Below, one piece after another: positions 1-32,000 of a stretch of DNA of 32,000 nucleotides (positions within the stretch are counted from its first letter, which is position 1; each line of letters begins with the position of its first letter). The position numbers and the translations under genes are program-made. The stretch covers positions 5,394,500 through 5,426,499 of the forward strand of contig CAVUSO010000001.1 of assembly GCA_963744145.1 (NCBI GenBank). The letters run 5' to 3'. Below the pieces are notes generated by a model. It did not search any database. It saw only the letters and a list, made by a program, of their open reading frames with translations, and was not told the DNA's origin. Source of the stretch: an uncultured cyanobacterium. GTDB lineage: Bacteria > Cyanobacteriota > Cyanobacteriia > Cyanobacteriales > CAWUOF01.

Positions 1-1133
1 CTGGGATTACCGCTCAACATATTCTCCCACAAATTATTCGTGATGTTAGCTTTAGTGACTTGCAACAGTTAAAAATTAAAGTTCCAAGTGGGCATGAGAA
101 TCAATTATTAACCGATGATTTTATTACTGAATCGACCAGCACTACAGAACCAAAGTCTGATGCAGAAATTGAAGTAATTCTAGGTTTACCAGATCGATGT
201 CATCGACGCAGACCGGATTGGGTAAAAGTAGCAGTGAATAAAAGGATTGTGCGATCGCCAGAGTTAGAACAAATTTTAATTAATGGGTTTGCTCGGACCT
301 TACCGCGCGATCGCTATCCCCTCTGTTTTCTCCATCTGGAAATTTGCCCAAGTCAAATTGATTGGAATCGACATCCAGCTAAAACCGAAATCTACCTACA
401 TCACCTTAGTTATTGGCAAACCCAAATAGCGAGTGTAATTGAACAAGCTTTACGCTTAAATCAAGAAACCATTACGGAAACAGCTCTAACTGGGCAAGTA
501 AGTAAATTAATCAAAGCTGCCGAAGCCAAGAGCGGTTATCATGTCAACCGTACTATCACTAATACTAGCACAGATCGTCAGGGTTGGCCAGGGATAGAAC
601 TACGTGCGATCGCCCAAGTTCGCCAGACCTATATTTTAGCAGAATATCCGGATGGAGCCTGGTTAGTAGAGCAACATATTGCACATGAGCGCGTCTTATA
701 TGAACAGTTATGCGATCGCTGGCAATTAGTCTCTCTCGAACCACCGATAATTTTGAATCAACTATCTCCAGCTCAATTAGATCAACTACAACGAATTGGA
801 ATCGAAGTGGAACCCTTTGGGGAACAACTTTGGGCAGTACGCAATGCTCCGGAGAGTCTGGTCCGCAGAGCCGATTGTTCACCAGCGCTATTAGAACTAA
901 GTTTAGGAGGTGACTTACAAACCGCTCAAGTAGCTACAGCTTGTCGTACTGCCATTCGTAATGGTACTAAGCTTAACCTAGAAGAAATGCAAACTTTATT
1001 AAACCAATGGCAACAGACACGGAATCCGCGGACTTGTCCCCATGGACGTCCAATTTATTTATCATTAGCAGAGTCCCATCTTGCTCGTTTTTTTCGCCGA
1101 CATTGGGTAATTGGCAAAAGTCATGGTATTTAA
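1..1133 (+). CDS. mutL: DNA mismatch repair endonuclease MutL, C-terminal part (5' end lies outside the window)
   Basis: The frame of ORF 60-1133 stays open back to nt 3. Endonuclease motif EQHIAHERVLYE (DQHAxxExxxxE type), ACRTAIRNG and the conserved C-terminal CPHGRP motif are present. Confidence 0.9.
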   Translation, partial: GITAQHILPQIIRDVSFSDLQQLKIKVPSGHENQLLTDDFITESTSTTEPKSDAEIEVILGLPDRCHRRRPDWVKVAVNKRIVRSPELEQILINGFARTLPRDRYPLCFLHLEICPSQIDWNRHPAKTEIYLHHLSYWQTQIASVIEQALRLNQETITETALTGQVSKLIKAAEAKSGYHVNRTITNTSTDRQGWPGIELRAIAQVRQTYILAEYPDGAWLVEQHIAHERVLYEQLCDRWQLVSLEPPIILNQLSPAQLDQLQRIGIEVEPFGEQLWAVRNAPESLVRRADCSPALLELSLGGDLQTAQVATACRTAIRNGTKLNLEEMQTLLNQWQQTRNPRTCPHGRPIYLSLAESHLARFFRRHWVIGKSHGI

Positions 1134-1183
1134 TTAGTGGTTAGTTGTTGTGTTAGTTTTGCAAAAAAAAGGTAAATAGACAA

Positions 1184-1975
1184 ATGACCAAAGCTCTAGC
1201 ATCTCTCAAGAATAACATTTGGTTTCGGATTTCTATTTATGTCAATATTTTTCTCATTTATGCTATTGGTTACTCGGCTTATAAGCTCGGTCTGATCGAC
1301 CAGTTTGTATCTAATGTGATGCAGATGAATCCTCAAATAGTTAATAGTATGGCTGCGTACTTAGTACCAGGAGATAATCTCAGCTCTACTCCCTGGTGGC
1401 AAGATGAAGTCAAAAATCAAGTTTTAATCACGCAAACTAAAAAATATAATGCCTGTTTATTTGGAGATTCAATCTCTTCGATGTTGGGAAATACCCTGGG
1501 GAATAATAATTTTAATTTTTCCTTATCAGGGATGAGTACGGTTTCTCTAATTGAACAACTAAAAATTTTAAATAATGCTCAGGTAAAATGCGATCGGGCT
1601 ATTATTGCGATCGGTACTAATGATGCTGCTTATGCGATCGAAGATGAGCCATTTGTGAATAATATGAAAGATATAATTGCCAAAGTGAGACAGATGGGGG
1701 CAAGCCGAATCACTCTAATTCCTGCGTTTTATTCAACCCTAGAAGCTAGCTTCAATCCAGGTCTTGCGGGAACAATTACTAGAGTAGAAGAAATTAATGC
1801 TCTGATTCGTCAGGTAGCAGTGAGTGAAAATGTTTTGGTATCGGTCGAAACAATTAAACCTTTATTTAAGGAACAAGAGTTAAAATCAAATTTGACCATA
1901 GACGGAGTTCATCTGAATGCTGATGGTAGAGATATTTATCGAAAATCGTTATTAAAAATAATTGGTGGTTCATAA
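1184..1975 (+). CDS. SGNH/GDSL-family hydrolase, N-terminal membrane anchor (paralog 1 of 3)
   Basis: Block I CLFGDSIS, block III IAIGTNDA and block V DGVHLN are present. N-terminal hydrophobic helix IWFRISIYVNIFLIYAIGY. Confidence 0.8.
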   Translation: MTKALASLKNNIWFRISIYVNIFLIYAIGYSAYKLGLIDQFVSNVMQMNPQIVNSMAAYLVPGDNLSSTPWWQDEVKNQVLITQTKKYNACLFGDSISSMLGNTLGNNNFNFSLSGMSTVSLIEQLKILNNAQVKCDRAIIAIGTNDAAYAIEDEPFVNNMKDIIAKVRQMGASRITLIPAFYSTLEASFNPGLAGTITRVEEINALIRQVAVSENVLVSVETIKPLFKEQELKSNLTIDGVHLNADGRDIYRKSLLKIIGGS

Positions 1976-2126
1976 AATGATCGGAGGGTAATCAAGTTAG
2001 AGTCGGAGTAAATCAGCATAAAATTATCTAGCTAAATGCTACTAATCTGGTAAACTAGTATAGATTTATGGTATTTAATTAAGTATTAGTGCTATTACTT
2101 TCGCATCTAAAAAGGTAAATTAGCCC

Positions 2127-2915
2127 ATGACAAAATGTCGAAAACCAATCAAAACTAACATCTGGGTCAAGATTTCAGTGCATTTGCATATTTTTCTGAT
2201 CTATATGATTGGTTACTCAGCTAATCGACTCGGTATTCTGGATGCTAACTTATCTAAGGTATTTCCGCTCAACCTAGAAATAGTTAGTAGTGCTGTTGCG
2301 TCCTCAGTACCAGGAGATCATCTCACTGATGACCCAGCGTGGCAAGATCAAGTCCAATATGAAGTTTTCCTAACTCAAAATAAAAAATATAATGCTTGCT
2401 TGTTTGGAGACTCTATCTCTTTTACACTTGGTAATAACTTGGGAGATCATAATTTCAACTTTGCCCTCCCATCAGCGATGAGTACCGTTTCTCTAATTGA
2501 ACAACTCAAAATCTTAAATAATGGTAACTTAAAATGTGATCATGCGATTATTGCGATCGGCACCAATGATGCTGCTGATGCGATCGAAGATCAGCAATTT
2601 ATCAGCAATATGCAGAATGTAATTAGCCAAGTAAGACAGATGGGGGCAAATCGAATCACTCTGATTCCAGCTTTTTACTCAACTTTAGCAGCAATCAACA
2701 ACCATCAAGCCGGAACCATCAGTAGAGTAGAACAAATTAACACTTTGATTGGTTATATAGCAGCCAAGGAAAAGGTAAAAGTTGCCGCAGCAGTAATTCA
2801 ACCTTTATTTACTCAACAAACATTAAATCCAAATTTCACTATAGATGGATTTAATCTAAATGTAGATGGTCGAAAAATCTATCGAGCATCCTTATTAAAC
2901 ATGATCGCAGAGTGA
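2127..2915 (+). CDS. SGNH/GDSL-like protein, paralog 2, catalytic His replaced (DGFNLN)
   Basis: Collinear with 1184-1975 (CLFGDSIS, IAIGTNDA), but block V reads DGFNLN instead of DGVHLN. N-terminal TM helix is retained. Confidence 0.75.
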   Translation: MTKCRKPIKTNIWVKISVHLHIFLIYMIGYSANRLGILDANLSKVFPLNLEIVSSAVASSVPGDHLTDDPAWQDQVQYEVFLTQNKKYNACLFGDSISFTLGNNLGDHNFNFALPSAMSTVSLIEQLKILNNGNLKCDHAIIAIGTNDAADAIEDQQFISNMQNVISQVRQMGANRITLIPAFYSTLAAINNHQAGTISRVEQINTLIGYIAAKEKVKVAAAVIQPLFTQQTLNPNFTIDGFNLNVDGRKIYRASLLNMIAE

Positions 2916-2967
2916 GCAAATTAGAGTCAGAATGAAAAGATGATATTAAACCTAGTAAGATAGAACT

Positions 2968-3687
2968 ATGAAAAGAAAACTTTTAGCGATCGCTCTGAGT
3001 CCGGTACTAATATCTTCATTAGTTACCCCAGTTAAAGCTGCAAATAGGCTCGAACTTAAACAATCACGAGAAATATTAGTCGCACATCTATCTCTCATTG
3101 AGACTCCTTGGTGGCAAGATGAAGTCAAATATCAAGTTTTTCTGACTCAAAATCAACAATTAAATGCCTGTTTATTTGGAGACTCTCTTTCTTCCTGGTT
3201 ATGGAATACCCTGGGAAAGAATAATTTTAATTTTTCCTTATCGGAAATGAGTACCATTTCTCTTACTGAACAACTAAAAATATTACATAACGCTAAGGTA
3301 AGATGCAATCACGCGATCATTGCGATCGGCACCAATGATGCTTCTTATCCGACGATGACAGGTGAACAATTTTTCCTGAATCTGAAAAATATTATCATGC
3401 AAGTGAGGAGTATGGGGGCAACCCGAATCACTCTAATTCCAGCTTTTTACTCAACCTTAGCAGCAATCAACAAGCATTATGCAGGAACAGTTGCCAGAAT
3501 AGAAGAAATGAACTATCTGATTCGTCTGATCGGAGTCAGTGAAAATGTCATAGTTGCCGAAACAGCAATTCAACCCTTATTTACCCAACAATCATTAAAA
3601 TCAAATTTCACACTTGATGGAGTTCATCTCAATGCTGATGGGAAAAAACTCTATCGAGAATCCTTGTTAAAAATTATTGGGGAATAA
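2968..3687 (+). CDS. Secreted SGNH/GDSL-family hydrolase (paralog 3)
   Basis: Signal-peptide-like N-terminus MKRKLLAIALSPVLISSLVTPVKA. Motifs CLFGDSLS, IAIGTNDA and DGVHLN are present. Confidence 0.8.
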   Translation: MKRKLLAIALSPVLISSLVTPVKAANRLELKQSREILVAHLSLIETPWWQDEVKYQVFLTQNQQLNACLFGDSLSSWLWNTLGKNNFNFSLSEMSTISLTEQLKILHNAKVRCNHAIIAIGTNDASYPTMTGEQFFLNLKNIIMQVRSMGATRITLIPAFYSTLAAINKHYAGTVARIEEMNYLIRLIGVSENVIVAETAIQPLFTQQSLKSNFTLDGVHLNADGKKLYRESLLKIIGE

Positions 3688-3738
3688 GCAAATTTGGGGA
3701 AGAGTAGAATAGTCTTAAATCTAGTAATATGTAGGTAT

Positions 3739-4467
3739 ATGCAAAGAAAATTTTTAGCGATCGCTGCTAGTTCAGTCCTAATCTGCTGGTTAGCTACCCC
3801 AGCTCAAGGAGCAAATAGTCTCCAGGTTAAACAGTTACGGGATACCAATAAATGTCCAAGATGTGATTTAAGTAGTGCCCATCTGGGTGGACTGGATCTG
3901 AGTGGAGCAGATTTAACCGAAGCTAATCTAAGTGATGCTGATTTAGTAGGAACTAATTTAACCGGTGCTAAACTATGGAATGCTAACTTAGTCAAAGCTG
4001 ATTTAAGAGGTGCTATTTTAGCAGTAGCAAATTTAGAAAGAGCTCAACTAGGAAGTGCCAAATTCTGGGGTGCTGATCTGAGAGGAATTAACCTCAATTA
4101 CGCTAAATTAGGAAGAGCGAACCTTAAGGGTGTCGATCTCAGAGAAGCGAAATTAATTAATGCTAAGTTAACTTTTACTAATTTAATCGAAGCTAACCTC
4201 AAAGGTGCCCAGCTAAATGCGGCTGATTTAAGTAATGCTAACCTGAATATGGCTGACTTAGAAAGTACCGATTTGGATGGTGCTAATCTCACTGGTGCAG
4301 ATTTAAGACAAACTTATTTAGGTGATAGTAATTTACGTGGTGCCACTCTGATCGGTGCCAAACTTCAGGGTGCAACTTTAGTAGCAGCTAGTTTAGCTTC
4401 AACTAAGTTAAATTTAGCAGATTCTGAGTTTAGCAAAATTAGCAGATGCGAATCTCAGTGGTGCTGA
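3739..4467 (+). CDS. Secreted pentapeptide-repeat protein, N-terminal portion (frame broken near 4422)
   Basis: ATG at 3739 gives signal peptide MQRKFLAIAASSVLICWLATPAQG, followed by dozens of A(D/N)LxG-type pentads. The track ORF starts at TTG 3694. The reading frame is lost at ...NLADSEFSKI. Confidence 0.8.
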   Translation: MQRKFLAIAASSVLICWLATPAQGANSLQVKQLRDTNKCPRCDLSSAHLGGLDLSGADLTEANLSDADLVGTNLTGAKLWNANLVKADLRGAILAVANLERAQLGSAKFWGADLRGINLNYAKLGRANLKGVDLREAKLINAKLTFTNLIEANLKGAQLNAADLSNANLNMADLESTDLDGANLTGADLRQTYLGDSNLRGATLIGAKLQGATLVAASLASTKLNLADSEFSKISRCESQWC

Positions 4468-4858
4468 TTTAACTGGAGCAAATTTAGCAAATGCAGACTT
4501 AAGAAAAGCGATTTTAAGTAAAGCCAATCTCACGGGGGCTAATTTGACTGGTGCTAAACTTATTAAGGCTTATTTATATACGGCTAATTTATTGACAGCA
4601 AACTTAAATAAAGCCGATCTCAGTGGTGCTAATTTAACTCAAGCAATTTTGAAATTAGCAAACTTAAAAGGTGCAAATTTAGCAGGTGCTGATTTAACTC
4701 AGGCTGATTTAACTCAAGCAAATTTAAGGTTAGCTAATTTAAACGAAGCTAATCTCACTAATGCTAATCTAACCAATGCTAATTTGAGGGATACGGATTT
4801 TACCTCAACTAACTTAACTGGTACTAATGTCACTGGGACACTTTTAAGCGATCGCTAG
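4418..4858 (+). CDS. Pentapeptide-repeat protein, C-terminal portion (continuation of 3739-4467 in the +1 frame)
   Basis: The frame is open from 4418 (track ORF begins at TTG 4544). It reads LSLAKLADANLSGADLTGANL..., continuing the pentad register of the upstream ORF. Confidence 0.75.
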   Translation, partial: QILSLAKLADANLSGADLTGANLANADLRKAILSKANLTGANLTGAKLIKAYLYTANLLTANLNKADLSGANLTQAILKLANLKGANLAGADLTQADLTQANLRLANLNEANLTNANLTNANLRDTDFTSTNLTGTNVTGTLLSDR

Positions 4859-5004
4859 TTTTCCCAGATTGATTGAGACTAACAAGCAGCGATTATCCGG
4901 ACAGAAAGAGGACTTCAGCAATTAAATCCTGTGGGACAACAGACGGAGTAAAAATTATGGGTAAGTTGGCAAAACGCGAGATTAGTTAATTCTAAACCTG
5001 ATTT

Positions 5005-5280
5005 ATGGAATTTGAATGGAATCCAGATAAAGCAACGCGAAACTTTGAGAAGCATGCTGTTTCATTTCAGGAAGCAGCAACTGTATTTAATGACCCCCTA
5101 TCTGTCACATTTCTCGATCCTCAGCATTCCATCAGAGAGCATCGCTATGTTATAATTGGCAGATCTGTTTTTGGGCAACTTTTAATTGTTGCACATACTG
5201 ATCGAAAAGAAAAAATACGAATTATCAGCGCCCGAAAAGCTACTCGCCAAGAGCAGAGGTTTTATGAAGAAGGATATTGA
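5005..5280 (+). CDS. brnT: BrnT-family (DUF497) type II toxin
   Basis: MEFEWNPDKATRNFEKHAVSFQEAATVFNDP... and ...IRIISARKATRQE are the characteristic BrnT/DUF497 sequence. 91 aa. Confidence 0.85.
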   Translation: MEFEWNPDKATRNFEKHAVSFQEAATVFNDPLSVTFLDPQHSIREHRYVIIGRSVFGQLLIVAHTDRKEKIRIISARKATRQEQRFYEEGY

Positions 5281-5509
5281 GAACGAAATGGAAGATGAAT
5301 TACTTTCTGAGTATAACTTTGCTCAGATGTCAGGAGGTGTTAGAGGTAAGTATGTTGAACGATATCGTGCAGGGACAAACTTAGTGCTTTTAGATCCCGA
5401 TGTTGCCCAAGCTTTTCCCAATGAGACAGCAGTAAATGACGCACTGAGGATGTTAATCCAGATTGCACAGCGTCAACAATTAAATCCTGTGGTGCAACAG
5501 ACGGAATAA
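5264..5509 (+). CDS. BrnA-like antitoxin partner of BrnT
   Basis: ATG at 5264 overlaps the brnT 3' end. EYNFAQMSGGVRGKYVERY...LDPDVAQAFPNETAVNDALRML is a small antitoxin-type protein commonly found after DUF497 genes. The track ORF start at 5186 is an upstream extension inside brnT. Confidence 0.65.
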   Translation: MKKDIENEMEDELLSEYNFAQMSGGVRGKYVERYRAGTNLVLLDPDVAQAFPNETAVNDALRMLIQIAQRQQLNPVVQQTE

Positions 5510-5616
5510 AAATTATCAGTGAGATGCGTAGGTGTAGCCAGCCGCAGGCATCGCAATTCCGGGACTTCCGAATAATCAGGTAGTAATATAGAGATAATTT
5601 CTAGAAGGCAATAAAT

Positions 5617-5991
5617 ATGACAACCCTAACCAACGAACAAACAGCGATTATCCGGACAGAAAGAGGACTGGCGATCGCAGGTACACGCATCACGATCTAC
5701 GACATTATGGACTATGTGACGGCTCAATATCCGCCGAAGTTTATCAGGGGATTATTTGACCTGACAGAGGAACAAATTAACGCGGCTTTAGCTTATATTG
5801 ATGTCAATCGTGCCAGTGTTGAAGCCGAGTATCAAATGGTTCTTAAGGAAGCAGAAGAACTGCGACTGTACTATGAAGAAAAAAATCGCGATCTCATTGC
5901 TCGACTTGCAGCCCAACCACCACAACCAGGAACCGAAGCTGCATGGGAAAAACTGCGAGCAGCCAAGGCAAAACGTGAGGCTAAAGCATGA
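5617..5991 (+). CDS. DUF433 domain protein (putative antitoxin-like) with C-terminal coiled-coil tail
   Basis: ERGLAIAGTRITIYDIMDYV...LTEEQINAALAYI matches the DUF433 signature. It is followed directly by a DUF5615 gene. Confidence 0.8.
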   Translation: MTTLTNEQTAIIRTERGLAIAGTRITIYDIMDYVTAQYPPKFIRGLFDLTEEQINAALAYIDVNRASVEAEYQMVLKEAEELRLYYEEKNRDLIARLAAQPPQPGTEAAWEKLRAAKAKREAKA

Positions 5992-5997
5992 TTTTTT

Positions 5998-6384
5998 TTG
6001 ATCGATCATAATCTCAATGGACAGGCCCTAATTTTCTTTGGCTCTATTGCTAATCAAGGTTGGCTTGATATCATTCCAATTCGTTTTGTTACCTTTGCAC
6101 AAATGGAATTGCCAATCAATAGCGATGACAGAGTAGTTTGGCGACTTGCTCAAGCAAATCAAATGATTTTACTTACAGCTAGTCGCAGTATGAAAGGTAA
6201 GGATTCTTTAGAACAAATAATGCGCGAAGAAAATACTCCTAATTCATTACCTGTGATTACTATTGGAAACGCGGATCGATTACTGAATGATTCGGAATAT
6301 CGAGAACGTTGTGTGGAAAGTCTAATTGAGATTGTGCTTAATATTAATAGCTATATAGGTGTAAGTAGGCTTTTGATCCCATAA
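5998..6384 (+). CDS. DUF5615 (Mut7-C/PIN-like) protein, putative toxin partner of DUF433
   Basis: (L)IDHNLNGQ... N-terminus and overall similarity in type to 27855-28202. Only a TTG start is available at 5998. The ATG at 5988, overlapping the upstream stop, is one base out of frame across a T8 run (5992-5999). Confidence 0.7.
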   Translation: MIDHNLNGQALIFFGSIANQGWLDIIPIRFVTFAQMELPINSDDRVVWRLAQANQMILLTASRSMKGKDSLEQIMREENTPNSLPVITIGNADRLLNDSEYRERCVESLIEIVLNINSYIGVSRLLIP

Positions 6385-6668
6385 TGTGGGGTCGGGAGAT
6401 TGTAGAAATAGTGCGATCGCCCTCAGTTTTTATGAGAACCGCAAAGATGCAGAGGGAAAGATAATTGTAAATTTTTGAGGCGATCGCACTTTACTTTTTT
6501 CCGGGTTCTGAAGTGAGAGGAGAGATGAATTTATGGAAGCAATCTTAACCCCGATTTGGTTTTAGCGATCGCCATAATTGACTATCCAGTTTCTAGCGAT
6601 CGCAATTTTCATCTCCAAATAAGGATTAATTAGTTAAACTAGAGGGATCAAAATGGAGGAAACGCCGG

Positions 6669-7490
6669 ATGGTACAAAAATTACCAACCCCAACTCAACC
6701 AGAGGTCATTTACCCGGATGATGATGGTCTACCCATGTCAAATAATACTGAACAATTTCGTTGGATCGTCATTATTAAAGAAAATTTAGAGCTGTTATTT
6801 GCTAAATCGACGGAAGTATTTGTCGCGGGAGACTTGCTCTGGTATCCGGTAGAAGGAGATAACACAATTCGTCAAGCACCAGATGTGATGGTTGTGTTTG
6901 GCAGACCAAAAGGAAGAAGAGGTTCCTATCAACAATGGTTAGAAAATCACATCGTACCCCAGGTGGTATTTGAAATTTTATCTCCAGGAAATCGCCGACT
7001 AGAGATGGCCAAAAAGTTCGAGTTTTATGACCAGTATGGAGTGGAGGAATATTATATTTATGATCCTCAGAAGGTAAAATTAACAGGATTAATTCGTACT
7101 CAAACCAAATTAGCAGCAATCAGAGAAATGAATGGTTGGGTCAGTCCGCGATTGGGGATCAGGTTTGAGTTAACATCAGATACCTTGGTAATTAGGCGTC
7201 CGGATGGGGGGCGATTTCTGAGTACCTTAGAATTAGATGCGGTTCGAGAACAGGAATATCTGCGGGCCGAACAGGAACGTCTTCGTGCTGAACAGGAACA
7301 TCTTCATGCCCAACAGGAACGTCAACGCGCTCAAGAACAGACCCAATTAGCTGAACAAGAGCGTTTGCGGGCCGAACAGGAACGTCTGAGGGCTGAACAA
7401 GAACGTCTTCGTGCTGATCAAAATTATCAACAATATCAAGATTTGTTACAAAAATTGCAAGAAAAAGGAATTAATCCCGAACAATTATAA
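6669..7490 (+). CDS. Uma2-family (DUF820) PD-(D/E)XK endonuclease with C-terminal heptad-repeat tail
   Basis: APDVMVVF...QVVFEILSPGN...YDQYGVEEYYIYDP core typical of the Uma2 family. The C-terminus is (L/R)RAEQER repeats. Confidence 0.85.
   Translation: MVQKLPTPTQPEVIYPDDDGLPMSNNTEQFRWIVIIKENLELLFAKSTEVFVAGDLLWYPVEGDNTIRQAPDVMVVFGRPKGRRGSYQQWLENHIVPQVVFEILSPGNRRLEMAKKFEFYDQYGVEEYYIYDPQKVKLTGLIRTQTKLAAIREMNGWVSPRLGIRFELTSDTLVIRRPDGGRFLSTLELDAVREQEYLRAEQERLRAEQEHLHAQQERQRAQEQTQLAEQERLRAEQERLRAEQERLRADQNYQQYQDLLQKLQEKGINPEQL
7260..7427 (+). repeat. Eight tandem 21-bp (7-aa) repeats encoding LRAEQER-type heptads inside the Uma2 gene
   Basis: ctgcgggccgaacaggaacgt / cttcgtgctgaacaggaacat / cttcatgcccaacaggaacgt ... 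read directly from the sequence. The last units are degenerate. Confidence 0.8.
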
Positions 7491-7706
7491 GCTATTAGCG
7501 CGATCGCTTCTTAGCTATTTAGATCAGGCGCGATCGCACTTTAAATGGATGAGCGCTAGGTTTTGATTAGCCTCAGAACCAACAGCGATTATCCGGATAG
7601 AAAAAGGACTCGCGATCGCCATGTGATTACCAACAAATATACAGTGTTCTAACTACTATAATTTACCTGTTTGACTGAAAATTAATCTAAAGGTTAGGAC
7701 ATCCTC

Positions 7707-8021
7707 TTAGGAAGACTTATTATTAATTAACTTTTTATCAAATTCAATAATATCAGCAATAGCTTCTAAATTATCAACTCTAGTTTGTAAAGTTTTAAAT
7801 TTTTGATCGTTTTCTAGGTTTTTAGAATTTCCAAAAAACCAAATAGATGCAGTGCTTATAGCAACAGAAATAAGCACTGCAAAAGGCAGCCAAATGCCAT
7901 TTTCTGTAAGAGCTAGGATTGGCACACAAGCTAAGAGTAAAAAAATCGATAAAACCCAAATCCAAATAGTTGCTACTAGACGAATATCTTTTTTTTGTTC
8001 GCCATACTCTAACTTAGCCAT
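7707..8021 (-). CDS. Small two-TM membrane protein with amphipathic C-terminal helix (unknown function; possible immunity/partner protein)
   Basis: Two hydrophobic segments (LVATIWIWVLSIFLLLACVPILAL, IWLPFAVLISVAISTASIWFF). It lies 45 nt downstream of, and co-oriented with, 8067-8618. Confidence 0.5.
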   Translation of the reverse strand: MAKLEYGEQKKDIRLVATIWIWVLSIFLLLACVPILALTENGIWLPFAVLISVAISTASIWFFGNSKNLENDQKFKTLQTRVDNLEAIADIIEFDKKLINNKSS

Positions 8022-8066
8022 CAGATTTTACCTTTTCTACTGTATGAACTCAAGTGCTTGCTATTC

Positions 8067-8618
8067 CTAGTTAGAAGAATAAAGCGAAGTAGCAGTTTCC
8101 TGTGATGAAATATTAGGTTTCTGTGATTCTTTAAAAGGATTAATCCAGTCCCAAGCGTTCTTGGCAACAAAACCAACACCAACAGCAGTTGCTACAGGAA
8201 CCGCAGCTGAGACTGCTAATCCAGCAACCATTCCACCACCTACAATGCTACCAATTGCCGCTAAACCCGAAGTTACTCCAGCAGCACTTAGTCCAATTAC
8301 TGAACCCGTACCTGAAACTGCTGTAATCGTAGCCATAGCTCCACCTACAGCTCCACCTACAGCTCCAATTCCAGCAGCTATAAGGTTACTATTGTCCGTT
8401 ACAGGAGGATCAACGTGTTTAACTGGTGTGGAAGAATTATTAATAGTCACATTAGTCACATTAACTTGCGTACATTCCGTGTGACTCATTTTGTCAGAAG
8501 AACAGTTAAGAGTTTCAGCCCAAGCATCGCTATAGGGTAAGGTAAACTGAATAGTTACCAAAAATATAGTCAGAGTCATAACTGCAACTAACCGATGCCA
8601 AAAGCTTTTTGATTGCAT
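8067..8618 (-). CDS. Secreted protein with long Gly/Ala-zipper hydrophobic domain
   Basis: Signal-peptide-like N-terminus ending SDAWA. Then an ~75-aa G/A/V/S-rich stretch (AAGIGAVGGAVGGAMATITAVSGTGSVIGLSAAGVTSGLAAIGSIVGGGMVAGLAV...) with GxxxG spacing. Confidence 0.6.
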   Translation of the reverse strand: MQSKSFWHRLVAVMTLTIFLVTIQFTLPYSDAWAETLNCSSDKMSHTECTQVNVTNVTINNSSTPVKHVDPPVTDNSNLIAAGIGAVGGAVGGAMATITAVSGTGSVIGLSAAGVTSGLAAIGSIVGGGMVAGLAVSAAVPVATAVGVGFVAKNAWDWINPFKESQKPNISSQETATSLYSSN

Positions 8619-8769
8619 AACTTTTTCCTGTTATTTGCTAATACGAATTACTTAGTTTACTGATAATTTTATTATATAAAATTTAGTTTTGACAACTCAA
8701 AATAGTCTGATTTAGTACCCAATTTTTTTTAAATCCTAAACCAATTTAGTAGAATTTGGTAGAATTTGG

Positions 8770-8799
8770 TTGACAAGATAGGATTTGGTAGGATATAGT
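8770..8799 (+). promoter_or_regulatory. Putative sigma70-type promoter (TTGACA-N18-TATAGT) embedded in ~10-bp direct repeats, upstream of the STAND gene
   Basis: TTGACA at 8770-8775 and TATAGT at 8794-8799. Flanking repeats are tagaatttggt (8750-8760, 8760-8770) and taggatttggt (8779-8789). Confidence 0.35.
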
Positions 8800-8826
8800 T
8801 CAATAAATCTCACTCAACGCTGACCC

Positions 8827-10209
8827 ATGAATATTGAAGATATTTTACAATGGGCTGACAATTTGATTGTTGAAAAAACGGGAGAAAATCTCACACCCAT
8901 ACATGAAGCAATACTAACGGGTGTTTGGCAAAGACAAAAATATTCTCAAATTGCTCAAGATTTCCATTGTAGTGAATCTCACATTAAAAAAGAAGCGGCT
9001 AAGTTATGGGAAAAGCTGGGTGAGGAATTAGGAGAAGATCTCAATAAATATAATTTTCTTTCCAAGTTAGAGAAAAAGCATAGGGTTTCGCAAGGATCTA
9101 ATTTTGGTTACTGCGTACAAATTAATGAGGGAAGTATTAATATTTGTGGTGAATGTTTACATTCTTTGAACAATTTACAAACGCGATCGCCCTCTCCCCC
9201 TGATTCTCCCCAAACCAAAAATGAATTTCCGCTCATCGATTTAACAGAAGCACCCGAATTAAATTGCCATGCCGATCGCACCTCAGAACTCTCCACCCTC
9301 AAACAATGGATTTTACAACACACTCGTCTAATTACTATCTACGGTTTAAGTGGAATTGGCAAAAGCGCGATCGCTCTCAAACTGATCGAACAAATCCAAA
9401 CTGAATTTGATTATATCATCTGGCAAAGTCTCAATAACACACCTACCCTTTTAACTCTCCAAACCAAACTCAAACAATTTTTTTCCCAATCCCAACCAAC
9501 TCCATTACCCACATTTATCGATTATTTTCGCACCTCACGCTGTTTAGTAATTCTTGATGATTTGCAAAACATCTTTAAATCTGGTGAATTAGCTGGTCAA
9601 TATTTAACGGACTATGAAGACTATGGCAAATTTTTTCAACAAATTGCCACATCATCTCACCCAAGTTGTTTAATTCTCCTCAGTTGGGAAAAACCCAGAG
9701 AAATTACTGCTTTAGAAGCAGTGAACAGTTCCACCCAAACTTTACAGCTCAAAGGTTTAGGGGAACAATCCACAGAAATTTTAGCGAGAAAAGGATTAAC
9801 AGATCAGGAAAAATGGTCAGAATTAATTACTCTTTATCAAGGTCATCCTTTCTGGCTAAATATCATCGCTGCCACAATTTGGGAATTATTTGATGGGAGT
9901 GTATCTCTATTTTTAGCCGATGGAACTGATTTATTTTTAGGTGATTTATCACCAATTTTAGCAGCTCAATTAGAGCGGTTATCAACATCAGAAAAACAGG
10001 CGCTGTACTGGTTAGCTAGTCAAATTGAATCTATCGATATTTCTCAAAAATTTGCTGATTGCAATTTATCCAAACCTGAATTATGGTCAGCTATCCAATC
10101 TTTATCCAGACGTAGTTTAGTTGAAAAAGTGTCAGGAGAAGGGCGATCGATGTTTCACGTTAATTCCGTATTCAAAGCCTATATTCAGTCCCAAATAAAT
10201 CTGATCTAA
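8827..10209 (+). CDS. STAND NTPase: N-terminal sigma70-r4/LuxR-like HTH + NB-ARC-like P-loop module, no C-terminal repeat sensor
   Basis: N-terminus LTPIHEAILTGVWQRQKYSQIAQDFHCSESHIKKEAAKLWEKLGEELG is the HTH type common on cyanobacterial NACHT/NB-ARC proteins. Walker A is YGLSGIGKS, Walker B is CLVILDD. LILLSWEKPRE, a GHPFWLNIIA (GLPL-like) motif and a winged-helix-like end are present. Confidence 0.85.
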   Translation: MNIEDILQWADNLIVEKTGENLTPIHEAILTGVWQRQKYSQIAQDFHCSESHIKKEAAKLWEKLGEELGEDLNKYNFLSKLEKKHRVSQGSNFGYCVQINEGSINICGECLHSLNNLQTRSPSPPDSPQTKNEFPLIDLTEAPELNCHADRTSELSTLKQWILQHTRLITIYGLSGIGKSAIALKLIEQIQTEFDYIIWQSLNNTPTLLTLQTKLKQFFSQSQPTPLPTFIDYFRTSRCLVILDDLQNIFKSGELAGQYLTDYEDYGKFFQQIATSSHPSCLILLSWEKPREITALEAVNSSTQTLQLKGLGEQSTEILARKGLTDQEKWSELITLYQGHPFWLNIIAATIWELFDGSVSLFLADGTDLFLGDLSPILAAQLERLSTSEKQALYWLASQIESIDISQKFADCNLSKPELWSAIQSLSRRSLVEKVSGEGRSMFHVNSVFKAYIQSQINLI

Positions 10210-10268
10210 CCTCTGGATAGTTGCACGACATTGAAAAGCAATTAAACTATAGAATTACTTTTTTCAAT

Positions 10269-10853
10269 TTATGACATCAACAATTTCATCAAATCATTCA
10301 CGGCATCATATTGATCAGACATCCGCGAATAAAATTCGATCAATCTCAAATCTAACTCTGGCAAAAGTTCACTCTTACTTACCAATTCATATCCGGTAGA
10401 ACGCAAACAATAAACTGAAATCACTCCATCTTCCCAGAACCAAACTTCCCCTACTCCCACTCGTCGATAAATTTCTAGTGTATCAATTCCACCACTAGTT
10501 ACTACTATCTCGATCGCCAAATCTGGAATTGACTTCTTTCTATCCAAACAATAAGACTCATCAGGTTCTTTCCTTGCCCCCAATTCCTTCATTCCAATCG
10601 TTGTACTACCACTTGCATAAAAACGAATGTTTTTTATTCGCATATATATTTCTAAAAGCTGACATAAAGTCTTTTTTGGTTCTTCATGAGCATCAGATAA
10701 GGGAGCCATAATTTCTAAATATCCATCTAAATAAGTTAAACGTGCGCCTGTTTTTGCTAACTCTACATCCAGCTTTTCCAAAGTCTCCCAGGTCAGATTT
10801 GACAGTAATGCTCCACTTTGACCTAATTCTATTTGAGAAGTTGCAATAACCAT
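10269..10853 (-). CDS. Uma2-family (DUF820) endonuclease
   Basis: LTYLDGYLEIMAPLSDAHEE...EPDESY...PDLAIEIVVTSGG...GVGEVWFWE is the typical Uma2 core. Near-duplicate of 13794-14378. Confidence 0.85.
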   Translation of the reverse strand: MVIATSQIELGQSGALLSNLTWETLEKLDVELAKTGARLTYLDGYLEIMAPLSDAHEEPKKTLCQLLEIYMRIKNIRFYASGSTTIGMKELGARKEPDESYCLDRKKSIPDLAIEIVVTSGGIDTLEIYRRVGVGEVWFWEDGVISVYCLRSTGYELVSKSELLPELDLRLIEFYSRMSDQYDAVNDLMKLLMS

Positions 10854-10973
10854 CTGATTTACCGTTGATAATCATTTTTTCAGTATAGCTAATTTTTGGT
10901 ACGATCGCACATCTTAACCCCAAATAAGGATTAATTAGTTAAACTAGAGTAATCAAAATAGAGGAAACGCAGG

Positions 10974-11501
10974 ATGGTACAAAAATTACCAACCCCAACT
11001 CAACCAGAGGTCATTTACCCGGATGATGATGGTCTACCCATGTCAAATCATACTGAACAATTTCGTTGGATCGTCATTATTAAGGAAAATTTAGAGCTGT
11101 TATTTGCTAAATCGACGGAAGTATTTGTCGCGGGAGACTTGCTCTGGTATCCGGTAGAAGGAGATAACACAATTCGTCAAGCACCAGATGTGATGGTCGT
11201 GTTTGGGAGACCAAAAGGAAGAAGAGGTTCCTATCAACAATGGTTAGAAAATCACATCGTGCCCCAGGTGGTATTTGAAATTTTATCTCCAGGAAATCGC
11301 CGACTAGAGATGGTCAATCGCGCTGATGTTGAAGCTGAGTATCAAATCGTGCTTAAGGAAGCTGAAGAACTGCGGCTGTATTATGAAAAAAAGAATCGCG
11401 ATTTGATTGCGAGAATTGCGGCGCAATCACCACAACCAGGAACCGAGGCTGCATGGGAAAAACTGCGAGCAGCTAAGGCTAAGTTTAAGTCTGAACTATA
11501 G
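10974..11501 (+). CDS. Chimeric ORF: first ~113 codons of the Uma2 gene (copy of 6669-) fused in frame to the last ~60 codons of the DUF433 gene (copy of 5806-5991)
   Basis: Residues 1-113 are nearly identical to 6669-7490 and the upstream 50 nt is also duplicated. After ...GNRRLEM the sequence switches to VNRADVEAEYQIVLKEAEELRLYYEKKNRDLIARIAAQSPQPGTEAAWEKLRAAKAK, matching the DUF433 protein tail. Confidence 0.6.
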   Translation: MVQKLPTPTQPEVIYPDDDGLPMSNHTEQFRWIVIIKENLELLFAKSTEVFVAGDLLWYPVEGDNTIRQAPDVMVVFGRPKGRRGSYQQWLENHIVPQVVFEILSPGNRRLEMVNRADVEAEYQIVLKEAEELRLYYEKKNRDLIARIAAQSPQPGTEAAWEKLRAAKAKFKSEL

Positions 11502-11554
11502 TTTTTTATCCCAAAGTATGATAGAGTTAGTGTGTCAAAAAATAATTAAATACT

Positions 11555-11995
11555 ATGACTATTGAAAATCTGGAAGCTGAGGTTCTTGCACTTCCACAAG
11601 ACTCTCAAGTAATATTGCTCTCGCGACTCCTAAAACACTTGGGACAAAGTAGGGAAATTGATCCAGAAGTTGCATCTAGCTGGGGTGAGGAAGCCCAAAG
11701 ACGCGATCGCGAAATGGATAGTGGTGAAGTTACTGGCATTCCGGCTGAACAAGTCTTTGATAAACGGGGTAAAGAACTTTATGAAAATGTGATCCGCGCT
11801 CAAGTAGAAACACCGGAGAATATTGGCAAGATTGTTTCAATTAATGTGGAGACGGGTGAATATGAAATTGGTGAAGACTTGGTAGTAACGAGTCGCAAAT
11901 TACAGGCTAAACAGGCTAATGCAATAATTTGGGCGGAACGGATTGGTTTTGATGCGGTTTATGCTGTTGGTGGTACATTGGTCAGGACTGCATAA
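11555..11995 (+). CDS. Fusion protein: putative addiction-module component (TIGR02574-like) N-terminal domain + small partner domain of clan AA protease genes
   Basis: Residues 1-70, LEAEVLALPQDSQVILLSRLL...DPEVASSWGEEAQRRDREMDSGEVTGIPAEQVF, match the TIGR02574 pattern. The remainder (IGKIVSINVETGEYEIGEDLVVTSRKLQAKQANAIIWAERIG) resembles 25376-25693. The stop abuts the protease start codon. Confidence 0.65.
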   Translation: MTIENLEAEVLALPQDSQVILLSRLLKHLGQSREIDPEVASSWGEEAQRRDREMDSGEVTGIPAEQVFDKRGKELYENVIRAQVETPENIGKIVSINVETGEYEIGEDLVVTSRKLQAKQANAIIWAERIGFDAVYAVGGTLVRTA

Positions 11996-12370
11996 ATGAT
12001 GCAAGGAAATGTAGTTGGGCGACAAGCTAGAATTAGTTTAACTTTGCGTCTGCCAGAAAATTCAGATATAGAAATTGAGTGTGTTGTTGATACAGGTTTT
12101 GAAGGTTTCTTGACTTTGCCATCGACTGCGATTGCTAAACTTGCGTTGCCTGATCTTGGACAAATTAATGCAAAGTTAGCTGATCATTCTAATGTGGCAA
12201 CTAACGTTTATTTGGCAACGATTTTGTGGAATGGTGTAGAAAAAGATGTTGCAGTGCTAGGAATGGGTCGTCGTCCGCTCATTGGGACTGCACTACTTGA
12301 AGATTATCATCTCAGTATAGACTTCTGTGATGGTGGTACGGTTCTTGTCGATGATATTTTGCGATCGTGA
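11996..12370 (+). CDS. Clan AA retropepsin-like aspartic protease (DTGF / AF_0612-type family)
   Basis: Active-site motif VVDTGFEGFLTLP, ~124 aa, with LIGTALLEDY near the C-terminus as in single-domain retropepsin-like proteases. Confidence 0.8.
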   Translation: MMQGNVVGRQARISLTLRLPENSDIEIECVVDTGFEGFLTLPSTAIAKLALPDLGQINAKLADHSNVATNVYLATILWNGVEKDVAVLGMGRRPLIGTALLEDYHLSIDFCDGGTVLVDDILRS

Positions 12371-12539
12371 GTGAGGAGGAATTTGATTGTAATTTTGGGT
12401 GCGATCGCAATTTGATTACCAACAGATATAGGGTGTGTCACCTGCGATAATTAATCGTATTAGTCAAAAATTGCCAGGTGACATACCCTACTACTAATTG
12501 CCAAAACATTAGTATTTTCATCTTTCATCTTTCATCTCA

Positions 12540-13268
12540 TCAAACTAGAGCTAAGAGAGCACCAATATTTTTTTTGACTTTATTTTCCTCTTCTAATCGT
12601 TTTTGTCTCTCTTTTCTTTCCGCTTCTTCTCTTTCTAATCTCTCTTTCCTTTTTCTTTCGTCTTTAGTTACTTCACGATAAATCAAATAACCAGCGCCAC
12701 CAACAGCAGCCGCTCCAATTACCCAAGGTGCAGCAGCTCTTGGTGCTGCTCCTAAACCAGCAGCACCAAGAGCACCTTCACCCGAATTATGTCTATGAGG
12801 TGCATGATAGTGAGGCTGATGGGAATGTTTGTGATTAGATAAGTGACTGGAAGTTGAAGGTGCATATACCCTCTGCCAAAAGTACCATCCACAGTAAGGT
12901 AAGTGTCCTCTTGGTCCATTACCTTCCCAAAAAAAGATATCGTCATAGCTTAACCAAGAATCTCCTTTATACCATCCTACATTGGTAATAAACTGTTGAT
13001 AATTTTCCCGGTTATAGATGTCTTTTTGTGTGCTAAAGCCAAAGTGAGAACTACGATCTAGCCATAGCTGGTCGATTTCTTTAATTTCTTTGTCCAGGCA
13101 GTTATCAATATCTAAATATAAATAACTACCATCTTTTCGAGAAGATATTTTGAGCATCAAAACTTTGGTCAGTTGATCAGCTTCTTTCCACAGATTTGCT
13201 GCTAGTTTTTCCTTTAGCAAAGTCATTAATTGCGCTTGACCTTGATCGGCATATTCACTATAAGACAT
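12540..13268 (-). CDS. GUN4-domain protein with His-rich linker, Gly/Ala TM segment and Lys/Glu-rich tail
   Basis: WKEADQLT...IKEIDQLWLDRSSHFGFSTQKDIY...FITNVGWY...GPRGHLP matches the GUN4 porphyrin-binding domain pattern. Then HLSNHKHSHQPHYHAPHRHN, then WVIGAAAVGGAGYLIY, then KDERKRKERLEREEAERKERQKRLEEE. Confidence 0.7.
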   Translation of the reverse strand: MSYSEYADQGQAQLMTLLKEKLAANLWKEADQLTKVLMLKISSRKDGSYLYLDIDNCLDKEIKEIDQLWLDRSSHFGFSTQKDIYNRENYQQFITNVGWYKGDSWLSYDDIFFWEGNGPRGHLPYCGWYFWQRVYAPSTSSHLSNHKHSHQPHYHAPHRHNSGEGALGAAGLGAAPRAAAPWVIGAAAVGGAGYLIYREVTKDERKRKERLEREEAERKERQKRLEEENKVKKNIGALLALV

Positions 13269-13355
13269 AAAAAATCCCCCAATTTAGTCAAGCCCACTGG
13301 TGTTGTATTCACTAATTTTATTTTGTGCGTTTTAGCTTTGACAACTCCAAACCGT

Positions 13356-13745
13356 GCAATATTAATATTTGTAATGAATTTGTACAAACTATTGAAGATA
13401 CAAAAACGCGCTCGCTATCTCCCCCAAACTCTCCCCAAACCCAAAATCAATCCCCCATAATCGACTTAACAGACGCGCCCGACTTCCCTGACTACTACGA
13501 TCGCACCTCAGAACTCTCCACCCTCAAACAATGGATTTTACAACAACACACTCGTCTGATTACTATCTATGGCTTAAGTGGAATTGGTAAAAGCGCGATC
13601 GCTCTCAAAGTGATCGAACAAATCTAAACTGAATTTGATTATCTGAGCTGGAAAAGTGCCAGGAGAAGGGCGATCGATGTTTCACGTTAATTCCGTATTC
13701 AAAGCCTATATTCAGTCCCAATTAAATCGGCTCTAACCTCTGGAT
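13356..13745 (+). pseudogene. Decayed duplicate of the STAND NTPase gene (lacks the HTH region, has an internal ~0.7-kb deletion and a premature stop)
   Basis: 13356-13640 parallels 9133-9417, including the P-loop YGLSGIGKSAIALK. 13650-13745 parallels the last ~100 nt of 8827-10209 and its 3' flank. A stop follows ...VIEQI. Confidence 0.75.
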
Positions 13746-13793
13746 AGTTTCACCCCAAAAAAGCAATTAAACCACAGAATTGCTAGGATCAAT

Positions 13794-14378
13794 TTATGGC
13801 ATCAACAATTTCATAAAATCATTCACGGCATCATATTGATCAGACATCCGCGAATAAAATTCGATCAATCTCAAATCTAACTCTGGCAAAAGTTCACTCT
13901 TACTTACCAATTCATATCCAGTAGAACGCAAACAATAAACTGAAATCACTCCATCTTCCCAAAACCAAACTTCCCCTACTCCCACTCGTCGATAAATTTC
14001 TAATGTATCAATTCCACCGCTTGTTACTATCACTTCAATTGCTAAATCTGGAACTGACTTTCTTGTACCCAAACAATAAGACTCATCAGGTTCTTTCCTT
14101 GCTCCCAATTCCTTCATTCCAATTGTTGTACTACCACGTCCATAAAAACGAATGTTTTTTATTCGCATATAGATCTCTAAAATCTGACCTAAAGTATTTT
14201 TCGGTTCTTCATGAGCATCAGATAAGGGAGCCATAATTTCTAAATAGCCATCTAAATAAGTTAAACGTGCGCCAGTTTCTGCTAACTCTACATCCAACTT
14301 TTCCAAAGTCTCCCAGGTCACATTTGACAGTAATGCTCCACTTTTACCTAATGGTTTTTGAGAAGTTGCGATAACCAT
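13794..14378 (-). CDS. Uma2-family (DUF820) endonuclease (paralog of 10269-10853)
   Basis: 194 aa, roughly 90% identical by eye to 10269-10853. The C-terminal ~75 residues are almost identical between the copies. Confidence 0.85.
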   Translation of the reverse strand: MVIATSQKPLGKSGALLSNVTWETLEKLDVELAETGARLTYLDGYLEIMAPLSDAHEEPKNTLGQILEIYMRIKNIRFYGRGSTTIGMKELGARKEPDESYCLGTRKSVPDLAIEVIVTSGGIDTLEIYRRVGVGEVWFWEDGVISVYCLRSTGYELVSKSELLPELDLRLIEFYSRMSDQYDAVNDFMKLLMP

Positions 14379-14454
14379 CTGATTTACCGTTGATAACCAC
14401 TGTTTAAGTATAGCTAATTTTTAGTGCGATCGCCATTTTCATTCCTTAGTATAA

Positions 14455-14488
14455 TTAATAAAAAACGGGCATATAAATATACGCCCGG
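14455..14488 (-). terminator. Rho-independent terminator candidate downstream of glmM
   Basis: On the minus strand, hairpin CCGGGCGTATATTTATATGCCCG is followed by TTTTTTATT, about 24 nt after the glmM stop. Confidence 0.5.
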
Positions 14489-14511
14489 ATCACAACTTAC
14501 TGAAAAAAACC

Positions 14512-16074
14512 TTAAGCTGCTAAATTTTCACTCACGACTCGGACTAAATTTTCTGTCCAATAATGAGCTAGTTCTAAACTGATCGCTTCCACCATTACCC
14601 GAATTACAGGTTCAGTTCCAGAAGCTCTTACCAAAATTCGTCCCTGATCTCCCATTGCTGTTTCTGCTTGGGCGATCGCTTCCATGAGAGGTTCACATTT
14701 TTGCCAATTCACCCGACGTTCCCGATCTTCTACGCGCACATTTTTCAATAACTGGGGATAAGTTTGAAAACTTTCATCCCGAAGTTCGGCTAAAGAACCA
14801 CCCGACTGCTGGACTAATGAAGCTAAATGTAAAGCAGTCATCAATCCATCACCAGTCACCCCATAATGTCTACAAAGAATATGACCAGATTGCTCTCCTC
14901 CGAGCATTCCTCCTAAACGGAGCATTTCTGCATGGACATATTGATCTCCTACCGCAGTACGAATCAATTTACCACCTAGCTGTTCCCAGGCTCGCTCAAA
15001 ACCTAAATTTGCCATTACTGTCGAAACAATCACATTACCCGGTAATTGCCCACGCTGATGCAGGGTTTTTCCCCATAAATATAAAATATAATCACCATCA
15101 ACACATCGACCTTGACTATCAACTGCCAAAACTCGATCTGCATCACCATCAAAAGCAAATCCTAAATCGGCATTATGCAATTTAACTGCTGTTTGGAGCG
15201 GTTCGAGATGAGTAGAACCACAACCCACATTAATGCGATCGCCATTAGGTTGATTATGTAAGCAGGTCACCTTAGCTCCCATTGCTTGAAAAACTCGAGG
15301 AGCGATCCCGACTGCTGCACCCCAAGCTAAATCTAAGACAATCTGCATTCCCTCTAAATTAATTTCTGGGACTAGGGGTTGCTGTAAAGACTTGATATAG
15401 TCCTCCACTAATTTCGGTCGGTGGTAATGCTTTCCCCAGTCATGATTATTACTAGGACTTACTTTTCCTCTTAATCCTGCTTCGATTTGTGCTTGAATCG
15501 ATGGAGATAACTTACTACCATTCTGACCAAAAAACTTAATCCCGTTATCTTCTGGGGGATTATGACTAGCAGAGATCATCACTCCACCCACACCTTCATA
15601 TTCTCTAGTCAGATAAGCGACACAGGGAGTTGGACATAACCCTAAATTCCATACTTCTAAACCAGCAGCCGTTAACCCAGCAGACAATGCTACTGCTAGC
15701 ATATCACTCGATTTACGTGAGTCCTGACCTAAAATAATTGGCCCTGAAGTGGTCGCCTGCTCCTTTAGCACTTGACCTCCCCAGAAACCCACTTGTAAAG
15801 CTAGAGATACCGTCAGTAACTCTCCTACTTTTCCCCGAATCCCATCTGTTCCAAATAAAGGTGTTGTCGGTAAATTAGTTAAGGTTTCCGTAAAAATTGC
15901 TCTTTGTTCTGGACTAAAATTAAGGTGTGTTGTTGATTGTTCACTATTAGTACCAGAACTCTCAACCAAAGACAGAGCGGTACTTAGAGAGCTAGAATCA
16001 GGAAAATTGGCCACAGATTTAACCATAAAATCACTCACTCCACACATAATCAGACTCACAGTGGAGAATAACAT
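14512..16074 (-). CDS. glmM: Phosphoglucosamine mutase
   Basis: [11 protein letters not shown], active-site loop [22 protein letters not shown] and GGEQSGH motifs are present. The true start is probably the ATG at 16026 (MVKSVANF...) rather than the ORF maximum. Confidence 0.9.
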
Positions 16075-16346
16075 TTCTATGAGCTATGCCAAGTTAAACA
16101 GTCTTTGGTTGGCAATTCCGGATGGAAAAATGAAAAGGACTTAGCCCAATTTTTAAGCGATCGCCCAGCTTAAATAAATAGGTAATTAAGGAGATGGGAT
16201 GGTATTTTGATCGTAAATTTCCGTAAAATGTCTAGCGACCTTTATGATAAATGAACAAAGATAACAGTGTAGTAGCTTTTAGCAACCCAACTCCAAGGGT
16301 TATAAAAGAATAATCTAGATCCAAATTTCTATTCGGAAGAGCTTTC

Positions 16347-17030
16347 ATGCAGACCAAAGCTTTTAGTGAGCTTTTTCCCCTCTTTAACACGGCTAACCAA
16401 GACACCTTGGCTTGGCTAGCATCTGTTGCGGTTACCCACGACTATCCAACCGGAAGAGCTGTCTTAATGGAAGATGCGTGGGGCAATGCAGTGTACTTTT
16501 TAGAATCGGGCTGGGTTAAAGTCAGACGTTTAGCTGGGGAAAATGTAGTCACCCTAGCGATTTTGGGGAAAGGTGACTTTTTTGGCGAAATGGCCATTTT
16601 AGATGAATCTCCCCGTTCTACGGATGTCATTGCTCTGAGTCCAGTCCAATTAGTCAGTATCTCCGCCCAGCAATTTCTGCAAGCCCTATTTAAAGATACC
16701 CAATTGCACCATCGGATGTTGCAGCTGATGGTAAAGCGTTTGCGTCAAACTAACCATCGCTTTCAACTCCGTAATCGACCACCAGCGGTGAAACTAGCCA
16801 ACACATTAGTTTTGCTAGCCGAAAGTTACGGTCAAACTAGCAAACAAGGGGCAGAAATTTATAATATTCCCTATAACGATTTAGCTGATGTTACCGATAT
16901 TGGGGTCGAAGAAACTGCCAAAATTATCGAAAAGCTAGAAAGTAAAGGTTGGATTAAAATCAATGCCACCAATCAGACTATGAATTTGATCAACCTCAAA
17001 CAGTTAATTAACTTAGCTGGGCATATGTAA
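16347..17030 (+). CDS. Crp/Fnr-family transcriptional regulator (cNMP-binding domain + C-terminal HTH)
   Basis: cNMP-binding signature GDFFGEMAILDESPRSTDVIA. C-terminal HTH-like YNDLADVTDIGVEETAKIIEKLESKGWI. 227 aa. Confidence 0.85.
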   Translation: MQTKAFSELFPLFNTANQDTLAWLASVAVTHDYPTGRAVLMEDAWGNAVYFLESGWVKVRRLAGENVVTLAILGKGDFFGEMAILDESPRSTDVIALSPVQLVSISAQQFLQALFKDTQLHHRMLQLMVKRLRQTNHRFQLRNRPPAVKLANTLVLLAESYGQTSKQGAEIYNIPYNDLADVTDIGVEETAKIIEKLESKGWIKINATNQTMNLINLKQLINLAGHM

Positions 17031-18830
17031 ATGACAGAAGCAACCAAAATTCGCCCTAGTAGTAGCTTAAGCACTAAACCAACCATATCCTACCAGGTTG
17101 CCATGCCTGAGCCGGAAACTCATCTCTTTGCAGTAACTTTACAAGTTCACAACTTTCAAGCACCAATTCTGGATCTAAAAATGCCAGTTTGGACTCCAGG
17201 ATCATATTTAGTTCGGGAGTATGCTAAACATCTTCAAGATTTTTCGGCTCAAAATCATGAGAATAAATCTCTACCTTGGCAAAAAGTAAGTAAAAATCAT
17301 TGGCAAATTCAAACTCAGGGAAATGCTAAGGTCGTCGTGCGTTATCGGATTTTTGCCAATGAGCTAACTGTCCGAACTAACCATCTCGATTCTACCCACG
17401 GTTATTTTAATGGTTCTGCACTATTTTTTGATATTCCAGGGTTAGAAAAAAATCCGATCCAGATCAAAATAGTCCCACCACAACCAGGGTGGCGAGTGAC
17501 TACACCATTGTCAAGTCTGGGAGAAGCAAATACTTTCTTTGCTCCCGATTTTGATACCCTAGTAGATAGTCCCTTTGAGATTGGTAAACATAATTTATAT
17601 AACTTTGAAGTGTTGGGTAAACCCCACGAATTGGTGATTTGGGGACAGGGAAATCTTGAACCTAAACGCGCGATCGCTGATATCCAGAAAATTATTCAGG
17701 TAGAATCCGAAATGTTTGGCGGTTTACCCTATAATCGCTATGTATTTCTCCTCCATTTATCTGCTCAAGGATATGGTGGACTGGAACATAAAGACTCCTG
17801 TACTTTAAATTATCCTCGGTTTGGATTTCGAGCCAAAGATCAGTATGAGCGGTTTATGCAACTGGTAGCGCATGAATTTTTTCACCTCTGGAATGTGAAG
17901 AGAATTCGACCGAAAGAGTTAGAAGTATTTAATTATAACGGCGAAAATTATACTACTTCTCTGTGGTTTTGTGAAGGCACAACGAGTTATTATGACTTGG
18001 TGTTTCCCTTACGAGCTGGAATTTATGATGGGAAAACGTTTTTCAATTTGTTAAGCAAAGAAATAACTCGATTGCAAACTACACCTGGTCGATTAGTTCA
18101 ACCATTAAGCGAATCTAGTTGGGATACATGGATTAAACTATATCGACCTGATGCTAATAGTAATAATTCCCAGATATCCTACTATTTGAAAGGGGAATTG
18201 GTGTCGGTATTGTTAGATTTGTTGATTCGTTACCGACAGGAAAATCAGCGATCGCTAGATCAGGTAATGCAAAAAATGTGGCAGGAATTTGGTCAAACGG
18301 AAAGAGGTTTTACTCCCACCCAATTACAAAATGCGATCGAGTCAGTCGCAGGGATAAATTTAGATGATTTTTTTGCTCGCTATATTCATGGTACAGAAGA
18401 ATTACCCTTTAACGAATACCTGGAACCCTACGGATTGCAACTAGAACAAGATCATCCCAGTGAACTAGCACCATATTTAGGGATAAATGTCAAGACTGAA
18501 AACGGACGAGAAATAATTAAATTTGTCGAATCTGGTTCACCTGCTCAACGAGCGGGAATTGACCCAGGTGATGAATTGTTAGCGATAAATGGGATACGGG
18601 TCAGTGCAGAAAACCTCAGCGATCGACTCAAAGACTATCAATCCGGAGATCAGATTAAAATAGCGTTATTCCATCAAGATGAACTCCGTCACTATCACGT
18701 TACCTTAACTACTTCAAGCCCAAAAACCTGGAAAATTGTCCCAGTTACCCAGCCCAACCCAACCCAAAAAACCCGCTTTCTGGGGTGGTTAGGGACACCT
18801 TTAACCAAAGTATTTAACTTGGAAATTTGA
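17031..18830 (+). CDS. M61-family glycyl aminopeptidase with C-terminal PDZ domain
   Basis: Zinc motif HEFFHLWNVKRIRP, with length and layout typical of M61. PDZ-like GSPAQRAGIDPGDELLAINGIRV. The start abuts the stop of the regulator gene. Confidence 0.85.
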   Translation: MTEATKIRPSSSLSTKPTISYQVAMPEPETHLFAVTLQVHNFQAPILDLKMPVWTPGSYLVREYAKHLQDFSAQNHENKSLPWQKVSKNHWQIQTQGNAKVVVRYRIFANELTVRTNHLDSTHGYFNGSALFFDIPGLEKNPIQIKIVPPQPGWRVTTPLSSLGEANTFFAPDFDTLVDSPFEIGKHNLYNFEVLGKPHELVIWGQGNLEPKRAIADIQKIIQVESEMFGGLPYNRYVFLLHLSAQGYGGLEHKDSCTLNYPRFGFRAKDQYERFMQLVAHEFFHLWNVKRIRPKELEVFNYNGENYTTSLWFCEGTTSYYDLVFPLRAGIYDGKTFFNLLSKEITRLQTTPGRLVQPLSESSWDTWIKLYRPDANSNNSQISYYLKGELVSVLLDLLIRYRQENQRSLDQVMQKMWQEFGQTERGFTPTQLQNAIESVAGINLDDFFARYIHGTEELPFNEYLEPYGLQLEQDHPSELAPYLGINVKTENGREIIKFVESGSPAQRAGIDPGDELLAINGIRVSAENLSDRLKDYQSGDQIKIALFHQDELRHYHVTLTTSSPKTWKIVPVTQPNPTQKTRFLGWLGTPLTKVFNLEI

Positions 18831-18890
18831 ACTACTTCTAGCCACAAATGTCTTAAAATATTCTAGCAAGATGTTTATTTGGATCAAACT

Positions 18891-19385
18891 ATGCAATCAC
18901 CTCCTCCTCCATCCATTACTCCCCGTCAAATGAACCTACTCCGAATCGTTGTTTCTATGGCTTGGGCTGATGGTCATTTAGCTGAAGAAGAAAAAGAATT
19001 AATGCTCGATCGCTTTACCCACATATTTGCTACAGATGTTCAACATCAGCAACTAATTCAACAAGAACTGCAAGGTTATCTAATTCAAAATATCCCTTTA
19101 GAAGAATTAATTCCCCATTTGCAAACCGACGCAGAAAAAGAGTTAGTTTTAATGCTAGGTTATGAAGTAATCGCAGTTAGTTCCAGAACCCCAGAAGAAG
19201 ATAAAATTAATCAGGAAGAAGCAAAAGCTTATCAAAAACTGGTTCAATTGCTCAACTTACCTCCTGAATTAGTTAAACAGATCGAAACTCAATTGGCTAG
19301 CGAACAGCGTAGTCAATCGGGAATGATTGATAAATTAGTTAACAAGTTAGGACAATTTGTGAAAAGTCAGCATAAAAATAACTGA
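18891..19385 (+). CDS. TerB-like domain protein
   Basis: LLRIVVSMAWADGHLAEEEKELMLDRF resembles the TerB/DjlA-N helical fold signature. The ATG at 18891 is preferred over TTG 18879. Confidence 0.5.
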   Translation: MQSPPPPSITPRQMNLLRIVVSMAWADGHLAEEEKELMLDRFTHIFATDVQHQQLIQQELQGYLIQNIPLEELIPHLQTDAEKELVLMLGYEVIAVSSRTPEEDKINQEEAKAYQKLVQLLNLPPELVKQIETQLASEQRSQSGMIDKLVNKLGQFVKSQHKNN

Positions 19386-19512
19386 GAAGCGCAAAATTAA
19401 TCCTACCTGATCACTAACTAAATTTGGTGCAACTCAAGATTATTGCGGATCAAGATCACGTAAATAGTAATTAGCCGATCGAATAGCTTTCCTTTAACTT
19501 TTCCAACAGGTT

Positions 19513-20489
19513 CTAAATACTCATTGCTAACATCCGTTGAATGGGTTGTAGTGCTGCTAAACGGGTTTCTTCGGGAAGCGTAATTTCTGGAGTACGGTTT
19601 TTCATGGCTAAATAAAGCTTTTCCAGAGTATTCAGACGCATATGAGGACACTCATTACAACTACACTGGTTCATGGGTGGTGCGGGAATGAAGTGTTTCT
19701 CTGGTGCTTGTTTTTGCATTTGATGAATAATTCCGGGTTCAGTAGCAACAATAAAACTCGAACTGGAACTGGAGCAAGCATATTTTAAGAGTGCAGTAGT
19801 AGAACCAATATAGTCTGCATGACGTAATACTGGTGGCTCACATTCTGGATGAGCAATCACTTCAGCATCGGGATGGACAATTTTCAGCTCGACAATTTTC
19901 TGTTCGGAAAATGTTTCATGGACGATACAACTACCTTGCCATAACACCATCTCTCTACCAGTCTGCTCCATTACATATCTCCCTAAATTACGATCTGGAG
20001 CAAAAATAATTGGTTGATCAGCGGGAATTTGATTAACAATTTTGACCACATTAGAACTGGTGCAAATAATGTCACTGAGAGCTTTAATATCGGCAGTACA
20101 GTTGATATAAGAAATGACTAAATGATTGGGATGGGCAGCTTTAAAAGCTGCAAAAGCATCTTTGGGACAACTATCAGCGAGGGAACAACCAGCTTTTAGA
20201 TCGGTAAAAGTACCAGTTTATTCGGGTTGAGAATTTTGGCAGTTTCTGCCATAAAGTGGACACCCGCAAAGACAATCACATCCGCATCGGTGTTGGCTGC
20301 TTTACGGGAAAGCTCTAGAGAATCACCAATGTAGTCAGCCACATCTTGAATATCAGGATCTTGGTAATAATGGGCTAAAACCACGGCATTCAGCTTTTTT
20401 TTCTCTTCTTCAATGAGAGTAAACAGATCCTGGTGGACTGGAATTGTAGTTTTGAGACTATCTTCGGAACGGATTAGAGTGGTAAACAC
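19513..20489 (-). pseudogene. nadA: Quinolinate synthase NadA interrupted by a single-base frameshift near 20199-20204
   Basis: The N-terminal ORF ([37 protein letters not shown]) stops at ...LVLLPI*. The next frame continues [13 protein letters not shown]...[19 protein letters not shown]...CIVHE...CSCNECPHM. Reading CCGATC as CCGGATC restores one ORF. Confidence 0.85.
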
Positions 20490-20682
20490 AGTTTAAAGTT
20501 TGAATAGGGTTATTTAAGATAATTATAGTTTTTTTTACCAAAATTTGCACTTAACTGAACTTGATCCTGAAAATTTTTCAGAATTTATATACAATTTGGA
20601 GAGAAAAATAGAATTTTCTACTGAAATATGGCTAAAACCCATATATAATAAAGATTTAAGCCTATTTCTATCCCTTTATTCT

Positions 20683-21651
20683 ATGCCTTATCTAGAAACT
20701 ACTGCCCAGTTTTACGCCCAAGCTGCTCAAACCCCTCAAATTGGACTTTGTTGTGCTAGCACTCCGCCACTCCAATTACCAGGGTTAAAGATTCCGAAAA
20801 TTATGCAGCAGATGAACTATGGCTGCGGCTCAACGGTGCATCCAACCGAGTTATTTGGAGAACCTACAATCCTATATATTGGCATTGGTGGAGGAATAGA
20901 AGCGCTTCAGTTTGCTTATTTTTCTCGTAAACCAGCAGGTGTGATTGCAGTTGAGCCGATTTCAGAAATGCGAACAGTAGCTGCCCACAATTTACAGATA
21001 GCTGCCGAAGATAACAATTGGTTTAATCCCGATTTTGTCAAAATTTTGGTAGGGGATGCCTTTACATTACCAGCACCAGATAACTCAGTGGATGTGGTAG
21101 CACAAAACTGTTTGTTCAATATCTTTGAACCTGATGATCTGCAACGAGCCCTGCTTGAAGCTAATCGAGTGTTGAAACCTGGTGGAAGGTTAATTATGAG
21201 TGATCCGATCGCCACTCGTCCGATTCCACCAGAACTCCAGCAAGATGAACGGTTACGCGCTATGTGTTTATCCGGGGCACTTACTTATGATGAATATATC
21301 CAGCACCTAATTGCGATCGGGTTTGGGCAGATCGAGATTCGCGCTCGTCGTCCCTATCGTCTGTTAGATACCCACAATTACAATTTGGATACCCCCCTAT
21401 TACTGGAAAGTCTAGACTCCGTTTCTTTTAAAATACCTGTTCCAGAAGATGGAGCTTGCGTATTTACAGGTAAAACTGCCATTTATGCAGGTGCTGAATC
21501 CCTACTAAATGATCAGGCTGGACATTTACTACAACCGGGTATTCCTTTAGCAGTTTGTGACAAAACAGCAGCCAAACTTGCTCGGCAATTTCCACAAGAT
21601 GTGATCATTACAGACTCCACTTGGCATTATCATGGTGGCGGATGCTGTTAA
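20683..21651 (+). CDS. Class I SAM-dependent methyltransferase, ArsM-like
   Basis: SAM motif ILYIGIGGGIEAL and post-I/II motifs DNSVDVVAQNCLFNI, LKPGGRLIMSDP. ArsM-like Cys motifs are GLCCAS and NYGCGS. The ATG at 20683 (MPYLETTAQFY) is preferred to the TTG at 20545. Confidence 0.7.
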   Translation: MPYLETTAQFYAQAAQTPQIGLCCASTPPLQLPGLKIPKIMQQMNYGCGSTVHPTELFGEPTILYIGIGGGIEALQFAYFSRKPAGVIAVEPISEMRTVAAHNLQIAAEDNNWFNPDFVKILVGDAFTLPAPDNSVDVVAQNCLFNIFEPDDLQRALLEANRVLKPGGRLIMSDPIATRPIPPELQQDERLRAMCLSGALTYDEYIQHLIAIGFGQIEIRARRPYRLLDTHNYNLDTPLLLESLDSVSFKIPVPEDGACVFTGKTAIYAGAESLLNDQAGHLLQPGIPLAVCDKTAAKLARQFPQDVIITDSTWHYHGGGCC

Positions 21652-21894
21652 AAGAATCGATCATAGGTTGAGCGATCGCGCCGGTCAGAACAAAAAACAA
21701 TTATTAATCAAATCACTTCTGATTCTATCTGCTCAACCTAGCTAATAGTTCATCGCGGTAACCGAACCATATTGATTGTCGATGGTCTATGATTTTAGCT
21801 CGGAATGGACAAGCGATCGCGGTGCTGATGACACTAAACGCTGTTCTAAATACTGAACCATATTGAATTGTAATAGTCTTTTTTCTATGCTAAC

Positions 21895-22088
21895 TTAAAA
21901 AGTAATATTCTCCCATTCTTGAGCTTCAATAAAACGGCTTAAATAGTTAACGTTGGTAGTAGCTATAATCAGAGATTGCCCCGGATATTCTTGTTGAAGG
22001 AGTGCCATTGTTTGCAAAGCAAAGCATCCCCAGAATTTTTAGGAGAGGAAGCTAAACCTAAAATTCCTGTATCTAAAAAAACAATCAT
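21895..22088 (-). pseudogene. Remnant of a PIN-domain (VapC-like) toxin gene: N-terminal ~27 codons joined out of frame to C-terminal ~35 codons
   Basis: The minus strand reads MIVFLDTGILGLASSPKNSGDALLCKQW..., then a stop. A second frame gives ...SLIIATTNVNYLSRFIEAQEWENITF*. The ATG overlaps the upstream stop (ATGA). Confidence 0.5.
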
Positions 22089-22327
22089 TCTTTACTAAAG
22101 AGTTTTTGTCCAGAGGGGCGATAACTATCAATAATTTTTTTGACTGCTTCCCAGTGTTGATCATTTTCTCTAGCTTCTTCTTCTGTGATCTCTTCCGCTA
22201 GTTTTCGTTTTAACCATTCCATTAAAGGTTGATTTTTTTCTAATTGTTCTTCTGGGGTTTTACCAAAGTGTTTGAGAGCGGGTGCAAATGAGTATTTCAT
22301 AACTTGATCCAATTGGTTTACTGACAT
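22085..22327 (-). CDS. Small antitoxin-like protein upstream of the PIN remnant
   Basis: 80 aa from the ATG at 22327. Acidic helical protein (LAEEITEEEARENDQHWEAVKKIIDSYR) whose stop overlaps the PIN remnant start. Assigned on context only. Confidence 0.45.
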   Translation of the reverse strand: MSVNQLDQVMKYSFAPALKHFGKTPEEQLEKNQPLMEWLKRKLAEEITEEEARENDQHWEAVKKIIDSYRPSGQKLFSKE

Positions 22328-22374
22328 GGTGAAGCATAGAACTGTTTTTAACCCTAGCAATAGCTTACAGCTAT

Positions 22375-22617
22375 TTATTGAGTGAAAGGCGATCGGGCAT
22401 GATCCATCTCGTCGATCGTTTTTGCTTCACGCCAAAATTTTAAACAACCTGCAACATCACTTAAGGTTGTTTCAGCAAAAGCTTTTTTTGGCTTGATTAA
22501 AATTCCATCACCAGTATCAATCAAAAGTAATTCCTGACCCGCTTCCCAACCGTAAGCTTTCCCCAGAGATGGAGGAATAATCATTTGTCCTTGGTCTGAT
22601 ACTCTGATTGTTTCCAT
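22375..22617 (-). CDS. AbrB/MazE/SpoVT-family antitoxin
   Basis: METIRVSDQGQMIIPPSLGKAYGWEAGQELLLIDTGDGILIKP is the swapped-hairpin SpoVT-AbrB signature. Confidence 0.8.
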   Translation of the reverse strand: METIRVSDQGQMIIPPSLGKAYGWEAGQELLLIDTGDGILIKPKKAFAETTLSDVAGCLKFWREAKTIDEMDHARSPFTQ

Positions 22618-23092
22618 ATTAAAATAAACTGCGATAAATTATGGGAGACTCAAGTTTAGTTTAACTTGGCTGGTAGTGAAATTGCTAGACTATGCCACTT
22701 GATAGTCGTTGGTATTGCACCCTAATTAATTGAGCTAGGCGATCGCATCAAAAAGAAAATAAACAATCAATCCGATTGTAGGGGCAGGTTCACCGATCAA
22801 TTCTATCACAAACGAGTAATCATCATAAACCTGCCCTCACCCACCGATAAATCCCAAACTACAGATCATCTTAGCAAACGCGATCGCACAGTTCAAAATT
22901 CAGGCGATCGCATAATTATAATTAGATTCATTACTAGGAACTTGCTGTTTTAATACCCACCGCTTTTTTATATTTTTGGACAAAATTTTATCCCATTTCA
23001 AGGTTAAGATAGTTTAATTAATGGGACAACTGGTGGCATAATTAAATTAACTAAATTAAAATAACAGATAAAAACTTTCCCTGGTACAGATA

Positions 23093-23509
23093 ATGGACCC
23101 AATAACTGCTGGTGCGATCGCACTAATTACTCTGCTGGTCAACAAAACTTTTGAGAAAACGGGCGAAATAGTTGTAAGTAAAGCTTTTGACCAAGCAGGT
23201 AATGTTCTCAACTTGCTCAAACACAAATCTCCCGAAACTGCCAAAATGATTGCAGCAGCAGAAAATCCTGCTTTACCTCCTGGTGAAACGGTATATATGG
23301 ATGCTGTGGTAGAAAAGGTACAATCAGAAGCCCAACGTGACCCGGAAATTAAGGCAGAGTTGGAAAAATTAGGGGCTATGATCGAAGCAGCGAAAAAGGT
23401 AGATCCGCAATTGGCTAATACTATTAATGAAAATTGGCAGGGGATATGTTTTAAAAATGCTAATCCTACTATTTCTAATAATACTTTTAATTTTGGTGGC
23501 AAAGGATGA
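23093..23509 (+). CDS. Small helical effector-like protein with N-terminal hydrophobic helix and a C-terminal N/Q/G-rich motif shared with the downstream NLR
   Basis: N-terminus is MDPITAGAIALITLLV. The C-terminus, INENWQGICFKNANPTISNNTFNFGGKG, mirrors residues 1-28 of 23506-24831. The stop overlaps the next start (ATGA). Confidence 0.65.
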   Translation: MDPITAGAIALITLLVNKTFEKTGEIVVSKAFDQAGNVLNLLKHKSPETAKMIAAAENPALPPGETVYMDAVVEKVQSEAQRDPEIKAELEKLGAMIEAAKKVDPQLANTINENWQGICFKNANPTISNNTFNFGGKG

Positions 23510-24831
23510 ATATTGAAAAAAATTGGCAGGGAATAAATTTTGAAGATGCCAATCCTAGTATTACGGGTAATCAATTTATCTTTAATAATCAAACACCTTC
23601 AATTCCTGTTTATAATATTCCTTATACTGGTGTTCTTAATTTTGTAGGACGAAAAACGGAACTGCAAACACTGCAAGGGCAATTCCAGAAGTGTGATGGT
23701 GTAGTCATTTCTGCTGTGGCGGGGATGGGTGGTGTGGGCAAAACTGAATTGGCGATTAAATATGCACGCACCCATGAACAAGATTATCCTGGAGGGATTT
23801 GCTGGTTATCTGCTAGAGATGAGGGTTTAGCTAATAATATTTTACAATTTGCGCTGCTTGATCTGAAGTTGGAAGTGCCGCAAAAATTAGGCGAAAAACT
23901 GCTATCTCTTAAAGAACAGGTAAGCTGGTGTTGGCAGCATTGGCAACCATCGGCGGGGGCAGTTTTATTGGTGTTAGATGATGTTACTATTTGGAAAAGT
24001 TGTCGAGATTTTATTCCCAAAATTAATCGCTTTAAGATTTTAATTACTACCCGATTACGACATCTCGATAGCAATTTTCTTCAGTTATCGTTAGATGTAT
24101 TTTCACCGGATGAAGCTTTAGAATTTTTGAGGAATTTGCTTGGGGAAAAGCGAGTAGCACAGGAACTGGAAATTGCTAAAGATTTATGTAAATGGCTGGG
24201 GTATCTGCCTTTGGGGTTGGAATTGGTAGGACGATATTTGGTGGAAGATCCTGATTTGTCTTTAATGAAAATGTGGGAGAGGTTAAGACAAAAACGGTTG
24301 GAAGATGAGGCAGTTAATCCTGGAGATGAAGATTTACAGGATACAGAAATGACAGCAAAGAGAGGAGTAAAAACTGCGTTTGAGTTAAGCTGGCAAGAAT
24401 TGGATGTGATGACACAGCAATTAGGGGAATTGTTGAGTTTGTTTGCGCCAGCTATTATTCCTTGGAAATTATTAGTTGAATCTATAGCTAAATTGCTGAA
24501 TTGGAATGAGGCAGAGGTTGATAAAGGAAAAAAGGAACTTTATAAGCGATTTTTAATTAAGAGGTTAGCAGAAAGAGAGGCTTGTTATGAAATTCACCCT
24601 TTGATTAGGGAGTTTTTGAAAGCAAAGATAGATGAGTCTGAACTAGCACAAGATGTCAAACAGGCTTTTGTAGAAGTGATGGTAACAATGGCCAAGGAAA
24701 TTCCTGATTCAATCACGATAGATTTAATTGAGAAGTTAAAAGTTGTAATTCCTCATCTAGAAGAAGTAGCGGAAAACTTGATTGATATAGTTAGGGATGA
24801 AGATTTATATTGCGTTTTTTTAATGGGTTAG
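23506..24831 (+). CDS. NB-ARC STAND NTPase (bacterial NLR) with N-terminal short motif; frame lost before its TPR region
   Basis: P-loop GMGGVGKT, Walker B LLVLDDV, ILITTR and GYLPLGLELVGRYL are canonical NB-ARC motifs. The N-terminus is MNIEKNWQGINFEDANPSITGNQFIFNN. Confidence 0.9.
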   Translation: MNIEKNWQGINFEDANPSITGNQFIFNNQTPSIPVYNIPYTGVLNFVGRKTELQTLQGQFQKCDGVVISAVAGMGGVGKTELAIKYARTHEQDYPGGICWLSARDEGLANNILQFALLDLKLEVPQKLGEKLLSLKEQVSWCWQHWQPSAGAVLLVLDDVTIWKSCRDFIPKINRFKILITTRLRHLDSNFLQLSLDVFSPDEALEFLRNLLGEKRVAQELEIAKDLCKWLGYLPLGLELVGRYLVEDPDLSLMKMWERLRQKRLEDEAVNPGDEDLQDTEMTAKRGVKTAFELSWQELDVMTQQLGELLSLFAPAIIPWKLLVESIAKLLNWNEAEVDKGKKELYKRFLIKRLAEREACYEIHPLIREFLKAKIDESELAQDVKQAFVEVMVTMAKEIPDSITIDLIEKLKVVIPHLEEVAENLIDIVRDEDLYCVFLMG

Positions 24832-25121
24832 GTAGATTTTATCAAGGTCAAGGATTATATAATTTAGCAGAACCCTGGTTAGAACAGTCTTTAAGCAAAA
24901 TAAAAGCAAAGTTGGGCAACGACCATCCCGATGTGGCTGCCAGTTTGAACAATCTGGCATTACTCTACAACAACCAAGGGAGATACGCAGAAGCGGAACC
25001 GTTATTCCTTGACGCTTTAGTAATATGCGAAAATTGTTTAGGAAAAGATCATCCTGGTACTATTGATATTCGTCAAAATCTAGATATACTTAAAGAATAT
25101 CTCAGCCAGAGTAAATATTAG
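24810..25121 (+). CDS. TPR (TPR_10/12-type) C-terminal segment of the NB-ARC protein, separated by a frameshift in a T7 run
   Basis: GLGRFYQGQGLYNLAEPW...DHPDVAASLNNLALLYNNQGRYAEAEPLF...DHPGT is the TPR type always fused to NB-ARC. Only a TTG start is available. Adding one T to the run at 24815-24821 joins it to 23506-24831. Confidence 0.8.
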   Translation: MRFFNGLGRFYQGQGLYNLAEPWLEQSLSKIKAKLGNDHPDVAASLNNLALLYNNQGRYAEAEPLFLDALVICENCLGKDHPGTIDIRQNLDILKEYLSQSKY

Positions 25122-25220
25122 CGATCGCCTGATCTATCTGAAAATGTTTAAAATCATCTTAATAACTCTGTTTCGCGATCGCATATTCCTTACTCGCTAG
25201 GGAAACTGTCAAACAAGGAT

Positions 25221-25375
25221 TTACAGGCTGAAACCTTCGATATCTTGCTTATTGATTGCCAAAAATTCTGTAAAACCTTTATCCAGCATAGCCTCAACCG
25301 GAAAAATTAATCCCTCTCCTGTAATCAACTCAATCTCAAAAAATAATTCCCCTTTGCTGCCAAACCTCCCCTCAA
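25221..25375 (-). pseudogene. Truncated remnant of a clan AA aspartic protease gene (DTG degenerated to DKG)
   Basis: The minus-strand frame reads IEGRFGSKGELFFEIELITGEGLIFPVEAMLDKGFTEFLAINKQDIEGFSL*. This aligns by eye with residues 6-55 of 11996-12370. There is no canonical start, and it ends where the repeated segment begins. Confidence 0.4.
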
Positions 25376-25693
25376 TTATATTCTACCAGTTGCCCCTGAT
25401 TCATTCAAACAAAACATACAGTGGATAGTGTTTGGGTGTTTTTGCTGTGCCTTTTGGCTGGCTATTTCCTGATCAGAATCAATAAAATAATCCCCACTAT
25501 TGGGTTCAACTGCAATATACCAGCCATAGTGTTTCTCAATTAGTTCAGGAGATACTTGCTCAAAAATTTTTCGACAACGCTGATGAAAAGCTTCTCTCTC
25601 GGCTTTATGTCTAGCTTTTTCTGCGGGTGACCATTGAATTTCTGGAAAAATTCTGCCTCGACGGACAATTCTCTGGGGAGTAGATTGGGTCAT
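25376..25693 (-). CDS. Small partner protein of clan AA protease genes
   Basis: YGWYIAVEPNSGDYFIDSDQEIASQKAQQKHPNTIHCMF parallels IGKIVSINVETGEYEIGEDLVVTSRKLQAKQANAIIWAE in 11555-11995. It sits immediately upstream of the protease remnant. Confidence 0.55.
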   Translation of the reverse strand: MTQSTPQRIVRRGRIFPEIQWSPAEKARHKAEREAFHQRCRKIFEQVSPELIEKHYGWYIAVEPNSGDYFIDSDQEIASQKAQQKHPNTIHCMFCLNESGATGRI

Positions 25694-25767
25694 AATTCGC
25701 TCTAAATACTCATTTTTGTCTATTTGGGATTTCAGCCAAAAGATAGTCAGAAACTAATTCAAATTTG

Positions 25768-25805
25768 TTTGCTGATTACACTATAATTATAGCAGATTTT
25801 TGTGA
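25768..25805 (-). promoter_or_regulatory. Shared promoter/operator-like element with perfect palindrome CTATAATTATAG (copy 1)
   Basis: A 38-nt block identical to 28530-28567, lying 75 nt upstream of the minus-strand gene start at 25693. It contains TATAAT on the minus strand. Confidence 0.35.
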
Positions 25806-26000
25806 TAAAATTTATACCAGCTAAGGCTAATTCGGTAAAAATCTTCTTCATGGTAACTGTAAAGTTGCAAAGTTATTTATCCCAAAAATGCAACAACTAT
25901 GCTATAATAAAATTAGTTGATTAAACAAAACGTCAAACTTATTATTCTGGACTAGCATTAATTACCCCTCAAAAAATCGATCAAGGAGGGTCGATTTGTC

Positions 26001-26321
26001 ATGATAGAAACAGAAAAAATTCTGCAAATTAGTCGGGCTATTGCTAGGGAATTTAAGCCAAACAAAATTATTTTATTTGGTTCATACGCTTATGGGAATC
26101 CTCAAGATGACTCAGATGTTGATTTATTAGTCATTTTGCCGTACAAGGGGAGTAATTTTCAGAAAAGTTGGGAAATTTTAAATAAAATTCAACCGAATTT
26201 TGCTCTAGATTTGTTAGTGCGAACTCCTGGAGATGTGGAGCAACGTCTCGCCTGGAATGATTTTTTTCTGCGGGAAATCATTGAAAAAGGAAAAGTGATT
26301 TATGAATCCGCTAACAGTTGA
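26001..26321 (+). CDS. Nucleotidyltransferase (MNT-type antitoxin of HEPN/MNT modules)
   Basis: LFGSYAYGNPQDDSDVDLLVI is the GSx10-11(D/E)xD minimal nucleotidyltransferase motif. It overlaps the HEPN ORF by 20 nt. Confidence 0.85.
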   Translation: MIETEKILQISRAIAREFKPNKIILFGSYAYGNPQDDSDVDLLVILPYKGSNFQKSWEILNKIQPNFALDLLVRTPGDVEQRLAWNDFFLREIIEKGKVIYESANS

Positions 26322-26484
26322 ATGGGTTGATAAAGCTGAGGGGGATTTTATTACAGCTTTGCGGGAGTTACGAGCCAGGAAATCTCCCAACTATGATGCG
26401 GCATCTTTTCACGCTCAACAGTGTGTTGAGAAATATTTGAAAGCGCATTTGCAAGAATCTGGAATTGCTTTCAGTAAAACATAG
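26302..26484 (+). CDS. HEPN-domain protein, C-terminally truncated (60 aa)
   Basis: FHAQQCVEKYLKAHL is the first HEPN helix pair. The ORF stops at ...AFSKT* before the RX4-6H motif region. An unrelated cassette follows. Confidence 0.7.
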   Translation: MNPLTVEWVDKAEGDFITALRELRARKSPNYDAASFHAQQCVEKYLKAHLQESGIAFSKT

Positions 26485-26547
26485 CTGTATGGCATTCATA
26501 AACCTGGAATAGGCTGTAAACTGTCAAGAAGTAATAGGAAAAATATA

Positions 26548-26832
26548 ATGCAAGCATATAAACTCAAAGGAAAAATAGATCCATCTGGTAATTTAGTGAT
26601 TACCGAAACCGTAAATTTACCCCCTGGAGATGTGGAAGTGATAGTCTGGCAAACTACTGAGATGTTTGATAACACTACAACTTCAGCAAGTGAACTACGA
26701 TCAGAAACACCAAAGAGAAAATCTAGGGTAAAAGCATTTGAGGGTTTATTTGAAAATGCTCCACCCATCCCACCAAACTTTGATCCAGACCTAGCTAAAT
26801 GGGAATATTTAAAAGAGAAACATAAGCTGTGA
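26548..26832 (+). CDS. VapB-like antitoxin
   Basis: MQAYKLKGKIDPSGNLVITETVNLPPGDVEVIVW is an N-terminus common to cyanobacterial PIN-associated antitoxins. The stop overlaps the GTG start of the PIN gene (GTGA). Confidence 0.6.
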   Translation: MQAYKLKGKIDPSGNLVITETVNLPPGDVEVIVWQTTEMFDNTTTSASELRSETPKRKSRVKAFEGLFENAPPIPPNFDPDLAKWEYLKEKHKL

Positions 26833-27248
26833 AAATCTTGCTAGATACTAATATAGTTGTTGATGATGCCCTGGAAAGACAGCCTTTTTGGGATGCAAGC
26901 GAGCAAGTTTTATCCCTGATTGAACAAAGACAAATTGAAAGTTATATTTCAGCTTCAACTTTTAGTGATTTGTATTACATCATCCGTAGAGCAAGAGGTA
27001 AAGATTGGACGTTTACTTATTTAAACCAGTTAGTTACCTTTTGCCGAATTGCTACTGTAAATCAGGCAGTAATTACAATGGCTATCACCGCAAATTTTAG
27101 TGATTTTGAAGATGCCATTCAATACGCCACTGCTGTATTAAATCAATTAGATGTGATTATTACCCGTAATCCTAAAGACTTCTCTGTTGTTCAACCGCGA
27201 ATTCTTACTCCTCAGCAATTAATTGAGGAATTAAAAAATTCTTGTTGA
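26829..27248 (+). CDS. vapC: PIN-domain ribonuclease toxin (VapC-like)
   Basis: ILLDTNIVVDD (first acidic residue), FEDAIQYATA and VIITRNPKDF are PIN signatures. 139 aa. Confidence 0.85.
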   Translation: MKILLDTNIVVDDALERQPFWDASEQVLSLIEQRQIESYISASTFSDLYYIIRRARGKDWTFTYLNQLVTFCRIATVNQAVITMAITANFSDFEDAIQYATAVLNQLDVIITRNPKDFSVVQPRILTPQQLIEELKNSC

Positions 27249-27337
27249 GTGATTTCAACAATGAAAAAATCGAATAATTTTCAAACTTTCAATCCCGCGA
27301 TCGCAACACCCAAGAAAATATATTTATTACTGTTATA

Positions 27338-27669
27338 TCTTGAGGCTTTAGTAATATGCGAAAGGGCGTTGCTGATTTACGGTATGAATAAAGAATTTGT
27401 AGGGGTGTATGGCTTTTGAGCCCAGGGCGCATAGCCATGCGCCCCTACAGAATTTTCATACCCTGATTAAGCAACGCCAGATCATCCTAATACTATTGTT
27501 ATTCGTGAAAATCTAAATATACTTAAAGAATCTCTCAGCCAGAGTAAAGATTAGCGATCGCCTGATCTATCTGAAAATGTTTAAAATCATCTTAATAACT
27601 CTCTTTCGCGATCGCATATTCCCTACTCGCTAGGGAAACTGTCAAATAAGGATTTACAGGCTGAAACCT
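27338..27669 (+). repeat. Second copy of the TPR-gene 3' end plus downstream flank (paralog of 25008-25236), interrupted by a hairpin element
   Basis: cttgaggctttagtaatatgcgaaag ... gatcatcctaatactatt ... agccagagtaaagattagcgatcgcctgatctatctgaaaatgtttaaaatcatcttaataactct... parallels 25008-25236 almost base for base, outside the insertion. Confidence 0.8.
27364..27479. mobile_element. MITE-like ~115-bp imperfect hairpin element inserted in the TPR remnant
   Basis: The ends GGCGTTGCT.../...AGCAACGCC and internal arms GGTATGAA..TGTAGGGG..ATGGC are reverse complements. The element is absent from the paralogous copy at 25030-25050. Confidence 0.5.
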
Positions 27670-27854
27670 ACTTATAATTCGCTCTAAATACTCATTTTTA
27701 TCTATGATTTTAGCTCGGAATTGACAAGCGATCGCGGTGCTGATGACACTAAATGCTACTCTAAATATAGACAGGATATTTAATATTAATAATTCTGGCG
27801 TGATGTTTAAATTACATTTTCGCTCATTAGGTTGATTGGGCAAGGGTGAAAATA

Positions 27855-28202
27855 TTACAAAGGTAAGTATTGAACTTGGTTGATTAAATCTTCAGGGTCA
27901 CTTACTTTCGCAAGTATTTCTAAGTCGCGCACACAATCGCCAACGGTTACATACTGTTGATGCGCGTAGATAACCCCACTAAAATTTATTCCCTCTTGCT
28001 GGTGATGATTTGCCATGACTAAAAAATCATCATCTTGGGTAAAAATAACCCGCTGAAGTTCCGTAGCACGATCAAGTAAAATCGGATCAGGTGTGCCAGT
28101 TCTGCCATCTTCTTGTACGGTGAGAACGTCTATCCCTCGCAATTTTAAACCATTTGTAATAGCTCGGCGGACATGTTCATCGATGTACAGAGCTAGGGTC
28201 AT
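27855..28202 (-). CDS. DUF5615 (Mut7-C/PIN-like) protein, putative toxin
   Basis: LYIDEHVRRAITNGLKLRGIDVLTVQEDG...VIFTQDDDF is typical of DUF5615. The start overlaps the DUF433 stop (ATGA at 28199-28202). Confidence 0.8.
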   Translation of the reverse strand: MTLALYIDEHVRRAITNGLKLRGIDVLTVQEDGRTGTPDPILLDRATELQRVIFTQDDDFLVMANHHQQEGINFSGVIYAHQQYVTVGDCVRDLEILAKVSDPEDLINQVQYLPL

Positions 28203-28516
28203 TTAATTAGCCCTTGGATGCGAAGTTTTTTAACTAAAGCAGATTCACCAGTTTGTTGACGTAACTTTTCAACCTGCTCGAATCGTTGCTGCATATCGGC
28301 ATCTAGTTCTTCTTTGTTATCCCAATAATAAGCTAAGGCAGAATAAATTTGACTCATGCTTAAATAGGGGTGTTGAAATTTAATTTCTTCGGGACTCCAG
28401 CCAAAACTAAGATGACCGGAAACTAATTCAATTACTTTCATCGTTGTTCCGGCGATGTAGGGAACTTTGTTTTCATCCAGTTCTATATATTTGTGTTGAG
28501 TAGCAGTCAAGTTCAT
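28199..28516 (-). CDS. DUF433 domain protein, putative antitoxin
   Basis: From the ATG at 28516: MNLTATQHKYIELDENKVPYIAGTTMKVIELV...SPEEIKFQHPYLSMSQIYSALAYY is the DUF433 signature. The longer track ORF, reaching 28699, runs through the promoter-like repeat. Confidence 0.8.
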   Translation of the reverse strand: MNLTATQHKYIELDENKVPYIAGTTMKVIELVSGHLSFGWSPEEIKFQHPYLSMSQIYSALAYYWDNKEELDADMQQRFEQVEKLRQQTGESALVKKLRIQGLIK

Positions 28517-28529
28517 CAAATTTGCCTTG

Positions 28530-28567
28530 TTGCTGATTACACTATAATTATAGCAGATTTTTGTGAT
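28530..28567 (-). promoter_or_regulatory. Shared promoter/operator-like element with palindrome CTATAATTATAG (copy 2)
   Basis: Identical to 25768-25805 and located 14-51 nt upstream of the DUF433 ATG. Confidence 0.35.
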
Positions 28568-28616
28568 TCGGCTGATAAAGATACGGTGAGCGATTGAATC
28601 CGGTTGATTAATTCTG

Positions 28617-28991
28617 TTAACCTTGCCCGTTGCCTTGGTTTCTCTGTTGAAGTTGTAAATATTCCCAGATGCGTCTAATCTCGGCTCGATCTTCTGCACT
28701 ACGTTCTGCTAATTCCGTATTGCGTTGTGCTAGTTCGCGATCGTGTTGTGCTAATTCGATATTGCGTTGTGCCAATTCCAACATAAATCCGGACAAGTTG
28801 GTAACAGTAGCCGTCAATTGCCGTTGGCTCTCGAAGAGAGAATCTACCTTATCAGTAATAACCGAAAATTCTCCCTGAAGTGCGAGGATTTCATCAAGCA
28901 AGATATTCGTTCTTTTCCCAAATTCGGTCTCGTCCTGACTAACTCGTTCTCTTAACGCTGTTATTTGTTCTTGTAGTGAATTGGTTTCCAT
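28617..28991 (-). CDS. Coiled-coil hypothetical protein
   Basis: 124 aa with heptad-like repeats (ELAQRNIELAQHDRELAQRNTELAERS). No recognisable catalytic motif. Confidence 0.5.
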   Translation of the reverse strand: METNSLQEQITALRERVSQDETEFGKRTNILLDEILALQGEFSVITDKVDSLFESQRQLTATVTNLSGFMLELAQRNIELAQHDRELAQRNTELAERSAEDRAEIRRIWEYLQLQQRNQGNGQG

Positions 28992-29143
28992 CTTGCTTTA
29001 GTTGATTTGGCTCAATCTTATTATAGCTGTCTGTTATATCAGTGGGTTGTCCTAGTTTTCCGGCGATCGCTGCTACCCAGATCGGAAATGTAGCTATTGT
29101 CCTAGGTCCACGCTGCGCGATTACCTACGGTATACTAAGTGAA

Positions 29144-29171
29144 GTAGGGGCGTATTGCAATACGCCCCTAC
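29144..29171. repeat. Perfect 28-bp palindrome GTAGGGGCGTATTGCAATACGCCCCTAC
   Basis: Read directly from the sequence. It lies 16 nt downstream of the minus-strand Uma2 stop. The core TAGGGG...CCCCTA is shared with the hairpin element at 27364-27479. Confidence 0.7.
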
Positions 29172-29186
29172 GGTTTCTGATATCTA

Positions 29187-29747
29187 TTAGTCCTCAAAAA
29201 TCGCATCAACACTAATCACTATGTCCGGAAATGAAAGAGGTGAGATACTTTCACCGCGTCTAAATTGTTGGATACTTTCATAACCATTAGCTCCGGGATT
29301 ACGATAAACCTCAACTAATTCAGCCCGTACATCTACGATCCAAAGTTCAATAATCCCAGCTCTCCCATAGAGAACTGACTTCACATTGCGATCGTTGTCG
29401 ATGGTCGTATCTGCTACTTCGATCAATAAATATACGTCTTGGGGTTGGGGGTGTAACTTTCGGTATGAACGACGTTTCAAGATTGATACATCAGGTTGGG
29501 GTTCTAATCCCCCGTTTAGCCTGACTGGAGTTTGTGACAAGATTGAAATACGTTTACCCAAAGCGTCATAGAATAGTTCATACAAGCAACCAATACAGCC
29601 TGCATGACGACTACCCATCGGTGCCATAAGAATTATATCCCCATCAATTAGTTCAGTCCGTTCATCAGGTCCAATTATCCCAACTTCCCCCAGCTTGTAA
29701 TATTCCTCCACAGTAAATTTCTTTCGCTCTGTTGCTACTACAGACAT
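29187..29747 (-). CDS. Uma2-family (DUF820) endonuclease
   Basis: FTVEEYYKLGEVGII...TELIDGDIILMAPMGSRH...PQPDVSIL...LLIEVADTT...YGRAGIIELWIVD. The ATG at 29747 is preferred to the upstream TTG at 29786. Confidence 0.85.
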   Translation of the reverse strand: MSVVATERKKFTVEEYYKLGEVGIIGPDERTELIDGDIILMAPMGSRHAGCIGCLYELFYDALGKRISILSQTPVRLNGGLEPQPDVSILKRRSYRKLHPQPQDVYLLIEVADTTIDNDRNVKSVLYGRAGIIELWIVDVRAELVEVYRNPGANGYESIQQFRRGESISPLSFPDIVISVDAIFED

Positions 29748-29948
29748 AATCCTTATCCTATTGCTTGAATGGGGTCTATCTAACAATTAGATTTTACTCT
29801 GATGGCTTTCTTCGTAGGCTGATTGTCCCGTAGGCGATCCAGTTCCCAGTCGCATATTTGGGATTGACTCAACTCTTCTCTGTAATGTTCAGATGTTGGT
29901 TAAAACTCACAGGAACCACAGCATCGATCGCATCTTTCGACTTGAGAA

Positions 29949-31271
29949 TTAAGTTCTCCCATTCACAAATAATCCCTCCACAATTACAGACGGAGTATAA
30001 CAAGCACCATTCCAATCCGCATCACCACCGATTTCTACAATATGGTTTAAAGCTGTATAAACATTTCCAGCTACCATAGTGTCTTTCACTCGACCAATTA
30101 CTTGACCATTCTTTACGAGATAACCAAGCTCAACATTAATCGAAAAATCACCGGAAATCCCGGCACTACTACCGAGAATTTGATCAACAATTAATCCATC
30201 ACCTAGAGTAGCAATTAAATCAAGTAAAGGACGTTTCCCTGGATCAATCATCAGGTTAAATAAACCTGGAGTGGGATAGCTGCCTAAACTGGGCCGAAAT
30301 CCATTCCCCGTGGAACTACTCCCTAGCGATCGACCTACAGTGCGATCGGTATAAAATAGTTGTAAGATCCCATTTTGGATAAACACCAAAGGCCAAGTAC
30401 GAGAACCTTCATCATCAAATGGACAACTAAATGGCCCTGCATCCGGTTGTTGACGTAAGGTAAGCAGAGGGGATACCACTGATTCACCCAAGCGATCGCT
30501 CCAAGGGGAAGCTTTTTCCAGGACTTGTTTCCCATTCAGGGCAGTTTGAACTGTTCCCCACAGCATATCCGCAGCTTTGGCTGTAAATAAAATGGGTATC
30601 CGGCCAGTTGGGGGCGCAACATTATTTTTAGCCCAATCAAGCCGCTGCAAAATTTGATGGATCAGAGCTAAGGGTTCAAGACTACCCCGTTGAGTTTGGC
30701 CATCAGAGACACAGAGTAAGTCATCATTGCGAACCCACTCAGCGGCTAGATAACAACTAAGAGTAGTGTCAGTATAACCACAATCTAATCCATGGGAATT
30801 AATTAAGCGAGTAGTTTCAATTTCGCATTCCCATTCTGCGGTGCAAAGGATTTCTGGGTTAGCATCTCGAATTAAAGCGATCGCTTCTTTTCCCCAACCG
30901 ATTAATTGCTCGACCGGCACCACTTGTCCGAGATCGGGATATTCGATCTGATCTGTAGGAGCAGCGATCTCAATCGTTTCTGGTTCATTCAAGGTGCTAA
31001 TCGCGATCGCCCGTTCCACCAGACTTTGAGGGTCGAATTGACCATAGGCCACGGCCAGACCTGGGCGACCATTGCGCCAGAGTCGGAGGGCTGTACCTTC
31101 TGATTGGATACTTTCTAATTGTTTGAGGCGGTTGGCTTCAAAAAAGATTGGTCGCGAAAGCGATCGCGAATGAAATACTTCGGCGGCTTGACTGCCTGAC
31201 TTATGTGCTAACTCAAGCAGTTGTTCTGCTAGCTCATTTAATTGCAAATTCTCAGAACCCATAAAAGGCAA
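29949..31271 (-). CDS. pmbA: TldD/PmbA-family metalloprotease (PmbA-like, 440 aa)
   Basis: N-terminus LLELAHKSGSQAAEVF...EGTALRLWRNGRPGLA. C-terminal GNGFR, GDFSINVELGYLVKNG and a TPSVIVEGL-type ending are typical of the family. Confidence 0.8.
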   Translation of the reverse strand: MPFMGSENLQLNELAEQLLELAHKSGSQAAEVFHSRSLSRPIFFEANRLKQLESIQSEGTALRLWRNGRPGLAVAYGQFDPQSLVERAIAISTLNEPETIEIAAPTDQIEYPDLGQVVPVEQLIGWGKEAIALIRDANPEILCTAEWECEIETTRLINSHGLDCGYTDTTLSCYLAAEWVRNDDLLCVSDGQTQRGSLEPLALIHQILQRLDWAKNNVAPPTGRIPILFTAKAADMLWGTVQTALNGKQVLEKASPWSDRLGESVVSPLLTLRQQPDAGPFSCPFDDEGSRTWPLVFIQNGILQLFYTDRTVGRSLGSSSTGNGFRPSLGSYPTPGLFNLMIDPGKRPLLDLIATLGDGLIVDQILGSSAGISGDFSINVELGYLVKNGQVIGRVKDTMVAGNVYTALNHIVEIGGDADWNGACYTPSVIVEGLFVNGRT

Positions 31272-31354
31272 AACTCAGAACTGTGCCAATCCAAAAGCCA
31301 CAACTCAAAATTACTTCTGACTTGAACACTTCTGACTCCTGAATTGTTTTTACT

Positions 31355-32000
31355 TTACGCTAAATTGACTTCTTGTAATAACCAAAATCCAGCAAATGAT
31401 TCTGATTGGGGATGATCTTGCACGGCTAAAAAATGGACTTGTGCCGCTTTTTGTTTAGCTTGAGCAAATTTTTGTGCTTCTGCTTGGAGTTGAGGTTGGT
31501 TAAGATTAGCCAAAATCCAGGCTTCACTAGCTCCAGTTTCTAGGAGTAATCGGGCTGGGGGTTCTCCTTCTACTTTGAGAAAAGCTAAATCTAATCCTGA
31601 TGCCCAACCAGCGAGAGCTAAGGCCCGATTTGAAAAAATCACGACTCCAGGAATGGGGCTAGTTGGATCTAGGGGTGCAGTCACACCTTTTTTGTCGCCA
31701 ATTTGCAAAGGAAAAGCTTCCTGAAAGTCTATTGGCCATTCTCTCATGTCCTCAAAGTCCTGAGCTGCTAAGGTGACAAATGCCCACTTTTCCCCAATTA
31801 AAGCTTCGGGTAGGGGCTGATTTGCAGATGGTTCAAACCTTATTCCTGCTGCTATTGCGGCTGGATCAAATCCAGGTTGTTCAGGGTAAATAGTTTGCAT
31901 TCGTTCTTCTAACCATTGATGTAGCGCATAGGTTCGTCGGCTTGGTTGCGGTTGAATCCCTAAATCATTGCAGGCTTTGGTAATCATATTATTCATCTGA
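31355..32000 (-). CDS. Tab2-like (DUF1092) RNA-binding protein, C-terminal part; likely continues beyond the window
   Basis: The frame is still open at 32000. Segments ACNDLGIQPQPSRRTYALHQWLEER and HFLAVQDHPQSESFAGFWLLQE resemble my recollection of cyanobacterial Tab2 homologues. This is a weak assignment. Confidence 0.4.
   Translation of the reverse strand, partial: QMNNMITKACNDLGIQPQPSRRTYALHQWLEERMQTIYPEQPGFDPAAIAAGIRFEPSANQPLPEALIGEKWAFVTLAAQDFEDMREWPIDFQEAFPLQIGDKKGVTAPLDPTSPIPGVVIFSNRALALAGWASGLDLAFLKVEGEPPARLLLETGASEAWILANLNQPQLQAEAQKFAQAKQKAAQVHFLAVQDHPQSESFAGFWLLQEVNLA

Follow-up and report, generated by a model that had tools for sequence, protein, structure and literature searches.

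A translationally coupled partner–protease gene pair of cyanobacteria as a credible candidate for a new toxin–antitoxin-like family

The DNA described here is a window of 32,000 nucleotides from an uncultured cyanobacterium, in which two small, co-directional genes, ORF A and ORF B, lie next to each other and a second, decayed copy of the same arrangement is found on the opposite strand (Table 1). The stop codon of ORF A abuts the start codon of ORF B with zero nucleotides between them, as had been described in an earlier note on this DNA, and the junction reads GCA TAA ATG ATG CAA. The open reading frames around ORF A, at 10269-13268, comprise Uma2, a Uma2/DUF433 chimera, the protease and GUN4. 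In the chimera (ORF 10974-11501), Uma2 is matched by residues 24-111 only, followed in frame by the end of a DUF433-family gene, which resembles the DUF433 protein whose gene immediately precedes the fusion gene in a related locus (L015) and forms the left edge of a block common with Microcoleus relatives.

Table 1. Features of the two copies of the gene pair, with their positions in the window
Feature	Position	Strand	Remarks
DUF433-family gene, 3' end, joined in frame to a fragment of Uma2 (ORF 10974-11501)	11313..11501	+	85% identity over 61 aa
ORF A	11555..11995	+	146 aa; PF09720 domain fused to a DUF5678-like partner domain of ~79 aa
PF09720 'Unstab_antitox' domain (putative addiction-module antitoxin), residues 1-67 of ORF A	11555..11755	+	Pfam
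DUF5678-like partner domain of ORF A (~79 aa) with TAA stop; proposed protease antidote/inhibitor	11756..11995	+	Homologues, hhalign
Junction TAA/ATG, partner stop abutting protease start	11993..11998	+	GCA TAA ATG ATG CAA
ORF B, single-domain clan AA retropepsin-like aspartic protease of the DTGF type; proposed toxic component	11996..12370	+	124 aa; TIGR03698
Partner of the second copy, intact 105-aa protein of a related family	25376..25693	-	Named DUF5678 domain-containing in UniRef
Protease pseudogene of the second copy, 51 codons (IEGRFGSKGELFFEIELITGEGLIFPVEAMLDKGFTEFLAINKQDIEGFSL*)	25221..25376	-	DNA alignment, ~70% identity to intact N-termini

The product of ORF B is a clan AA protease of the DTGF type, as the note had recognised. 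It reaches 80.6 bits against TIGR03698 (clan_AA_DTGF; cutoff 57.35), with residues 13-114 aligned to profile positions 2-106 of 107. The motif VVDTGFEGF occupies residues 30-38, the catalytic D-T-G codons being located at 12089-12097, and the second psi-psi-Gly motif, RRPLIGTALL, is found at residues 92-101. Residues D32, T33, G34, F35, R93, P94, L95 and G97 do not vary among 39 homologues, and since the catalytic motifs are preserved in the intact copies, protease activity appears to be under selection. The AlphaFold2 model of the monomer is poor, with a mean pLDDT of 57 and a disordered C-terminus, because the alignment is shallow; its best PDB matches in Foldseek, given this low confidence, are the proteases of EIAV, foamy virus and HIV together with Ddi1 (probability up to 0.98, E 0.05). 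Like retropepsins, ORF B presumably acts as a homodimer. A retroelement origin was considered and rejected, since there is neither a reverse transcriptase nor an integrase nearby and the Rfam search returned no matches.

The N-terminal part of ORF A had been described in the note as a complete, TIGR02574-like antitoxin-type domain. This assignment survives in a profile search through the Pfam family PF09720, which matches residues 13-67 with an E-value of 3e-9 and 37.2 bits, passing the membership threshold (gathering score 23.3) and covering profile positions 2-54 of 54. The narrower NCBIfam model TIGR02574 is not matched (14.6 bits, cutoff 31.9), so that the resemblance to it is true at the level of the Pfam family only. 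Proteins of the PF09720 family are usually small and stand-alone, and they are encoded beside the gene of a ParE/RelE-type (PF05016) toxin. Residues 1-67 of ORF A resemble these antitoxins, but here the domain is fused, and no ParE/RelE toxin is found among the neighbouring open reading frames at 10269-13268. Searches of Pfam and NCBIfam revealed no recognisable DNA-binding domain in ORF A, a feature that is not present in every antitoxin, and no palindrome was found upstream of the gene.

The frame of the fusion gene is open from the first ATG in all 17 unique fusion ORFs, which come from at least four genera, and dN/dS amounts to 0.29-0.30 for the PF09720 part and to 0.30 for codons 1-53, which lie upstream of the internal Met54. 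Together with the precise domain boundary and the match to the full PF09720 profile, these values speak against a non-functional read-through or an annotation artefact with Met54 as the true start. Such an artefact seems improbable, even though a start at Met54 would yield a protein of 93 aa, near the stand-alone size, three relatives (P0035-P0037, 95-103 aa) are N-terminally truncated, several fusion proteins fall below the Pfam threshold for PF09720, and a Shine-Dalgarno sequence is evident neither at the first ATG nor at Met54. The fusion is thus under purifying selection (dN/dS 0.29). It is confined to approximately 34 protein clusters of one Oscillatoriales clade, and about 390 relatives of the partner domain are stand-alone proteins of 89-90 aa with 75-90% identity. 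The fusion is secondary and clade-restricted and is not what defines the system. In this copy, a full PF09720 domain would have replaced the first ~12 residues of the partner, probably by a deletion within a toxin–antitoxin gene array that removed a ParE/RelE-type toxin.

The partner domain has a dN/dS of 0.145; strong purifying selection acts on both genes, and the conservation of the partner exceeds that of the protease. AlphaFold2 predicts an alpha-beta-beta-alpha-beta fold with a pLDDT of 96-98 for it, and a helical structure, with moderate confidence only, for the PF09720 domain. Foldseek returned no significant structural match of the partner model in the PDB or BFVD, and sequence and profile searches of the PDB gave no match for the partner or the protease. 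The C-terminal tail of the partner (RIGy.AVYA.GG.L.RT) is very conserved, and the family amounts to 898 clusters at 50% identity in a global library. Partners with two or three tandem domains are also found; an apparent array of seven matching stretches in a protein of 1098 aa (P0408) was discarded as a false positive, as this is a Y_Y_Y/amidase protein.

The decayed copy in the window contains a partner of a related family. The note had stated that the C-terminal half of ORF A resembles the product of 25376-25693, and this likeness, which is weak in BLASTP (E 2e-4), holds up in more sensitive comparisons: the ORF is the sole other match of the partner-family HMM in the six-frame translation of the window (E 0.0025), and a profile-profile alignment of the two families with hhalign gives 97.1% probability (E 6e-11). 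The 105-aa partner has 362 homologue clusters, several of which are called DUF5678 domain-containing in UniRef. Neither the 105-aa protein nor the C-terminal half of ORF A matches PF18929 (DUF5678) in Pfam at E <= 0.1, so the window proteins stay below the gathering score; the relative P0504 reaches 20.4 bits (gathering score 23.2), and a distant relative of the ORF A partner domain matches at E 4.5e-4. Judged from these profiles, the kinship of the partner families to DUF5678 is real but sub-threshold.

In homologues of the 105-aa partner, an intact 120-aa protease follows with a 4-nt overlap. The fragment at 25221-25375, which the note had taken for a degenerate protease, is by eye approximately 70% identical to the N-terminus of such intact proteases in Gloeothece PCC 7424 and Cylindrospermum PCC 7417 (references L001:3315-3677 and L003:3315-3677), and alignment of the DNA identifies three lesions in it. 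The overlap ATGA has become ATAA, by which the protease start is lost and the partner stop is kept; ACA has become AAA, which turns DTG into DKG; and the 3' end is truncated, homology disappearing after ~150 nt, near 25226. Pairwise BLASTP of ORF B against the 51-aa remnant is empty and a narrow protease HMM reaches only E 0.46, so the homology is clear through the correct subfamily (105 aa + 120 aa) and not through ORF B itself. The second copy is therefore a retained orphan partner beside a dead protease, and the pair occurs twice in the window, once intact and once decayed, as had been claimed.

The conserved pairing that the note had made a test of its proposal is borne out in many genomes. 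In metagenomes searched with the protease, each of the 40 intact proteases whose upstream sequence was long enough has an intact partner directly before it, and two further distant protease relatives (38% identity) carry a divergent partner. Pairing also holds in the subfamily of 105 aa + 120 aa, as well as in a subfamily of 90-91 aa + 125-126 aa, which is found on pCC7120alpha and on a Tolypothrix plasmid. The partner on pCC7120alpha is WP_044523651.1, and WP_010999818.1 is a protease of PCC 7120. Distant relatives of high GC content occur as well. Overlap or zero spacing characterises 85 of 89 intact pairs elsewhere (4-nt overlap, GTGA/ATGA, in 65; 1-nt overlap in 13; zero spacing in 7), and GTG is the start codon of the protease in 61 of the 89. 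This contact of stop and start suggests translational coupling of partner and protease. In P0504, two partner domains are followed by the protease in one ORF, a fusion that is known from a single metagenomic contig and that hints at a physical link between the two proteins.

Decay of the pair is one-sided. Among 77 loci with an intact partner in genomes, the protease is intact in 48 and destroyed in 29 by nonsense mutations at different codons, frameshifts, 3' truncations, internal deletions or near-total deletions that leave a 5' stub, and the second copy in the window follows the same pattern. A broken partner beside an intact protease was found in 0 of 40 loci, compared with 29 of 77 destroyed proteases beside an intact partner (Fisher p = 6.7e-7, a value that overstates the significance, since the two surveys draw on different collections and the loci are not phylogenetically independent). 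The genome scan was built on the narrower alignment, the diverse alignment A1 having no conserved stretch. Such decay fits a protease that is harmful without its partner: the protease could then be freely lost, and the partner could not be lost as long as the protease is intact.

Partner and protease are thus best read as an autonomous, mobile, two-gene toxin–antitoxin-like cassette, to which we give a probability of roughly 55%, and a new family of this kind, with putative toxicity and putative neutralisation, is credible. The downstream gene would encode a retropepsin-like protease of ~122-124 aa, presumably a homodimer, whose uncontrolled activity would harm the cell, and the upstream gene a DUF5678-like protein of ~80-90 aa that would neutralise it, most likely by binding to it or inhibiting it in stoichiometric amounts. 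The overlapping stop and start together with the weak GTG would ensure that the protease is made only after the partner and in smaller amounts. The toxin/antidote reading is strengthened by the one-sided decay, the start/stop overlap, the multi-copy, plasmid-borne and patchy spread and the P0504 fusion; that the protease is toxic, that the partner neutralises it by binding it directly, and any part in addiction or against phages are inferred. The opposite polarity, with a harmful partner that is degraded by the protease as its antidote, is very improbable. Antidotes of the protease type are conceivable and the partner is the more conserved protein (dN/dS 0.145), but 29 of 77 loci and the second copy in the window keep the partner with no working protease, a state that a toxic partner would make lethal, and the partner-first order corresponds to the usual antitoxin-first arrangement.

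If the partner had a useful function of its own, some of the one-sided decay would be expected as well, and this is the core of another explanation, in which the protease acts with a cognate substrate, precursor or cofactor, free of any toxicity, in a non-selfish role such as regulated proteolysis under stress, and either processes the partner or needs it. A partner with its own function would survive loss of the protease, and orphan partners do score as well on the family HMM as paired ones; both genes are strongly purified by selection, many loci lie amid housekeeping genes, and in P0504 the conserved partner tail runs straight into the protease in the manner of a polyprotein. We regard this explanation as unlikely. 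If the protease were merely useless alone, a broken partner beside an intact protease should be about as frequent as the opposite state, in contrast to the 0 of 40 and 29 of 77 observed; the weak GTG and the overlapping junction suggest that the protease dose is deliberately limited; and a patchy, multi-copy, plasmid-borne distribution with insertions into operons is atypical of a housekeeping pair.

The distribution in question covers cyanobacterial chromosomes and plasmids widely but patchily. The pair is found on 11 cyanobacterial plasmids, several genomes have multiple copies, and one contig of 406 kb contains three or four. One pair is inserted between hoxY and hoxH of the hox operon, and another between pglZ and pglX of a BREX-1 system. 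The 150 immediate neighbours match 153 different Pfam families, no third gene recurs among them, and many are housekeeping genes. Partner and protease form a self-contained cassette that occurs in unrelated neighbourhoods. Around the fusion loci, genes for DUF433/PIN-like, UPF0175/DUF3368, Uma2, type ISP restriction-modification and NB-ARC proteins are found, and this association with toxin–antitoxin genes speaks for the toxin–antitoxin-like reading.

These surroundings bear on the possibility of an anti-phage abortive-infection or defence module, in which the partner would keep the protease inactive until a phage cue freed it to cut host or phage proteins; this would be an elaboration of the toxin–antitoxin reading rather than a strict alternative to it. 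Protease effectors exist in other defence systems, such as Lit, CHAT/Craspase and CalpL, and copies of the pair lie in or beside BREX-1, type ISP restriction-modification and NB-ARC/STAND NTPase genes. In PADLOC-DB v2 the protease is matched marginally only, by PEPT_D (E 1.4e-3), the aspartyl protease associated with type III CRISPR operons of Sulfolobales, and by the model 'protease' (E 0.018), and the partners have no match there. Since membership in PADLOC is not significant, the neighbourhood is heterogeneous, a sensor domain is absent and no relatives, which might have indicated an arms race, were found in the viral contigs scanned, a dedicated defence role appears rather improbable. The argument from defence islands is accordingly only a moderate one. 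The note's broader proposal of a toxin/antidote or defence module is partly supported: it came through the sequence-level comparisons of pairing, domain and decayed copy, without the fusion as a defining trait.

A more specific form of the toxin–antitoxin-like reading is possible, if tentative. The pair might represent the first toxin–antitoxin or abortive-infection family in which a retropepsin-like toxin is held in check by a small DUF5678-like inhibitor of an unseen fold, with the dose of the protease kept low by GTG starts, overlaps and, in one lineage, a TAG codon, and with the PF09720 fusion as a two-headed antidote directed at once against the protease and against a ParE/RelE-type toxin whose gene lies elsewhere. 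The TAG codon of that lineage is in frame and conserved, with purifying selection on both sides of it.

Compared with type II toxin–antitoxin systems such as ParDE, RelBE and VapBC, the pair also consists of two small, co-directional genes, of which the one for the presumed antidote precedes and overlaps the other at stop and start; they are coupled and conserved as a pair. It is likewise mobile, patchy, multi-copy and plasmid- or island-borne, with frequent decay of the downstream, presumed toxin gene and retention of the upstream one, and it is set among bona fide toxin–antitoxin genes; in the window, its partner bears a genuine antitoxin-family domain (PF09720). Unlike the toxins of these systems, the presumed toxin is a clan AA aspartic protease and not a nuclease, kinase, gyrase poison or acetyltransferase, and a DNA-binding domain, which most type II antitoxins carry, is not recognisable in the partner, whose fold has no counterpart in the PDB.

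Single-domain clan AA proteases of the TIGR03698/COG5550 group, termed pSNCAPs, have been catalogued as sequences, and little is known of their role (PMC2642776). ORF B is a member by HMM, with ~120 aa, DTGF and the second hydrophobic-hydrophobic-Gly motif, but its obligate upstream partner and cassette behaviour were not found described anywhere. The DTG motif and the presumed retropepsin-like fold are shared with RimB of Pseudomonas, which controls ribosome modification (PMC11957791), and with the Rlo proteases of P. aeruginosa, which are secreted stress and biofilm factors (bioRxiv 10.1101/2025.03.18.643919); in the titles and abstracts of these reports, RimB and Rlo are not described as two-gene cassettes with a DUF5678-like partner, and the comparison to ORF B is at the level of the clan only. 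DUF5678, the name that UniRef gives to 105-aa homologues, has no assigned function and is mentioned in a single, unrelated paper, and no description of the pair was found in publications on DUF5678, TIGR03698/COG5550, retropepsin toxin–antitoxins or PF09720, Makarova 2009 and TASmania included.

If a toxin–antitoxin or defence role is true, a function would be provided for two widespread families, TIGR03698 and the DUF5678-like partners with their 898 clusters at 50% identity. The single-domain retropepsin-like proteases of prokaryotes are believed to be similar to the proteins from which the retroviral and pepsin proteases arose, and to our knowledge almost none of them has a known role. The pair would also extend the known toxins by a new enzymatic class and provide a protein inhibitor of a retropepsin-type protease that is natural and genetically encoded. 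The hypothesis lends itself to a direct test in a model organism, as Nostoc/Anabaena PCC 7120 has the pair on its alpha plasmid.

ORF A, the partner gene, and ORF B, the DTGF-type protease gene, are joined as the earlier note had read them: the ATG of ORF B starts at 11996, on the base immediately after the TAA of ORF A. ORF B scores 80.6 bits against the NCBIfam model TIGR03698 (clan AA aspartic protease, DTGF; cutoff 57.35) and, judged by this profile, is a member of that family; a Pfam search with it gives no match. The motif VVDTGFEGF and a second one, RRPLIGTALL, are invariant across 39 homologues. The AlphaFold2 monomer model is of low confidence (pLDDT 57), and its top matches in the PDB are the proteases of EIAV, foamy virus and HIV (probability <=0.98, E 0.05). 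About 60 nt 3' of the ORF B stop lies an inverted repeat (12429-12490; 16-nt arms, 94% complementary, 30-nt spacer), which is unlike an intrinsic terminator because no T-run follows it.

The pairing is conserved across genomes. Loci from a genome scan with the partner (266 loci) and a metagenome scan with the protease (74 loci) were classified with HMMs on six-frame translations, and every one of the 40 intact proteases for which the upstream sequence was long enough is immediately preceded by an intact partner; in two more relatives (38% identity) the upstream partner is divergent. Among 77 loci with an intact partner, the protease is intact in 48 and destroyed in 29, a one-sided decay for which Fisher's exact p = 6.7e-7 is indicative only, the loci being phylogenetically non-independent. 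Among the lesions are nonsense mutations at codons 28 and 36, frameshifts, 3' truncations at differing positions, internal deletions and near-total deletions that spare no more than 10-20 codons at the start or a few at the end, and since they vary between loci, they stand for many independent decay events. Judged by record titles, the best 80 of the 266 genome loci are cyanobacterial, except one from a Candidatus Gracilibacteria bin and three whose label says no more than "uncultured bacterium"; several genomes carry two copies. The genes of the 89 intact pairs mostly overlap by 4 nt (65 pairs), less often by 1 nt (13), or abut with zero spacing (7), and 61 of these proteases start with GTG.

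These data are best fitted by a toxin-antitoxin-like cassette, to which we give a probability of roughly 0.55. The protease would be tolerated only in the presence of the partner, which would itself be tolerated alone, be produced first and in excess, and move with the protease as a unit. We infer a partner that would bind to the protease dimer and inhibit it. The chief rival reading has a protease without toxicity paired with its cofactor or its substrate, the partner also having a function of its own; it predicts transient intact proteases beside broken partners, but none is seen in 40. A reversed polarity of the pair is excluded because orphan partners exist. The toxin/antidote reading in the earlier note is partly supported: every sequence-level prediction held, and the new comparative evidence favours it. 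The antitoxin-domain fusion on which it also leaned is not a core feature.

The global representative library holds 898 partner clusters at E <= 1e-3, mostly of about 90 aa. Stand-alone partners form about 390 clusters (89-90 aa, 75-90% identity over the partner domain), and fusions to PF09720 about 34 (144-155 aa), the latter in Oscillatoriales only (Kamptonema, Microcoleus, Planktothrix, Argonema). Some library representatives carry two or three tandem partner domains, in four of them (P0363, P0369, P0370, P0432) without a protease. On a high-GC metagenomic contig, one 313-aa ORF (P0504, L166:935-1876) has two partner domains and, after them, a DTGF protease domain, a single but suggestive example of a natural partner-protease fusion. 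Both arrangements are consistent with stoichiometric binding.

A separate, protease-first survey, outside the 29 destroyed loci, yielded alleles with an in-frame TAG at codon 78, an invariant Trp (L134:903-1268 and L135:2001-2366, the latter identical to L136:811-1176), and in a third lineage a TGA at codon 77 (L125:932-1294). The L134 and L135 alleles share 81% DNA identity, and the dN/dS between them is 0.12 before the stop and 0.03 after it (22 synonymous versus 4 non-synonymous differences), so the interrupted protease is apparently still under purifying selection. The TAG could allow leaky read-through that attenuates the protease.

In the second copy, the 105-aa ORF shows weak BLASTP similarity to the C-terminal half of ORF A, is the only further ORF that the partner HMM picks up in the six-frame translation of the window (E 0.0025), and belongs to a family that matches the ORF A partner family in profile-profile comparison (97.1% probability, E 6e-11). 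By these three lines of evidence the two are homologous; UniRef names some of the 362 clusters "DUF5678 domain-containing". In Gloeothece PCC 7424 and Cylindrospermum PCC 7417 the 105-aa homologue is followed, with a 4-nt overlap, by an intact 120-aa DTGF protease. Against these, the remnant in the window shows three lesions in the DNA alignment: ATGA is changed to ATAA, so that the partner stop is kept and the protease start lost; ACA is changed to AAA, turning DTG into DKG; and homology stops near 25226. The description of the pair as once intact and once decayed is therefore correct.

ORF A residues 13-67 match the complete Pfam profile PF09720 "Unstab_antitox" above its gathering score (E 3e-9), but ORF A falls below the cutoff of the narrower TIGR02574 model, so that the N-terminal domain proposed as TIGR02574-like stands only under the broader profile. 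For residues 68-146 neither Pfam nor NCBIfam gives a match; AlphaFold2 predicts that they form a compact alpha-beta-beta-alpha-beta domain (pLDDT 96-98), for which no structural or sequence relative was found in PDB or BFVD. The frame is open from the first ATG in 17 unique fusion ORFs, which represent four or more genera, and pooled pairwise dN/dS over unique fusion ORFs is 0.29 for the PF09720 half, 0.30 for codons 1-53 (upstream of the internal Met54) and 0.145 for the partner half; hence the N-terminal domain is translated and under constraint, though a looser one than the partner half. Some fusion members no longer reach the PF09720 threshold. In the fusions the PF09720 domain stands in place of roughly the first 12 residues that the stand-alone partner has, and the junction falls precisely where this domain ends.

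In relatives, the gene immediately before the fusion gene is a DUF433 antitoxin-type gene, of which the window retains only the last 61 codons, joined to a Uma2 fragment; the DUF433 part is 85% identical to the corresponding Microcoleus gene, and the chimera is evidence of recombination or deletion in the mosaic. The simplest history of the fusion is a deletion in a toxin-antitoxin gene array, in which a ParE/RelE-type toxin was lost and the orphan antitoxin joined to the next gene. The PF09720 domain possibly gives cover against a toxin encoded elsewhere, makes the partner unstable, or is structural only. The fusion is a lineage-specific add-on.

The cassette has no fixed neighbourhood: 150 immediately flanking ORFs carry 153 different Pfam families, the commonest being the generic ATPase domains AAA and AAA_16 (6 each), Uma2 (5), DUF433 (4), DUF5615 (3) and DUF2887 (3), and many of the remaining ORFs are housekeeping genes. 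In Gloeothece citriformis PCC 7424 it sits within the bidirectional hydrogenase operon, with hoxY on one side and hoxH on the other (L001:3001-3677), on plasmid pNSMS101 of Nostoc sp. MS1 between pglZ and pglX of BREX-1 (L168:2726-3363), and elsewhere beside ParD. The same pglX is also broken by an IS630 element. Fusion-bearing genomes have type ISP restriction-modification, DUF433/PIN-like, UPF0175/DUF3368, Uma2 and NB-ARC genes as neighbours. The case for a defence-island setting is moderate, some copies adjoining defence genes in otherwise heterogeneous flanks; the pair may act in defence or abortive infection, for which the support is circumstantial. Protease relatives occur on 11 cyanobacterial plasmids, with the upstream partner confirmed on pCC7120alpha and a Tolypothrix plasmid; a scan of viral contigs found no relatives. 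The pCC7120alpha pair, of a third subfamily, lies near transposase and nucA/nuiA genes and, in the model strain Nostoc sp. PCC 7120, offers a tractable system for experiments.

Prokaryotic single-domain clan AA protease groups, including TIGR03698, are catalogued as "little known" (PMC2642776), and the partner is related, below threshold, to DUF5678, itself without an assigned function. Aspartyl proteases go unmentioned in a comparative survey of type II toxin-antitoxin systems from 2009 (PMC2701414) and in TASmania (PMC6504116), PADLOC holds no matching system, and the literature searched contains no description of the pair. Among characterised bacterial enzymes, the retropepsin-like RimB (PMC11957791) and secreted Rlo proteases (bioRxiv 10.1101/2025.03.18.643919) are set apart by their contexts. 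We therefore rate the pair as a putative toxin-antitoxin-like module whose toxin chemistry and antidote fold would both be new.

Features of the window and the Nostoc sp. PCC 7120 pair
Feature	Coordinates	Strand	Remarks
BrnT	5005-5280		
DUF433/DUF5615 pairs (two)	5617-6384; 27855-28699		
Uma2 genes			four in window
NB-ARC/STAND NTPases			present in window
Uma2/DUF433 chimera	10974-11501	+	Uma2 fragment, residues 24-111; DUF433-family last 61 residues from about nt 11313
ORF A, partner	11555-11995	+	146 aa; TAA stop at 11993-11995
ORF B, protease	11996-12370	+	124 aa; clan AA aspartic protease, DTGF type (TIGR03698)
Split quinolinate synthase NadA	19513-20489	-	ORFs 19513-20049 (NadA positions 126-295) and 20196-20489 (positions 3-73)
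STAND/NB-ARC-like ORF	23506-24831	+	441 aa; family from reading the sequence, without Pfam scan
TPR-like ORF	24810-25121	+	103 aa; other frame, overlaps 441-aa ORF; family from reading the sequence, without Pfam scan
Protease remnant	25221-25376	-	alignment covers about 50 codons at the start of the 120-aa proteases
Second-copy partner	25376-25693	-	105 aa; family of 362 clusters
MNT and truncated HEPN	26001-26484	+	MNT-type nucleotidyltransferase intact, 106 aa; HEPN ORF 60 aa
PIN_3 gene	26829-27248		
PCC 7120 pair	L167:2732-3381 = pCC7120alpha 280759-281408		WP_044523651.1 (90 aa) + WP_010999818.1 (126 aa), 4-nt overlap

Genes of toxin-antitoxin and defence type abound in the window: BrnT, DUF433/DUF5615, Uma2, NB-ARC/STAND, MNT/HEPN and PIN_3. 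The MNT/HEPN locus, where the HEPN ORF covers profile positions 3-53 of 117, likewise combines an intact antitoxin with a truncated toxin, another such case within the window. The two NadA ORFs, separated by about 146 nt, could reflect a sequencing error, an insertion or decay into a pseudogene by frameshift. The 441-aa and 103-aa ORFs, whose end lies some 100 nt from the protease remnant, may together be a single gene with a frameshift.

Follow-up and report, generated by a model that had tools for sequence, protein, structure and literature searches.

A probable BASS7-type Bell/NLR amyloid-signalling gene pair in an uncultured cyanobacterium

Gene pairs of the Bell/BASS–NLR type are the prokaryotic counterpart of HET-S/NWD2 signalling in fungi and RHIM signalling in animals, and they bear on the age of amyloid-templated immune cell death. 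For two of the bacterial motif families, BASS1 and BASS3, the formation of prions and fibrils has been demonstrated, and their NLR-side motifs convert the Bell-side motifs. The sole bacterial system of this kind proven in vivo is Bab/Agp (BASS11), in which phage T5 was used; here abortive infection is triggered by phage through amyloid signalling, and the substitution G11K in helix 1 abolishes activity (bioRxiv 10.1101/2024.11.07.622273). BASS7 is a further motif family, described from cyanobacteria, with PHIVNENWQGINFKNANPTISGNTFNF listed for Calothrix elsteri in Table S2 of Dyrka et al. (2020, bioRxiv 10.1101/2020.01.06.895854). Our literature search found no published experimental work on BASS7, nor on a Bell protein from any cyanobacterium.

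The locus described here lies in a 32-kb stretch of DNA, the whole of which we analysed and call the window. In our judgement it is probably a BASS7-type Bell/NLR amyloid-signalling gene pair, a member of the family defined by Dyrka et al. in 2020. An initial annotation had reported two overlapping open reading frames, and their positions, their sequences and the ATGA that joins them are as it described (ORF list and sequence). The features of the pair, all on the forward strand, are as follows.

23093–23509, +, Bell-domain effector gene, 138 aa; all-alpha domain of ~110 residues, then a C-terminal BASS7 tail (ORF list and homology)
23093–23140, +, N-terminal hydrophobic helix MDPITAGAIALITLLV; second residue acidic ('MEPIS'-type lead)
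23423–23494, +, Bell-side BASS7 motif INENWQGICFKNANPTISNNTFNF, residues 111–134; agrees with the BASS7 sequences in Table S2
23506–23509, +, ATGA, Bell stop overlapping NLR start (read from the sequence; same 4-bp overlap in related loci)
23506–24831, +, 5' part of the NLR gene, 441 aa with an early stop; BASS7 motif, NB-ARC and helical DUF7779-like region
23512–23583, +, NLR-side BASS7 motif IEKNWQGINFEDANPSITGNQFIF, residues 3–26 of the NLR
24811–24822, +, frameshift lesion; TGCGTTTTTTTA in the window, TGGCCTTTTA in two other assemblies (blastn of L001 and L002)
24819–25121, +, TPR sensor segment within a 103-aa ORF (24810–25121); two TPR_12 units and a C-terminal cap, in another frame in the window

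That the source is a cyanobacterium agrees with the 43 HIP1 sites in the window. By GlmM, the host lineage is without a close named relative: the nearest come nearly all from filamentous genera and are only 70–74% identical. The source contig is 7.63 Mb long.

Around the pair lies the toxin–antitoxin-rich island that had been claimed for it:

22375–22617, MazE-like antitoxin
26001–26484, MNT/HEPN
26548–27248, antitoxin plus PIN
27855–28699, DUF5615/DUF433

The neighbourhood has also been decaying and rearranging, with a HEPN truncated to 60 aa, the 3' remnant of a second NLR carrying a MITE-like insertion, and a segmental duplication. No PADLOC model picks out the Bell or the NLR protein as a defence component, and promoter and terminator scans of the window were uninformative, with counts no higher than in shuffled sequence.

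The small protein is the first of the two partners. It has 67 homologues, all small (~125–165 aa) and all cyanobacterial, and three published BASS7 Bell proteins are among its matches: OUL32057.1 (our P0067; phmmer E 5.7e-13), listed under BASS7 in Table S2 of Dyrka et al.; OYE01691.1 (locus L008; tblastn, 47% identity, E 1e-28); and PAX60321.1 (locus L049; tblastn E 5e-16). The 138-aa protein is therefore a Bell-domain protein by homology. Its first helix, correctly noted earlier as hydrophobic, contains the most hydrophobic 15-residue segment of the protein (mean Kyte–Doolittle 1.84) and fits the N-terminal signature described for Bell, Hell and Bab proteins; the family consensus begins MEPLTAGAIAL, with P3, T5, G7, A8, I9 and A10 each at least 90% conserved. 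The Bell family as a whole comprises 415 representative clusters, in which the MEPxT helix domain is common and the N/Q/G-rich tails are many and different. As judged from the sequences, this is the pattern expected of a modular effector combined with a signalling peptide.

Two AlphaFold2 models, built on alignments of 23 and 66 sequences (pLDDT 65.7 and 67.5), predict an all-alpha domain of five to six helices (3–16, 26–45, 47–55, 69–82, 84–103 and 105–115) followed by a disordered C-terminal tail, with pLDDT below 50 across the motif in both. Foldseek returned no significant match to the PDB with either model. Its best matches, bundles of the Bcl-2/Mcl-1 family (E 0.3–2, TM 0.2–0.33), were treated as noise, and a profile search of PDB sequences with the Bell protein gave designed coiled coils only, at E 0.3 or worse. 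The modelled domain could be akin to the structures of Bab, HeLo or MLKL, a likeness on which these fold and sequence searches speak neither for nor against. No Bell-domain family was assigned to the protein in Pfam (which holds no Bell model), PADLOC or NCBIfam; weak Pfam matches to IPPT and CO_dh, under their cut-offs, were disregarded.

What ties the two genes together is the motif at the facing ends of their products, first seen as a shared terminal stretch. The two copies are identical at 14 of 24 residues and 53 of 72 nucleotides, and their local BLOSUM62 score is 80. When the Bell tail was shuffled 20,000 times with its composition preserved, the scores came to 22.9 ± 4.9 and never rose above 55. 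Aligned in register, the DNA copies are offset by 89 nt (from 23423 to 23512) rather than by the 84 nt given initially, which puts them in different reading frames. There is one copy per protein, and a regex scan found none elsewhere in the window. One could suppose that the similarity is a chance resemblance of low-complexity sequence, or an internal tandem duplication within what is really one fused ORF, and the motif, being rich in N and in AT, would suit such a reading; nothing further does. None of the shuffles reached the observed score, the copies differ in frame, and all 19 paired loci retain a stop codon behind the Bell motif, so we consider this idea refuted, with next to no chance of being right.

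Nor is the motif a new family, as had been suggested. The Bell-side copy matches the motif of PAX60321.1 from C. elsteri, VNENWQGINFKNANPTISGNTFNF, at 21 of 24 positions (manual count), and it conforms to the BASS7 consensus drawn from the Table S2 entries, [IV]-N-E-N-W-Q-G-I-N-[FI]-K-x-x-x-x-x-I-x-x-N-T-F-N-F; the NLR-side copy retains NWQGI, F, ANP, I, N, F and F. By sequence, then, the shared motif is BASS7, published in 2020. The NLR-side copy is nearer to Bell motifs of an 'FKNANP' subclass (14–16 of 24 identities) than to those of an 'IKGG' subclass (9–11 of 24). Few pairs in the family are less alike than that of the window, at 14 of 24, and it has unusual residues on the Bell side (Cys at motif position 9) and on the NLR side (Lys3, Glu11, Gln21 and Ile23).

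Beyond the window, the same arrangement recurs. We found 19 loci, the window included, in which the motif stands at the C-terminus of a Bell protein and at the N-terminus of the product of the next gene. The locus search was built on the closer homologue set, A2, and the loci are therefore biased towards bearers of BASS7. Whether related genomes carry a single fused ORF, a point raised by the initial annotation, was examined in all of them: the genes are always separate, and none is fused. An ATGA overlap occurs in nine of the 19 (the window, L003–L006, L008, L024, L028 and L029), and in the pair described here it suggests translational coupling. Partners checked by Pfam have NB-ARC plus TPR in seven cases out of ten and NB-ARC only in two; those of L003 and L005 gave no match. 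One partner is a 258-aa protein that is not an NLR. Homology to published members, together with an architecture conserved across the 19 loci, places the pair in the Bell/BASS–NLR class, as first proposed.

Covariation of the two copies, the other expectation raised at the outset, is partly borne out. Within pairs the motifs share 15.6 of 24 identities versus 14.2 of 24 across pairs (permutation p about 1e-4), and the subclasses 'FKNANP' and 'IKGG', as well as a proline at motif position 20, track between Bell and NLR partners; the sequence effect is modest and is confounded by the co-inheritance of adjacent genes. In Nostoc some 25 loci have a Bell–BASS7 gene with no partner inside 5 kb.

How such a motif might work is a separate matter. 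Its composition, rich in N, I, F and G, is in line with the published bias of amyloid-signalling motifs. Residues 109–133 of the Bell tail also match TIGR03804, the parallel beta-helix repeat, at 20.7 bits (cut-off 19.45), and five other BASS7 motifs score 13.6–17.8 bits; the Pfam models Beta_helix and NosD gave no match. We rejected membership in the parallel beta-helix repeat proteins (TIGR03804/PbH1): there is one rung-length match and there are no tandem rungs, which makes this a resemblance. From it one may build the speculative idea, unlikely in our estimation, that BASS7 is one rung that has come loose from a right-handed parallel beta-helix of the PbH1/TIGR03804 type; the activated NLR oligomer would nucleate a beta-solenoid, and Bell tails would add to it one rung at a time. 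If this were true, a globular beta-helix repeat would be the origin of BASS7 or the form on which it exactly converged, and an experimentally unstudied BASS family would have a concrete, testable structural model. A minor variant noted beside this reading has a split receptor made by –1 frameshifting at a U UUU UUA created by the lesion, to which we return below.

The same resemblance can be read another way. The shared motif might be a conventional docking interface that is not amyloid, with stoichiometric pairing (for example of complementary beta-helix rungs) tethering or inhibiting the effector until the NLR is activated, and no self-propagating templating. A motif that looks like one rung of a globular beta-helix would suit docking, as would the near-stoichiometric co-production suggested by ATGA-coupled translation, and the literature we found reports no fibril formation by BASS7. 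Against these points, every motif tested in this genomic configuration (BASS1, BASS3, BASS11, HRAM, PP and sigma) gave amyloid or prions, the partnerless Nostoc genes argue against an obligatory 1:1 complex, and the composition fits amyloid signalling. We regard docking as improbable.

The second partner is an NLR. Pfam confirms its NB-ARC domain (PF00931, E 7e-15, residues 50–267), and the four motifs quoted for it, GMGGVGKT, LLVLDDV, ILITTR and GYLPLGLEL, are all in the translation; by count from the translation the first of them, the Walker A, is residues 73–80 (nt 23722–23745). A DUF7779 match (Pfam E 3e-5) accompanies it. TPRs had been placed after the NB-ARC, and TPRs exist (TPR_12 E 4e-28, TPR_10 E 8e-25); what had been overlooked is a frameshift. 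In the window the NB-ARC ORF meets a premature stop at 24829–24831, and the NB-ARC part (441 aa) and the TPR part (103 aa) are in different frames, so that a full NLR in one polypeptide is absent as read. The intact form is represented by the 537-aa protein P0188 of locus L001, residues 438–537 of which map to 24819–25121 at 100% identity (tblastn). Its TPR array is minimal, with two units, and is the shortest TPR sensor among the relatives examined; this economy and the ATGA coupling make the pair a compact candidate for reconstitution.

Two independent short-read assemblies, L001 and L002, share 99.8% identity with the window across ~1.9–2.3 kb and have the intact 537-aa NB-ARC and TPR gene, and across the lesion point homologues keep DEDL[IY]WPFxGLGRFY, relative to which the window junction is derived. 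It follows that the NLR copy in the window is either inactivated, as a pseudogene, or mis-assembled; the junction in the source strain would read TGGCCTTTT if the error is in the assembly (giving the intact 537-aa NLR) and TGCGTTTTTTT if the pseudogene is real. A methylation-linked error at GGCC was considered and set aside, since the other GGCC site in the NLR gene (24690) is intact and nothing systematic is shown; GGCC sites are scarcer in the window than expected (18 against ~48).

If the frameshift is real, the pair in this genome could be a decaying, non-functional relic, in which the NB-ARC has been parted from its TPR sensor, leaving a module that has stopped signalling or that persists only through being inactive. 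This we take as a serious possibility, a little short of even. The stop and the displaced TPR frame fit it, as do the derived junction, the decay in the surroundings (the short HEPN, the NLR remnant with its insertion, the segmental duplication) and the interrupted NLR partners at L038 and L043. Pulling the other way are the two short-read assemblies with intact ORFs, one of which, L002, differs from the window at the lesion alone, as would be seen had a long-read genome been mis-assembled, or its bases miscalled, at this spot; nor do the Bell gene and the remaining NLR sequence carry further lesions. The relic reading concerns the state of the window copy and not the family, and it is compatible with the assignment to BASS7.

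A third reading of the same junction is that the split NLR is expressed by programmed –1 ribosomal frameshifting at U UUU UUA (24816–24822), yielding mainly an NB-ARC that lacks the TPRs, along with small amounts of full-length receptor containing the trans-frame peptide ...DLYCVFLNGLGR... The frame-0 codons GUU UUU UUA do form a canonical X XXY YYZ heptamer, and the –1 frame runs on through AAU GGG UUA GGU (NGLG), the start of the TPR region. Neither the intact allele nor any homologue has the heptamer, WPF being read in frame there, and folding of the 78 nt downstream is no stronger than that of shuffled controls (z = –1.3), which gives no support to a stimulatory RNA structure. Mutation or assembly error is the simplest reading, and programmed frameshifting seems very improbable to us.

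For an intact BASS7 pair, amyloid templating, membrane attack and defence may be proposed by analogy with HET-S/NWD2, BASS1, BASS3 and Bab/Agp (BASS11). The TPR array would keep the NLR off until it bound a trigger, probably derived from phage or from damage. The NB-ARC would then oligomerise in a nucleotide-dependent manner and cluster the N-terminal BASS7 peptides, which would take up a cross-beta, probably beta-solenoid-like, fold. This nucleus would act as template for the Bell protein's disordered BASS7 tail, which would adopt that fold too; refolding of the tail would free helix 1 from the helical bundle, and helix 1 would enter the membrane and kill the cell, resulting in abortive infection or altruistic death within the filament.

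The locus is a further example of a family already described, not a new type, and it opens no new question by itself. The survey of the family, with its 19 pairs, two tracking motif subclasses, orphan effectors and 258-aa non-NLR partner, could help in planning initial experimental work on BASS7. In view of the frameshift, gene calls from this assembly should not be accepted unquestioned.

Set beside HET-S/NWD2 of Podospora anserina, the window pair, known from sequence, would follow the same logic: a small pore-forming effector with a C-terminal amyloid motif, an adjacent NLR with an N-terminal copy, and templated activation. The two have no homology of motif or domain sequence, and Pfam gave no HeLo or HeLo-like match. 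HET-S has two HRAM pseudo-repeats whereas the Bell protein has one motif copy, and NWD2 is a NACHT/WD receptor whereas the bacterial one is NB-ARC/TPR. The window locus is an analogue of HET-S/NWD2, not a member.

Bab/Agp, from E. coli ECOR25, is like the window pair in its adjacent genes with a common terminal amyloid motif, its small helical effector, the conserved hydrophobic 'MEPIS'-type helix 1 and its defence- or toxin–antitoxin-rich setting. It differs in its partner, TPR-GreA/B-C-PIN rather than an NB-ARC/TPR NLR, in its 'Babybell' domain of ~80 aa rather than a helical domain of ~110 aa, and in its motif, BASS11 rather than BASS7. The fold and PDB sequence searches with the window Bell protein gave no match to Bab, leaving the helix-1 signature alone in common, and we rejected membership of the Bab/Agp system on domain size and partner architecture. 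BASS1 (Streptomyces coelicolor CAB66307.1/CAB66306.1) and the RHIM-like BASS3 have the same Bell/NLR architecture and a short ORF overlap; their hosts are actinobacteria, and the motifs, ASGSARIYQAGRDQHITER for BASS1, are unrelated in sequence to BASS7. Fibril and prion data exist for these two motifs, whereas the present pair is known as sequence.

Closest of all is the BASS7 pair PAX60321.1/PAX60320.1 of the Nostocales (Dyrka et al. 2020), from C. elsteri CCALA 953 (Calothrix/Brunnivagina). It has the same motif, both pairs falling in the 'NWQGINFKNANPTISxNTFNF' subclass, a homologous Bell domain, an NB-ARC and TPR partner, collinear adjacent genes and a cyanobacterial host. The NLR of the window is frameshifted in its assembly, unlike that of C. 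elsteri, and the genes overlap by ATGA where those of C. elsteri are 170 bp apart. The window pair is also the smaller in both its parts: its Bell protein lacks the linker of ~17–20 residues before the motif (138 aa versus ~155 aa in the published BASS7 relative), and the NLR of its type, with two TPR units, is 537 aa in intact form, compared with 600–1090 aa in the BASS7 pairs of the Nostocales.

The Bell protein and the nucleotide-binding receptor (NLR) that adjoins it are encoded as the initial annotation had described, their reading frames joined by an ATGA overlap:

23093-23509, + strand: Bell gene, a 138-aa ORF
23506-24831, + strand: 5' ORF of the NLR gene, 441 aa, overlapping the Bell ORF by the ATGA

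The motif claimed for the two termini, common to the 28 C-terminal residues of the Bell protein and the 28 N-terminal residues of the NLR, is also there. Aligned in register, residues 111-134 of the Bell protein (INENWQGICFKNANPTISNNTFNF) and 3-26 of the NLR (IEKNWQGINFEDANPSITGNQFIF) are identical at 14 of 24 positions, and their BLOSUM62 local score is 80, against a mean of 22.9 (sd 4.9, maximum 55) when the Bell tail is shuffled 20,000 times. The DNA of the copies agrees at 53 of 72 nt, with an in-register offset of 89 nt (23423 versus 23512) rather than the 84 nt first proposed, which puts the copies out of frame with each other. Pfam assigns NB-ARC (E 7e-15) to the NLR ORF, along with helical sequence resembling DUF7779; the NB-ARC had been predicted correctly, whereas the TPRs expected after it in the same ORF sit in another frame of the window.

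The locus had been assigned to the Bell/BASS-NLR class, possibly with a motif family of its own. The class was right in kind, but the novelty is not borne out: the motif is already published as bass_07 (BASS7) by Dyrka et al. 2020 (bioRxiv 10.1101/2020.01.06.895854), whose Table S2 gives Calothrix elsteri PAX60321.1/PAX60320.1 (PHIVNENWQGINFKNANPTISGNTFNF / NENWQGINFKDSNPIIQGNNFNF) and, as further hosts, Calothrix PCC 6303, Leptolyngbya frigida and Nostoc sp. 106C. The homology of the window's Bell protein to Bell proteins listed under BASS7 spans its entire length. One of them, OUL32057.1 of Nostoc 106C, corresponds to its homologue P0067 (E 5.7e-13), and the genome scan also picked up the OYE01691.1 locus (L008, E 1e-28) and the PAX60321.1 locus (L049, E 5e-16). 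We are nearly certain that the locus belongs to the Bell/BASS7-NLR family, of which it is a further example.

A Pfam search of the Bell protein returned no family, a profile search of PDB sequences no match, and PADLOC recognised neither it nor the NLR. Position 2 is acidic and precedes the protein's most hydrophobic segment, MDPITAGAIALITLLV (mean Kyte-Doolittle 1.84); the N-terminal family consensus is MEPLTAGAIAL. This acidic-then-hydrophobic signature is named the 'MEPIS' region, and shown to be required for killing, in the 2024 paper on Bab/Agp, the BASS11 abortive-infection system (bioRxiv 10.1101/2024.11.07.622273). In the AF2 models five to six helices make up an all-alpha domain, and a tail with pLDDT below 50 follows; Foldseek searches of the PDB with both models gave nothing significant, the best being Bcl-2-family bundles at a TM of 0.33 or less. 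In the closest homologues, P0002-P0008, a linker of ~17-20 residues (...AIQALKEAVISQSPNII...) joins the final helix to the BASS7 motif; the window's protein lacks this linker. Motif position 9, an Asn in all 18 other pairs, is a Cys in the window's Bell protein. Its tail matches NCBIfam TIGR03804, a parallel beta-helix repeat, at 20.7 bits (curated cut-off 19.45), and matches of 13.6-17.8 bits at identical profile positions were obtained for five other BASS7 motifs (two NLR-side); the window's NLR-side motif gave no match to this profile. The matches would fit a beta-solenoid-like rung, and convergence of composition would explain the match equally well.

Searching 1.84 billion representative proteins with a Bell profile yielded 415 clusters, 206 of them with an E-value no worse than 1e-10. 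Lengths are almost always 120-170 aa. The clusters have one N-terminal domain in common and many different N/Q/G-rich tails, among them BASS7, KLAEKIGxVxQGG...NxTFNF and AETIGINNQNISGGEVYQTFGQGG. One domain with varied tails is what the effector-plus-signalling-peptide model predicts. Of the 51 genomic loci and the window, 19 have BASS7 at the end of the Bell protein and again at the start of the following gene's product; the Bell ORF stops directly after the motif in every one, and nine, the window counted, have the ATGA overlap. The initial annotation had held that a fused ORF in relatives would speak against the pair; the 19 paired loci contain no fusion, so that objection falls away. Motif identity is 15.6/24 within pairs versus 14.2/24 across them (permutation p about 1e-4), or 15.3 versus 14.0 of 24 with near-duplicates removed (p 1.4e-4). 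Partners correspond in subclass, 'FKNANP' or 'IKGG', and in whether motif position 20 is a Pro. Both results are consistent with co-evolution, although the test is weak because adjacent genes are co-inherited. At 14/24, the window's pair ranks among the least similar in the family.

Ten partners were checked, of which seven have NB-ARC and TPRs and two NB-ARC only; Pfam gave no NB-ARC or other match for those of loci L003 and L005. ORFs of ~258 aa that begin with the BASS7 motif (MTQENLQGINSKDSNVTIKDNIFNF in L003) follow the Bell-BASS7 gene, with an ATGA overlap, in Brasilonema sp. CT11 (L003:5465-6241), B. angustatum (L004:5465-6244) and Scytonema sp. PCC 10023 (L005:5492-6268). About 25 loci from Nostoc spp. 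and Dendronalium (L009-L023, L025-L027, L030, L031, L033, L035) encode a 125-aa Bell protein ending IIENWQGINIKGGTNTISGNT[LF]NF, with no BASS7-headed ORF in the 5 kb either side. These are orphan effectors, and the receptor that serves them is presumably encoded elsewhere.

The window's receptor is split. Its NB-ARC ORF stops at 24831, and a TPR_12/TPR_10 segment (24810-25121) occupies another frame. Two short-read assemblies, L001 (ERR11571142) and L002 (SRR27973230), each 99.8% identical to the window's DNA, encode an identical Bell protein and read TATTGGCCTTTTAATGGG at the break, where the window has TATTGCGTTTTTTTAATGGG; L001 therefore encodes an uninterrupted 537-aa NB-ARC+TPR protein, P0188. 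Since DEDL[IY]WPFxGLGRFY, which spans the junction, is kept in homologues as in P0188, the window form is derived. The heptamer U UUU UUA that the lesion yields in frame 0 (24816-24822) is a perfect slippery site, and a -1 slip there would lead into the TPR frame, but the intact allele has no such site and the RNA downstream is unremarkable (z = -1.3). We consider it very improbable that the split NLR is made by programmed -1 frameshifting; the heptamer is probably coincidental. Because L002 differs from the window solely at the break, the comparison favours a local assembly error, with a real mutation as the alternative. A systematic methylation artefact as the cause is not shown, since the gene's other GGCC site is intact. 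Whether the window's copy of the pair is functional we rate an even bet. GGCC is ~2.6-fold rarer than expected in the window (18 observed, ~48 expected; CCGG 47). The intact P0188 has two TPR_12 units only, with a normal C-terminal cap, HPxTxxxRxNL; short forms occur elsewhere (P0089, for example, at 531 aa), and most relatives have 3-14 units.

The surroundings are as rich in toxin-antitoxin genes as had been claimed: a MazE-like antitoxin, an MNT nucleotidyltransferase with truncated HEPN, an antitoxin with PIN toxin and a DUF5615/DUF433 pair. The HEPN partner (26302-26484, 60 aa) of the MNT gene (26001-26321) covers profile positions 3-53 of 117 and appears truncated. Some 2.4 kb beyond the NLR's TPR C-terminus lies a decayed second copy of it and its downstream DNA (27329-27705; counterparts 24998-25236 and 25692-25723; repeats of 35 nt at 89%, 191 nt at 95% and 32 nt at 97%), with the MNT/HEPN and antitoxin/PIN cassettes between the two. 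The second copy points to a paralogous NLR that has been lost, or to duplication of a segment around the toxin-antitoxin genes. Within the TPR remnant, 14 nt have given way to a 115-bp element (27364-27478) that carries terminal inverted repeats of 24 nt (GGCGTTGCTGATTTACGGTATGAA ... TTCATACCCTGATTAAGCAACGCC) and looks like a MITE insertion. A second STAND-like ATPase (8827-10209, 460 aa) has an N-terminal domain of ~145 aa, a weak NB-ARC match (E 5e-6, ~residues 150-250) and no repeat domain. The wider window is ordinary cyanobacterial chromosome, with MutL, GlmM, GUN4, M61 peptidase, PmbA/TldD and Uma2 genes interspersed; six Uma2-family ORFs are scattered through it (including 6669, 10269, 10974, 13794 and 29187; seven matches in all). 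No named relative exceeds 74% identity to its GlmM, and nearly all of these named relatives belong to filamentous genera. The contig measures 7.63 Mb, and 43 copies of HIP1 (GCGATCGC) in 32 kb mark the source as a cyanobacterium.

Our analysis demonstrates the architecture and homology, the sharing of the motif and its retention in other genomes, and the tail's disorder and composition; a literature search found no experiments on BASS7 or any cyanobacterial Bell protein. By analogy, we think it rather likely that the pair uses amyloid templating to pass a signal to a membrane-active effector. The TPR array would hold the NLR off until a trigger is bound, whereupon the NB-ARC would oligomerise and the clustered N-terminal BASS7 peptides would form a cross-beta nucleus. 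This nucleus would template the Bell tail, setting helix 1 free to attack the membrane, and the cell would die, in abortive infection or altruistically within a filament. These steps are drawn from the fungal HET-S/NWD2 pair, from BASS1 and BASS3, for which prions, fibrils and NLR-to-Bell conversion in Podospora have been shown, and from Bab/Agp BASS11. In that last system (bioRxiv 10.1101/2024.11.07.622273) T5 triggers an amyloid-dependent abortive infection, in which Bab relocalises to the cell periphery and membranes are altered; the ~258-aa, putatively non-NLR BASS7 partner of L003 and L005 is reminiscent of Agp, the non-NLR partner of Bab.
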